Part shown: positions 1 through 64,000 of the stretch, piece by piece
Layout of the letters: the number at the start of each line of letters is the position of its first letter
How positions within the stretch are numbered: position 1 is the first letter of the stretch
Assembly: GCF_000026545.1 (NCBI RefSeq)
Contig: NC_011601.1
Strand: one strand, 5' to 3'
Origin: Escherichia coli O127:H6 str. E2348/69
GTDB lineage: Bacteria; Pseudomonadota; Gammaproteobacteria; Enterobacterales; Enterobacteriaceae
DNA length: 64,000 bases
Notes under the pieces: model-generated
What the model was told of the DNA's origin: nothing
The model's input: the letters and a program-made list of their open reading frames with translations, nothing else
The model's database searches: none
Translations under genes and position numbers: made by a program

Positions 1-23
1 ACGCGCCGCCGCTCATCGTCTAA
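1..23 (+). CDS. pspA: 3' end of upstream gene, probably pspA (partial, runs off window start)
   Basis: TAA at 21-23 overlapped by the AAGGAG Shine-Dalgarno of pspB; synteny with psp operon. Reading frame not verified. Confidence 0.3.
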
Positions 24-32
24 GGAGTACTT

Positions 33-257
33 ATGAGCGCGCTATTTCTGGCTATTCCGTTAACCATTTTTGTGCTGTTTGTTTTACCGATCTGGTTATG
101 GCTGCATTACAGCAATCGTTCCGGCCGCAGTGAATTGTCACAAAGTGAGCAGCAGCGATTAGCGCAACTGGCTGATGACGCAAAACGGATGCGCGAGCGT
201 ATTCAGGCGCTGGAATCCATTCTTGATGCAGAACATCCGAACTGGAGGGATCGCTAA
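33..257 (+). CDS. pspB: Phage shock protein B
   Basis: 74-aa ORF matching recalled PspB; strong SD upstream; operon context with pspC/D/E. Confidence 0.9.
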   Translation: MSALFLAIPLTIFVLFVLPIWLWLHYSNRSGRSELSQSEQQRLAQLADDAKRMRERIQALESILDAEHPNWRDR

Positions 258-616
258 TGGCGGGCATTAATCTCAATAAAAAATTATGGCGTATTCCGCA
301 GCAGGGCATGGTACGCGGCGTCTGCGCCGGGATTGCCAACTATTTTGATGTACCAGTAAAACTGGTGCGTATCCTGGTGGTGCTGTCGATTTTCTTCGGT
401 CTGGCGCTGTTTACCCTGGTTGCTTACATCATTTTGTCATTTGCGCTTGATCCAATGCCGGACAACATGGCCTTTGGTGAGCAGCTACCTTCCAGCAGCG
501 AATTGCTGGATGAAGTCGACCGTGAACTGGCGGCAAGTGAAACGCGTTTACGCGAGATGGAACGTTATGTCACTTCCGACACTTTCACGCTGCGTAGCCG
601 TTTCCGTCAACTGTGA
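257..616 (+). CDS. pspC: Phage shock protein C
   Basis: 119-aa ORF, start overlaps pspB stop (ATGG); membrane protein matching recalled PspC. Confidence 0.9.
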
Positions 617-624
617 GGAAAGTT

Positions 625-846
625 ATGAATACTCGCTGGCAACAGGCCGGGCAAAAGGTGAAGCCTGGGTTCAAATTAGCAGGCAAGCTGGTACTTCTTA
701 CCGCACTGCGCTATGGCCCGGCGGGTGTGGCGGGCTGGGCGATAAAATCAGTTGCTCGCCGACCGCTGAAAATGTTGCTGGCTGTGGCGCTGGAACCGCT
801 GTTAAGTCGGGCTGCCAATAAACTGGCGCAGCGTTATAAAAGGTGA
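625..846 (+). CDS. pspD: Phage shock protein D
   Basis: ORF track starts at GTG 613; ATG at 625 gives the 73-aa MNTRWQQ... protein with GAGGAA SD upstream. Confidence 0.85.
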
Positions 847-920
847 GGGGAGTTTCGCAAAAATGGTTAAATCTCAGGCGTATAATGGATAGCAATTTTC
901 ATCCATAGAAGGACGCTTAC

Positions 921-1235
921 ATGTTTAAAAAAGGCTTACTTGCTCTGACACTGGTGTTTTCACTGCCCGTTTTCGCCGCTGAACACTGGATCGATGTTCG
1001 TGTTCCAGAGCAGTATCAGCAAGAACACGTTCAGGGGGCCATCAATATTCCCCTGAAGGAAGTGAAAGAGCGCATTGCCACCGCCGTTCCGGATAAAAAC
1101 GACACCGTGAAAGTGTATTGCAATGCCGGACGCCAGTCAGGGCAGGCAAAAGACATCCTTAGCGAGATGGGATATACCCACGTTGAGAACGCCGGCGGCC
1201 TGAAAGACATCGCAATGCCGAAGGTCAAAGGTTAA
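921..1235 (+). CDS. pspE: Thiosulfate sulfurtransferase (rhodanese) PspE
   Basis: 104-aa ORF with signal peptide and rhodanese active-site Cys region (VYCNAGRQS). Confidence 0.9.
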   Translation: MFKKGLLALTLVFSLPVFAAEHWIDVRVPEQYQQEHVQGAINIPLKEVKERIATAVPDKNDTVKVYCNAGRQSGQAKDILSEMGYTHVENAGGLKDIAMPKVKG

Positions 1236-1248
1236 AAGAATCCACCCT

Positions 1249-1278
1249 AAGCGGCGCTTATGCGCCGTTTACTTTTTC
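1249..1278 (+). terminator. Putative intrinsic terminator after pspE
   Basis: GC-rich hairpin (agcggcgc / gcgccgtt) followed by T-rich tract. Confidence 0.45.
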
Positions 1279-1421
1279 TGTCACACCTTATTTACATCCC
1301 CATAGATTATTTGCGTCAGCTCACAAATACGCTTTTTCCCTGGTAAAAAATGATTTCCTGCGTGACTAAAACCCTTGTGCTCAATTGACAGTTTATTTTC
1401 TGCGGAGTAGTCTCTCGTTTC

Positions 1422-1437
1422 ATGGGACCGCTACCAC
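1422..1437. promoter_or_regulatory. Candidate LacI-family (YcjW) operator, copy 1
   Basis: 16-bp ATGGGACCGCTACCAC, imperfect dyad (TGGGACC/GCTACCA), 12 bp upstream of ycjM ATG; identical 16-mer recurs at 12909-12924. Confidence 0.45.
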
Positions 1438-1448
1438 GGAAAGGCAAC

Positions 1449-3128
1449 ATGAAACAGAAAATTACGGATTACCTGGACGAAATCTACGGTGGAACATTTA
1501 CCGCAACTCATTTACAGAAACTTGTAACGCGTCTTGAGAGTGCGAAACGATTAATTACACTGCGACATAAAAAACACTGGGATGAAAGTGATGTCGTGTT
1601 AATCACCTATGCCGATCAATTTCACAGTAATGATTTAAAACCACTACCCACATTTAATCAGTTTTACCCTCAATGGCTGCAAAGCATTTTTTCACATGTT
1701 CATTTATTACCTTTTTATCCATGGTCATCTGATGATGGCTTTTCGGTAATTGATTATCATCAGGTCGCCAGTGAAGCGGGGGAGTGGCAGGATATTCAGC
1801 AACTCGGTGAATGCAGTCATTTAATGTTTGATTTTGTCTGCAACCATATGTCGGCAAAAAGTGAATGGTTTAAAAACTATTTACAACAGCAGCCAGGTTT
1901 TGAAGATTTTTTTATTGCCGTTGACCCGCAAACCGATCTCAGCGCCGTCACCCGTCCGCGTGCGTTACCGTTATTAACGCCATTCCAGATGCGCGATCAT
2001 TCAACGCGCCATTTATGGACCACCTTTAGTGACGATCAAATTGACCTGAATTACCGTAGCCCTGAAGTGTTACTGGCGATGGTGGATGTATTGCTGTGCT
2101 ACCTGGAAAAGGGCGCAGAATATGTCCGTCTGGATGCCGTTGGCTTTATGTGGAAAGAGCCGGGAACAAGCTGCATCCATCTGGAAAAAACACATCTGAT
2201 TATCAAGCTGTTACGGTCGATTATTGATGACGTAGCACCAGGTACAGTGATCATTACCGAGACCAATGTTCCGCATAAAGACAACATTGCTTACTTTGGC
2301 GAAGGCGATGACGAAGCACATATGGTGTACCAGTTCTCGCTGCCGCCGCTGGTGCTGCATGCGGTGCAAAAACAGAACGTTGAGGCGCTTTGTGCGTGGG
2401 CGCAAAACCTGACACTACCTTCCAGCAACACCACCTGGTTTAACTTCCTCGCCTCTCACGATGGCATCGGGCTGAACCCACTGCGTGGCTTGTTACCCGA
2501 AAGCGAAATATTAGCGCTGGTCGAGGCATTACAGCAGGAAGGTGCATTAGTAAACTGGAAAAATAATCCCGACGGTACGCGCAGTCCCTATGAAATAAAT
2601 GTCACCTATATGGATGCGTTAAGCCGCCGCGAGAGTAGCGATGAAGAACGTTGCGCCAGGTTTATCCTTGCCCATGCGATTTTGTTAAGTTTCCCCGGTG
2701 TGCCAGCGATATATATTCAAAGTATTCTGGGCTCGCGTAATGATTACGCAGGTGTCGAAAAACTCGGATATAACCGTGCGATTAACCGTAAAAAATATCA
2801 CAGTAAAGAGATAACCCGAGAACTGAACGATGAAGCTACATTAAGGCACGCGGTATATCATGAATTGTCGCGACTAATTAAAATTCGTCGAAGTCATAAC
2901 GAGTTTCATCCAGATAATGATTTTACCATCGACACGGTTAATTCATCCGTAATGTGTATTCAAAGAAGCAACGCGGATGGTAATTGTCTGACAGGATTGT
3001 TTAATTTCAGTGAAAATATTCAGCATATAAATATTACTGATCTGCATGGTCGGGATCTGATTAGTGAAGTTGATATAGTGGGTAATGAAATAACGCTGCG
3101 CCCCTGGCAGGTTATGTGGATTAAATAA
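1449..3128 (+). CDS. ycjM: Glucosylglycerate phosphorylase (GH13, sucrose phosphorylase-like)
   Basis: ORF track 1422-3128; start placed at ATG 1449 (MKQKITDY...) to give 559 aa as in recalled K-12 protein. Confidence 0.85.
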   Translation: MKQKITDYLDEIYGGTFTATHLQKLVTRLESAKRLITLRHKKHWDESDVVLITYADQFHSNDLKPLPTFNQFYPQWLQSIFSHVHLLPFYPWSSDDGFSVIDYHQVASEAGEWQDIQQLGECSHLMFDFVCNHMSAKSEWFKNYLQQQPGFEDFFIAVDPQTDLSAVTRPRALPLLTPFQMRDHSTRHLWTTFSDDQIDLNYRSPEVLLAMVDVLLCYLEKGAEYVRLDAVGFMWKEPGTSCIHLEKTHLIIKLLRSIIDDVAPGTVIITETNVPHKDNIAYFGEGDDEAHMVYQFSLPPLVLHAVQKQNVEALCAWAQNLTLPSSNTTWFNFLASHDGIGLNPLRGLLPESEILALVEALQQEGALVNWKNNPDGTRSPYEINVTYMDALSRRESSDEERCARFILAHAILLSFPGVPAIYIQSILGSRNDYAGVEKLGYNRAINRKKYHSKEITRELNDEATLRHAVYHELSRLIKIRRSHNEFHPDNDFTIDTVNSSVMCIQRSNADGNCLTGLFNFSENIQHINITDLHGRDLISEVDIVGNEITLRPWQVMWIK

Positions 3129-3141
3129 AAAGGAACATCTC

Positions 3142-4434
3142 ATGATTAAATCAAAAATCGTGCTGTTATCAGCACTGGTTTCCTGCGCCCTGATTTCAGG
3201 CTGTAAAGAAGAAAATAAAACGAATGTATCCATCGAATTTATGCATTCTTCGGTGGAGCAGGAGCGCCAGGCCGTTATCAGTAAATTGATTGCCCGTTTT
3301 GAAAAAGAAAACCCTGGCATCACCGTTAAGCAAGTGCCCGTGGAAGAAGATGCCTATAACACTAAAGTCATTACTCTTTCACGTAGCGGTTCGCTGCCGG
3401 AAGTGATCGAAACCAGCCATGACTACGCCAAAGTGATGGACAAAGAGCAGCTTATCGATCGTAAAGCGGTTGCCACGGTCATCAGCAACGTCGGTGAAGG
3501 CGCGTTCTACGATGGCGTACTGCGGATTGTGCGCACCGAAGATGGCAGCGCCTGGACCGGTGTTCCTGTCAGCGCATGGATTGGCGGGATCTGGTATCGC
3601 AAAGATGTGCTGGCAAAAGCTGGGCTGGAGGAGCCAAAAAACTGGCAGCAATTGCTGGACGTTGCACAGAAACTGAATGACCCGGCGAATAAAAAATACG
3701 GTATTGCGCTGCCTACAGCAGAAAGCGTGTTGACGGAACAGTCTTTCTCCCTGTTTGCGTTATCCAATCAGGCTAACGTCTTTAACGCCGAAGGCAAAAT
3801 CACCCTTGATACACCAGAGATGATGCAGGCGCTGACCTATTACCGCGACCTTGCTGCCAACACCATGCCAGGTTCTAACGACATCATGGAAGTGAAAGAC
3901 GCTTTTATGAACGGCACCGCGCCGATGGCGATTTACTCCACCTATATCCTTCCGGCTGTGATTAAAGAAGGCGATCCGAAAAACGTCGGTTTCGTGGTGC
4001 CAACCGAGAAAAATTCTGCGGTCTACGGCATGTTGACCTCGCTGACCATTACCGCCGGGCAAAAGGCCGAAGAGACGGAAGCAGCAGAAAAATTTGTCAC
4101 CTTTATGGAGCAGGCGGACAACATTGCCGACTGGGTGATGATGTCACCAGGCGCGGCGCTGCCGGTGAACAAAGCGGTGGTGACTACCGCTACCTGGAAA
4201 GACAACGACGTTATTAAGGCGCTGGGAGAATTGCCGAATCAGCTAATCAGCGAACTGCCAAATATTCAGGTCTTTGGCGCAGTAGGGGATAAAAACTTTA
4301 CCCGCATGGGCGATGTGACGGGGTCTGGCGTGGTGAGTTCAATGGTGCATAACGTCACCGTGGGTAAAGCCGATCTCCCTGGCACGCTGCAAGCGAGCCA
4401 GAAAAAGCTGGATGAACTGATCGAACAGCACTAA
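3142..4434 (+). CDS. ycjN: ABC transporter periplasmic sugar-binding protein
   Basis: 430-aa ORF with lipoprotein-type signal (LISGC); operon position. Confidence 0.85.
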   Translation: MIKSKIVLLSALVSCALISGCKEENKTNVSIEFMHSSVEQERQAVISKLIARFEKENPGITVKQVPVEEDAYNTKVITLSRSGSLPEVIETSHDYAKVMDKEQLIDRKAVATVISNVGEGAFYDGVLRIVRTEDGSAWTGVPVSAWIGGIWYRKDVLAKAGLEEPKNWQQLLDVAQKLNDPANKKYGIALPTAESVLTEQSFSLFALSNQANVFNAEGKITLDTPEMMQALTYYRDLAANTMPGSNDIMEVKDAFMNGTAPMAIYSTYILPAVIKEGDPKNVGFVVPTEKNSAVYGMLTSLTITAGQKAEETEAAEKFVTFMEQADNIADWVMMSPGAALPVNKAVVTTATWKDNDVIKALGELPNQLISELPNIQVFGAVGDKNFTRMGDVTGSGVVSSMVHNVTVGKADLPGTLQASQKKLDELIEQH

Positions 4435-4454
4435 ACCCAGGACAGGAATCCGTA

Positions 4455-5336
4455 ATGAACAGGCTTTTTTCAGGTCGTTCCGATATGCCTTTTGCACTGC
4501 TGCTTCTCGCGCCCAGCTTATTACTGCTGGGCGGTCTGGTGGCGTGGCCGATGGTGTCGAATATCGAAATCAGTTTTTTACGTCTGCCGCTCAATCCCAA
4601 CATCGAGTCAACCTTTGTTGGGGTGAGTAACTATGTGCGTATTCTCTCCGATCCCGGCTTCTGGCACTCGCTGTGGATGACGGTCTGGTATACCACACTG
4701 GTGGTGGCGGGCAGCACCGTGCTCGGGCTGGCCGTGGCGATGTTTTTCAACCGCGAGTTCCGCCTGCGCAAAACCGCGCGTTCGCTGGTGATCCTCTCCT
4801 ACGTAACGCCGTCTATTTCGCTGGTGTTCGCCTGGAAATACATGTTCAACAACGGTTACGGCATTGTGAACTACCTCGGCGTCGATCTTCTGCATCTCTA
4901 TGAGCAGGCACCGCTGTGGTTCGATAATCCGGGCAGTAGCTTTGTGCTGGTGGTGCTGTTCGCCATCTGGCGCTACTTCCCCTATGCCTTTATTTCGTTT
5001 CTGGCGATTTTGCAGACCATCGACAAATCGCTGTACGAAGCGGCAGAGATGGATGGCGCTAAAGCCTGGCAACAGTTTCGCATCGTCACGCTGCCCGCGA
5101 TTATGCCGGTCCTGGCGACGGTGGTGACCCTGCGCACTATCTGGATGTTCTACATGTTCGCGGATGTTTATCTGCTGACGACCAAGGTCGATATTCTCGG
5201 TGTCTATCTCTACAAAACCGCCTTTGCCTTTAATGACTTAGGGAAAGCGGCGGCGATCTCGGTGGTGCTCTTCATCATTATTTTCGCTGTCATTCTGCTG
5301 ACCAGGAAACGGGTGAACCTCAATGGCAACAAATAA
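4455..5336 (+). CDS. ycjO: ABC transporter permease
   Basis: 293-aa polytopic membrane ORF in MalF/UgpA-like position. Confidence 0.85.
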   Translation: MNRLFSGRSDMPFALLLLAPSLLLLGGLVAWPMVSNIEISFLRLPLNPNIESTFVGVSNYVRILSDPGFWHSLWMTVWYTTLVVAGSTVLGLAVAMFFNREFRLRKTARSLVILSYVTPSISLVFAWKYMFNNGYGIVNYLGVDLLHLYEQAPLWFDNPGSSFVLVVLFAIWRYFPYAFISFLAILQTIDKSLYEAAEMDGAKAWQQFRIVTLPAIMPVLATVVTLRTIWMFYMFADVYLLTTKVDILGVYLYKTAFAFNDLGKAAAISVVLFIIIFAVILLTRKRVNLNGNK

Positions 5337-6165
5337 ACGCACACTCAGTCGCATCGGTTTTTACTGCGGGCTGGCGCTGTTTCTCATCATCACGCTGTTT
5401 CCGTTTTTTGTGATGCTGATGACCTCGTTCAAGAGCGCGAAAGAGGCGATCTCGCTGCATCCTACGCTGCTGCCACAGCAGTGGACGCTGGAGCATTACG
5501 TCGACATTTTTAACCCGGTGATTTTCCCGTTTGTCGATTATTTCCGTAACAGCATGGTGGTGTCGGTAGTTTCATCGGTGGTGGCGGTTTTTCTCGGCAT
5601 TCTCGGGGCTTACGCGCTTTCCCGCCTGCGCTTTAAAGGGCGGATGACCATCAACGCCAGCTTTTACACGGTGTACATGTTCTCCGGCATTTTGCTGGTG
5701 GTGCCGCTGTTCAAAATCATCACCGCGCTTGGCATATACGACACCGAGATGGCGCTGATCATCACCATGGTAACGCAAACCCTGCCCACCGCCGTGTTTA
5801 TGCTGAAAAGCTACTTCGACACCATCCCTGATGAGATCGAAGAAGCGGCGATGATGGATGGTCTCAACCGTCTGCAAATCATCTTCCGTATCACCGTGCC
5901 CCTGGCGATGTCCGGGCTGATATCCGTATTCGTCTACTGCTTTATGGTGGCATGGAACGACTATCTGTTTGCGTCGATTTTCCTCTCCAGCGCCAGCAAT
6001 TTCACCTTACCAGTCGGCCTGAACGCGCTGTTCAGTACGCCTGATTACATCTGGGGACGGATGATGGCGGCCTCGCTGGTGACCGCATTGCCGGTGGTGA
6101 TTATGTATGCGCTTTCGGAGCGTTTTATTAAGAGTGGTTTGACCGCCGGTGGCGTGAAGGGCTAA
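5323..6165 (+). CDS. ycjP: ABC transporter permease
   Basis: 280-aa membrane ORF overlapping ycjO end; MalG/UgpE-like. Confidence 0.85.
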   Translation: MATNKRTLSRIGFYCGLALFLIITLFPFFVMLMTSFKSAKEAISLHPTLLPQQWTLEHYVDIFNPVIFPFVDYFRNSMVVSVVSSVVAVFLGILGAYALSRLRFKGRMTINASFYTVYMFSGILLVVPLFKIITALGIYDTEMALIITMVTQTLPTAVFMLKSYFDTIPDEIEEAAMMDGLNRLQIIFRITVPLAMSGLISVFVYCFMVAWNDYLFASIFLSSASNFTLPVGLNALFSTPDYIWGRMMAASLVTALPVVIMYALSERFIKSGLTAGGVKG

Positions 6166-6195
6166 AGCGACCAATTTCTTTACAAGGAGTTTTAC

Positions 6196-7248
6196 ATGAA
6201 AAAGTTAGTAGCCACAGCACCGCGCGTTGCCGCGTTGGTGGAGTATGAAGACAGGGCGATTTCAGCCAATGAAGTGAAGATCCGCGTGCGTTTCGGCGCG
6301 CCGAAGCACGGGACGGAAGTGGTCGATTTTCGCGCCGCCAGCCCGTTTATCGATGAAGACTTTAATGGCGAATGGCAGATGTTCACCCCCCGTCCGGCAG
6401 ATGCGCCGCGCGGCATTGAGTTTGGCAAGTTCCAGCTTGGCAACATGGTGGTTGGCGACATTATCGAGTGCGGCAGCGACGTTACCGACTACGCGGTGGG
6501 CGACAGCGTATGCGGCTACGGCCCGCTCTCCGAGACGGTCATCATTAACGCAGTGAATAACTACAAGCTGCGCAAAATGCCGCAAGGCAGCTCCTGGAAA
6601 AACGCCGTCTGCTACGACCCGGCGCAGTTTGCCATGAGCGGCGTGCGCGATGCCAACGTACGCGTGGGCGATTTTGTGGTGGTAGTCGGGCTTGGCGCGA
6701 TCGGTCAAATTGCCATCCAACTGGCAAAACGCGCTGGCGCGTCGGTGGTAATTGGCGTCGATCCTATCGCCCATCGCTGTGAGATTGCCCGTCGCCACGG
6801 CGCGGATTTCTGCCTTAACCCCATTGGCACTGACGTAGGCAAAGAGATCAAAACGCTAACCGGCAAGCAGGGTGCCGATGTGATTATCGAAACCAGCGGC
6901 TATGCCGACGCGCTGCAATCGGCGCTACGAGGTCTGGCTTATGGCGGCACCATCTCCTATGTCGCGTTTGCCAAACCGTTTGCCGAAGGTTTTAACCTCG
7001 GACGCGAAGCGCATTTCAATAACGCCAAAATTGTCTTCTCTCGCGCGTGCAGCGAACCGAACCCGGATTATCCGCGCTGGAGCCGCAAGCGTATCGAAGA
7101 AACCTGCTGGGAACTGCTGATGAACGGTTATCTCAATTGCGAAGATTTGATCGACCCGGTGGTGACCTTTGCCAATAGCCCGGAAAGCTACATGCAGTAT
7201 GTCGACCAGCATCCGGAACAGAGCATCAAAATGGGCGTCACGTTTTAA
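6196..7248 (+). CDS. ycjQ: Zn-dependent alcohol/sugar dehydrogenase
   Basis: 350-aa ORF with MDR-family GxGxxG (VVGLGAIGQ). Confidence 0.85.
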   Translation: MKKLVATAPRVAALVEYEDRAISANEVKIRVRFGAPKHGTEVVDFRAASPFIDEDFNGEWQMFTPRPADAPRGIEFGKFQLGNMVVGDIIECGSDVTDYAVGDSVCGYGPLSETVIINAVNNYKLRKMPQGSSWKNAVCYDPAQFAMSGVRDANVRVGDFVVVVGLGAIGQIAIQLAKRAGASVVIGVDPIAHRCEIARRHGADFCLNPIGTDVGKEIKTLTGKQGADVIIETSGYADALQSALRGLAYGGTISYVAFAKPFAEGFNLGREAHFNNAKIVFSRACSEPNPDYPRWSRKRIEETCWELLMNGYLNCEDLIDPVVTFANSPESYMQYVDQHPEQSIKMGVTF

Positions 7249-7257
7249 TTCAAAGGA

Positions 7258-8055
7258 ATGATAAAAATGAAAATCGGCACACAGAATCAGGCGTTCTTTC
7301 CGGAAAATATTTTGGAGAAATTTCGTTATATCAAAGAGATGGGATTCGATGGTTTTGAAATTGACGGCAAACTGCTGGTCAACAACATCGAAGAAGTCAA
7401 AGCGGCGATCAAAGAAACCGGTTTACCGGTGACCACCGCCTGCGGCGGCTATGACGGCTGGATTGGTGACTTTATCGAAGAGCGTCGTCTTAATGGCTTA
7501 AAGCAGATCGAACGCATTCTCGAAGCGCTGGCAGAAGTGGGCGGTAAAGGTATCGTCGTTCCGGGTGCGTGGGGCATGTTTACCTTCCGCTTACCGCCGA
7601 TGACCTCGCCGCGCAGCCTTGACGGCGATCGTAAAATGGTGAGTGATTCCCTGCGCGTACTGGAACAGGTCGCCGCGCGGACTGGAACTGTGGTGTATCT
7701 CGAACCGTTAAACCGCTATCAGGATCATATGATCAACACCCTCGCCGATGCTCGTCGTTACATCGTCGAAAACAACCTTAAACATGTGCAGATTATCGGC
7801 GATTTCTATCACATGAACATCGAAGAAGATAACCTGGCGCAGGCGCTGCATGACAACCGCGACTTGCTCGGTCATGTGCATATTGCCGATAACCATCGCT
7901 ACCAGCCGGGCAGCGGCACCCTCGATTTCCACGCGCTGTTTGAACAGCTGCGCGCGGATAACTATCAGGGCTATGTGGTGTACGAAGGGCGCATCCGGGC
8001 GGAAGATCCAGCCCAGGCGTACCGTGATTCTTTGGCCTGGTTGCGTACCTGCTAA
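7258..8055 (+). CDS. ycjR: Sugar phosphate isomerase/epimerase (xylose isomerase-like TIM barrel)
   Basis: 265-aa ORF; true start may be the internal ATG at 7267. Confidence 0.8.
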   Translation: MIKMKIGTQNQAFFPENILEKFRYIKEMGFDGFEIDGKLLVNNIEEVKAAIKETGLPVTTACGGYDGWIGDFIEERRLNGLKQIERILEALAEVGGKGIVVPGAWGMFTFRLPPMTSPRSLDGDRKMVSDSLRVLEQVAARTGTVVYLEPLNRYQDHMINTLADARRYIVENNLKHVQIIGDFYHMNIEEDNLAQALHDNRDLLGHVHIADNHRYQPGSGTLDFHALFEQLRADNYQGYVVYEGRIRAEDPAQAYRDSLAWLRTC

Positions 8056-8064
8056 GAGGTCTTT

Positions 8065-9120
8065 GTGAAAAGTGCAATGACAAGCTCTCCGCTGCGGGTC
8101 GCGATAATCGGCGCAGGCCAGGTGGCGGATAAGGTTCATGCTTCGTACTACTGCACCCGCAATGATCTGGAACTGGTGGCTGTCTGTGACAGCCGCCTTT
8201 CCCAGGCGCAGGCGCTGGCAGAAAAATACGGGAATGCATCCGTGTGGGACGATCCGCAGGCCATGCTGCTGGCGGTGAAACCTGATGTGGTTAGCGTCTG
8301 CTCACCTAACCGTTTTCATTACGAACATACCCTGATGGCGCTGGAAGCGGGCTGCCATGTGATGTGCGAAAAACCGCCCGCCATGACGGCAGAACAGGCG
8401 CGGGAAATGTGCGATACCGCGCGCAAACAGGGCAAGGTGCTGGCCTACGACTTTCACCATCGTTTTGCACTCGATACGCAACAGCTGCGTGAACAGGTGA
8501 CCAACGGCGTTTTGGGAGAGATTTACGTTACCACCGCCCGCGCCCTGCGTCGCTGCGGTGTTCCCGGCTGGGGTGTCTTTACTAATAAAGAATTGCAGGG
8601 CGGCGGGCCGCTTATTGACATCGGCATTCATATGCTGGATGCGGCGATGTATGTACTGGGCTTTCCGGCGGTGAAAAGCGTGACCGCGCATAGCTTTCAA
8701 AAGATCGGCACGCAAAAGAGCTGCGGTCAATTTGGCGAGTGGGACCCGGCAACCTACAGCGTCGAAGATTCGCTGTTTGGCACCATTGAATTTCATAACG
8801 GCGGCATTCTGTGGCTTGAGACCTCATTTGCACTCAACATCCGCGAACAGTCGATTATGAACGTCAGCTTTTGTGGTGATAAAGCCGGGGCGACGCTGTT
8901 TCCAGCACATATCTACACCGATAACAACGGTGAGTTAATGACGCTGATGCAACGGGAAATGGCAGACGACAACCGTCATCTGCGCAGTATGGAAGCCTTT
9001 ATCAACCACGTACAAGGTAAGCCCGTGATGATAGTCGACGCCGAGCAGGGGTACATCATCCAGCAACTGGTGGCGGCGTTGTATCAATCCGCAGAAACAG
9101 GGATGCGTGTGGAATTATGA
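8065..9120 (+). CDS. ycjS: Gfo/Idh/MocA-family NAD-dependent oxidoreductase
   Basis: 351-aa ORF, GTG start, Rossmann motif (IGAGQVA); stop overlaps ycjT ATG. Confidence 0.8.
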   Translation: MKSAMTSSPLRVAIIGAGQVADKVHASYYCTRNDLELVAVCDSRLSQAQALAEKYGNASVWDDPQAMLLAVKPDVVSVCSPNRFHYEHTLMALEAGCHVMCEKPPAMTAEQAREMCDTARKQGKVLAYDFHHRFALDTQQLREQVTNGVLGEIYVTTARALRRCGVPGWGVFTNKELQGGGPLIDIGIHMLDAAMYVLGFPAVKSVTAHSFQKIGTQKSCGQFGEWDPATYSVEDSLFGTIEFHNGGILWLETSFALNIREQSIMNVSFCGDKAGATLFPAHIYTDNNGELMTLMQREMADDNRHLRSMEAFINHVQGKPVMIVDAEQGYIIQQLVAALYQSAETGMRVEL

Positions 9121-11204
9121 CCAGGCCAGTAACGTTAACGGAACCCCATTTCAGCCAGCATACCCTGAACAAGTATGCTTCGCTGATGGCGCAGGGGAAC
9201 GGCTATCTTGGGCTTCGCGCCAGCCATGAAGAAGATTACACGCGCCAGACGCGCGGCATGTATCTGGCAGGGCTTTATCATCGGGCGGGGAAAAATGACA
9301 TCAACGAACTGGTGAACCTGCCTGACGTCATAGGGATGGAGATTACCTTGAATGGTGAACTTCTTGCGCTATCCCGCGAAACGTGGCAGCGCGAGCTTGA
9401 CTTCGCCAGTGGAGAATTACGTCGCAATGTCGTCTGGTCTTCAGCCAGCGGCGCACGTTATGCCATTGCCAGCCGTCGCTTTGTTTCGGCAGAACAACTG
9501 CCGCTGATGGCGCTGGAAATCAGCATTACGCCGCTGGACGCTGACGCGTCAGTGCTGATTTCAACAGGCATTGACGCCACGCAAACCAACCACGGACGAC
9601 AACATCTCGACGAAATCCAGATGCGGGTGTTTGGTCAGCATCTGATGCAGGGGATCTACACCACCCAGGATGGGCGCAGTGATGTGGCCATCAGCTGTTG
9701 CTGTAAGGTGAGCGGTGATGTGCAGCAATGCTATACCGCCAAAGAGCGCCGTTTACTGCAACATACCTGCGCGCAGCTTCACGCAGGTGAGACGTTGACG
9801 CTGCAAAAACTGGTGTGGATCGACTGGCGGGACGACAGACAAGCCGCTTTAGACGAATGGGGCAGTGCGTCGCTTCGTCAGCTTGAAATGTGCGCGCAGC
9901 AGAGTTACGACCAACTTCTTGCAGCATCAACAGAAAACTGGCGTCAATGGTGGCAGAAACGTCGTATCACGGTAAACGGCGGCGATGCGCACGATCAGCA
10001 AGCGTTAGATTATGCGCTTTATCACCTGCGCATCATGACGCCTGCCCACGATGAGCGCAGCAGCATTGCGGCGAAAGGTTTAACCGGCGAAGGCTACAAA
10101 GGCCACGTTTTCTGGGATACAGAAGTATTTTTGCTACCGTTCCATCTGTTTAGCGAACCGACGATTGCCAGAAGTTTACTGCGTTATCGCTGGCACAACT
10201 TGCCTGGCGCGCAGGAGAAAGCGCGACGCAACGGCTGGCAGGGCGCTCTGTTTCCGTGGGAAAGCGCGCGTAGCGGCGAAGAAGAGACGCCGGAATTTGC
10301 TGCCATTAACATTCGTACCGGGTTGCGGCAAAAAGTGGCCTCTGCGCAGGCGGAACATCATCTGGTGGCCGATATCGCCTGGGCGGTTATTCAATACTGG
10401 CGGACCATGGGGGATGAAAGTTTCATTGCTCATGAAGGCATGGCGCTACTTCTGGAGACGGCAAAGTTCTGGATTAGCCGCGCGGTGAGGGTTAACGACC
10501 GTCTGGAAATTCATGATGTTATTGGGCCAGACGAATATACCGAACATGTCAATAATAACGCCTTCACCAGCTATATGGCGTATTACAACGTCCAGCAGGC
10601 GCTGAATATCGCTCGTCAGTTTGGCTGTAGCGACGACGCGTTTATTCATCGTGCAGAAATGTACCTCAAAGAACTGCGGCTGCCAGAAATTCAGCCCGAC
10701 GGCGTTTTGCCGCAGGATGATTCGTTTATGGCTAAGCCGGTGATTAATCTGGCGAAATACAAAGCGGCGGCGGGGAAGCAAACCATTCTGCTGGATTATT
10801 CACGCGCAGAAGTGAACGAGATGCAGATCCTCAAACAAGCTGATGTGGTGATGCTCAATTACATGCTGCCGGAGCAGTTCTCAGCGGCATCGTGTCTTGC
10901 CAATCTGCAATTTTATGAACCGCGCACTATTCACGACTCGTCATTAAGTAAAGCAATCCACGGCATTGTTGCCGCACGCTGTGGCCTGCTGACCCAAAGT
11001 TATCAGTTCTGGCGCGAGGGGACTGAAATCGATCTTGGTGCTGATCCACATAGCTGTGATGACGGTATCCACGCTGCCGCAACTGGCGCTATCTGGCTGG
11101 GGGCGATTCAGGGTTTTGCCGGGGTGAGCGTGCGTGACGGTGAATTACATCTCAATCCGGCGTTACCTGAGCAGTGGCAACAGTTGTCTTTCCCTCTGTT
11201 CTGG
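9117..11204 (+). pseudogene. ycjT: Kojibiose phosphorylase (GH65), 5' portion, interrupted by IS insertion
   Basis: GH65-like ORF reads into the IS at 11205 and stops at 11243 inside it; native frame resumes at 12755. Confidence 0.8.
11196..11204. repeat. Target-site duplication (CTGTTCTGG), left copy
   Basis: Exact 9-bp direct repeat immediately flanks both ends of the IS (11196-11204 and 12755-12763). Confidence 0.75.
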
Positions 11205-21038: not shown

Positions 21039-21545
21039 TTATGCTTTCAGTACAGCCAGAGCTGCTTCGTAATCCGGCTCGGTGGTGATTTCATCCACCA
21101 GCTGGCTGAAAATCACATTGTCATTTTCATCAATAACCACAACGGCACGCGCTGCCAGACCTTTCAGTGGGCCATCAGCAATTGCCACACCGTAGGCTTG
21201 CAGGAATTCAGCGTTACGGAAAGTGGAGAGGGTGATAACGTTGTTCAGACCTTCTGCGCCGCAGAAACGAGACTGGGCGAACGGCAGATCGGCAGAGATA
21301 CACAGCACAACGGTGTTGTCGATCTCGGTTGCCAGTTGGTTAAACTTACGCACTGATGCGGCGCAAACACCGGTATCAATACTCGGGAAAATGTTCAGCA
21401 CTTTGCGTTTACCCGCAAACTGACCGAGGGTGACGTCAGACAGATCTTTTGCCACGAGAGTAAAAGTCTGCGCTTTGCTACCCGCCTGCGGGATGGAATT
21501 GGCGACTGTAACCGGGTTGCCCTGGAAATGAACGGTTTGTGACAT
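21039..21545 (-). CDS. tpx: Thiol peroxidase
   Basis: 168-aa ORF matching recalled Tpx ([22 protein letters not shown]...). Confidence 0.9.
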
Positions 21546-21663
21546 GATTATCTTTCCTGTTTACATATAGTTAACGTCACACCTAGTTTATGCTAACTGT
21601 CAATAACACAGCAAACGCTATTTGCGCTTAATCCGCAGACCACCGCGACAACAAGGAGTAAAG

Positions 21664-22629
21664 ATGAGAACCGTTAAGGTATTTGAGGAGGCCTGGCCCT
21701 TACATACCCCGTTTGTGATTGCTCGGGGAAGTCGCAGTGAAGCGCGCGTGGTGGTGGTTGAACTGGAAGAAGAGGGTATTAAAGGCACCGGCGAATGCAC
21801 GCCGTATCCGCGTTATGGGGAAAGTGATGCCTCGGTAATGGCGCAAATTATGAGCGTCGTGCCGCAATTAGAGAAAGGGTTGACACGGGAGGAGTTGCAA
21901 AAAATCCTCCCTGCCGGCGCAGCACGTAATGCGCTGGATTGTGCATTGTGGGATCTGGCGGCGCGAAAACAGCAGCAATCGCTGGCTGATTTGATCGGCA
22001 TAACGCTTCCCGAGACAGTCACCACGGCACAGACGATAGTCATCGGTACGCCTGATCAGATGGCCAATAGTGCATCAACACTCTGGCAGGCAGGCGCGAA
22101 ATTACTGAAAGTGAAGCTGGATAACCATCTTATCAGTGAGCGGATGGTGGCAATTCGCACAGCTGTGCCCGATGCGACGCTGATCGTTGATGCAAATGAA
22201 TCCTGGCGTGCAGAAGGGTTGGCGGCGCGTTGCCAGCTATTGGCAGATTTAGGCGTTGCGATGCTTGAACAACCGCTTTCTGCGCAGGACGATGCGGCGC
22301 TGGAGAATTTTATTCATCCGTTACCGATTTGTGCTGATGAAAGTTGTCATACTCGTAGCAATCTGAAGGCGCTGAAAGGGCGCTATGAGATGGTTAACAT
22401 TAAGCTTGATAAAACCGGTGGTCTGACGGAAGCGCTGGCGCTGGCGACTGAAGCGCGTGCACAAGGTTTTCGTCTGATGCTGGGCTGCATGTTGTGTACC
22501 TCTCGTGCCATTAGCGCCGCTTTACCGCTGGTGCCGCAGGTCAGTTTCGCCGATCTTGACGGACCGACCTGGCTGGCGGTAGATGTGGAACCGGCGCTTC
22601 AGTTCACGACGGGCGAATTGCATCTTTAG
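21664..22629 (+). CDS. ycjG: L-Ala-D/L-Glu epimerase (enolase superfamily)
   Basis: ORF track starts at 21622; ATG 21664 with AAGGAG SD gives MRTVKVFEEAW... (321 aa). Confidence 0.85.
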   Translation: MRTVKVFEEAWPLHTPFVIARGSRSEARVVVVELEEEGIKGTGECTPYPRYGESDASVMAQIMSVVPQLEKGLTREELQKILPAGAARNALDCALWDLAARKQQQSLADLIGITLPETVTTAQTIVIGTPDQMANSASTLWQAGAKLLKVKLDNHLISERMVAIRTAVPDATLIVDANESWRAEGLAARCQLLADLGVAMLEQPLSAQDDAALENFIHPLPICADESCHTRSNLKALKGRYEMVNIKLDKTGGLTEALALATEARAQGFRLMLGCMLCTSRAISAALPLVPQVSFADLDGPTWLAVDVEPALQFTTGELHL

Positions 22630-23332
22630 GATGCCAGCGCAGCAAGTTTGCCATCGCAAAGAGATATTTTTCGCTGGCTTCGTCGGAGGAGATGGGTGGA
22701 AACTCTGCGGTGATGCAATGCAAGTTGAGATCTGCACACCAACTGCCGAAAGAGCCAGGCGTTTCATAACCGACGCTGGTTACCAGGGGCAATTCAAACG
22801 CCTGGGCCAGCCATTCACCTAATTCGCTGTGTCTGGGATCTTCAATACAGGCCAGCGGATCGTGGAATGAGACCACCCAGGCAGGTTGAATGCGGTGTAT
22901 AAGTTGGCACAGCGCCTGGGTTTCAGGTTCGGAGCCAGGTTTGTCACCTGTCAGTAATACAACATCACGTTCTTCAGCGGCGCTGTTCCAGCGATAAACT
23001 GTTTCACCTTCCTTCCAGTTTGCTGCCGGAAAGTTTCGGTTTAAATCCACACCATTAGCATTGGCCCGTAACCCTAACTGGCAGCCGTCAGGATTCACAC
23101 ACAGCACCACATGATGGCGGCGCAAAGAAGGTGTCAAAGTCCGCAGAGCACAGGAGAGCGTGACGATCGAAGAGTTTTCATCACCGTGAGTGCCAGCCAG
23201 AATCAAACCACTTTCGTGACTGGCTGCAGGGGCCGGAAACCAGATTAACGGCGCGCCCAATAATGAACGTCCGTAATGTTCTGTTCCGGGCGGAAATGCG
23301 CCGCGTTCGGCGCGTGGGCGAGTTACGGTCAT
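22604..23332 (-). CDS. mpaA: Murein peptide amidase A (zinc carboxypeptidase family)
   Basis: ORF track 22604-23392; ATG at 23332 gives MTVTRPRAERG... (242 aa); 3' end overlaps ycjG by 26 bp. Confidence 0.85.
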   Translation of the reverse strand: MTVTRPRAERGAFPPGTEHYGRSLLGAPLIWFPAPAASHESGLILAGTHGDENSSIVTLSCALRTLTPSLRRHHVVLCVNPDGCQLGLRANANGVDLNRNFPAANWKEGETVYRWNSAAEERDVVLLTGDKPGSEPETQALCQLIHRIQPAWVVSFHDPLACIEDPRHSELGEWLAQAFELPLVTSVGYETPGSFGSWCADLNLHCITAEFPPISSDEASEKYLFAMANLLRWHPKDAIRPS

Positions 23333-23427
23333 GATCGTCTCTGGTTCAGGAAGTATTACAGGCAGTGTTGTGCAAATTTTGCGGATTATCAAATCCTTTT
23401 CTTCAACGCTATGTCATCGATCTTGTA

Positions 23428-23458
23428 TCACTTTTTTGCCGGAAGTTGTTTGTATTTT
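23428..23458. promoter_or_regulatory. Conserved 31-bp motif, copy 1 (shared with mppA upstream region)
   Basis: tcacttttttgccggaagttgtttgtatttt, 27/31 identical to 26539-26569. Confidence 0.3.
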
Positions 23459-23577
23459 CATTGATGTGCAGATATTAGAATTGTCGTAATGTTATATACA
23501 TGGCGTATTTTATTCTTACTGGTTCTACACATGTTAATCGCATCTGATTGATCAGTTCACCTTAATAAGTTTAATAA

Positions 23578-23604
23578 ATCGTACTGCACATAGTACAGTA
23601 CGAT
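23578..23604 (-). terminator. Putative hairpin terminator downstream of the NmrA-like gene
   Basis: Perfect 9-bp arms (atcgtactg / cagtacgat) with 9-nt loop, about 20 bp past the minus-strand stop. Confidence 0.3.
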
Positions 23605-23622
23605 GGTAGCTATATAATTGAT

Positions 23623-24261
23623 TTACATGAAGAAGGGCTTATCACTATCAGTCCCGGGTTGATTGATGCCTATATTCTCACCAATGTGTTTCTCAGGTTT
23701 ATCGATGATATCTGTGATTAATGCTGCGACACTCTTACGTGATACGATCGTACCTTTGAATGGTTCATTGCGTGAGGTAAGCTCATAATCAATAATATCT
23801 TCATCAGTCAGCCAGGCAGGGCGAAGAATTGTATATTCCAGTCCAGAAGCCTCAATTGCATCCGCAGCCCTGCGGAATGGTTTTAGGGGTTCACCAATAA
23901 CTGCATTATTCCATTCGCCAAATTTTCCTGGAACTTCATCATAAATACCGAGTGAAAGAACAAAGATCAGACGTTTAATATCACAGGCTTTCATCGCAGC
24001 GATCACTGAATTTGCCTGAATATCTAAATCTTCCCCCGTAAGGTTGGCATACACAACATCCTGTCCCTGCATGGCCTGCTTAAGTGCTGCATGATTCAGT
24101 ACATCCCCCATAATAATCTTGCTATTAGTTGGATAGGGTTTGTGGATTTTTGCTGGCTGACGGGCAAATAAAGTTTGTTTAATGGTTTGTTTATCTGCCA
24201 GTTGATTAATCACATGGCGGGCTATCTGACCGCCAGCACCAAGAATCAGTACATTTTTCAT
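23623..24261 (-). CDS. NAD(P)-binding NmrA/SDR-like protein
   Basis: 212-aa ORF with N-terminal Rossmann motif (LILGAGGQIARH); position corresponds to the ymjC locus of K-12. Confidence 0.7.
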   Translation of the reverse strand: MKNVLILGAGGQIARHVINQLADKQTIKQTLFARQPAKIHKPYPTNSKIIMGDVLNHAALKQAMQGQDVVYANLTGEDLDIQANSVIAAMKACDIKRLIFVLSLGIYDEVPGKFGEWNNAVIGEPLKPFRRAADAIEASGLEYTILRPAWLTDEDIIDYELTSRNEPFKGTIVSRKSVAALITDIIDKPEKHIGENIGINQPGTDSDKPFFM

Positions 24262-24331
24262 GAAACTTTTCCCAGATTATTGGCAGCAATATGCCTGGCC
24301 ATATCACTATTACGGATTTGAATATGTTTCA

Positions 24332-25252
24332 TTACAGAGTTTCCTCAAAGAACGGAGCTAATACTGAAATTGCTTCAGCCACATAGACTTTGCCGTCATA
24401 AAGATCCATATGGTTTGCGCCTTCAACAATGTGATAGCGTTTATCCTGGCTTGATGCTCGATCGTACAGGTCGTCACTCATCCATTTGCTCCCAGCCTGG
24501 CTGCCCGCCACAATCTGTATCGGCTGAGTCAGGTACACTTCCGCCATATGGTAAGCATCATAGGTAATAATCTGGTTAAGGCTGCGCAAAGTAGCGTAAC
24601 CCGGTGCTGTTGGATACTGCGCGCGAGGGGTGTGGTAATACTCCCAGGCCTGACGCAGTTCTTCGTTCGGCGCATCGGACTCCTTCATTGGTGCCAGTGG
24701 CATAGTGGCGTATTCTCCGCTGCTAATATCGCTGGTTCGGGCGTTTGAACCCGCGTCAACGTATGGTAGGGCATCAATAGATTTCACATTGTTTTCCCAA
24801 CCATTACGGAACATCGAACCAATATTGACCGCACTAACAGTACCGATGGCCTTGATGCGGCGATCCTGAATTGCAGCATTGGCTGTATATCCTGCACCGG
24901 CACAAATTCCCATCGCACCAATTCGGGTATTGTCGACATAAGAAAGCGTTGTCAGGTAATCAATCACGGCACTGACGTCTTCAGTACGAATGTATGGGTT
25001 TTCTAACTGACGCGGCTCGCCGCCGCTTTCACCTTGATAAGATGCGTCATAAGCAATAGTGACAAATCCCTTTTCCGCCAGTTTTTCGGCATAGGTTCCG
25101 GCCGTTTGCTCTTTAACGCCCCCACCTGGGTGAGATACCACAATTGCCGGATACTGACGGGTTTCATCAAATTTTGGAGGGAAATAGATCACTGCAGACA
25201 AAGAGATGGTTGGATTATTGCTGTTAGTGAAGCTGACTTTATTATTCATCAT
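24332..25252 (-). CDS. ycjY: Alpha/beta hydrolase (dienelactone hydrolase-like)
   Basis: ORF track 24332-25264; start probably the internal Met at 25252; GxCxG-type nucleophile elbow (GICAG). Confidence 0.8.
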   Translation of the reverse strand: MMNNKVSFTNSNNPTISLSAVIYFPPKFDETRQYPAIVVSHPGGGVKEQTAGTYAEKLAEKGFVTIAYDASYQGESGGEPRQLENPYIRTEDVSAVIDYLTTLSYVDNTRIGAMGICAGAGYTANAAIQDRRIKAIGTVSAVNIGSMFRNGWENNVKSIDALPYVDAGSNARTSDISSGEYATMPLAPMKESDAPNEELRQAWEYYHTPRAQYPTAPGYATLRSLNQIITYDAYHMAEVYLTQPIQIVAGSQAGSKWMSDDLYDRASSQDKRYHIVEGANHMDLYDGKVYVAEAISVLAPFFEETL

Positions 25253-25351
25253 TCCGTTCCTCATGGAGTTGTCGGTTCGTTTTAACGGTTGGTGATATCA
25301 CTATAGATATTGATCATTAAGTTGATTAGACCCAAAATCATGATTAGACCT

Positions 25352-25365
25352 ATCATTTAAATGAT
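25352..25365. promoter_or_regulatory. Perfect 14-bp palindrome in ycjY/ycjZ divergent control region
   Basis: ATCATTTAAATGAT, 25 bp upstream of the LysR-type regulator ycjZ. Confidence 0.3.
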
Positions 25366-25389
25366 TAATAGATTGTATGGAGATACTGA

Positions 25390-26289
25390 ATGAAGCGTGA
25401 AGAAATCGCTGATCTGATGGCGTTTGTCGTTGTTGCAGAGGAGCGTAGCTTCACTCGCGCAGCAGCCCGCCTGAGCATGGCGCAGTCAGCTTTAAGCCAG
25501 ATAGTGCGCCGTATAGAAGAACGATTGGGATTGCGGCTTCTGACGCGAACCACGCGCAGCGTTGTACCCACTGAAGCGGGCGAGCATCTTTTGTCTGTTC
25601 TTGGCCCTATGTTGCATGACATAGATTCTGCCCTGACATCCCTGAGCGATCTGCAGAACCGCCCATCCGGGACAATACGTATTACTACTGTAGAACATGC
25701 AGCAAAAACGATATTGTTACCAGCTATGCGCACATTCCTGAAATCGCATCCTGAAATTGATATTCAGCTTACCATTGATTATGGTTTGACCGATGTCGTT
25801 TCTGAACGTTTTGATGCAGGCGTCCGTCTGGGTGGGGAGATGGATAAAGATATGATCGCCATTCGAATCGGGCCAGACATACCAATGGCTATTGTTGGCT
25901 CACCGGATTATTTTTCTCGCCGAAGTGCTCCAACGTCAGTGTCACAATTAATAGATCATCAGGCAATTAATTTGTATCTTCCCACATCGGGTACAGCAAA
26001 TCGCTGGAGATTAATACGCGGTGGACGTGAAGTTCGTGTTCGCATGGAAGGTCAGCTTTTACTGAATACGATAGACCTGATCATTGATGCTGCAATTGAT
26101 GGGCATGGATTGGCGTATCTACCTTATGATCAGGTTGAGCGGGCTATTAAAGAAAAAAAACTGATACGTGTTTTGGATAAATTCACACCAGATTTACCCG
26201 GTTATCACCTGTACTATCCACACCGTCGACATGCTGGCTCGGCATTCTCATTATTTATAGATAGGCTGAAGTATAAAGGTGCTGTTTAG
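25390..26289 (+). CDS. ycjZ: LysR-family transcriptional regulator
   Basis: 299-aa ORF with N-terminal HTH (SFTRAAARLSMAQSALSQ) and LysR substrate-binding domain. Confidence 0.85.
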   Translation: MKREEIADLMAFVVVAEERSFTRAAARLSMAQSALSQIVRRIEERLGLRLLTRTTRSVVPTEAGEHLLSVLGPMLHDIDSALTSLSDLQNRPSGTIRITTVEHAAKTILLPAMRTFLKSHPEIDIQLTIDYGLTDVVSERFDAGVRLGGEMDKDMIAIRIGPDIPMAIVGSPDYFSRRSAPTSVSQLIDHQAINLYLPTSGTANRWRLIRGGREVRVRMEGQLLLNTIDLIIDAAIDGHGLAYLPYDQVERAIKEKKLIRVLDKFTPDLPGYHLYYPHRRHAGSAFSLFIDRLKYKGAV

Positions 26290-26538
26290 CACTACTTGCT
26301 GATACATTAATTTAATTCTTCTCTTAACGTATTCTCAGTTCCTTTCAACGTTTTGGTTATTTTTTATTCTTCGCACAATGGCGACAGATGCTGATTATGA
26401 TACCGAAAACGGGTTTGAATGTGCGAAGCCCGAACGTAGTGTTCGGAGTTCTATGTGCTTTACCGCATTTTGGAGACTATTATTTACACTAAATCTGATT
26501 TGATATATTGATACTTAAAACATTTGATGCTTCCTTTG

Positions 26539-26569
26539 TCACTTTTTTGATGGAAGTTGTTTGCATTTC
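26539..26569 (+). promoter_or_regulatory. Conserved 31-bp motif, copy 2, overlapping putative mppA promoter
   Basis: tcacttttttgatggaagttgtttgcatttc; TTGCAT(26561-26566)-17 bp-AATAAT(26584-26589) lies at its 3' edge. Confidence 0.3.
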
Positions 26570-26625
26570 TTTAAAGCGAAACAAATAATTACGCATCAAT
26601 TTTAATGTCGGTTAGAGGGAAACTT

Positions 26626-28239
26626 ATGAAGCACTCTGTTTCAGTCACGTGTTGTGCGCTGTTGGTCAGCAGCATTTCTCTTTCGTATGCTGCTGAAGTT
26701 CCGAGCGGCACAGTACTGGCAGAGAAGCAGGAGCTGGTGCGCCACATTAAAGATGAGCCAGCGTCGCTGGATCCCGCTAAAGCCGTGGGCCTGCCGGAGA
26801 TTCAGGTCATTCGCGATCTGTTTGAAGGACTGGTGAATCAGAACGAGAAAGGGGAGATTGTCCCCGGCGTTGCGACTCAGTGGAAAAGTAATGACAACCG
26901 TATCTGGACTTTTACCCTGCGCGATAACGCAAAATGGGCGGATGGCACACCGGTAACGGCGCAAGATTTTGTCTACAGCTGGCAACGTCTGGTGGACCCG
27001 AAAACGCTATCGCCATTTGCATGGTTTGCCGCACTGGCGGGAATCAACAACGCACAGGCGATTATTGATGGTAAAGCCGCGCCTGACCAGCTTGGCGTCA
27101 CCGCAGTTGATGCCCATACTTTGAAAATCCAGCTTGATAAACCATTGCCGTGGTTTGTGAATTTAACCGCTAACTTTGCCTTCTTCCCGGTGCAAAAAGC
27201 CAACGTAGAAAGCAGTAAAGAGTGGACGAAACCCGGAAATCTGATCGGCAATGGCGCTTATGTTCTTAAAGAGCGCGTAGTCAATGAAAAACTGGTCGTA
27301 GTGCCGAATACCCATTATTGGGATAACGCCAAAACGGTACTGCAAAAAGTGACCTTCCTGCCAATTAATCAGGAATCCGCAGCCACTAAGCGTTATCTCG
27401 CGGGGGATATTGATATCACCGAATCCTTCCCGAAAAATATGTATCAGAAGTTGTTGAAGGATATTCCGGGGCAGGTTTATACGCCGCCGCAGCTCGGGAC
27501 CTATTATTATGCGTTTAACACGCAAAAAGGGCCGACGGCAGATCAGCGCGTTCGCCTGGCATTAAGTATGACGATAGATCGCCGCCTGATGACCGAAAAA
27601 GTGTTGGGGACGGGCGAAAAGCCAGCGTGGCATTTTACACCAGATGTTACCGCGGGATTTACGCCGGAACCTTCGCCGTTTGAACAGATGAGTCAGGAAG
27701 AACTGAATGCGCAGGCAAAAACTTTGTTGAGCGCAGCTGGTTATGGTTCGCAAAAACCGCTGAAGTTGACGCTTTTGTATAACACTTCAGAAAACCATCA
27801 AAAAATTGCGATTGCTGTAGCTTCGATGTGGAAAAAGAACCTGGGCGTAGATGTTAAATTGCAAAACCAGGAATGGAAAACCTATATCGATAGCCGTAAT
27901 ACCGGCAATTTTGATGTTATCCGCGCCTCGTGGGTAGGGGATTATAATGAACCCTCCACTTTCCTGACATTATTAACGTCAACGCATTCCGGGAATATTT
28001 CACGCTTTAACAATCCGGCATATGACAAAGTTCTGGCCCAGGCATCGACGGAAAATACCGTTAAAGCGCGTAATGCCGATTACAACGCGGCAGAAAAAAT
28101 CCTCATGGAGCAAGCACCGATTGCACCAATTTATCAATATACCAATGGACGATTAATCAAGCCGTGGCTGAAAGGTTATCCCATTAATAACCCTGAAGAT
28201 GTGGCGTACAGTCGGACTATGTATATTGTGAAGCATTAA
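26626..28239 (+). CDS. mppA: Periplasmic murein tripeptide-binding protein
   Basis: ORF track starts at 26605; ATG 26626 gives MKHSVSVTCC... (537 aa), OppA-family. Confidence 0.9.
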   Translation: MKHSVSVTCCALLVSSISLSYAAEVPSGTVLAEKQELVRHIKDEPASLDPAKAVGLPEIQVIRDLFEGLVNQNEKGEIVPGVATQWKSNDNRIWTFTLRDNAKWADGTPVTAQDFVYSWQRLVDPKTLSPFAWFAALAGINNAQAIIDGKAAPDQLGVTAVDAHTLKIQLDKPLPWFVNLTANFAFFPVQKANVESSKEWTKPGNLIGNGAYVLKERVVNEKLVVVPNTHYWDNAKTVLQKVTFLPINQESAATKRYLAGDIDITESFPKNMYQKLLKDIPGQVYTPPQLGTYYYAFNTQKGPTADQRVRLALSMTIDRRLMTEKVLGTGEKPAWHFTPDVTAGFTPEPSPFEQMSQEELNAQAKTLLSAAGYGSQKPLKLTLLYNTSENHQKIAIAVASMWKKNLGVDVKLQNQEWKTYIDSRNTGNFDVIRASWVGDYNEPSTFLTLLTSTHSGNISRFNNPAYDKVLAQASTENTVKARNADYNAAEKILMEQAPIAPIYQYTNGRLIKPWLKGYPINNPEDVAYSRTMYIVKH

Positions 28240-28289
28240 TGTGATGGGAACTGGCGTTACCCTTGTGGATAACGCCAGTGATGTCTGAT

Positions 28290-29321
28290 TTAGCGACCCT
28301 GGTCCGGCGGTGTAATGTTATCCATATACAGCGTCTGGCTGGGGAAGGCAAAGTCCGCGCCGTGTGACTGTACAATATCGATAATCTTCAAATAAACGTC
28401 TTGCTGTGCGGCAAGCCACTCAGCCCATACCGTGGTTTTGGTAAAGCAATAAACCATAATATTTAATGACGAATCAGCAAACTGGTTGAAATAAACCAGT
28501 AAGGTTTGTCGCTGGTCGATGGCCGGGTGATTTTTCAGCATCTCACGTACGGCTTCGACAATAACGCCCACTTTTGCCGCATCCTCATAACGTAAACCAA
28601 TGGTCGTGGTAATGCGCCGGTTGGTCATTCGTCCAGGATTTTCTACGCTGATCGACGAAAACAGCGAGTTCGGTACGTACAATGGACGATTATCAAAGGT
28701 CTTAATTTTGGTAATTCGCCAGCCAATTTCCGCTACTGTACCTTCGATATTTCTGTCCGGTGAACGGATCCAGTCGCCAATACTGAAAGGACGGTCGAAA
28801 TAGAGCATAATCCCGGAAAAGAAGTTACTCAGAATATCTTTACCGGCCATACCGACAGCCAGACCACCAATACCACCAAAGGTCAACAAGCCAGAAAGGC
28901 TCATGCCGAAATGTTCGCCATAAAGCAGAACAAGCACCACAATAATGGTGATTTTGATAATGCGCGACATGATCCGCGCACTGGTGATATCGCGACCTTT
29001 TTTAATCTGCTGTTTTTCAAACTGATTAATCAGCAGAAATAGCTTAATCGTCAGAATAACCGCAATCAGGGACGTACAGATAAAATCGATAACGCCTGGG
29101 GTGATAAATTTGAGTTTATAGTTTTCTATAACATAGTTAATGATGCTACCAACAGCACTAATAATTATGGTGTAGATTAAAAATTGCACCGCATGGAATA
29201 AAAATCCTTTTCTTTTACGATCTCCACGGCGAAACCAAAAGCTCATCAGAATCAATGCTGCGCAGCTACCGAAAATAATGACCAGATTAAGCGCATTATT
29301 TGTAAACAGTTCAGCGATCAT
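28290..29321 (-). CDS. ynaI: MscS-family mechanosensitive channel
   Basis: 343-aa ORF with N-terminal TM helices and MscS beta domain. Confidence 0.85.
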
Positions 29322-29564
29322 TGTTTTATCAGGCTCCTCCAGATAATTGTCGTCATGCCGGAAACCCCTGGCGGGACTATTTTACCGCGACAATTCATTC
29401 AGATCATCAATAGTCAGGGAAGGAAGTAGCAACATTAGCTAACTAATCAATGCGTTGATTGTAAATCCAGCTAAGAGGTGAGATTTTCAGAGCAGACAAC
29501 GGTGAAATGTCATGGTATTGTTACGTTTAGGTAACAAGAAATTTGTCTGCACAAGGATTACATC

Positions 29565-29822
29565 ATGATTATGGCGAAACTGAAGTCAGCGAAAGGGAAG
29601 AAATTTCTCTTTGGTTTGTTGGCGGTTTTCATTATTGCGGCGTCGGTTGTGACTCGCGCGACCATCGGCGGCGTTATAGAACAGTACAATATTCCGCTGT
29701 CTGAGTGGACGACATCAATGTATGTGATTCAGTCATCGATGATTTTTGTTTATAGCCTGGTCTTTACAGTGTTGCTGGCAATCCCGTTGGGAATTTATTT
29801 CCTTGGCGGCGAAGAGCAGTAA
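29565..29822 (+). CDS. ynaJ: Small inner membrane protein (DUF2534)
   Basis: 85-aa ORF with two predicted TM helices. Confidence 0.8.
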   Translation: MIMAKLKSAKGKKFLFGLLAVFIIAASVVTRATIGGVIEQYNIPLSEWTTSMYVIQSSMIFVYSLVFTVLLAIPLGIYFLGGEEQ

Positions 29823-29831
29823 GTAAAAAAT

Positions 29832-29851
29832 AGGCCCGATAACTCGGGCCT
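29832..29851. terminator. Bidirectional terminator between ynaJ and uspE
   Basis: aggcccgataactcgggcct hairpin flanked by A/T runs. Confidence 0.6.
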
Positions 29852-29871
29852 TGTCAGTTATTGAAGAGTCG

Positions 29872-30822
29872 TTAATCGTCTTCTTCGTCATCCAGTTCAA
29901 CGGGTGTCTGATACTGGTCAGGTTTAATGACCAGCAGGTCGCAGCGAAGATGATCAATCACCTGTTCCGCCGTGTTGCCAAGGAATGCTGCTGAAATACC
30001 GGTGCGTCCGACCGTGCCCAGAACCACAATCCCCGCCTGTAAGTGCTCCGCCAAATCAGGAATCACCTCTTCGGGCAGACCTTTTTCTACGTGCGTCATG
30101 TTTTCATTAATGCCGAATTTCTGCCGCAGAGCTTTCATTGCCAGCAAATGTTGGCCACGAATGGCATCGTTATAAACGCTCGGGTCAAATTCCGGCAGTT
30201 CAATCGCGATATTAATTGGCGTTACCGGATAAGCGCCAACCAGATGAACTTCGGTATGGTTGACTTGTTCTGCCAGTTCGATCGTCTCTTTGACCAGTTT
30301 TTCATTGAGCGCATTATGGTACGGCTCTTCACTGGCGAGATTCACCGCCACCAGCGCCTTACCCCCTTCCGGCCACGGCTGGTCTTTCACCATCCACACG
30401 GGGCTTGGGCATTTGCGTAACAGATGCCAGTCCGTTGGCGTAAAAATCACCGCTTCCAGACGGTCATGTTGATGCGCCATTTTTAGCACCAAATCGTGCC
30501 CGCCGCTGATCACTTCCTGAATGATGGCTTCGAAAGGACGGTTATGCCAGACCACTTTAATTTCAATGGGAACGCCAGCATTGAGATAATATTTTGCCTG
30601 CTCGTGGATCCAGGCTGTACGCTGGCTGATGACGCCCTGACGCATAGCGGTACGTTCGTCCGGAGAGAGCAGGGTGGTCATTTCGTATGAGAAGTCATAG
30701 ATCGGCAAAAAGGCTTTAATTTTGCCACCAATCCGTTGATGTAAATAAACAGCTCGCCGCAATGCTGGTTGGTCGTCCTGGTTAGGATCGATAACAACGA
30801 GCATGTTCTGATACATAGCCAT
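29872..30822 (-). CDS. uspE: Tandem-domain universal stress protein E
   Basis: ORF track 29872-30849; ATG at 30822 gives [10 protein letters not shown]... (316 aa). Confidence 0.9.
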
Positions 30823-30973
30823 ACAGGGTCTCCTTACAACAACTGTCAACGCAGTTTGTAATTAAAAGATTAACCCATATCTGGTGAATGAAACAGTGAT
30901 GAACCTTCTGTCAGATCAATAAATCAGAAAAATTTAATGATATGACAGAAGGATAGTGAGTTATGCGGAAGAA

Positions 30974-42854: not shown

Positions 42855-43561
42855 AGGAAGAAATTAGAACAGAAACTGTGGCGGACATTGTGCATTCGTT
42901 GCCAGGCGGAGAAATAGAACGCTACAACAGGTGCAGAATATAATTTTTCGCAAGTGCCAGAATAGCGATATTATGCAGTGTTTTTTAGTTTTCTATCAGG
43001 GGATATTTTGTGAAACTTTTCGGTGAATAAAATAATTCTCTGTAATAAATGATGAGTATGGTCGGTAGTTATATTTGCGCATGGAAATATTACATTGGAT
43101 ATGAATGTATTTCAAATGAAAGAGCCATAACGCCCGAATGGAGTTAGGGATTCATTACGCATCTAATCTAAAGAATAAGAAAAATACTTAATTCATTGTG
43201 GGTGGTGATGATATCTTGATATGTGAAAATGGTTCTCTTAAAAAGATGTAACTAGCTTATTACTTATCCATAGCACAAGAAATGGTCCTGTATCTGCGTT
43301 GCCATGAAATAAGATAGGCCTAAATGTAATAAAGAGTTGCATGGCAAAATTACTAAAGTTCACAATAAAAAAGAATTAAGTTTTTTGTTTGGGTATTTTT
43401 TTAGTGTATTGTTTTGAAATGTTCTACGCTGCTCTAACCTTCAGTTTGAAGAGGGCTTGAATCGTGATGTCAGTTTGATTGACAGAATTTTATTAATAAT
43501 GTTTACGTTTGAATGTGAAATATGTTTAACTATGCCTTGTTGTTAATCACAGGGACTGACT

Positions 43562-43741
43562 ATGAGAAAAATACTGGTGTATTTATGTATTAGCATATGG
43601 ATTGTTATATCATGCGTGCCTATCATATTAACTAGCGAGTATTTAACAGAGGCGAGTATAATGGCATTGATGTTTGGTCATGCCAATGCACTATGTATTG
43701 GGGTTTTTATTTCTATTATTTATATAGAATGCTGGAGGTAA
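43562..43741 (+). CDS. Hypothetical small membrane protein (59 aa)
   Basis: ATG-initiated ORF with two hydrophobic segments in the AT-rich islet; no recognisable SD. Confidence 0.25.
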   Translation: MRKILVYLCISIWIVISCVPIILTSEYLTEASIMALMFGHANALCIGVFISIIYIECWR

Positions 43742-44149
43742 ATAGTGTGAACAGCATTAGTTTGATGATTTTATACTGAACTAAAGGGGGAAAGAGGCAA
43801 CGAAAAAAGACCTCCACCAGGTACGAATCTGAGGCGGGCAGATGGAGGTCGATATCTACACGATTAAATTGATAAGTAAAAGCCCCATCAGGGGTTGATT
43901 TGTTCGAGTCTAATTTAAAGTAATTTCAACGATTTGGCAGAATTTCTTAGAGTTAATGATTTTCAAGTTTTCGATTACCAGGAAAAAGGCTGGGAGCTGA
44001 TAAAATAGTCATCTGCATTCCTTAAATTGTGTAAGGGTGAAAGGATAAAGTTCAATTTAAAGGCGGTACAATATTAGCACCATCTTATATATGTAATGAT
44101 TGATTTGCCTCTTTATTCTACTGTTGAGATTATTGTTTCCGAAAATTGA

Positions 44150-44755
44150 TTATTATCAGCGCGAAAAGAAATGCTACAGCAAATAAGAGGACGATTGTCG
44201 GCGCTGGGGCTCTGTCGAGAAAATATAATAACCATACGCCTGATATTGTTATTGATATCGTTACGGCGATAAGTAATGCCTTATGAAAGCGACGCGTGGT
44301 GAGGACAGCAATAGACCCTGGAGCTGTTAATAGTATATAGACAGAATAATTCCGACTGCTTTTAATGTGGCAAAAATGGTAGGCGATACCATGCAGAGTA
44401 AACTGTAATGTAATAATGATATCTGTAATCCGCTGACTTGTGCCTGTTGATAGTCAAGACAAAAATTCCTGAAAAAACGATACCTATAATGGTATCTTTC
44501 TTTATGATGCTATTATCTTTCAGATAGCCAGTTGCAATTGCACAAGACAGTCCTACAATAAATGCACCAATTCCCAGCGGCATACCTATAATCCAGGCTA
44601 GAACTATGCCAGGAAACATTGCGTGGTTCATTGCATCTCCTATTAGCGCCCAGTCTTTTAATACCAGAAAAACTGATAATAATGCACAGGGAACGATATT
44701 ATAATAGCGATTATCAATGCATAATTCATAAATTTAAATTGTAATGATTAGAGGG
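44150..44755 (-). pseudogene. Degenerate ABC-transporter permease-like gene (multiple frame breaks)
   Basis: Minus-strand hydrophobic fragments in several frames, including the 89-aa ORF 44362-44631; reminiscent of metal ABC permeases. Confidence 0.35.
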
Positions 44756-44817
44756 TAAAATGTCAGCACATTTGCGAAATGAATCAAAAAGCCCGCAGCA
44801 ATGTGCGGGCGTTAGTG

Positions 44818-45333
<516 letters not shown>

Positions 45334-45392
45334 TTAGATCAAAGGAGGATGAATAGGCAGAAAAAGCCCGCCAAAACAGCGGGCAGGGGGAT

Positions 45393-46526
45393 TTAGAACT
45401 GATAAACCAGACCTAAAGCGACGATATCATCGGTAGAGATGCCGTTGGCAGCGTAGAAACTGTCATCTTCATCCAACAGGTTGATTTTATAGTCAACATA
45501 GGTGGACATGTTTTTATTGAAATAGTAAGTCGCGCCAACATCGGCGTATTTAACCAGATCTTTATCATCAACACCTGCTGGGTTGTCTGCACCACCGGCA
45601 GCGTGCAGGTCACGGCCTTTAGACATCAGGAAAGAGACTGTCGGACGCAGACCAAAATCAAACTGGTACTGTGCAGTGACTTCAAAGTTCTGGGTTTTGT
45701 TTGCAACAGCATAATCGCTGTCGCCAAACGGGGTCATATTACGCGTTTCTGAATACATGGTTGCCAGGTAAATATTGTTAGCATCGTATTTTAGCCCAGC
45801 AGTCCACGCGTCTGCTTTATCACCACCCGCCGCAGTATGGTTAACCTGGTCATTGGTGCGGTCAGAAGAGGTGTATGCCGCACCAGCGCTAAAGCCCATG
45901 CCTAAATCATATGTTGTGGAAAGACCCCAGCCGTCACCGTTTTCATGGCGAACATCACGTCCGTTGTTGGTGCCTTCCTGACCATTACTGGCACCTTCGT
46001 TGTTACCTTGATACTGCACCGCGAAGTTCAGACCATTTACCAGACCGAAGAAATCAGTATTACGATAAGTCGCGACGCCATTGGCACGACCAGTCATAAA
46101 GTTGTCTGCATTGGTATAAGAGTCACCGCCAAATTCAGGTAGCATATCAGTCCAGCCTTCGATGTCGTACATTACGCCATAATTACGTCCGTAATCGAAA
46201 GAACCGTAATCTGCAAATTTCAGTCCGGCAAATGCCAGACGGGTCCATGACTGGTTTGTTGAAGATTCGGTGTTGTTTGCCTGAATATTGTATTCCCATT
46301 GACCGTAGCCAGTGAGTTGATCGTTAATTTGGGTTTCGCCTTTAAAACCCAGACGAGCATAGCTCTGGTCGCCATCTTTCGCTGAATTATCAGAAAAATA
46401 ATGCAGGCCATCAACTTTGCCATACAGATCTAATTTGTTGCCGTCTTTATTATAAACTTCGGCTGCATGTGCAGCACCTGCAGCGAGCAGGGCAGGAATT
46501 AAGAGTGCCAGTACTTTGCTTTTCAT
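45393..46526 (-). CDS. ompN: Outer membrane porin OmpN (OmpC/F family)
   Basis: 377-aa ORF with signal peptide and C-terminal ...LVYQF. Confidence 0.9.
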
Positions 46527-46753
46527 TGAATAAATCCTTTAGTTATTTTATTTGCCTTTCATCCCCATTTCGGGGAGTGAAAACATCCTAAAGGAGAAGT
46601 TCAGTTAGCCGATAAATATCATTTGTTACGCCTTAAGTAAAACCTTAATTAAATAATTCTTCTGAAATGGTAATAAGTCTGGTGAATGTATTGGAAATAA
46701 CACATACAAAATAAAAATTATACTTTTAATTTTCTATACATTATTCTGCGCGG

Positions 46754-46862
46754 GTTATATGCCTTTATTGTCACAGATTTTATTTTCTGTTGGGCCATTG
46801 CATTGCTACTGATTTTCCAACACATAAGAAGACAAGCCCGAACAGTCGTCCGGGCTTTTTTT
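46754..46862 (+). ncRNA. micC: MicC small regulatory RNA
   Basis: Matches recalled MicC (GTTATATGCCTTTATTGTCACAG...) with terminator gcccgaacagtcgtccgggc plus T7; divergent from ompN. Confidence 0.85.
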
Positions 46863-46890
46863 AGAATTGGATAATCCTTATCCAGAGCAT

Positions 46891-49800
46891 TTAATCGGTG
46901 TTGCTTTTTTCCGCTTTTCCGGCCATTTGTGCCAGAAAGTCATAGCGTTTTTGCAAATCAGCTGCAGCATCTTTCCATAACTGTTCTGCCACTTCTGGCT
47001 GCTGCGAATTCAGACGACGGAAACGCTGCTCGTGAAGTAACGTTTCTTCCAGTGCTTCTGACGGCGGGCGTGAATCCAGCGCCAGCGGCAGTTTGCCTTC
47101 ATCGGCACGACGAGGATCGAAGCGATATAACGGCCAGAAGCCGGTAGCAGTGAGTTGGCGCATCTGATCGTGGCTGAGTGCCAGATCGTAACCATGCTCT
47201 TCACATGGGCTATAAGCGATGATCAGCGATGGCCCCGGATACGCTTCCGCTTCCTGAATCGCTTTCACCGTCTGGTTCAGCTGCGCGCCGAGAGAAATCT
47301 GCGCCACATAAACATGACCGTACATCATCATACTGACGCCAAGATCTTTACGCGCTTTACGTTTGCCATGCTCGCCAAACTTAGTTACTGCACCCAGCGG
47401 TGTCGCTTTCGATGCCTGACCACCGGTGTTGGAATAGCATTGCGTATCCAGCACCAGAATGTTGACGTTTTCTGTCAAACTCAATACATGATCCAGACCG
47501 CCAAAGCCGATATCGTAAGCCCAGCCATCGCCACCAATCAGCCAGATTGATTTTTCCACCAGTGCATCTGCGTCACGCAGCAGTTCATGTGCTTCGGCAA
47601 CATCGTTGAGTTGCTGGCGTAAAGCTGCAACCTGTTCACGACGAACCTCTGGCGTGGCGTCTGATTTCAACGCAGTCAGTAATTCCGCCGGGATTTTATC
47701 GGCAAATTGATCGAGCAGACGCAGCACGCGGACACGGTGTTGATCGACCGTCAGGCGGAAACCAAGGCCAAATTCGGCGTTATCTTCAAACAGCGAGTTC
47801 GCCCATGCCGGTCCACGACCATTGGCATCGGTGGTATATGGTGTTGAAGGCAGGTTACCGCCGTATATTGAAGAACAGCCAGTGGCATTAGCGATCAACA
47901 TCCGGTCGCCATAGAGCTGAGTCAGCAATTTAATATACGGCGTCTCGCCACAACCGGAGCAAGCACCGGAATATTCAAACAGCGGTGTAATCAGCTGCGA
48001 TGTACGAATATCAATACGTTCCAGTTTGCTACGGTCGATTTCTGGCAGGTTGAGGAAGAAATCGTAATTGATTTTCTCTTCTTCGACATGTTCCAGGCGC
48101 GACATCATATTGATGGCTTTAATCTCTGGATTCTGACGGTCTTTCGCCGGGCAAACTTCGACGCACAGGTTACAACCGGTGCAATCTTCCGGAGCCACCT
48201 GCAAGACATATTTCTGCCCGCGCATATCACGCGATTTCACATCCAGCGAATGCAGGCTGGCAGGGGCGTTTTCCATCGCTTCAGGCGGTACCACTTTTGC
48301 GCGAATAGCTGAGTGTGGGCAAGCGGCGACACAGTGGTTACATTGGGTACAGAGTTCCTCTTTCCAGATGGGGATCTCTTCGGCGATATTGCGTTTTTCC
48401 CAGCGCGTGGTGCCCATCGGCCAGGTGCCGTCTGGCGGCAGCGCCGAAACGGGGAGGGCGTCGCCAAGCCCGGCGAGCATCGCAGCGGTTACGGTTTTCA
48501 CGAAATCAGGAGCGGCATCGGAAACCACTGGCGGTCGATTGGCGCTATGCGGATTAACTGGCTGCAGTGGAACTTCTTCTACGGATTCACGCGCCAGCGC
48601 CAGAGCCTGCCAGTTGCGTTCCACCAGATCCTGGCCTTTGCTACTGTAACTTTTGGCAATCGCACCCTGCAATTCTGCGAGGGCACTATCGCCAGGCAGA
48701 ATCTGCGTCAGATGGAAAAAAGCCATCTGCATGACGGTATTAATACGGGCCGCCAGGCCACATTCGCGGGCGATTTTCGCCGCGTTAATCACATAGAAGC
48801 GCGCTTTTTTCTGGTTTAGCACGGCCTGAACTTCCTGCGGCAAGCGCGACCACACTTCAACTGCGCTGTACGGCGTGTTGAGCAGGAAAATGCCGCCAGG
48901 TTTTAAACGCTCAGCCATCTGATATTTATCGATAAACTGCAACTGGTGGCAGCCAACAAAATCAGCCTGGGAAATGAGATAAGCGGAACGAATCGGCTGT
49001 TCGCTCACGCGAAGGTGAGAAACCGTCAGGCCGCCCGCCTTTTTGGAATCGTAAACAAAATAGCCCTGTGCGTACCACGGCGTGGAATTACCGATAATCT
49101 TGATATTGTTTTTGGTCGCGGAAACGCTGCCATCACTACCAAGGCCATAAAACAAGGCTTCCAGTTTCGCCGAGTTTGGTAGGGTGTTTTCCGGCAACGG
49201 CAGTGACAGATTGGTTACATCATCGTAAATACCAACCGTAAAGCGCGCTTTCGGTTTAGCCGCGTTGAGCTCGGCAAATACCGCCAGTACACAGTCCGGG
49301 CCAAATTCTTTGGATGAAAGACCATAGCGCCCACCAATGACACGGGGCAGGGTTTCGCGCTCGCCATTATTAAAGGCTTCTGCCAGTGCGGTCATCACAT
49401 CCAGGTACAGGGGTTCCGCTTGCGCACCTGGCTCTTTGGTTCTGTCCAGTACCGCCACGTTGCGCACGGATCCCGGCAGAGCTAGCAGCAAGTGTTTGGC
49501 GGAGAAGGGGCGGTACAGGCGAACTTTCAGCACGCCGACTTTTTCGCCACGGGTCAGCAATTCATCAACCACTTCTTCACTGGTGCCAATGGCAGAGCCC
49601 ATCAGGATAATCACCCGTTCCGCTTGCGGATGCCCGTAATACTCAAACGGCTGATACTGACGACCTGTCGCGGCAGCGAAATCATTCATCGCCTGTTCAA
49701 CATGGTCATAGACCGCGTTGTACCATGGGTTGGTGGCTTCGCGAGACTGGAAATAAGTGTCAGGATTGGCGGACGTACCGCGGATCACCGGATGTTCCGG

Positions 49801-50415
49801 GTTGAGTGCCCGGGCGCGATGAGCATCAATTTCTGCCTGCGGCATCAGTTCAAGAATCGTGTCATCGGCCAGCGGGACAATTTTATTGATTTCGTGGGAT
49901 GTGCGGAAACCATCAAAGAAATGAATAAATGGCACGCGGCTTTTCAGCGTCGCGATGTGCGAAATGAGAGCAAAGTCTTGCGCTTCCTGGACGTTTGCTG
50001 CACACAACATCGCGCAACCCGTCTGGCGCACCGCCATAACGTCGGAATGATCGCCAAAAATAGAGAGTGCATGTGTGGCAACGGTACGTGCCGCAACATG
50101 CAGGACAAACGGTGTGAGTTCGCCTGCCAGTTTGTACAGCGTCGGGATCATCAGCAGCAAACCCTGCGATGACGTAAACGATGTTGAGAGGGCACCAGTT
50201 TGCAAAGCACCATGCACGGTAGCGATAGCACCCGCTTCCGACTGCATTTCAACCACGCGTGGTGTGTCTCCCCAAACGTTTTTCAAGCCGTTTCCGGCCC
50301 ATGCATCAGCCTGTTCTGCCATCGTGGAACTGGGGGTAATAGGGTAGATGGCGATAACTTCACTGGTGCGAAACGCCACCGAAGCAACCGCGCCATTACC
50401 GTCAATAGTAATCAT
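46891..50415 (-). CDS. ydbK: Pyruvate:flavodoxin/ferredoxin oxidoreductase
   Basis: 1174-aa ORF with two 4Fe-4S ferredoxin motifs (CTQCNHCVAACP; CTGCNLCVEVCP) and TPP-binding region. Confidence 0.9.
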   Translation of the reverse strand: MITIDGNGAVASVAFRTSEVIAIYPITPSSTMAEQADAWAGNGLKNVWGDTPRVVEMQSEAGAIATVHGALQTGALSTSFTSSQGLLLMIPTLYKLAGELTPFVLHVAARTVATHALSIFGDHSDVMAVRQTGCAMLCAANVQEAQDFALISHIATLKSRVPFIHFFDGFRTSHEINKIVPLADDTILELMPQAEIDAHRARALNPEHPVIRGTSANPDTYFQSREATNPWYNAVYDHVEQAMNDFAAATGRQYQPFEYYGHPQAERVIILMGSAIGTSEEVVDELLTRGEKVGVLKVRLYRPFSAKHLLLALPGSVRNVAVLDRTKEPGAQAEPLYLDVMTALAEAFNNGERETLPRVIGGRYGLSSKEFGPDCVLAVFAELNAAKPKARFTVGIYDDVTNLSLPLPENTLPNSAKLEALFYGLGSDGSVSATKNNIKIIGNSTPWYAQGYFVYDSKKAGGLTVSHLRVSEQPIRSAYLISQADFVGCHQLQFIDKYQMAERLKPGGIFLLNTPYSAVEVWSRLPQEVQAVLNQKKARFYVINAAKIARECGLAARINTVMQMAFFHLTQILPGDSALAELQGAIAKSYSSKGQDLVERNWQALALARESVEEVPLQPVNPHSANRPPVVSDAAPDFVKTVTAAMLAGLGDALPVSALPPDGTWPMGTTRWEKRNIAEEIPIWKEELCTQCNHCVAACPHSAIRAKVVPPEAMENAPASLHSLDVKSRDMRGQKYVLQVAPEDCTGCNLCVEVCPAKDRQNPEIKAINMMSRLEHVEEEKINYDFFLNLPEIDRSKLERIDIRTSQLITPLFEYSGACSGCGETPYIKLLTQLYGDRMLIANATGCSSIYGGNLPSTPYTTDANGRGPAWANSLFEDNAEFGLGFRLTVDQHRVRVLRLLDQFADKIPAELLTALKSDATPEVRREQVAALRQQLNDVAEAHELLRDADALVEKSIWLIGGDGWAYDIGFGGLDHVLSLTENVNILVLDTQCYSNTGGQASKATPLGAVTKFGEHGKRKARKDLGVSMMMYGHVYVAQISLGAQLNQTVKAIQEAEAYPGPSLIIAYSPCEEHGYDLALSHDQMRQLTATGFWPLYRFDPRRADEGKLPLALDSRPPSEALEETLLHEQRFRRLNSQQPEVAEQLWKDAAADLQKRYDFLAQMAGKAEKSNTD

Positions 50416-50688
50416 ATGACACCCTTACATTGCGCAAATGAGGGGCGCACGAAATTGCTGCGCGCCCAGTAGTAATCGTTCAATTTTAGCAAATGGCTTT
50501 CTTCTGCATTTTCGCTTTTGTGTCCCCCACATCAGCGTAATGAATGTTTTGATCAAACAGAGGGCAAAAAAATAGCCATAAAAAAGTAAAAATGCGGGGC
50601 AACGCGCAGGACAGCTCTCGACGCCGCCCTCTGTGCTGCCTATTATTTATGGTGGTGTCGTTTGGCTTGAAGATCAGAGGAAGAAAAG

Positions 50689-50955
50689 ATGCGAGCAGCG
50701 TTTTGGGTAGGGTGTGCCGCTTTATTGTTGTCGGCGTGTAGTAGTGAACCTGTTCAGCAGGCGACTGCGGCGCACGTAGCGCCTGGTTTAAAAGCGTCGA
50801 TGTCCAGTAGTGGAGAAGCAAATTGTGCAATGATCGGCGGTTCGCTTTCTGTTGCCCGTCAACTGGATGGTACGGCGATTGGGATGTGTGCATTACCCAA
50901 CGGCAAACGCTGTAGCGAACAGTCACTTGCCGCCGGGAGCTGTGGCAGCTATTAA
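50689..50955 (+). CDS. ydbJ: Small lipoprotein (DUF333)
   Basis: 88-aa ORF with lipobox (LLSACS). Confidence 0.8.
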   Translation: MRAAFWVGCAALLLSACSSEPVQQATAAHVAPGLKASMSSSGEANCAMIGGSLSVARQLDGTAIGMCALPNGKRCSEQSLAAGSCGSY

Positions 50956-51374
50956 TTCATTAAATCCGCCAGCTTATAAGTTAATGTCTGTTTCGCGGTC
51001 GCCAGCGTTAACTGGTTCGCGGTCAGATCCACTTGTGCACCTTCTTTCAGCATTTCGCTAATGGTGTTATCGAGTTCATTAAGCTGCGGGTTAGCGCACA
51101 TCATACGGGTCATTGCCAGCCCTTTGGCGGTCAGTTCACCATTAGACAGTTTGCCTTCACCGCTAAAGCGGTTACACATGCTGCCGGAAATCATCATCTT
51201 TTCACCAAAGCTGATTTCTGGCGGATTTTTATCGCTGGTCACGGGCTTACCGTTTACGCTTTCCAGCACAAAGCGATGATGCTGTAGCTGTTCTGGCGTT
51301 ACAGCAATTTTGTCACTACTTACACATCCCGCCATCAGCAGGCTTAGCGCAACAAGCGCGGCTACTTTCTTCAT
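50952..51374 (-). CDS. hslJ: Heat-shock lipoprotein HslJ
   Basis: ORF track 50952-51386; ATG at 51374 gives MKKVAALVALSLLMAGC... (140 aa). Confidence 0.85.
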   Translation of the reverse strand: MKKVAALVALSLLMAGCVSSDKIAVTPEQLQHHRFVLESVNGKPVTSDKNPPEISFGEKMMISGSMCNRFSGEGKLSNGELTAKGLAMTRMMCANPQLNELDNTISEMLKEGAQVDLTANQLTLATAKQTLTYKLADLMN

Positions 51375-51484
51375 TGTGGTTCTCAATTACTGTTTCTGAT
51401 TCAGGACTATTTTAAGAATAGAGGATGAAAGGTCTTTGGGGATTATCTGAATAAGCTCCCCTGGAATGCAGGGGAGCGGCAAGA

Positions 51485-52474
51485 TTAAACCAGTTCGTTC
51501 GGGCAGGTTTCGCCTTTTTCCAGATTGCTTAAGTTTTGCAGCGTAGTCTGAGAAATACTGGTCAGAGCTTCTGCTGTCAGGAATGCCTGGTGCCCGGTAA
51601 ACAGCACATTGTGGCAGGCAGACAAGCGACGGAATACGTCATCCTGGATCACGTCGTTGGATTTATCTTCAAAGAACAGATCGCGTTCGTTCTCATACAC
51701 GTCCATACCCAACGAACCAATTTTCTGATTTTTCAGCGCTTCAATTGCCGCCTGAGAATCAATCAATGCACCGCGACTGGTATTGACGATCATCACGCCA
51801 TTTTTCATCTGATCGAAGGCGGCTTCGTTCAACAGATGGTAGTTTTCCGGTGTCAGCGGGCAGTGCAGAGAGATAACGTCTGATTCAGAGAACAGGGTTG
51901 GCAGATCGACATACTCCACACCGAGTTCCAGCGCCGCCGCACTTGGATACGGATCGAACGCCAGCAGACGCATACCAAAACCTTTCAGAATGCGCAGCAT
52001 CGCCACACCGATTTTACCGGTACCGATAACGCCTGCCGTTTTGCCATACATAGTAAAGCCGGTCAGACCTTCCAGAGAGAAGTTAGCGTCACGGGTACGC
52101 TGATACGCGCGGTGAATACGGCGGTTCAGCGTCATCATCATACCGATGGCGTGTTCAGCAACGGCCTCTGGATCATAGGCTGGAACACGGACTACTTTGA
52201 GCCCCAGTTCTTTTGCCGCGTCAAGGTCGACGTTATTGAAACCGGCACAGCGCAGGGCGATATATTTAACGCCGTGCTTTTTCAGCTCTTCCAGCACCGG
52301 GCGGCTGCCGTCATCGTTTACGAAAATACATACCGCTTCGCAGCCATTGGCAGTTTTAGCGGTTTTTTCCGTCAGCAGAAAGTCAAAAAATTCCAGCTCA
52401 AAGCCAAAGGACTCGTTCACCTGTTGCAGGTACTTCTTGTCGTACTGTTTTGTGCTATAAACGGCGAGTTTCAT
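51485..52474 (-). CDS. ldhA: Fermentative D-lactate dehydrogenase
   Basis: 329-aa ORF, 2-hydroxyacid dehydrogenase family with GxGxxG (GVIGTGKIG). Confidence 0.9.
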   Translation of the reverse strand: MKLAVYSTKQYDKKYLQQVNESFGFELEFFDFLLTEKTAKTANGCEAVCIFVNDDGSRPVLEELKKHGVKYIALRCAGFNNVDLDAAKELGLKVVRVPAYDPEAVAEHAIGMMMTLNRRIHRAYQRTRDANFSLEGLTGFTMYGKTAGVIGTGKIGVAMLRILKGFGMRLLAFDPYPSAAALELGVEYVDLPTLFSESDVISLHCPLTPENYHLLNEAAFDQMKNGVMIVNTSRGALIDSQAAIEALKNQKIGSLGMDVYENERDLFFEDKSNDVIQDDVFRRLSACHNVLFTGHQAFLTAEALTSISQTTLQNLSNLEKGETCPNELV

Positions 52475-52681
52475 AAGACTTTCTCCAGTGATGTTGAATC
52501 ACATTTAAGCTACTAAAAATATTTTACAAAATTTCAAATATAATTGAAAGTTATGGCGATATTGAAAAATTCATCAACAACTATGCTTAGTGTAGGCGCA
52601 ACCTTCAACTGAACGGTTAAACATGCCACAATACCCGTATTGAATGCTTAATTTTTCGCTAAATCAGGATATTAACTACCC

Positions 52682-55321
52682 ATGCTGGGTAAATATAAAG
52701 CCGTTCTCGCGCTGTTATTACTGATTATTCTTGTGCCGTTGACGCTGCTGATGACGCTCGGGCTGTGGGTTCCCACGCTGGCGGGCATCTGGCTACCGCT
52801 CGGGACACGTATTGCATTAGATGAAAGCCCACGCATTACGCGTAAAGGTTTAATCATCCCCGATCTCCGTTATCTGGTGGGAGATTGTCAGCTTGCGCAT
52901 ATCACCAACGCCAGCCTTTCACATCCCAGCCGCTGGTTATTGAACGTCGGCACGGTAGAACTTGATTCTGCTTGTCTGGCGAAATTGCCGCAGACGGAGC
53001 AATCGCCAGCCGCTCCAAAAACCCTCGCGCAGTGGCAGTCCATGCTGCCTAACACCTGGATCAATATCGATAAACTGATTTTTTCTCCCTGGCAGGAATG
53101 GCAGGGAAAACTCTCTCTCGCATTAACCTCCGATATCCAGCAACTGTGTTATCAGGGCGAAAAAGTTAAATTTCAAGGCCAGCTGAAAGGGCAACAACTT
53201 ACAGTCAGCGAACTGGATGTCGCCGCGTTTGAAAATCAGCCGCCGGTAAAACTGGTGGGGGAATTTACTATGCCGCTCGTGCCGGATGGACTTCCGGTAA
53301 GTGGTCATGCTACTGCGACGTTAAACTTACCGCAGGAGCCTTCACTGGTGGATGCCGAGCTGGACTGGCAGGAAAATAGCGGGCAATTGATTGTGCTGGC
53401 ACGGGATAACGGCGATCCGTTGCTCGATTTGCCGTGGCAAATTACTCGTCAACAATTGACCGTAAGCGATGGTCGCTGGAGCTGGCCGTATGCAGGTTTT
53501 CCTTTGAGTGGCCGACTGGGTGTCAAAGTCGACAACTGGCAGGCAGGGCTCGAGAACGCTCTGGTCAGCGGGCGACTGAGTGTGCTGACCCAGGGGCAAG
53601 CGGGTAAAGGCAACGCGGTGTTAAATTTTGGCCCAGGAAAATTAAGCATGGATAACAGCCAGCTGCCTCTGCAGCTGACCGGTGAAGCGAAACAGGCGGA
53701 CCTCATTTTATATGCCCGTTTACCTGCGCAGCTAAGTGGAAGTCTGTCTGACCCAACGCTGACCTTTGAGCCTGGCGCGTTACTTCGTTCAAAGGGAAGA
53801 GTCATTGATTCGCTGGACATCGATGAAATCCGCTGGCCTTTAGCGGGTGTAAAAGTCACCCAACGTGGTGTTGACGGACGTTTGCAGGCCATTTTGCAGG
53901 CGCATGAAAATGAACTGGGCGATTTCGTGCTGCATATGGATGGGCTGGCGAATGATTTTCTCCCTGACGCTGGCCGCTGGCAGTGGCGCTACTGGGGAAA
54001 AGGGAGTTTTACACCAATGAATGCCACCTGGGATGTCGCAGGAAAAGGTGAGTGGCATGACAGCACTATTACGCTGACCGATCTCTCCACCGGTTTCGAC
54101 CAGTTACAATACGGTACGATGACGGTAGAAAAGCCGCGATTAATTCTCGACAAGCCCGTCGTCTGGGGACGTGACGCACAGCATCCCTCCTTCAGCGGCG
54201 CTCTGTCACTGGACGCCGGGCAAACGCTGTTCACTGGCGGCAGTGTGTTACCGCCATCAACCTTAAAATTTAGTGTCGATGGGCGCGATCCGACGTATTT
54301 CCTCTTTAAAGGCGATTTACATGCTGGTGAGATTGGCCCGGTTCGGGTAAATGGTCGCTGGGACGGTATTCGTCTGCGCGGTAACGCCTGGTGGCCTAAA
54401 CAATCACTGACTGTATTCCAGCCGTTGGTGCCACCCGACTGGAAGATGAACTTACGCGATGGTGAACTGTATGCTCAGGTCGCATTTTCAGCAGCGCCCG
54501 AACAAGGATTCCGCGCGGGAGGACACGGCGTGTTGAAAGGCGGTAGTGCCTGGATGCCAGATAATCAGGTTAACGGTGTCGATTTTGTCCTGCCTTTCCG
54601 TTTTGCCGATGGAGCCTGGCATCTGGGGACTCGCGGTCCCGTTACGTTGCGAATTGCCGAAGTGATTAATCTGGTGACAGCGAAAAATATTACGGCTGAT
54701 TTGCAAGGTCGTTATCCGTGGACTGAAGAAGAACCATTGCTGTTGACTGATGTTAGTGTCGATGTGTTAGGCGGTAACGTGCTGATGAAACAATTACGTA
54801 TGCCGCAACATGACCCGGCGCTGTTGCGGCTGAATAATCTTTCCTCCAGCGAACTGGTTAGCGCCGTCAATCCGAAACAATTCGCCATGTCCGGGGCATT
54901 TAGTGGTGCATTGCCGTTATGGCTAAACAACGAAAAATGGATAGTGAAAGACGGCTGGCTGGCAAATAGCGGGCCGATGACCTTGCGGCTGGATAAAGAC
55001 ACCGCAGATGCGGTGGTGAAAGACAATATGACCGCGGGTTCAGCAATTAACTGGTTGCGCTATATGGAAATTAGCCGTTCATCGACAAAAATTAATTTAG
55101 ATAATCTCGGTTTATTAACCATGCAGGCCAACATTACAGGTACCAGTCGCGTTGATGGTAAAAGCGGTACGGTAAATCTTAATTACCATCATGAAGAGAA
55201 TATTTTTACGCTGTGGCGCAGTTTACGCTTTGGCGATAATCTCCAGGCATGGCTGGAGCAGAACGCGCGTCTGCCGGGAAATGACTGTCCGCAAGGAAAA
55301 GAGTGTGAGGATAAACAATGA
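52682..55321 (+). CDS. ydbH: Large AsmA-like envelope protein YdbH
   Basis: 879-aa ORF with N-terminal TM anchor; first gene of ydbH-ynbE-ydbL. Confidence 0.85.
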   Translation: MLGKYKAVLALLLLIILVPLTLLMTLGLWVPTLAGIWLPLGTRIALDESPRITRKGLIIPDLRYLVGDCQLAHITNASLSHPSRWLLNVGTVELDSACLAKLPQTEQSPAAPKTLAQWQSMLPNTWINIDKLIFSPWQEWQGKLSLALTSDIQQLCYQGEKVKFQGQLKGQQLTVSELDVAAFENQPPVKLVGEFTMPLVPDGLPVSGHATATLNLPQEPSLVDAELDWQENSGQLIVLARDNGDPLLDLPWQITRQQLTVSDGRWSWPYAGFPLSGRLGVKVDNWQAGLENALVSGRLSVLTQGQAGKGNAVLNFGPGKLSMDNSQLPLQLTGEAKQADLILYARLPAQLSGSLSDPTLTFEPGALLRSKGRVIDSLDIDEIRWPLAGVKVTQRGVDGRLQAILQAHENELGDFVLHMDGLANDFLPDAGRWQWRYWGKGSFTPMNATWDVAGKGEWHDSTITLTDLSTGFDQLQYGTMTVEKPRLILDKPVVWGRDAQHPSFSGALSLDAGQTLFTGGSVLPPSTLKFSVDGRDPTYFLFKGDLHAGEIGPVRVNGRWDGIRLRGNAWWPKQSLTVFQPLVPPDWKMNLRDGELYAQVAFSAAPEQGFRAGGHGVLKGGSAWMPDNQVNGVDFVLPFRFADGAWHLGTRGPVTLRIAEVINLVTAKNITADLQGRYPWTEEEPLLLTDVSVDVLGGNVLMKQLRMPQHDPALLRLNNLSSSELVSAVNPKQFAMSGAFSGALPLWLNNEKWIVKDGWLANSGPMTLRLDKDTADAVVKDNMTAGSAINWLRYMEISRSSTKINLDNLGLLTMQANITGTSRVDGKSGTVNLNYHHEENIFTLWRSLRFGDNLQAWLEQNARLPGNDCPQGKECEDKQ

Positions 55322-55503
55322 AAATTTTACTGGCTGCGTTGACGTCATCTTTTATGCTGGTTGGCTGTACGCCTCGCATTGAAGTCGCTGCACCTAAGGA
55401 ACCGATCACTATCAATATGAACGTTAAAATTGAGCATGAGATCATCATCAAGGCAGACAAAGACGTCGAAGAGCTGCTTGAGACCCGTAGCGATCTTTTT
55501 TGA
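55318..55503 (+). CDS. ynbE: Small lipoprotein YnbE
   Basis: 61-aa ORF overlapping ydbH stop (ATGA); lipobox LVGC. Confidence 0.8.
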   Translation: MKILLAALTSSFMLVGCTPRIEVAAPKEPITINMNVKIEHEIIIKADKDVEELLETRSDLF

Positions 55504-55510
55504 GGTGATG

Positions 55511-55837
55511 ATGAAAAGAACATTACTTCTTTGTGCATTTCTTGTTGGCTTGGTAAGCAGCAATGTAATGGCATTGACTCTGGATGAAGCCAGAACTCAG
55601 GGGCGAGTAGGCGAAACATTTTATGGTTATCTGGTTGCGCTGAAAACAGATGCTGAAACTGAGAAATTAGTAACCGACATTAATGCCGAACGTAAAGCGA
55701 GCTATCAACAACTGGCAAAGCAAAATAATGTGTCGGTAGATGATATCGCGAAACTCGCCGGGCAAAAGCTTGTAGAACGGGCCAAACCCGGGGAATATGT
55801 ACAAGGGATAAACGGTAAATGGGTGCGAAAATTTTAA
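55511..55837 (+). CDS. ydbL: Periplasmic protein YdbL (DUF1318)
   Basis: ORF track starts at 55430; ATG 55511 gives MKRTLLLCAFLVGL... (108 aa). Confidence 0.8.
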   Translation: MKRTLLLCAFLVGLVSSNVMALTLDEARTQGRVGETFYGYLVALKTDAETEKLVTDINAERKASYQQLAKQNNVSVDDIAKLAGQKLVERAKPGEYVQGINGKWVRKF

Positions 55838-55970
55838 TAGCAAAACCGCAATATCGGGATAACGCTACAGGAGAAGACGATTAATCTATTTTCCGGAAAT
55901 AAGATGATTATTCAAAAATTCCTGCCAAATTGCCTTTTGCCCTGAAAAATGCATAATCAAATATCTGTTT

Positions 55971-56011
55971 TAACTAATTCGCGTTGCTGTACATGCAACG
56001 CGAATTAGTTA
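55971..56011. terminator. Bidirectional terminator: perfect 17-bp inverted repeat
   Basis: taactaattcgcgttgc / gcaacgcgaattagtta with 7-nt loop; right arm contains the feaR-remnant stop codon. Confidence 0.5.
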
Positions 56012-56346
56012 GCGGAATTTACGCCGATTCTCGCCTGGCGTCATCCCAAAGCGTTGTTTAAATACCGTTGAAAAATGACTCTGGTCGGAAAATCCCCAAT
56101 GAAAGCCAATGCCTGCCAGTTTTTCATCATCTGCGGCATGGCGAATCGCATCTGCACAAAAATCGAGACGACGGTTACGAATATATTGCGCGACCACCAA
56201 ACCTTTATCGGCAAACTTTATCAGCGCGTAGCGCCTGCTGCTGTAGCGTTCGTTAGTGAAAAAGATGAAACCTCGGTCGGTGAGCTGCCTTCGCCGGGTA
56301 GCCTGTATTTTCAACGTTTTGGCGGTTTGAATATTGAACAGGAGGT
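56009..56346 (-). pseudogene. feaR: AraC-family regulator FeaR, 3' remnant (HTH domain only)
   Basis: About 112 codons of AraC-type HTH C-terminus; frame opens at a stop at 56347-56349 and has no upstream continuation. Confidence 0.7.
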
Positions 56347-56348
56347 GT

Positions 56349-56970
56349 TAAGCCAATTTATCAGATAGACGGTCTGACTCCGATAGTAACAGAAGAGAGT
56401 TTTGTTCATCCGACAGAGGTATTGATCGGCGATGTTATTCTCGGCAAGGGCGTTTACGTTGGACCAAATGCCAGCCTGCGAGGTGATTTTAGTCGTATCG
56501 TGGAGAAAGATGGCGCGAACATTCAGGATAATTGCGTTATGCACGGCTTTCCCGGGCAGGATACTGTCGTTGAAGAAGATGGGCATATTGGTCATAGCGC
56601 TATCCTTCACGGCTGCAATATCCGCCGCAATGCATTAGTGGGAATGAACGCGGTAGTGATGGTCGGTGCGGTGATTGGTGAGAACAGTATTGTTGGCGCA
56701 TCCGCATTTGTGAAAGCCAAAGCAGAAATGCCTGCTAATTATCTGATTGTCAGCAGCCCGGCAAAAGCGATTCGTGAACTTAGTGAGCAGGAGCTGGCAT
56801 GGAAAAAGCAGGGCACGCATGAGTATCAGGTGCTGGTGACACGTTGTAAGCAGACGTTGCATCAAGTCGAGCCATTGCGGGAAGTTGAACCTGGCAGGCA
56901 GCGTCTGGTATTTGATGAGAATCTGCGACCGAAACAGTCACGTCCAGATGCTGAACGTTCTAATTTTTAG
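56349..56970 (+). pseudogene. paaY: Hexapeptide-repeat protein PaaY, start codon lost and +1 frameshift
   Basis: AAG where the ATG is expected (56349-56351); [10 protein letters not shown]... frame stops at 56424-56426 after a T5 run (56399-56403); remainder in another frame. Confidence 0.7.
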
Positions 56971-56983
56971 CATGTGATACCTT

Positions 56984-57016
56984 AACCGCAACGCTGATAC
57001 AGGTTGCGGTTTTTTA
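56984..57016 (+). terminator. Intrinsic terminator after paaY
   Basis: aaccgcaac ... gttgcggtt hairpin followed by TTTTTT. Confidence 0.5.
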
Positions 57017-57170
57017 TTGCCGGATGCGGTACTTGACGCGTTTTGTTTTGGTGTCTTTCAGGATATTAGAGCTACTCATCCAGTAATCTTGTTTACGCCT
57101 TCGCATTATTTATCTCTATTCATTTCTATACTGATTTTTCTTAATCCGTTTTATTACAGGGCAGGGTGCG

Positions 57171-58037
57171 ATGAGCAGCAACACATTTACTCTCGGTACA
57201 AAATCCGTTAACCGTCTTGGTTATGGCGCGATGCAACTGGCAGGTCCTGGGGTTTTTGGCCCCCCAAGAGATCGCCACGTCGCTATAACCGTGCTGCGCG
57301 AGGCGCTGGCATTGGGCGTCAATCATATTGATACCAGCGACTTTTATGGTCCGCACGTCACCAATCAGATTATCCGCGAAGCGCTTTATCCGTACTCTGA
57401 CGACCTGACAATTGTCACTAAAATTGGTGCGCGGCGTGGAGAGGACGCTTCCTGGTTACCCGCATTTTCTCCGGCAGAGCTGCAAAAAGCGGTACACGAT
57501 AATCTACGTAATCTCGGCCTGGACGTACTGGATGTGGTTAACCTGCGCGTTATGATGGGGGATGGTCATGGCCCAGCGGAAGGATCGATTGAAGCCAGCC
57601 TTACCGTGCTGGCGGAGATGCAACAACAAGGCCTGGTAAAACATATTGGCCTGAGTAACGTCACACCGACGCAGGTTGCAGAGGCGCGAAAGATTGCCGA
57701 AATCGTCTGCGTGCAGAACGAATACAACATTGTCCACCGAGCTGATGACGCAATGATTGATGCTTTGGCTCGTGATGGCATTGCCTACGTGCCATTCTTT
57801 CCGCTCGGGGGCTTTACGCCGCTGCAATCCTCCACGCTTTCCGATGTTGCTGCGAGCCTTAATGCGACACCAATGCAGGTGGCGCTGGCGTGGCTGTTAC
57901 AGCGTTCACCGAATATTTTGCTGATTCCTGGCACCTCTTCGGTGGGACATCTGCGGGAGAATATGGCGTCCGATGAATTAGTGCTAACGGATGACGTGCT
58001 GGCAACGCTGGACAGTATTTCGCAAAAGGCGGGTTAA
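57171..58037 (+). CDS. ydbC: Aldo-keto reductase
   Basis: 288-aa AKR-family ORF (GYGAMQLAG...). Confidence 0.85.
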   Translation: MSSNTFTLGTKSVNRLGYGAMQLAGPGVFGPPRDRHVAITVLREALALGVNHIDTSDFYGPHVTNQIIREALYPYSDDLTIVTKIGARRGEDASWLPAFSPAELQKAVHDNLRNLGLDVLDVVNLRVMMGDGHGPAEGSIEASLTVLAEMQQQGLVKHIGLSNVTPTQVAEARKIAEIVCVQNEYNIVHRADDAMIDALARDGIAYVPFFPLGGFTPLQSSTLSDVAASLNATPMQVALAWLLQRSPNILLIPGTSSVGHLRENMASDELVLTDDVLATLDSISQKAG

Positions 58038-58051
58038 ATAAAAAAACCTCC

Positions 58052-58061
58052 CACTTTCGTG
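58052..58061. repeat. Flanking direct repeat of IS copy B (CACTTTCGTG), left
   Basis: 10-bp identical sequence at 58052-58061 and 59612-59621 (9-bp TSD plus one coincident base). Confidence 0.6.
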
Positions 58062-59611
58062 CTGTCTCTTGATCAGATCTCCTGATCAAGAGACTTCATC
58101 ACCAGGTAACCCTCAACCATATCCTGAAGTCTGAACCAGCCATCCCACATGACTACCCAACCGGGGCGACCGGTGCGTTTGCTGTCATGCCATCGCCCCA
58201 GTTTCGCCAGTTTCAGACAGGCCCATTTCAGTGTCGGCATCTGTGACGGAAGCGGTTTTCCTTCCAGCTTAACCCACAGCAGTTTCCACTCTGTCGGCGT
58301 CAGTATTTTCTCACAGCTGTCATTTTGTGTTTCTTCACTGATACCGCCCTGCCGCAGGCCCAGCACCCGCACCGCGATAAACGCCTTGATAACCACCATG
58401 CGCTCGAGGTTATCCCGGGTCTGCATTCGCAGCGATTCCACACATGTACCACCACTTTTCCACGCCTTGTGGTATTCCTCTATCAGCCAGCGTCGCTCGT
58501 AATGGCTGACGATACGTCGCGCATCGGCGGCACTCGCCACTTTTTCTGACGTCAGCAGATGCCAGCAGGCGCCGTCCTCTGCCTGCTCCCGGCAACAGAC
58601 ATACGTGAGCGGGAGCGCCTGGCCGCTGTTGTCGGGATTTTTTATGCTGACTTCGCTGTAACTGATGAACATCCGGGCCTGGCGGGCTGCCCGCCCGCCT
58701 TTTTGCATCACATTCAGCGTGTGGCTTCCCGCGGTTGCCAGGACTTCCGGCAGTTCGAAGAGCTTGCCGGGTGCTTCTTCCAGCCGGCGATTCTGTGCTG
58801 CACGCACCACGAAGCGCTGCCCGTGGCTGACTTTATAATGCAGGTAATGCCAGATATCCGCTTCCCGGTCACAGACAGTGATTACCCGTTTCTGTATCTC
58901 CCCCAGCCGTTCGGCCATGCGCTCCGAAGCCTGCTGCCAGCGGTAACTTTCTTTTTCTTCATAGGGACGTTCTTTTCGCTGGTGCTTAACACCGTAGGTG
59001 TCCGTGGCACGACTCCAGCGCTGCTGTTCGATAAGACCGACTGGCAGGGCGCTGTCGGGGGCGTACATCAGGACAGAGTGAGCCAGCAGCCCGCGCGTCT
59101 TCGGGTTAGTGGTGGTATTCCCCAGGTCATCAGATGCCGTACTGTGACTGAAGTTAATGGTGGTGGTGTCTTCCAGCGCGAGGAGCAGCGGATGAGCCTC
59201 ACATGCCCTTACAGTGGCGGTAAATCCGGCTTCGGCAATGGCTTGCGGGGACACAGACGGGTTACGTATCAGGCGGTACGCACCTTCAACCTGAGCAGTG
59301 GACTGGGATGATTTCACAATAGAAAGACCTGCATGCTGAGCGAGAGAAGAGGCCAGTGACACAAGGCGTCGTGTACGACGCGGATCACCGAGACGGGCAT
59401 GTCCAAACTGCTCGTTAGCCCATGAATAACAATCAGAAAGTACCATAACAGACCCGAAGAAAATGAAATATAAGAGAAGATCAACGGGTGAGGAAAAAGT
59501 TCAAAAAATCGCTGCCGGGGAGGAAGGAAACTACCGGATGGAAAGAGTCCCCCTAAAGCAGACTGACAGACATCACAAATCCCCGGGTGGGGATTTGTGT
59601 ATAAGAGACAG
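58062..59611 (-). mobile_element. IS50-like insertion sequence, copy B, 1550 bp, inverted relative to copy A
   Basis: Inside end CTGTCTCTTGATCAGATCT at 58062-58080; outside end (rc CTGTCTCTTATACACAAAT) at 59593-59611; encoded proteins identical to copy A. Confidence 0.9.
58073..59446 (-). CDS. DDE transposase, Tn5 Tnp-like (457 aa)
   Basis: Protein identical to the transposase at 11370-12743. Confidence 0.9.
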   Translation of the reverse strand: MVLSDCYSWANEQFGHARLGDPRRTRRLVSLASSLAQHAGLSIVKSSQSTAQVEGAYRLIRNPSVSPQAIAEAGFTATVRACEAHPLLLALEDTTTINFSHSTASDDLGNTTTNPKTRGLLAHSVLMYAPDSALPVGLIEQQRWSRATDTYGVKHQRKERPYEEKESYRWQQASERMAERLGEIQKRVITVCDREADIWHYLHYKVSHGQRFVVRAAQNRRLEEAPGKLFELPEVLATAGSHTLNVMQKGGRAARQARMFISYSEVSIKNPDNSGQALPLTYVCCREQAEDGACWHLLTSEKVASAADARRIVSHYERRWLIEEYHKAWKSGGTCVESLRMQTRDNLERMVVIKAFIAVRVLGLRQGGISEETQNDSCEKILTPTEWKLLWVKLEGKPLPSQMPTLKWACLKLAKLGRWHDSKRTGRPGWVVMWDGWFRLQDMVEGYLVMKSLDQEI

Positions 59612-59621
59612 CACTTTCGTG
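59612..59621. repeat. Flanking direct repeat of IS copy B (CACTTTCGTG), right
   Basis: Matches 58052-58061. Confidence 0.6.
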
Positions 59622-59637
59622 GGAGGCATCATAAATC

Positions 59638-60252
<615 letters not shown>

Positions 60253-60443
60253 TTATAGATGTTTGAATGGGCGATGCCCCGTTGCTTGTTGACACTTTAT
60301 TCACAATCCTGCCACAGAGATAGCGCAATAAATCGAAGCCTATGTTCGAATTTATTGAACAACGCATAGAAAGCCGCGATGTGGTACTCTATATCTATCA
60401 TTTAAAAGAAAATTAATCAGGCAGACTACTGCCCACTAACGTT

Positions 60444-63400
60444 ATGACAGAACAACAAAAATTGACCTTTACTGCCTTGCAGCAGCGGCTGGATTCGCTG
60501 ATGCTGCGTGACAGACTGCGTTTTTCTCGCCGTCTGCACGGCGTGAAGAAGGTTAAAAATCCTGATGCACAACAGGCCATTTTCCAGGAGATGGCGAAAG
60601 AGATTGACCATGCGGCAGGGAAAGTCCTGCTGCGTGAAGCGGAACGACCGGAAATTACTTACCCGGACAATTTGCCGGTTAGTCAGAAAAAGCAGGACAT
60701 ACTCGAAGCGATTCGTGACCACCAGGTGGTGATCGTCGCCGGGGAAACGGGTTCCGGTAAAACGACTCAGCTACCGAAAATCTGTATGGAGCTGGGTCGC
60801 GGGATTAAAGGGCTGATCGGCCATACCCAGCCGCGTCGGCTGGCGGCGCGAACGGTGGCGAACCGTATTGCGGAAGAGCTAAAAACGGAGCCGGGCGGTT
60901 GCATCGGTTACAAAGTGCGTTTCAGCGATCACGTCAGTGATAACACGATGGTCAAGCTGATGACCGACGGTATCCTGCTGGCAGAGATCCAGCAAGACCG
61001 CCTGCTGATGCAGTACGACACCATCATTATTGACGAAGCGCACGAACGCAGCCTGAATATCGATTTTCTCCTCGGCTATTTGAAAGAGTTGCTGCCGCGG
61101 CGTCCTGACCTAAAAATCATTATCACTTCCGCGACTATCGACCCGGAACGCTTTTCGCGCCACTTTAATAATGCGCCGATTATCGAAGTCTCCGGTCGGA
61201 CCTATCCGGTGGAAGTGCGCTATCGCCCGATTGTTGAAGAAGCCGATGATACCGAGCGCGATCAGTTGCAGGCGATTTTTGACGCCGTAGATGAACTGAG
61301 CCAGGAAAGCCCTGGCGACATTCTGATCTTTATGAGCGGCGAGCGAGAAATTCGCGATACCGCCGATGCGCTGAACAAGCTGAACTTACGCCATACCGAA
61401 ATCTTGCCGCTTTATGCGCGGCTTTCCAACAGCGAACAGAACCGCGTGTTCCAGTCGCACAGCGGGCGACGCATTGTACTGGCGACCAACGTCGCGGAAA
61501 CCTCGCTGACCGTACCGGGTATTAAATACGTTATCGACCCAGGTACAGCGCGTATCAGCCGCTACAGCTATCGCACCAAAGTGCAGCGTTTGCCGATTGA
61601 GCCAATTTCGCAGGCTTCAGCTAATCAGCGTAAAGGCCGCTGCGGTCGTGTGTCAGAAGGGATCTGTATTCGTCTCTATTCCGAAGACGATTTCCTCTCG
61701 CGCCCGGAGTTTACCGACCCAGAAATTCTACGTACTAACCTGGCCTCGGTTATTTTGCAGATGACCGCACTGGGCTTGGGCGATATCGCCGCATTCCCGT
61801 TTGTCGAAGCACCGGATAAACGCAATATCCAGGATGGCGTGCGTCTGCTCGAAGAACTGGGTGCGATCACCACGGATGAACAGGCCAGCGCCTATAAACT
61901 GACGCCGCTTGGTCGCCAGCTCTCGCAGTTGCCTGTCGACCCACGTCTGGCGCGTATGGTGCTGGAAGCGCAAAAACATGGCTGCGTGCGTGAGGCGATG
62001 ATTATCACGTCTGCGCTCTCCATTCAGGATCCGCGTGAGCGTCCGATGGATAAACAGCAGGCATCTGACGAAAAACATCGTCGCTTCCACGACAAAGAGT
62101 CTGACTTCCTCGCGTTTGTGAATCTGTGGAATTATCTTGGCGAGCAGCAAAAGGCGCTTTCTTCAAACGCCTTCCGTCGCCTGTGTCGTACTGATTATCT
62201 CAACTATCTGCGCGTGCGCGAATGGCAGGATATCTACACCCAGTTGCGCCAGGTGGTGAAAGAACTTGGCATTCCGGTTAACAGCGAACCGGCGGATTAT
62301 CGCGAAATTCACATTGCGTTGCTGACCGGTTTGCTTTCGCATATTGGTATGAAAGATGCCGATAAACAAGAATATACCGGCGCACGTAACGCGCGTTTCT
62401 CCATCTTCCCCGGTTCTGGTTTATTCAAAAAGCCGCCGAAATGGGTAATGGTGGCGGAACTGGTAGAAACCAGCCGCCTGTGGGGACGCATTGCTGCGCG
62501 GATCGACCCGGAATGGGTGGAGCCAGTTGCTCAGCATTTGATTAAACGCACCTACAGCGAACCGCACTGGGAACGGGCGCAGGGCGCGGTGATGGCAACG
62601 GAAAAAGTCACTGTTTATGGTTTGCCGATTGTTGCCGCGCGCAAGGTCAACTACAGCCAGATCGATCCGGCGTTATGTCGTGAACTCTTTATTCGCCACG
62701 CGCTGGTGGAAGGTGACTGGCAGACGCGTCACGCATTCTTCCGTGAAAACCTGAAACTACGGGCGGAAGTAGAAGAGCTGGAACACAAATCACGTCGCCG
62801 CGATATTCTGGTTGATGACGAAATGCTGTTTGAGTTCTACGACCAGCGCATCAGCCACGATGTGATTTCCGCACGTCACTTCGACAGCTGGTGGAAAAAA
62901 GTCAGCCGCGAAACGCCTGATTTGCTCAACTTTGAAAAGAGCATGTTGATCAAAGAAGGGGCGGAAAAAATCAGCAAGCTGGATTATCCGAACTTCTGGC
63001 ATCAGGGCAATCTCAAGCTGCGTTTGAGTTATCAGTTTGAGCCGGGGGCAGATGCTGACGGAGTGACCGTACATATTCCGCTGCCGCTGCTTAACCAGGT
63101 TGAGGAGAGTGGGTTTGAGTGGCAGATCCCCGGTCTGCGTCGTGAGCTGATCATCGCCCTGATTAAATCGCTGCCGAAGCCGGTACGCCGTAATTTTGTG
63201 CCCGCGCCAAACTACGCCGAAGCGTTTTTAGGCCGCGTCACACCGCTGGAATTGCCGTTGCTCGACAGCCTTGAACGAGAGTTACGGCGGATGACTGGCG
63301 TCACCGTTGACCGCGAAGACTGGCACTGGGATCAGGTGCCCGATCACCTGAAAATCACTTTCCGCGTGGTGGATGACAAAAACAAGAAGCTAAAAGAAGG

Positions 63401-64000: not shown

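What the first reader, a model, noticed from the sequence alone, without database searches (positions are those of the whole stretch)
46754..46862. micC sRNA, divergent from ompN and convergent with ydbK
The sRNA is recognisable by sequence with small differences from my recollection of the K-12 copy (for example tgctactg and cacataagaag), consistent with a non-K-12 lineage. Its terminator lies only about 30 bp from the ydbK stop.
Basis: established knowledge. Interest (0 to 1): 0.25.

Follow-up and report, generated by a model that had tools for sequence, protein, structure and literature searches.

The report
Known MicC small RNA, B2 allele
This is the well-known small regulatory RNA MicC, which shuts down the porin OmpC; it sits in its usual place in an E. 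coli E2348/69-type genome as a common natural variant with its target-binding end unchanged, so the finding is correct but ordinary.

Summary
Confirmed and ordinary. Window 46754-46862 (+) is micC. Rfam MicC (RF00121) matches end to end at 121.4 bits against a threshold of 90. The gene lies between ompN, which is divergent, and ydbK/nifJ, which is convergent with its stop 28 nt away.

The window around it is 100% identical to E. coli E2348/69. Against K-12 micC, nt 1-53, including the 22-nt ompC-pairing 5' end, are identical. All three substitutions fall in unpaired, variable positions.

This haplotype occurs in 859 of 5,426 complete E. coli genomes, including S88, Nissle 1917 and UTI89. The K-12 haplotype occurs in about 3,635. 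The E2348/69 ompC leader is identical to K-12's. A 2026 preprint shows that MicC overexpression represses OmpC in UTI89, which carries this exact allele.

One side lead is unproven. The MicC stem-loop-2 loop has a second complementarity to the ompC leader, collinear with the seed duplex. It is conserved in only some enterobacteria.

The parts
46754..46862 (+). micC gene (MicC sRNA), 109 nt, from +1 G to the last T of the terminator tail
   Evidence: Rfam RF00121 scores 121.4 bits against a gathering score of 90. The stretch aligns base for base with K-12 b4427. It is 100% identical to micC of S88, Nissle 1917 and UTI89.
46754..46775 (+). 5' target-pairing region (nt 1-22). Nt 1-16 form a perfect duplex with ompC leader -30..-15, and nt 1-12 are the seed used on ompD in Salmonella.
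   Evidence: The region is identical to K-12. The duplex of nt 1-22 with the ompC leader is -26.5 kcal/mol, reached by 0 of 1000 shuffles. The E2348/69 ompC leader is identical to K-12's. The 22-bp duplex and the 12-nt seed are described in PMC5745476 and PMC3469820.
46788..46822 (+). Stem-loop 2: stem nt 35-40 / 64-69 (UGUUGG / CCAACA) with a large loop, nt 41-63. The loop carries the C54U substitution at 46807.
   Evidence: The stem is in the Rfam consensus structure. RNAalifold on 17 enterobacterial MicC sequences gives a compensatory U-A (Escherichia) versus C-G (Citrobacter, Salmonella) pair at the base of the stem.
46823..46833 (+). Single-stranded A/U-rich linker between stem-loop 2 and the terminator. 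It carries U70C (46823) and A75G (46828).
   Evidence: The linker is unpaired in the Rfam consensus and in the alignment consensus, and its columns are variable. A role in Hfq binding is inferred from general sRNA architecture and was not tested.
46834..46862 (+). Rho-independent terminator: hairpin nt 81-104 (AAGCCCGAAC AGUC GUCCGGGCUU, with one A.C mismatch) and a 7-U tail (46856-46862).
   Evidence: The Rfam structure line and MFE folds show the hairpin. It is invariant in 17 sequences except for the loop-closing pair. The simple terminator scan called it only on the - strand, because the A.C mismatch becomes a G.U pair there.
46697..46753 (+). micC promoter region. The likely -10 is TATTCT at 46742-46747. 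The stretch differs from K-12 at -14 (A vs G), -21 (T vs G) and further upstream.
   Evidence: Alignment with K-12. ATTCTGCGCGG immediately upstream of +1 and AAAATTATAC near -40 are conserved in Citrobacter and Salmonella. The -10 assignment is inferred from spacing to +1 and is not mapped here. The generic promoter scan's only hit (46697-46724) does not fit this +1.
45393..46526 (-). ompN (quiescent porin), divergent neighbour
   Evidence: A 377-aa ORF, annotated as porin OmpN in the identical E2348/69 stretch.
46891..50415 (-). ydbK / nifJ (pyruvate:flavodoxin oxidoreductase), convergent neighbour; stop codon at 46891-46893
   Evidence: A 1174-aa ORF, annotated as nifJ in E2348/69 and as ydbK in K-12.
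46866..46885 (-). Small A/U-rich hairpin (CUGGAUAA GGA UUAUCCA) just after the ydbK stop. On the ydbK strand it lies upstream of the reverse reading of the micC terminator hairpin.
   Evidence: The - strand fold of 46815-46900 shows two hairpins at -24.5 kcal/mol, z = -2.74. The stretch is identical in K-12. No function was tested.

Best explanation
This is the chromosomal micC gene of an E2348/69-type E. coli. It is transcribed away from ompN into a roughly 109-nt sRNA that ends at its own intrinsic terminator. The unstructured 5' end (nt 1-22, with 16 contiguous pairs) base-pairs with the ompC mRNA leader just upstream of the ribosome-binding site. This blocks 30S binding and lowers OmpC synthesis. 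In relatives that have OmpD, the first 12 nt also guide RNase E to the ompD coding sequence. The three substitutions and the shorter U-tail relative to K-12 are neutral, lineage-typical polymorphisms in the variable body of the RNA. Shown here: identity, coordinates, context, seed and target-site conservation, and allele distribution. Taken from the literature: Hfq dependence, the translational block, and repression of OmpC by this same allele in UTI89. Inferred: that the gene is expressed and functions the same way in this particular strain.
For: Full-length Rfam MicC hit at 121.4 bits against a gathering score of 90. Canonical synteny ompN <- micC -> <- ydbK, as in K-12 where micC is annotated as b4427. 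Nt 1-53 are identical to K-12, with 3 substitutions and a 7-U versus 9-U tail further on. The seed-ompC duplex is -26.5 kcal/mol, reached by 0 of 1000 shuffles. The ompC leader from -100 to +32 is identical in E2348/69 and K-12. An 83-nt stretch of that leader is exact in 5,339 of 5,426 complete genomes. The substitutions fall in loop and linker columns that vary across 17 enterobacterial MicC sequences, while the seed, the stem-loop 2 stem (with compensatory changes) and the terminator are conserved. The same haplotype is in 859 of 5,426 genomes and in UTI89 with 0 mismatches. In UTI89, MicC overexpression represses OmpC (preprint 10.64898/2026.07.27.741068). The mechanism is as summarised in PMC5745476 (22-bp duplex, block of 30S binding, Hfq) and PMC3469820 (12-nt seed, ompD, RNase E).
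Against: RefSeq (PGAP) does not annotate micC in E2348/69 or in the other PGAP-annotated genomes listed; it is annotated only in the curated K-12 record. The single-sequence MFE fold is not distinctive (z = -1.0), which is usual for an sRNA with a long single-stranded 5' end. The simple terminator scan did not call the terminator on the + strand, because of the A.C mismatch that K-12 also has. The promoter differs from K-12 at -14 and -21, so expression level could differ.
Confidence: 0.97

Rival explanations
1. The allele is a functionally altered MicC. The linker substitutions (U70C, A75G), the loop substitution (C54U), the shorter 7-U tail and the promoter changes at -14 and -21 would alter Hfq binding, stability or expression, so that this lineage regulates OmpC differently from K-12.
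For: The differences are real and lie partly in the A/U-rich linker and the U-tail, the kind of region that Hfq-dependent sRNAs use. The predicted ensemble structure differs between the alleles; for example, the linker is 60% unpaired in the window allele and 8% in K-12. The UTI89 preprint reports that deleting micC did not consistently raise OmpC, unlike in K-12.
Against: All three positions lie in columns that vary freely among enterobacterial MicC sequences. The haplotype is common, at 859 genomes. Overexpressing it in UTI89 still clearly represses OmpC. Seven U residues is also the tail length of the Salmonella diarizonae copy.
Confidence: 0.1
2. MicC recognises ompC through two collinear sites. 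Besides the 5' seed (nt 1-16 with ompC -30..-15), the stem-loop 2 loop (GCCAUUGCA, nt 41-49, optionally extended by nt 54-61) would pair with ompC -50..-42 (UGCAGUGGC), extended to -58. This would form a long interrupted antisense duplex.
For: The loop segment nt 40-66 against the upstream ompC leader gives -27.6 kcal/mol, reached by 0 of 1000 shuffles. Only 11 of 8,526 genomic 60-nt windows are as good, and that count includes micC's own antisense. Co-folding forms both duplexes at once, and they are collinear. The core helix alone is -13.8 kcal/mol, and both partners are partly accessible. Comparable complementarity (z -2.8 to -4.7) is seen in S. diarizonae, C. sedlakii, Citrobacter sp. R56 and Citrobacter sp. 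Awk 4. C54U keeps the alternative register through a G.U pair.
Against: The site was found post hoc. It is absent (z > -1.7) in 5 of 12 genome pairs: Citrobacter sp. FP75, Citrobacter sp. Res13, two C. youngae genomes and the divergent 'E. coli' SCPM-O-B-8794. In those genomes there is no compensating change in the nearly invariant ompC leader. A natural E. coli allele found in about 129 genomes deletes the CAUUG core. The AAUCAGU part of the target is buried in the leader's own hairpin, with P(unpaired) about 0.1. The literature I could read describes only the 22-nt 5' duplex. The pattern also fits a decaying relic of ancestral antisense homology.
Confidence: 0.15
3. The hairpin at 46834-46857 serves mainly as the terminator of the convergent ydbK gene (a shared bidirectional terminator). 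Any ydbK read-through towards ompN would then produce an anti-MicC transcript.
For: Read on the - strand, the hairpin has 10 uninterrupted pairs, because the A.C mismatch becomes G.U, and it is followed by a U-rich UUGUCUUCUUAU. It is the only terminator-like site the scan found in 46400-47000. It lies 34 nt after the ydbK stop. A paper cited in PMC5745476 (Fabrega et al. 2012, title only seen) reports SoxS-dependent co-regulation of ompN and ydbK.
Against: This reading is compatible with micC rather than an alternative to it. The U-tract on the - strand is interrupted and weak. I found no transcript-end data, and the Fabrega paper could not be read.
Confidence: 0.3

Closest known systems
MicC of E. 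coli K-12 (b4427; Rfam RF00121)
   Same: The locus is the same (ompN-micC-ydbK). The first 53 nt are identical, including the 22-nt ompC-pairing region. The terminator hairpin, including its A.C mismatch, is identical. The ompC leader target is identical.
   Different: C54U in the stem-loop 2 loop; U70C and A75G in the linker; a 7-U rather than 9-U tail; eight substitutions in the ompN-micC intergenic region, including -14 and -21 of the promoter.
MicC of UTI89, S88 and Nissle 1917
   Same: The 109-nt sequence is identical. UTI89 MicC has been studied experimentally: overexpression represses OmpC, and deletion impairs bladder, gut and bloodstream fitness (preprint 10.64898/2026.07.27.741068).
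   Different: Nothing within the RNA itself. The host here is an E2348/69-type strain, and the flanking 201 nt are >=99% identical in only 203 genomes.
Salmonella MicC (ompC leader and ompD coding-sequence targeting with RNase E)
   Same: The 5' 22 nt, the stem-loop 2 architecture, the linker and the terminator are the same; S. diarizonae MicC is also 109 nt with a 7-U tail. The mechanism by which the 12-nt seed guides RNase E is described in PMC3469820.
   Different: The body sequence is diverged. The stem-loop 2 stem uses C-G where Escherichia has U-A. No ompD target was examined here.
MicF / ompC arrangement
   Same: Both are porin-repressing Hfq-dependent sRNAs encoded divergently from another porin gene and acting by imperfect antisense pairing near the ribosome-binding site (PMC5745476).
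   Different: MicF is a different RNA family with a different target (ompF) and a different neighbour (ompC).

Membership tests
MicC sRNA (Rfam RF00121) | Covariance-model score at or above the curated gathering score, over the full model | tested here: met
   121.4 bits against 90; model positions 1-123 of 123; E = 1.2e-18.
MicC sRNA (Rfam RF00121) | A 5' end of about 22 nt complementary to the ompC mRNA leader just upstream of the ribosome-binding site | tested here: met
   Nt 1-22 are identical to K-12. Sixteen contiguous pairs form with ompC -30..-15; the duplex is -26.5 kcal/mol, reached by 0 of 1000 shuffles. The ompC leader of E2348/69 is identical to K-12's.
MicC sRNA (Rfam RF00121) | Genomic position between ompN and ydbK, divergent from ompN | tested here: met
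   ORFs and RefSeq annotation of the identical E2348/69 stretch and of K-12.
MicC sRNA (Rfam RF00121) | Internal stem-loop (SL2) supported by compensatory changes, followed by an A/U-rich linker | tested here: met
   RNAalifold on 17 sequences: the pair at columns 37/73 is C-G in 9 sequences and U-A in 4; the pair at 39/71 is U.G in 10 and U-A in 5. The first 16 nt of that alignment were fixed by the search pattern, so their invariance is not evidence.
MicC sRNA (Rfam RF00121) | Rho-independent terminator with a U-tail at the 3' end | tested here: met
   A 9-pair hairpin with one A.C mismatch plus 7 U. The generic scan missed it on the + strand because of the mismatch; K-12 has the same hairpin.
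MicC sRNA (Rfam RF00121) | Expressed as a discrete Hfq-binding transcript of about 109 nt | not testable with these tools
   Literature only: K-12 (Chen et al. 2004, as summarised in PMC5745476) and Salmonella (PMC3469820).
MicC sRNA (Rfam RF00121) | Represses OmpC synthesis | not testable with these tools
   Literature: overexpression in UTI89 represses OmpC (preprint). UTI89 carries the identical allele.

The most novel reading that the evidence does not exclude
The large loop of MicC stem-loop 2 may be more than a passive scaffold. It could be a second ompC-recognition element: GCCAUUGCA (nt 41-49) would pair with ompC -50..-42, collinear with the seed duplex. It is present in Escherichia, Salmonella and part of Citrobacter, and lost in other lineages and in one E. 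coli allele class. If so, natural micC alleles would differ in how strongly they grip ompC. The widely used synthetic 'MicC scaffold', which as I recall retains this loop, might then have a built-in affinity for the ompC leader.
Probability: 0.15. Interest if true: 0.4.

Novelty: already known. Interest (0 to 1): 0.1.

Why it matters
It matters little as a discovery, because micC has been known since 2004 and this allele is common. The practical value is in annotation. RefSeq/PGAP does not annotate micC in E2348/69 or in most E. coli genomes, so the coordinates 46754-46862 (+) add a real gene to the map. The allele survey may help anyone comparing MicC function between K-12 and pathogenic strains. 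It gives the K-12 type in about 67% of complete genomes, this type in about 16%, a divergent third type in about 2%, and occasional IS1 knock-outs. That comparison has become relevant now that MicC has been linked to ExPEC fitness in UTI89, which carries this exact allele.

Tried and rejected
1. ompN as a MicC target through an ompD-like site at codons 23-26. The seed duplex there is only -6.4 kcal/mol, no better than 31% of background windows, and the best site anywhere in ompN is -15.8. Rejected.

2. The window holds no other copy of the seed complement AAGGCATATAAC; the only match, at up to 1 mismatch, is micC itself.

3. I expected the divergent micC of 'E. coli' SCPM-O-B-8794 (L062) to explain the 129 genomes at 80-90% identity. 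It does not occur in the complete-genome set. The 129 genomes carry a different allele, the EM10-18-28 type.

4. Full-length RNAduplex of MicC against the leader gives an artefactual all-over duplex, so I replaced it with segment-wise tests and co-folding.

5. The generic promoter scan's only hit (46697-46724) does not fit the micC +1.

6. Chen et al. 2004 (PMC522180) is not held, so its figures could not be checked for the second site.

7. A literature search for micC together with bidirectional terminators found nothing relevant.

Only about 25 enterobacterial loci were usable.

9. Small mechanical ORFs overlapping micC (23-35 aa) have no support and were ignored.

Full report
OBSERVATION. 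A scan of the whole window against Rfam 15 at gathering thresholds gave three hits. One is MicC (RF00121) at 46751-46871 on the + strand: 121.4 bits against a gathering score of 90, E = 1.2e-18, covering model positions 1-123 of 123. The sequence from 46754 (G of GTTATATGCC) to 46862 (last T of the T-run) is 109 nt.

CONTEXT. A 377-aa ORF at 45393-46526 (- strand) and an 1174-aa ORF at 46891-50415 (- strand) flank the RNA. Window 43700-49900 is 100% identical to E. coli E2348/69 (NZ_CP059840.2), where these ORFs are annotated as porin OmpN and as NifJ, the pyruvate:flavodoxin oxidoreductase called YdbK in K-12. The curated K-12 record annotates micC (b4427) in the same position between ompN and ydbK. 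So micC is divergent from ompN, with 227 nt between the ompN ATG and micC +1. It is convergent with ydbK, whose stop codon (46891-46893) lies 28 nt beyond the last T of micC. PGAP does not annotate micC in E2348/69 or in the other RefSeq genomes listed.

COMPARISON WITH K-12. Alignment of the whole ompN-ydbK intergenic region shows that micC nt 1-53 are identical. Three substitutions follow: C54U at 46807, U70C at 46823 and A75G at 46828. The terminator T-run is 7 here and 9 in K-12. Upstream of micC, the ompN-micC intergenic region has eight substitutions. Two are close to the start: A for G at -14 and T for G at -21 relative to +1.

SEED AND TARGET. The 5' 22 nt, which the literature identifies as the ompC-pairing region, are unchanged. 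The literature describes a 22-bp duplex that blocks 30S binding and depends on Hfq (PMC5745476). It also describes a 12-nt seed that guides RNase E on ompD in Salmonella (PMC3469820). Nt 1-16 form a perfect duplex with ompC -30..-15. The nt 1-22 duplex is -26.5 kcal/mol, which none of 1000 shuffles reached. I located ompC in E2348/69 (L129:11129-12244). Its leader from -100 to +32 is identical to K-12's. Across the species, an 83-nt stretch of the leader is exact in 5,339 of 5,426 complete genomes.

WHERE THE SUBSTITUTIONS FALL. I collected MicC from 17 genomes: the window, K-12, two divergent Escherichia alleles, Salmonella diarizonae, nine Citrobacter genomes, Superficieibacter, Pseudocitrobacter and an unnamed Enterobacteriaceae MAG. 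In their alignment, the seed, the stem-loop 2 stem and the terminator are conserved. The seed's invariance is forced by the search pattern over its first 16 nt, so it is not independent evidence. The stem shows a compensatory change: U-A in Escherichia against C-G in Citrobacter and Salmonella. Nt 54 lies in the large loop. Nt 70 and 75 lie in the single-stranded linker before the terminator. All three are in variable, unpaired columns.

ALLELE FREQUENCY. A 36-nt probe spanning the three sites found the window haplotype exactly in 859 of 5,426 complete E. coli genomes. The K-12 haplotype was exact in about 3,635. The full 109 nt are 100% identical in S88, Nissle 1917 and SK1144, and in UTI89 with 0 mismatches. 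This is therefore a common non-K-12 micC allele, carried by several well-known pathogenic and probiotic strains. A 2026 preprint on UTI89 reports that overexpressing MicC clearly lowers OmpC, and that deleting micC impairs colonisation and stress resistance (10.64898/2026.07.27.741068). That work was done on exactly this allele.

MECHANISM. The best-supported explanation is the textbook one. The promoter upstream of 46754 drives a roughly 109-nt RNA. The likely -10 is TATTCT at 46742-46747, inferred from spacing. Reported regulation is repression by OmpR and induction by beta-lactams or sigma-E depletion, though direct control has not been shown (PMC5745476; PMC5175337). With Hfq, the single-stranded 5' end pairs with the ompC leader and blocks translation initiation. 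The hairpin at 46834-46857 with its U-tail terminates transcription. Identity, anatomy, conservation and the intact target site are shown here. Expression and activity in this strain are inferred from identical sequence in studied strains.

SIDE LEAD: A SECOND COMPLEMENTARITY. While checking the pairing, I noticed that the stem-loop 2 loop is also complementary to the ompC leader. GCCAUUGCA (nt 41-49) matches UGCAGUGGC (-50..-42), with nine pairs including one G.U, at -13.8 kcal/mol. UACUGAUU (nt 54-61) matches AAUCAGUA (-58..-51). The segment nt 40-66 gives -27.6 kcal/mol against the upstream leader, which 0 of 1000 shuffles reached. Only 11 of 8,526 60-nt windows of this 64-kb sequence did as well, and that count includes micC's own antisense. 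Co-folding forms this duplex together with the seed duplex, and the two are collinear. K-12 has a second register, UGCCACUG with CAGUGGCA, and C54U converts one of its pairs to G.U.

Cross-species evidence for the second site is mixed. Comparable complementarity exists in S. diarizonae, C. sedlakii and two other Citrobacter genomes (z -2.8 to -4.7). It is absent in five other genome pairs, and the nearly invariant ompC leader shows no compensating change there. A third E. coli allele class has deleted the CAUUG core. Part of the target also lies inside the leader's own hairpin. I read this as either a decaying relic of ancestral antisense homology or a dispensable auxiliary contact. I give a functional second site about 15%. 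The papers I could read mention only the 22-nt duplex, and Chen et al. 2004 was not available.

SHARED TERMINATOR. On the ydbK strand, the micC terminator hairpin reads as 10 uninterrupted pairs, because the A.C mismatch becomes G.U. A U-rich UUGUCUUCUUAU follows it. A small hairpin right after the ydbK stop precedes it (46866-46885). The - strand fold of 46815-46900 has z = -2.74. This is the only terminator-like site between ydbK and ompN, so it plausibly serves both genes. That is an inference, and I found no transcript-end data.

OTHER VARIATION SEEN. About 129 complete genomes carry a mosaic micC, for example EM10-18-28. Its seed, terminator and ydbK flank are conserved, but its promoter and body are strongly diverged and its loop has a 5-nt deletion. 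IS1 has disrupted micC in at least two strains, EM18-18-42 and LR9-2. The 201-nt probe found no match in 386 genomes. The few 'plasmid' hits include a 299-kb record that also carries nifJ, which points to a mis-assigned chromosomal segment.

VERDICT. The feature is already known and the allele is common and apparently neutral. Interest is low at 0.1. The only part that could become interesting is the second complementarity to ompC, which needs a simple mutational test.

Noticed in passing
window 39675-39792 (+): Full-length Rfam hit to FnrS (frnS, RF01796), 134.8 bits against a gathering score of 60. It lies only about 7 kb from micC. In K-12 the 23-kb Rac prophage (1411899-1434958) ends about 0.2 kb from uspF on this side of micC, so Rac appears to be absent here.
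   Followed up: partly
window 32802-32897 (-): Full-length Rfam hit to McaS/IsrA (RF00115), 112.8 bits against a gathering score of 42.
   Followed up: no
window 46794-46814 (+) versus the ompC leader -63..-42 (elsewhere in the genome; L129:11066-11087): The MicC stem-loop 2 loop has a second complementarity to the ompC leader, collinear with the seed duplex (-27.6 kcal/mol; 0 of 1000 shuffles). It is conserved in Salmonella and some Citrobacter but not in all lineages.
   Followed up: yes
window 46834-46857, both strands: The micC terminator hairpin pairs better on the ydbK strand (10 pairs, with G.U) than on the micC strand (A.C mismatch). The mismatch is present in the three E. coli-type copies (window, K-12, EM10-18-28). 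The other 14 MicC sequences in the alignment, including the divergent 'E. coli' SCPM-O-B-8794 copy, have A-U there. It is possibly a shared bidirectional terminator.
   Followed up: partly
L126:3001-3197 (E. coli EM10-18-28) and about 129 complete genomes: A third, mosaic micC allele class. The seed, the terminator and the ydbK flank are conserved. The promoter and body are about 13% diverged, with a 5-nt deletion in the loop. This looks like an imported recombinant segment.
   Followed up: partly
L124 (EM18-18-42) and L125 (LR9-2): Natural micC knock-outs by IS1. In LR9-2, IS1A is inserted after micC nt 47. In EM18-18-42, IS1B replaces the ompN 5' end and micC nt 1-55.
   Followed up: yes
L062 ('E. 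coli' SCPM-O-B-8794, a GTDB species representative): A strongly diverged micC, with a conserved seed and about 83-87% identity elsewhere. It has no close match among 5,426 complete E. coli genomes, so the strain is probably a cryptic Escherichia lineage.
   Followed up: partly
window about 44130-44729 (-) (L001:431-1030): A frameshifted metal ABC transporter permease pseudogene lies next to uspF. In EM10-18-28 an intact sitA sits at the corresponding side, so this looks like a decayed sit (iron/manganese uptake) operon remnant.
   Followed up: no
E. coli genome collection: 386 of 5,426 complete genomes have no megablast match to the 201-nt micC-ydbK junction. What replaces the locus in them was not examined.
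   Followed up: no
L129:30553-30820 region of E2348/69, outside the window (seen in L128): pmrD is annotated as frameshifted in E2348/69. This was seen while locating ompC and is unrelated to micC.
   Followed up: no

Follow-up and report, generated by a model that had tools for sequence, protein, structure and literature searches.

The window analyzed here is a stretch of 64,000 nucleotides from the chromosome of Escherichia coli O127:H6 str. E2348/69 (NC_011601.1), a strain that we take to belong to phylogroup B2. A 2.1-kb query covering window positions 55500-57600 finds 100% matches in three enteropathogenic E. coli (EPEC) O127:H6 E2348/69 chromosome records. From left to right, the RefSeq annotation of the region places ydbL, a helix-turn-helix (HTH) pseudogene, a PaaX pseudogene, paaY, pdxI (ydbC) and an ISEc13 transposase. 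A 17-bp perfect inverted repeat at 55971-56012, presumed to form a convergent terminator hairpin, lies between ydbL and the first pseudogene; its predicted RNA fold reaches -30.9 kcal/mol (z = -6.9 against shuffled sequences), and it separates the ydbH-ynbE-ydbL operon from the gene remnants. On the other side of those remnants pdxI is intact (57171-58037, plus strand), according to both the open reading frame (ORF) list and RefSeq.

The HTH pseudogene is the 3' end of feaR, located on the minus strand at 56009-56216 and comprising codons 234-301 and the stop, with colinearity to K-12 extending to base 3586 of the reference extract described below. Its translation, FADKGLVV...RRKFR, corresponds to FeaR residues 234-301 with one change (Y295N), and RefSeq lists it as H4J01_RS12865, a partial "helix-turn-helix domain-containing protein" pseudogene (window 56009-56215). 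In the remnant the AraC-type HTH_18 domain (Pfam, residues 219-299) is short of its first 15 residues, and the ligand-binding domain is gone entirely. An earlier note on this DNA had recognized a minus-strand feaR 3' remnant from 56009, which alignment to K-12 bears out. It had also described the remnant as retaining only the HTH domain; part of that domain does remain, but residues 234-301 do not span it. In A31, a strain with intact paa genes, feaR has an internal stop (GAA>TAA, equivalent to window 56123-56125; A31 locus extract 2045-2950), indicating that the regulator can be lost while the catabolic genes stay.

Immediately to the right, on the plus strand at 56217-56368, is the 3' end of paaX. 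This remnant of 152 nt, equivalent to positions 21339-21490 of the K-12 extract, consists of the last 50 codons (PaaX residues 267-316) and a TAG stop that overlaps paaY. Its translation, LYQRVAPAA...QFIR before the stop, is the PaaX C-terminus, and RefSeq annotates it as the partial pseudogene H4J01_RS12860 (window 56216-56368).

The junction between feaR and paaX

The window was compared by blastn with K-12 MG1655 (NC_000913.3, extract 1,443,000-1,478,000), and three blocks align. Window 55000-56219 corresponds to K-12 ydbH through the 3' end of feaR (96.1% identity, gap-free), 56217-56941 to the 3' end of paaX through paaY (93.8%, gap-free) and 56954-58023 to the last bases of ydbA together with pdxI. 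The first two blocks adjoin in the window and are 17,752 bp apart in K-12, with a similar spacing in the paa-intact strains A31 and no107. The E2348/69 flanks are colinear, at 94-96% identity, with the K-12 feaR-feaB-tynA-paaZ-paaABCDEFGHIJK-paaXY region (b1384-b1400): both genomes share ydbH-ynbE-ydbL-feaR 3' as the left flank and paaX 3'-paaY as the right flank, whereas E2348/69 is without the 17,752 bp between feaR codon 233 and paaX codon 267 (NC_000913.3 1,446,586-1,464,337). The missing genes are the 5' 77% of feaR, feaB, tynA, paaZ, paaABCDEFGHIJK and the 5' 84% of paaX, in agreement with the single deletion of roughly 17 kb, taking feaB, tynA, paaZ, paaA-K and parts of paaX and feaR, that had been proposed from the sequence of the window.

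A three-way alignment with both K-12 flanks places this junction (junction 1, 56210-56225) between 56216 and 56217, in the sequence GGCAAAC/TTTATCAGC, and base-level alignments to K-12 and to A31 and no107 agree on the placement. In the intact genomes the left flank reads GGCAAAC/ATTCGG and the right flank TCAACA/TTTATCAGC. The last 68 codons of feaR, on the minus strand, are thus joined back to back with the last 50 codons of paaX, on the plus strand. Alignment to K-12 had been suggested as a way of defining the endpoints and any microhomology, and it identifies the hexamer AACATT at both K-12 endpoints. The observed junction, GGCAAAC/TTTATC, is one A shorter than the product of slippage between these hexamers, and the strict overlap is 0 nt. 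A simple AACATT microhomology-mediated deletion therefore fits imperfectly, its predicted product being off by one base, and a second repeat pair, TTTATCGGC/TTTATCAGC, would predict another junction.

To look for copies of the missing genes in other places, a chimeric probe was assembled from window 55500-58040 and 250 nt each of K-12 paaA, paaC, paaK and tynA, and searched by blastn in "distant" mode. No second place with paaA, paaC, paaK or tynA was found in any of the three E2348/69 chromosome records (the search covered the chromosome), so the paa cluster elsewhere in the genome that would have spoken against the deletion did not appear on the chromosome. In other carriers of the junction, too, the probe matched at one place only, and in O157:H7 records only a divergent ydbL matched. 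On its gene content, E2348/69 would be without the genes for 2-phenylethylamine oxidation and for phenylacetate degradation, and a corresponding growth phenotype is predicted.

The locus is very probably the scar of one illegitimate-recombination deletion of 17,752 bp, joined at 56216/56217, after which paaY became a relic. In this model, a single event would have taken out everything from within feaR to within paaX. The same deletion would have removed the paaX promoter that drives paaXY, along with the pathway that PaaY serves. Decay of paaY would have followed, with the E2348/69 lineage losing the ATG (now AAG) and the stop codon, and gaining mostly nonsynonymous changes.

Distribution and history of the junction

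The genes paaA-E are detectable in 3,154 of 5,426 complete E. coli genomes and absent from the other 2,272 (42%). The alleles that lack them were given labels in this analysis. Type A, defined by junction 1 of the window, is found in 259 genomes (about 5%); many of its carriers, among the matches listed, are poultry isolates. In type B (564 genomes), a feaR remnant of 252 nt is joined to the final 329 nt of paaY, with a ydbA-like gene still present. In type C (1,036 genomes, including Nissle 1917, 83972 and ATCC 25922), no remnants are left, and an intact ydbA-like gene comes immediately after ydbL. Types B and C thus reach the same outcome as type A: the core genes ydbL and pdxI flank the locus in each, and no fea, tyn or paa genes lie between them. 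The deletion in E2348/69 is not specific to the strain; it is shared by 259 genomes on several flanking haplotypes, and the loss of paaA-E in 42% of genomes involves at least three loss alleles other than type A.

Two further observations concern the locus as a whole. The ydbL-pdxI interval (55838-57170) is a multi-allelic hot spot for loss, with at least four alleles that lack the fea, tyn and paa genes: types A, B and C and the form found in O157:H7. Smaller partial deletions occur here as well, including tynA-paaZ-paaA rearrangements and the case of GF31, which keeps only paaK-paaX-paaY.

Six type A alleles (E2348/69, strain 104, Rb-50, EC488, AR13438 and A25) were compared with one another and with three paa-intact comparators. 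The same imprecise junction is present in all six. In paaX'-paaY these alleles differ by up to 5.7%, with a dN/dS of 0.17, and the differences are arranged as a mosaic: strain 104 resembles K-12 between 56243 and about 56700 and E2348/69 between 56763 and 56859, and EC488 and AR13438 are K-12-like further right. Reading outward from the junction, the first differences among type A alleles appear 21 nt away on the left and 27 nt away on the right. Two type A variants to the left of the junction (56087 and 56108) and two to its right (56899 and 56901) are common to all six alleles and absent from all three intact comparators.

Most likely, the type A allele arose once and its carriers later recombined with paa-intact donors. 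Conversion tracts from such donors would end where homology ends, at the junction. The divergence of the right-flank haplotypes, by 5.7%, and the onset of changes within 21 and 27 nt of the junction could instead be taken to mean that the same junction arose several times by recurrent, sequence-directed deletion. The near-microhomology of AACATT at both K-12 endpoints would offer such a deletion a template of sorts, and a low dN/dS (0.17) alongside up to 5.7% divergence would fit independent deletions, or continued selection on paaY, just as well. However, a junction that falls one A short of the AACATT-slippage product is the same in all six alleles, variants specific to type A (judged against the three intact comparators) are linked to it on both sides, and the other losses of the cluster end elsewhere, in type B at different points in feaR and paaY and in type C without remnants. 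Recurrence at exactly this position is thus quite improbable.

A broader proposal adds selection to the single origin of type A. It may be that the allele arose once, that homologous recombination then introduced it into unrelated backgrounds (a human EPEC clone and many poultry isolates among them), with tracts from paa-intact donors ending at the junction time and again, and that loss of the cluster was recurrently selected. This extended scenario is speculative, and we consider it unlikely. If true, the spread of type A, together with at least three other loss alleles in the 42% of genomes, would point to positive selection rather than neutral decay in some niches.

One byproduct of the deletion is a chimeric, ATG-initiated ORF of 97 codons (56075-56368, plus strand), in which 47 codons of antisense feaR' continue, without a change of frame, into the 50 remaining codons of paaX. 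The ORF is uninterrupted in each of the six type A alleles examined and is probably a matter of chance.

State of paaY and the ydbA scar

The plus-strand paaY frame extends from 56350 to 56970, as the earlier note had it and as the ORF list and K-12 alignment confirm, and is colinear with K-12 PaaY over all 196 residues. The E2348/69 gene differs from that of K-12 in that both its start and stop codons are mutated. The AAG at 56350-56352, already recognized in place of the ATG and seen again in the K-12 alignment, is common to E2348/69 and A25; ATG is present in K-12, A31 and no107 and in the other type A carriers examined (strain 104, EC488, AR13438 and Rb-50). The next canonical in-frame start is a TTG at codon 25. 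At the other end, the former TAA stop (56938-56940) is TCA in E2348/69, A25 and Rb-50 and remains TAA in strain 104, EC488 and AR13438; its loss adds 10 codons, to 56970, and gives an ORF open for 206 codons. A Shine-Dalgarno sequence, AGGAGG, is kept upstream at 56341-56346, and PGAP annotates an intact CDS, WP_029694377.1, at 56356-56970, with an ATT start at 56356.

Within the clade formed by E2348/69, A25 and Rb-50, paaY has accumulated six nonsynonymous changes (M1K, A23E, V52E, H65P, I90N and D105V) and two synonymous ones, a ratio close to the neutral 3.3:1; on the deeper branch leading to this clade there are about 5 nonsynonymous against 11 synonymous changes. Four of the substitutions in E2348/69 are radical (A23E, V52E, I90N and D105V). 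The closest solved homologue, 8gpm, has the same residues at A23, H65 and D105 and a conservative Ile in place of V52. Because the recent changes occur at a neutral ratio, and both the ATG and the stop have been lost, paaY in this clade appears to be evolving as a pseudogene, as judged from substitution patterns. The RefSeq "intact" paaY starting at ATT is likely an over-annotation of a pseudogene, that is, of a decaying relic.

The genes paaXY form one transcriptional unit, with its promoter upstream of paaX (PMC13186573), and since the deletion took the region upstream of paaX, the promoter of the unit was removed with it. In a scan of 55800-57250 for promoters and terminators, no plus-strand promoter-like site was found between the hairpin and paaY; the number of sites was at or near the expectation from shuffled sequences, which makes the scan as a whole of little informative value. 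Expression of paaY would thus have been lost.

It could be argued that paaY is instead a functional orphan, retained after the deletion for a role independent of the paa pathway (general acyl-CoA thioesterase activity, for example) and read from the ATT at 56356. No type A allele among the six examined interrupts the frame, and a paaY CDS is annotated in the other listed carriers; deep type A haplotypes show a dN/dS of only 0.12-0.17 against one another, and the AGGAGG at 56341-56346 is retained. Weak translation from the ATT start annotated by PGAP may also occur. However, the recent changes in the E2348/69 clade, at roughly 3:1 nonsynonymous, include the loss of both ATG and stop as well as replacements at positions conserved in 8gpm, and the paaX promoter region is deleted with no plus-strand promoter-like site from hairpin to paaY to take its place. 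Type B and type C alleles, moreover, dispense with half or all of the gene, and the mosaic pattern shows that exchange with paa-intact donors accounts for the low dN/dS at depth. We thus give little credence to a paa-independent function for paaY, and pseudogene decay remains the preferred reading.

The changes private to E2348/69 and A25 are also unevenly distributed. Seven fall within 400 nt (56265-56663), as opposed to about five in the other 1,700 nt compared. A/T transversions dominate (T>A at 56351, 56385, 56504 and 56618; A>T at 56663; with C>A at 56417), a spectrum that is unusual for E. coli.

The organization of these frames accounts for a different reading of the junction in the earlier note, in which the feaR remnant was fused directly to codon 1 of a start-less paaY that also carried a +1 frameshift at a T5 run (56399-56403). 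The minus-strand frame containing feaR' is indeed open to 56347, with its stop at 56348-56350, paaY homology does begin at 56350, and the ATG is AAG, so that the two frames meet at 56347-56351 as described. This meeting point is not the junction. Homology to feaR ends at 56216; the 44 minus-strand codons beyond it (56217-56347) have no FeaR counterpart and are a chance extension of the frame through antisense paaX' (the ORF list gives 56009-56314), which is why the position where that extension stops was mistaken for the junction. The sequence at 56217-56368 is paaX, and is annotated as such by RefSeq, which puts the right endpoint inside paaX, 133 nt upstream of paaY. Nor is there a frameshift: the run is T4 (56400-56403), as in K-12, and the alignment is gap-free throughout paaY and indeed over 56217-56941. 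A direct feaR-paaY fusion with a frameshift is thus scarcely credible, and we retain the junction at 56216/56217.

Beyond paaY, a second junction (junction 2) carries a scar of ydbA at 56941-56963, consisting of approximately the last 30 nt of that gene with an 11-nt internal gap and adjoining the paaY stop. About 8.9 kb of K-12 sequence, comprising ydbA with IS2 and IS30, is absent here. The 200-bp distance from the end of the paaY ORF to pdxI, which starts at 57171, and the absence of ydbA had been pointed out previously and are supported by RefSeq and by the K-12 alignment. Including the missing ydbA in the paa deletion was considered and rejected: paaY lies next to pdxI without ydbA in 2,032 of the 5,426 genomes, including A31 and no107. 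Because this adjacency occurs in paa-intact strains, the ydbA loss is a separate and common polymorphism, an independent, older and much commoner deletion. The segment from paaX' through pdxI (56217-58023) is unusually polymorphic for E. coli, with 92.9-93.8% identity to K-12, A31 and no107 and a paaY dS of 0.15-0.20, and only 6 of the 5,426 genomes have at least 99% identity to the window across junction 2.

The right-hand flank has changed further. In E2348/69, pdxI is followed by the ISEc13 transposase (58073-59446) and then azoR, and the ydbD-ynbA-ynbB-ynbC-ynbD genes, about 7 kb in A31 and K-12, are missing (window 58038-59700). Rb-50 and A25 go straight from pdxI to azoR without an insertion sequence, which points to a second deletion common to the clade, plus an IS insertion that is not seen in those two strains. 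In several RefSeq records, the ydbA-like autotransporter gene of 8.5-8.6 kb is labelled "EntS/YbdA MFS transporter" (loci L003 and L004 from 5819; ATCC 25922, H272); this looks like a mix-up of the names ydbA and ybdA.

Relation to published variation at the locus

Variation in the presence of this locus has been published before, and the feaR and paaX remnants are already RefSeq pseudogenes. Goldstone 2016 (PMC4951805) counts the paa locus among regions of genomic heterogeneity flanked by core genes and gives full-length ydbA for about 42% of phylogroup A. In Leimbach 2017 (PMC5422975), the paa determinant is missing from the B2 and E representatives of one strain panel, and Elovaara 2015 (PMC4640556) detected tynA in just 17% of EPEC isolates and in none of the O157:H7 isolates. 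To the extent that these texts were available, all three concern gene presence and absence; the junction endpoints and the sharing of one junction across haplotypes come from the present analysis. No published description of this junction in E2348/69 was found in the literature.

The published picture of an island inserted between core genes (PMC4951805), along with the absence of paaA-E from 42% of genomes, might suggest that E2348/69 has an empty ancestral site into which the fea-tyn-paa genes were inserted in K-12 and its relatives, but the window keeps truncated feaR and paaX genes whose lost parts adjoin the cluster in intact genomes, and because an empty site would hold no gene fragments, this possibility is negligible for the type A allele.

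The deletion in E2348/69 is real but ordinary, an event of a familiar kind at a locus already known to vary. The lost genes explain why this strain should not use phenylethylamine or phenylacetate. Two aspects of the annotation can be corrected: the junction lies inside paaX, and the "intact" ATT-start paaY of RefSeq is more likely a relic in decay. On a wider view, the interest is one of modest population genetics rather than of a new system, with at least four loss alleles at a single locus, one of them distributed across divergent haplotypes.

What the first reader, a model, noticed from the sequence alone, without database searches (positions are those of the whole stretch)
55971..56011. 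17-bp perfect inverted repeat closing ydbL and the feaR remnant
The arms taactaattcgcgttgc and gcaacgcgaattagtta with a 7-nt loop form an unusually long, perfect stem for a terminator, and the feaR stop codon sits inside the right arm. It probably acts as a bidirectional terminator, but a stem this long could also be a protein binding site or a recombination hotspot.
Basis: seen in the sequence. Interest (0 to 1): 0.3.

Follow-up and report, generated by a model that had tools for sequence, protein, structure and literature searches.

The report
E. coli-only perfect hairpin, weak terminator
The 17-bp perfect inverted repeat between ydbL and the feaR remnant is real and far beyond chance, but it is a young, E. 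coli-specific hairpin without a U-tract, so it is at best a weak helper at the transcripts' 3' ends and not a proper bidirectional terminator; it is an ordinary curiosity.

Summary
Arms 55971-55987 and 55995-56011 are 17/17 complementary with a 7-nt loop, and the feaR stop codon (56009-56011) forms the last 3 nt of the right arm. It is the longest perfect hairpin in the window; 60 simulated windows reached at most 13 bp.

The window is E. coli E2348/69. The element is single-copy and present in 4196 of 5426 complete E. coli genomes. It is absent outside E. coli proper. In Citrobacter, Leclercia, Yokenella and Silvania the ydbL and feaR stop codons abut, so the whole 171-bp spacer is a recent insertion.

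Neither strand has a U-tract after the stem. Published K-12 data (Adams 2021) list no 3' end at the hairpin. They do list a Rho-dependent termination region 121 nt downstream on the + strand, with complete read-through when Rho is inhibited.

Stem pair 10 occurs as C-G (880 genomes), G-C (about 2,700), A-T (129) and a G.G mismatch (411). Pairing therefore tends to be restored, either by weak selection or by quasipalindrome template switching.

Best reading: a weak auxiliary 3' hairpin, vestigial on the feaR side in this strain. A functionless palindrome is the main rival. Interest is low.

The parts
55971..55987 (.). Left arm of the perfect inverted repeat (TAACTAATTCGCGTTGC). The outer 9 nt are AT-rich and the inner 8 nt GC-rich.
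55988..55994 (.). 7-nt loop (tgtacat). In K-12 the first base is A, which adds an A-T pair and gives an 18-bp stem with a 5-nt loop.
55995..56011 (.). Right arm (GCAACGCGAATTAGTTA). Its last 3 nt are the reverse complement of the feaR stop codon.
55980..55980 (.). Left member of stem pair 10, paired with 56002. This is the only internal pair that varies in E. coli: C-G (this strain), G-C, A-T and a G.G mismatch.
56002..56002 (.). Right member of stem pair 10.
55838..56008 (.). 171-nt ydbL-feaR spacer. It is single-copy and specific to E. coli sensu stricto. Other genera have zero spacer, and a cryptic-clade Escherichia has an unrelated 75-nt spacer.
55511..55837 (+). ydbL, the last gene of the ydbH-ynbE-ydbL unit that reads toward the hairpin.
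56009..56215 (-). feaR 3' remnant, a pseudogene that has lost its N-terminus and promoter. It is fused at 56215/56216 to a paaX 3' remnant.
56100..56165 (+). Approximate equivalent of the K-12 Rho-dependent termination region. K-12 position 1446501 corresponds to window position ~56132, antisense to feaR. The + strand RNA here has C>G.

Best explanation
This is a single-copy, E. coli-specific perfect palindrome at the feaR end of a recently acquired 171-bp spacer between the convergent ydbH-ynbE-ydbL unit and feaR. Transcribed from either strand it gives the same very stable stem-loop of about -26 kcal/mol. The inner 8 bp are GC-rich and the outer 9 bp AU-rich, and no U-tract follows. It is therefore not a canonical intrinsic terminator. 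Most likely it is a weak, auxiliary 3'-end hairpin. Polymerase mostly reads through it and is stopped by Rho 100-150 nt further on in the untranslated antisense RNA; this is shown for the + strand in K-12. By inference only, the hairpin at most pauses polymerase, helps termination when convergent polymerases collide, or slows 3'->5' exonuclease trimming. Its symmetry is kept by paired changes at stem pair 10. Because one internal mismatch costs only 2-7 kcal/mol of about 26, these are more plausibly produced by quasipalindrome template switching than by strong selection (inferred). In E2348/69 feaR is a promoter-less remnant, so the feaR-side role is vestigial. The hairpin and the Rho site are then all that separates ydbL from the same-strand paaY.
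For: Anatomy and position are shown, and the excess over chance. The element is single-copy and is not on phages or plasmids. No U-tract is present and the terminator scan does not call it. In K-12 the hairpin lies at 1446340-1446380. Adams et al. 2021 (PMC7815308) list no curated 3' end there. They do list a Rho region at 1446501(+) with -BCM 54->14 and +BCM 87->91 reads. That bounds Rho-independent termination at the hairpin to roughly <=30%. The + strand RNA after ydbL has C>G, and the - strand RNA beyond the spacer has C/G 1.3-2.1, which is rut-like. The element is dispensable: there is zero spacer in Citrobacter, Leclercia, Yokenella and Silvania, no hairpin in a cryptic-clade Escherichia, the hairpin is deleted in about 1,230 E. 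coli genomes, and one strain lacks 15 nt of the right arm. Pairing tends to be kept: C-G in 880 genomes, A-T in 129, G-C in about 2,700, and the G.G intermediate in 411. Conservation of perfect IRs in E. coli by template switching is the published model (PMC5941160). The model weak bidirectional terminator ynaJ-uspE gives only 9-39% release without collisions, and it shows a BCM-sensitive region in the same data set.
Against: No direct evidence shows that the hairpin does anything. No 3' end has been mapped at it. Exonuclease protection and collision-assisted termination are inferred from other systems. The BCM comparison uses 800-nt windows with low read counts, and BCM-induced transcription starting inside feaR cannot be excluded. 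There are no data for the - strand. Formal covariation support is weak: 15 of 17 pairs never vary and the covariation score was reached by 49 of 500 shuffles. About 10% of genomes carry the G.G mismatch and about 32% a C.A loop-closing mismatch on the + strand RNA, so perfection is not required.
Confidence: 0.5

Rival explanations
1. The element is a functionless palindrome. It arose with the spacer insertion in the E. coli ancestor and has no role. Replication template switching between the arms keeps it perfect or nearly so, which mimics compensatory evolution.
For: The element is lineage-specific and young. It has been lost in about 23% of genomes, and one strain has a 15-nt arm deletion. 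Mismatched forms persist in hundreds to over a thousand genomes. No 3' end is mapped in K-12. The arms diverge at about the same rate as the flanking spacer: 3 of 41 positions versus 6-8%. Template switching is the published explanation for conserved perfect IRs in E. coli.
Against: The element sits exactly at the convergent 3' boundary and abuts the feaR stop. It has the GC-inner, AU-outer layout typical of two-way terminators. It is retained in 4193 of the 4196 genomes that keep the region.
Confidence: 0.3
2. The element is an efficient bidirectional intrinsic terminator that ends both the ydbL and feaR transcripts at the hairpin.
For: A stable symmetric hairpin lies between convergent genes. 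If only the inner 8 bp form first, the 3' tail on both strands is AAUUAGUUA, which is AU-rich and pairs with the 5' flank. This resembles A-tract/U-tract two-way terminators.
Against: Only 4 U occur in the 9-nt tail, and 1-2 U in the 8 nt after the full stem, so the scan does not call it. K-12 has no 3' end there, and read-through is complete with Rho inhibited. The element is absent in sister genera with the same gene pair.
Confidence: 0.1
3. The element is a DNA-level protein-binding site, for example a PaaX-like operator or roadblock next to the fea/paa cluster.
For: The dyad symmetry is perfect. In this strain each arm reads TAATTCGCG, which matches 8 of 9 positions of TGATTCGYG as seen in the K-12 Pa and Pz operators. 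The published PaaX site is TGATTC-N27-GAATCA (PMC9493321).
Against: The spacing is N21, not N27-28, so the half-sites are about half a helical turn out of phase. The variable position is the hexamer's last C, which is G in about 75% of genomes including K-12, a strain that has PaaX. Strains with the best match, such as this one, lack paaX. Hexamer-level matches of this quality occur by chance about 6 times in 20 kb. The element is not at a promoter.
Confidence: 0.04
4. The element is a recombination or fragility hotspot that drives the local rearrangements.
For: One strain has a 15-nt deletion that removes the right arm. One strain has IS1 inserted 6 nt upstream of the hairpin. The neighbourhood shows several independent fea-paa deletions.
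Against: The common deletion junctions are not at the palindrome: 56215/56216 here, a 252-nt feaR remnant in other B2 strains, and spacer nt 62 in APEC/UPEC. A 41-bp palindrome is well below the length I recall as unstable in E. coli (SbcCD-sensitive, over 100 bp). 4193 of 4196 genomes keep it intact.
Confidence: 0.05

Closest known systems
Bidirectional terminators between convergent E. coli genes (SEnd-seq class of Ju et al. 2019; model ynaJ-uspE, bioRxiv 10.1101/2022.10.23.513370)
   Same: Both lie between convergent genes and encode one hairpin usable on both strands. Both are weak as stand-alone intrinsic terminators. In the same K-12 data set both show a bicyclomycin-sensitive region in the antisense of the downstream gene.
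   Different: ynaJ-uspE has an 8-bp GC stem, a 4-nt loop and a flanking A-tract/U-tract. This element has a 17-bp stem whose outer half takes the place of the tracts, with only 4 U in 9. No overlapping 3' ends have been mapped here.
REP elements acting as 3'UTR terminator/stabiliser hairpins (bioRxiv 10.64898/2026.03.23.713779)
   Same: Both are extragenic palindromes without a U-tract, often sit between convergent genes, show partly Rho-dependent attenuation, and vary between strains.
   Different: REPs are multi-copy with a family consensus. This element is single-copy with an unrelated sequence.
Perfect short inverted repeats conserved by template switching (Lavi et al. 2018, PMC5941160)
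   Same: It is a perfect IR far beyond chance in a non-coding region of E. coli, and orthologues differ by paired changes with an imperfect intermediate still segregating.
   Different: A 17-bp arm is at the long extreme. Here three Watson-Crick states and the intermediate are all seen at one pair within one species.
PaaX operator TGATTC-N27-GAATCA
   Same: The dyad hexamers match 5/6 each (8/9 with the CGYG extension), and the element adjoins the fea/paa cluster.
   Different: The spacing is 21 rather than 27-28, the key C is polymorphic, the element is not at a promoter, and paaX is absent from this strain.

Membership tests
Canonical intrinsic (Rho-independent) terminator | GC-rich stem with a short loop | tested here: met
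   The inner 8 bp CGCGTTGC/GCAACGCG contain 6 G-C pairs and the loop is 7 nt. The full stem of 17 bp is longer than usual.
Canonical intrinsic (Rho-independent) terminator | U-tract (>=5 U in 8) directly 3' of the stem | tested here: not met
   The + strand has GCGGAAUU (2 U) and the - strand AAACAGAU (1 U). With the inner stem only, the tail is AAUUAGUU (4 U). The scan does not call it on either strand.
Canonical intrinsic (Rho-independent) terminator | Rho-independent RNA 3' end at the site in vivo | tested here: not met
   K-12 Term-seq shows no curated 3' end at 1446340-1446380. With BCM, reads go 87->91 across the region. Expression is low and there are no - strand data, so this is not decisive.
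Bidirectional terminators of convergent gene pairs (Ju et al. 2019 class) | Located between convergent genes, with one hairpin shared by both strands | tested here: met
Bidirectional terminators of convergent gene pairs (Ju et al. 2019 class) | Overlapping, uniform 3' ends of both transcripts at the hairpin, independent of Rho | tested here: inconclusive
   Adams 2021 lists no 3' ends there and shows BCM-sensitive read-through on the + strand. The class's own model ynaJ-uspE is also BCM-sensitive in that data set.
REP/BIME repetitive extragenic palindromes | Many copies per genome sharing a consensus | tested here: not met
   There is one place per genome. The second 'place' is the palindrome matching its own reverse strand. 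No other copy occurs in the window.
PaaX operator | TGATTC and GAATCA half-sites | tested here: inconclusive
   E2348/69 has TAATTC/GAATTA (5/6 each) and K-12 has TAATTG/CAATTA (4/6 each). Comparable chance hits are common.
PaaX operator | Half-site spacing of about 27 bp, at a regulated promoter | tested here: not met
   The spacing is 21 bp. The real Pa and Pz sites have 27 and 28 bp. The element lies at the 3' ends of genes.
Perfect IR maintained by quasipalindrome template switching | Perfect IR in excess of chance, with paired changes and imperfect intermediates among orthologues | tested here: met
   Formal covariation is weak because only one pair varies.
Perfect IR maintained by quasipalindrome template switching | Demonstrated templated conversion of one arm from the other | not testable with these tools
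   This needs a reversion or fluctuation assay, or a phylogeny-aware reconstruction on all genomes.
Known RNA families (Rfam 15) | Match at or above the gathering score | tested here: not met
   Only a generic hairpin match was found, to a miRNA precursor model at 28.6 bits against a gathering score of 90.

The most novel reading that the evidence does not exclude
The element is a terminator or insulator caught early in its birth. In sister genera the ydbL and feaR stop codons abut and termination depends wholly on Rho or on polymerase collisions inside the opposing gene. In this reading E. coli acquired a 171-bp spacer, and a symmetric hairpin evolved in it. That hairpin is under RNA-level selection, as suggested by three Watson-Crick states at pair 10 and by the U.G tolerated on the feaR-sense strand. 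It would insulate the two units, acting together with Rho.
Probability: 0.15. Interest if true: 0.45.

Novelty: new member of a known kind. Interest (0 to 1): 0.2.

Why it matters
The significance is modest.

First, it is a caution for annotation. A long perfect hairpin between convergent genes should not be labelled a terminator from its stem alone. Here the U-tract is missing and published data indicate Rho does the work.

Second, E. coli carries a natural allelic series at one stem pair: C-G, G.G, G-C and A-T, in hundreds of genomes each. This is a ready-made system for separating RNA-level compensatory selection from template-switch correction of quasipalindromes.

Third, in E2348/69 and the other genomes that share its fea-paa deletion (258 genomes in all), the hairpin and the Rho site in the feaR remnant are all that separates ydbL from the same-strand paaY-pdxI. 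Read-through may therefore now drive those genes.

Tried and rejected
- **Rfam.** A permissive scan gave only sub-threshold generic hairpin matches.
- **Repeat or mobile element.** No other copy exists in the window. There is one place per E. coli genome. Nothing independent was found on plasmids or phages; the hits there are mis-filed chromosomal pieces.
- **Conservation outside E. coli.** 59 ydbL loci from other species carry no homologous hairpin.
- **An sRNA promoter feeding the hairpin.** TTGCCT-16-CATAAT at 55930-55957 is at chance level in the scan. Its -10 element is CATAGT in every other sampled strain.
- **Small ORFs in the spacer.** A 13-codon ORF and a 19-codon ORF spanning the hairpin were read by eye. 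Neither has a convincing Shine-Dalgarno sequence, the replacements are non-conservative, and K-12 RefSeq does not annotate them.
- **PaaX operator.** Rejected on spacing, polymorphism and the chance rate. The 15-bp consensus I recalled could not be verified.
- **Literature.** The TERMITe and SMRT-Cappable-seq supplements do not mention ydbL or feaR. A joint search for ydbL and feaR found nothing relevant.

Full report
**The observation**

The window matches the E. coli E2348/69 chromosome at 100% identity. The reported inverted repeat is exactly as described. The arms at 55971-55987 and 55995-56011 are 17/17 complementary, with the 7-nt loop tgtacat between them. ydbL, the last gene of ydbH-ynbE-ydbL on the + strand, ends at 55837. 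The - strand carries a 207-nt 3' remnant of feaR (56009-56215). Its stop codon forms the outermost 3 nt of the right arm.

This is the longest perfect hairpin-type repeat in the 64-kb window. In 60 simulated windows the longest arm was 13. As RNA the bare hairpin is about -26 kcal/mol on either strand. In a 101-nt context it scores z = -5.4 on the + strand and z = -3.6 on the - strand.

**Anatomy**

The stem has a GC-rich inner 8 bp (CGCGTTGC) and an AU-rich outer 9 bp (TAACTAATT). No U-tract follows the stem. The + strand continues GCGGAAUU and the - strand AAACAGAU. If only the inner stem forms, the tail on both strands is AAUUAGUU, with 4 U. The terminator scan called four other sites nearby but not this one. 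Rfam gives only a sub-threshold generic hairpin match.

**Distribution**

- The element is single-copy and present in 4196 of 5426 complete E. coli genomes. 4193 of those carry it at full length.
- The spacer has no second copy in E. coli genomes and no independent copy on plasmids or phages.
- About 1,230 genomes lack the hairpin. APEC/UPEC-type strains keep ydbL plus 62 nt of spacer, followed directly by an autotransporter gene.
- One strain has lost 15 nt of the right arm.
- One strain has IS1 inserted 6 nt upstream of the hairpin.

Outside E. coli proper the hairpin does not exist. In a cryptic-clade Escherichia with feaR 91% identical, homology starts just past the feaR stop codon, which is TGA there, and the 75-nt spacer is unrelated. 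In Citrobacter, Leclercia, Yokenella, Silvania and a Klebsiella MAG the ydbL and feaR stop codons abut (TAATTA, TGATCA or TAGTTA), leaving no spacer at all. The 171-nt spacer and its hairpin are therefore a young, species-specific acquisition. The convergent pair functions elsewhere with no intergenic terminator.

**Variation within E. coli**

Fifteen of the 17 pairs are invariant among the sampled haplotypes. Pair 10 (55980/56002) occurs in four states:

| State of pair 10 | Genomes |
|---|---|
| C-G (this strain; exact 61-mer) | 880 |
| G-C, K-12 type | up to ~1,410 |
| G-C, B1 type | ~1,300 |
| A-T | 129 |
| G.G mismatch | 411 |

- The K-12 type also has a loop change that makes an 18-bp stem.
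- The B1 type also has a TG->CA change. This turns the loop-closing pair into C.A on the + RNA and U.G on the - RNA.
- The perfect stem therefore holds in about 58% of carriers. About 90% have a Watson-Crick pair at position 10.

Three Watson-Crick states plus the intermediate at a single pair is suggestive of pairing being restored. Formally it is weak evidence, because the covariation score was reached by 49 of 500 shuffles.

The G.G mismatch costs only 2-7 kcal/mol out of about 26. Selection to repair it should therefore be weak. Quasipalindrome template switching converts imperfect repeats to perfect ones in E. coli, and it is the published explanation for conserved perfect IRs (PMC5941160; PMC7202029). 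It is at least as good an explanation as selection.

**Experimental evidence from K-12**

The K-12 hairpin lies at NC_000913.3 1446340-1446380. Adams et al. 2021 (PMC7815308) curated Term-seq 3' ends in LB at two densities and in M63. None falls at 14462xx-14465xx, and none is assigned to ydbH, ynbE, ydbL or feaR.

Their DirectRNA-seq with and without bicyclomycin lists a Rho termination region at 1446501 on the + strand, antisense to feaR and 121 nt past the hairpin. Reads upstream and downstream were 54->14 without the drug and 87->91 with it. The Rho score is 4.03 and p = 1.3e-5.

With Rho inhibited the + strand reads through completely. This bounds stand-alone termination at the hairpin to roughly <=30%. 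The calculation is mine from those counts, and it assumes no BCM-induced initiation downstream. The composition fits this picture. The + strand RNA has C>G from the spacer through the feaR remnant, and the - strand RNA is C-rich in antisense ydbL.

Three caveats apply. Expression is low, the windows are 800 nt, and there are no - strand data. In addition, the accepted model 'bidirectional terminator' ynaJ-uspE shows a similar BCM-sensitive region in the same table. In vitro it releases only 9-39% of polymerases without head-on collisions. A weak, collision-assisted role for the ydbL-feaR hairpin is therefore not excluded.

**Interpretation**

The best-supported reading is a weak auxiliary 3' hairpin at a boundary where Rho does the actual termination. 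Possible minor roles are pausing, collision-assisted release or slowing exonuclease trimming. All three are inferred and none is shown.

In E2348/69 feaR has no promoter or 5' part, so that side is vestigial. Downstream of the hairpin on the + strand now lie a paaX remnant and an intact paaY. Read-through could therefore reach them.

The main rival is that the palindrome has no function and simply persists, self-corrected by template switching. An efficient bidirectional intrinsic terminator is unlikely.

A PaaX-like operator was considered. Each arm reads TAATTCGCG, compared with TGATTCGYG in the real Pa and Pz sites. However, the spacing is 21 rather than 27-28 bp, the key C is G in most strains including the PaaX-bearing K-12, and similar hexamer pairs arise by chance about 6 times in 20 kb.

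A recombination hotspot is not supported, because the common deletion junctions lie elsewhere.

**Comparison with known systems and verdict**

The element resembles the convergent-gene bidirectional terminators and REP-type 3' hairpins in how it might work. It fails the defining tests for canonical intrinsic terminators (no U-tract, no Rho-independent end), for REPs (single copy) and for PaaX operators (spacing). It does fit the class of perfect short IRs maintained in E. coli non-coding DNA.

It is a new, previously unannotated member of known kinds, not a new mechanism. Interest is low. The useful by-products are the allelic series at pair 10 and the finding that the whole spacer is E. coli-specific.

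Noticed in passing
window 21001-21035: A second long perfect hairpin (16-bp arms AATATGCCTGATGGTG / CACCATCAGGCATATT, 3-nt loop) lies exactly between the convergent stop codons of the ORFs ending at 20995 (+) and 21039 (-). I take these to be tyrR and tpx; the names come from the encoded C-terminus and ORF size, matched to the adjacent tpx/tyrR pair in the K-12 tables, not from an annotation of this window. It also lacks a U-tract. In K-12, Adams 2021 lists a strong tpx-side 3' end at 1388306(-) and a Rho region at 1387858(-) antisense to tyrR. This is the same pattern as at ydbL-feaR.
   Followed up: partly
window 11204-12755 and 58061-59612: Two 100% identical 1552-nt copies of an IS4-like element lie in inverted orientation 45.3 kb apart. 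The 58-kb copy is annotated as ISEc13. They bracket the whole tyrR...ydbL...pdxI segment, which could be a substrate for a large inversion.
   Followed up: partly
window 56215/56216: This is the deletion junction fusing the feaR 3' remnant (207 nt) to a paaX 3' remnant. The deletion removes feaR 5', feaB, tynA and paaZ through most of paaX. 258 genomes (this strain included) match >=80% of a 1.3-kb query spanning this junction. Other B2 strains have a different junction (252-nt feaR remnant fused to a paaY fragment), and APEC/UPEC strains delete from spacer nt 62. The fea-paa region has therefore been lost several times independently.
   Followed up: partly
loci L011, L012, L014, L039, L042, L048, L049, L051, L055, L061 (about 1780-1830): In Citrobacter, Leclercia, Yokenella, Silvania and a Klebsiella MAG the convergent ydbL and feaR genes have directly abutting stop codons (TAATTA, TGATCA, TAGTTA). 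There is no intergenic DNA at all.
   Followed up: yes
window 55930-55957: A sigma-70-like TTGCCT-16-CATAAT lies just upstream of the hairpin. The good -10 element is private to E2348/69, and all other sampled strains have CATAGT. If active it would make a tiny hairpin RNA of about 50 nt.
   Followed up: no
L076 2500-2540 (strain 21319) and L068 340-365 (strain PSS-16): These are rare variants at the palindrome. One is a 15-nt deletion removing most of the right arm. The other is an IS1 insertion 6 nt upstream of the left arm.
   Followed up: yes
window 55994-55995 versus 56002: Four combinations of the loop-closing TG/CA change and the pair-10 right-arm G/C change exist among haplotypes only 7 nt apart (K-12, L069, L066, L071). 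This implies either recombination within the hairpin or recurrent paired mutation.
   Followed up: no
window 55945-56016, + strand: On the + strand RNA the 17-bp stem can be extended by 5 more pairs (UCUGU/GCGGA, including two G.U) across a 2-nt bulge. This gives a helix of about 22 bp, long enough in principle for RNase III. Not tested.
   Followed up: no
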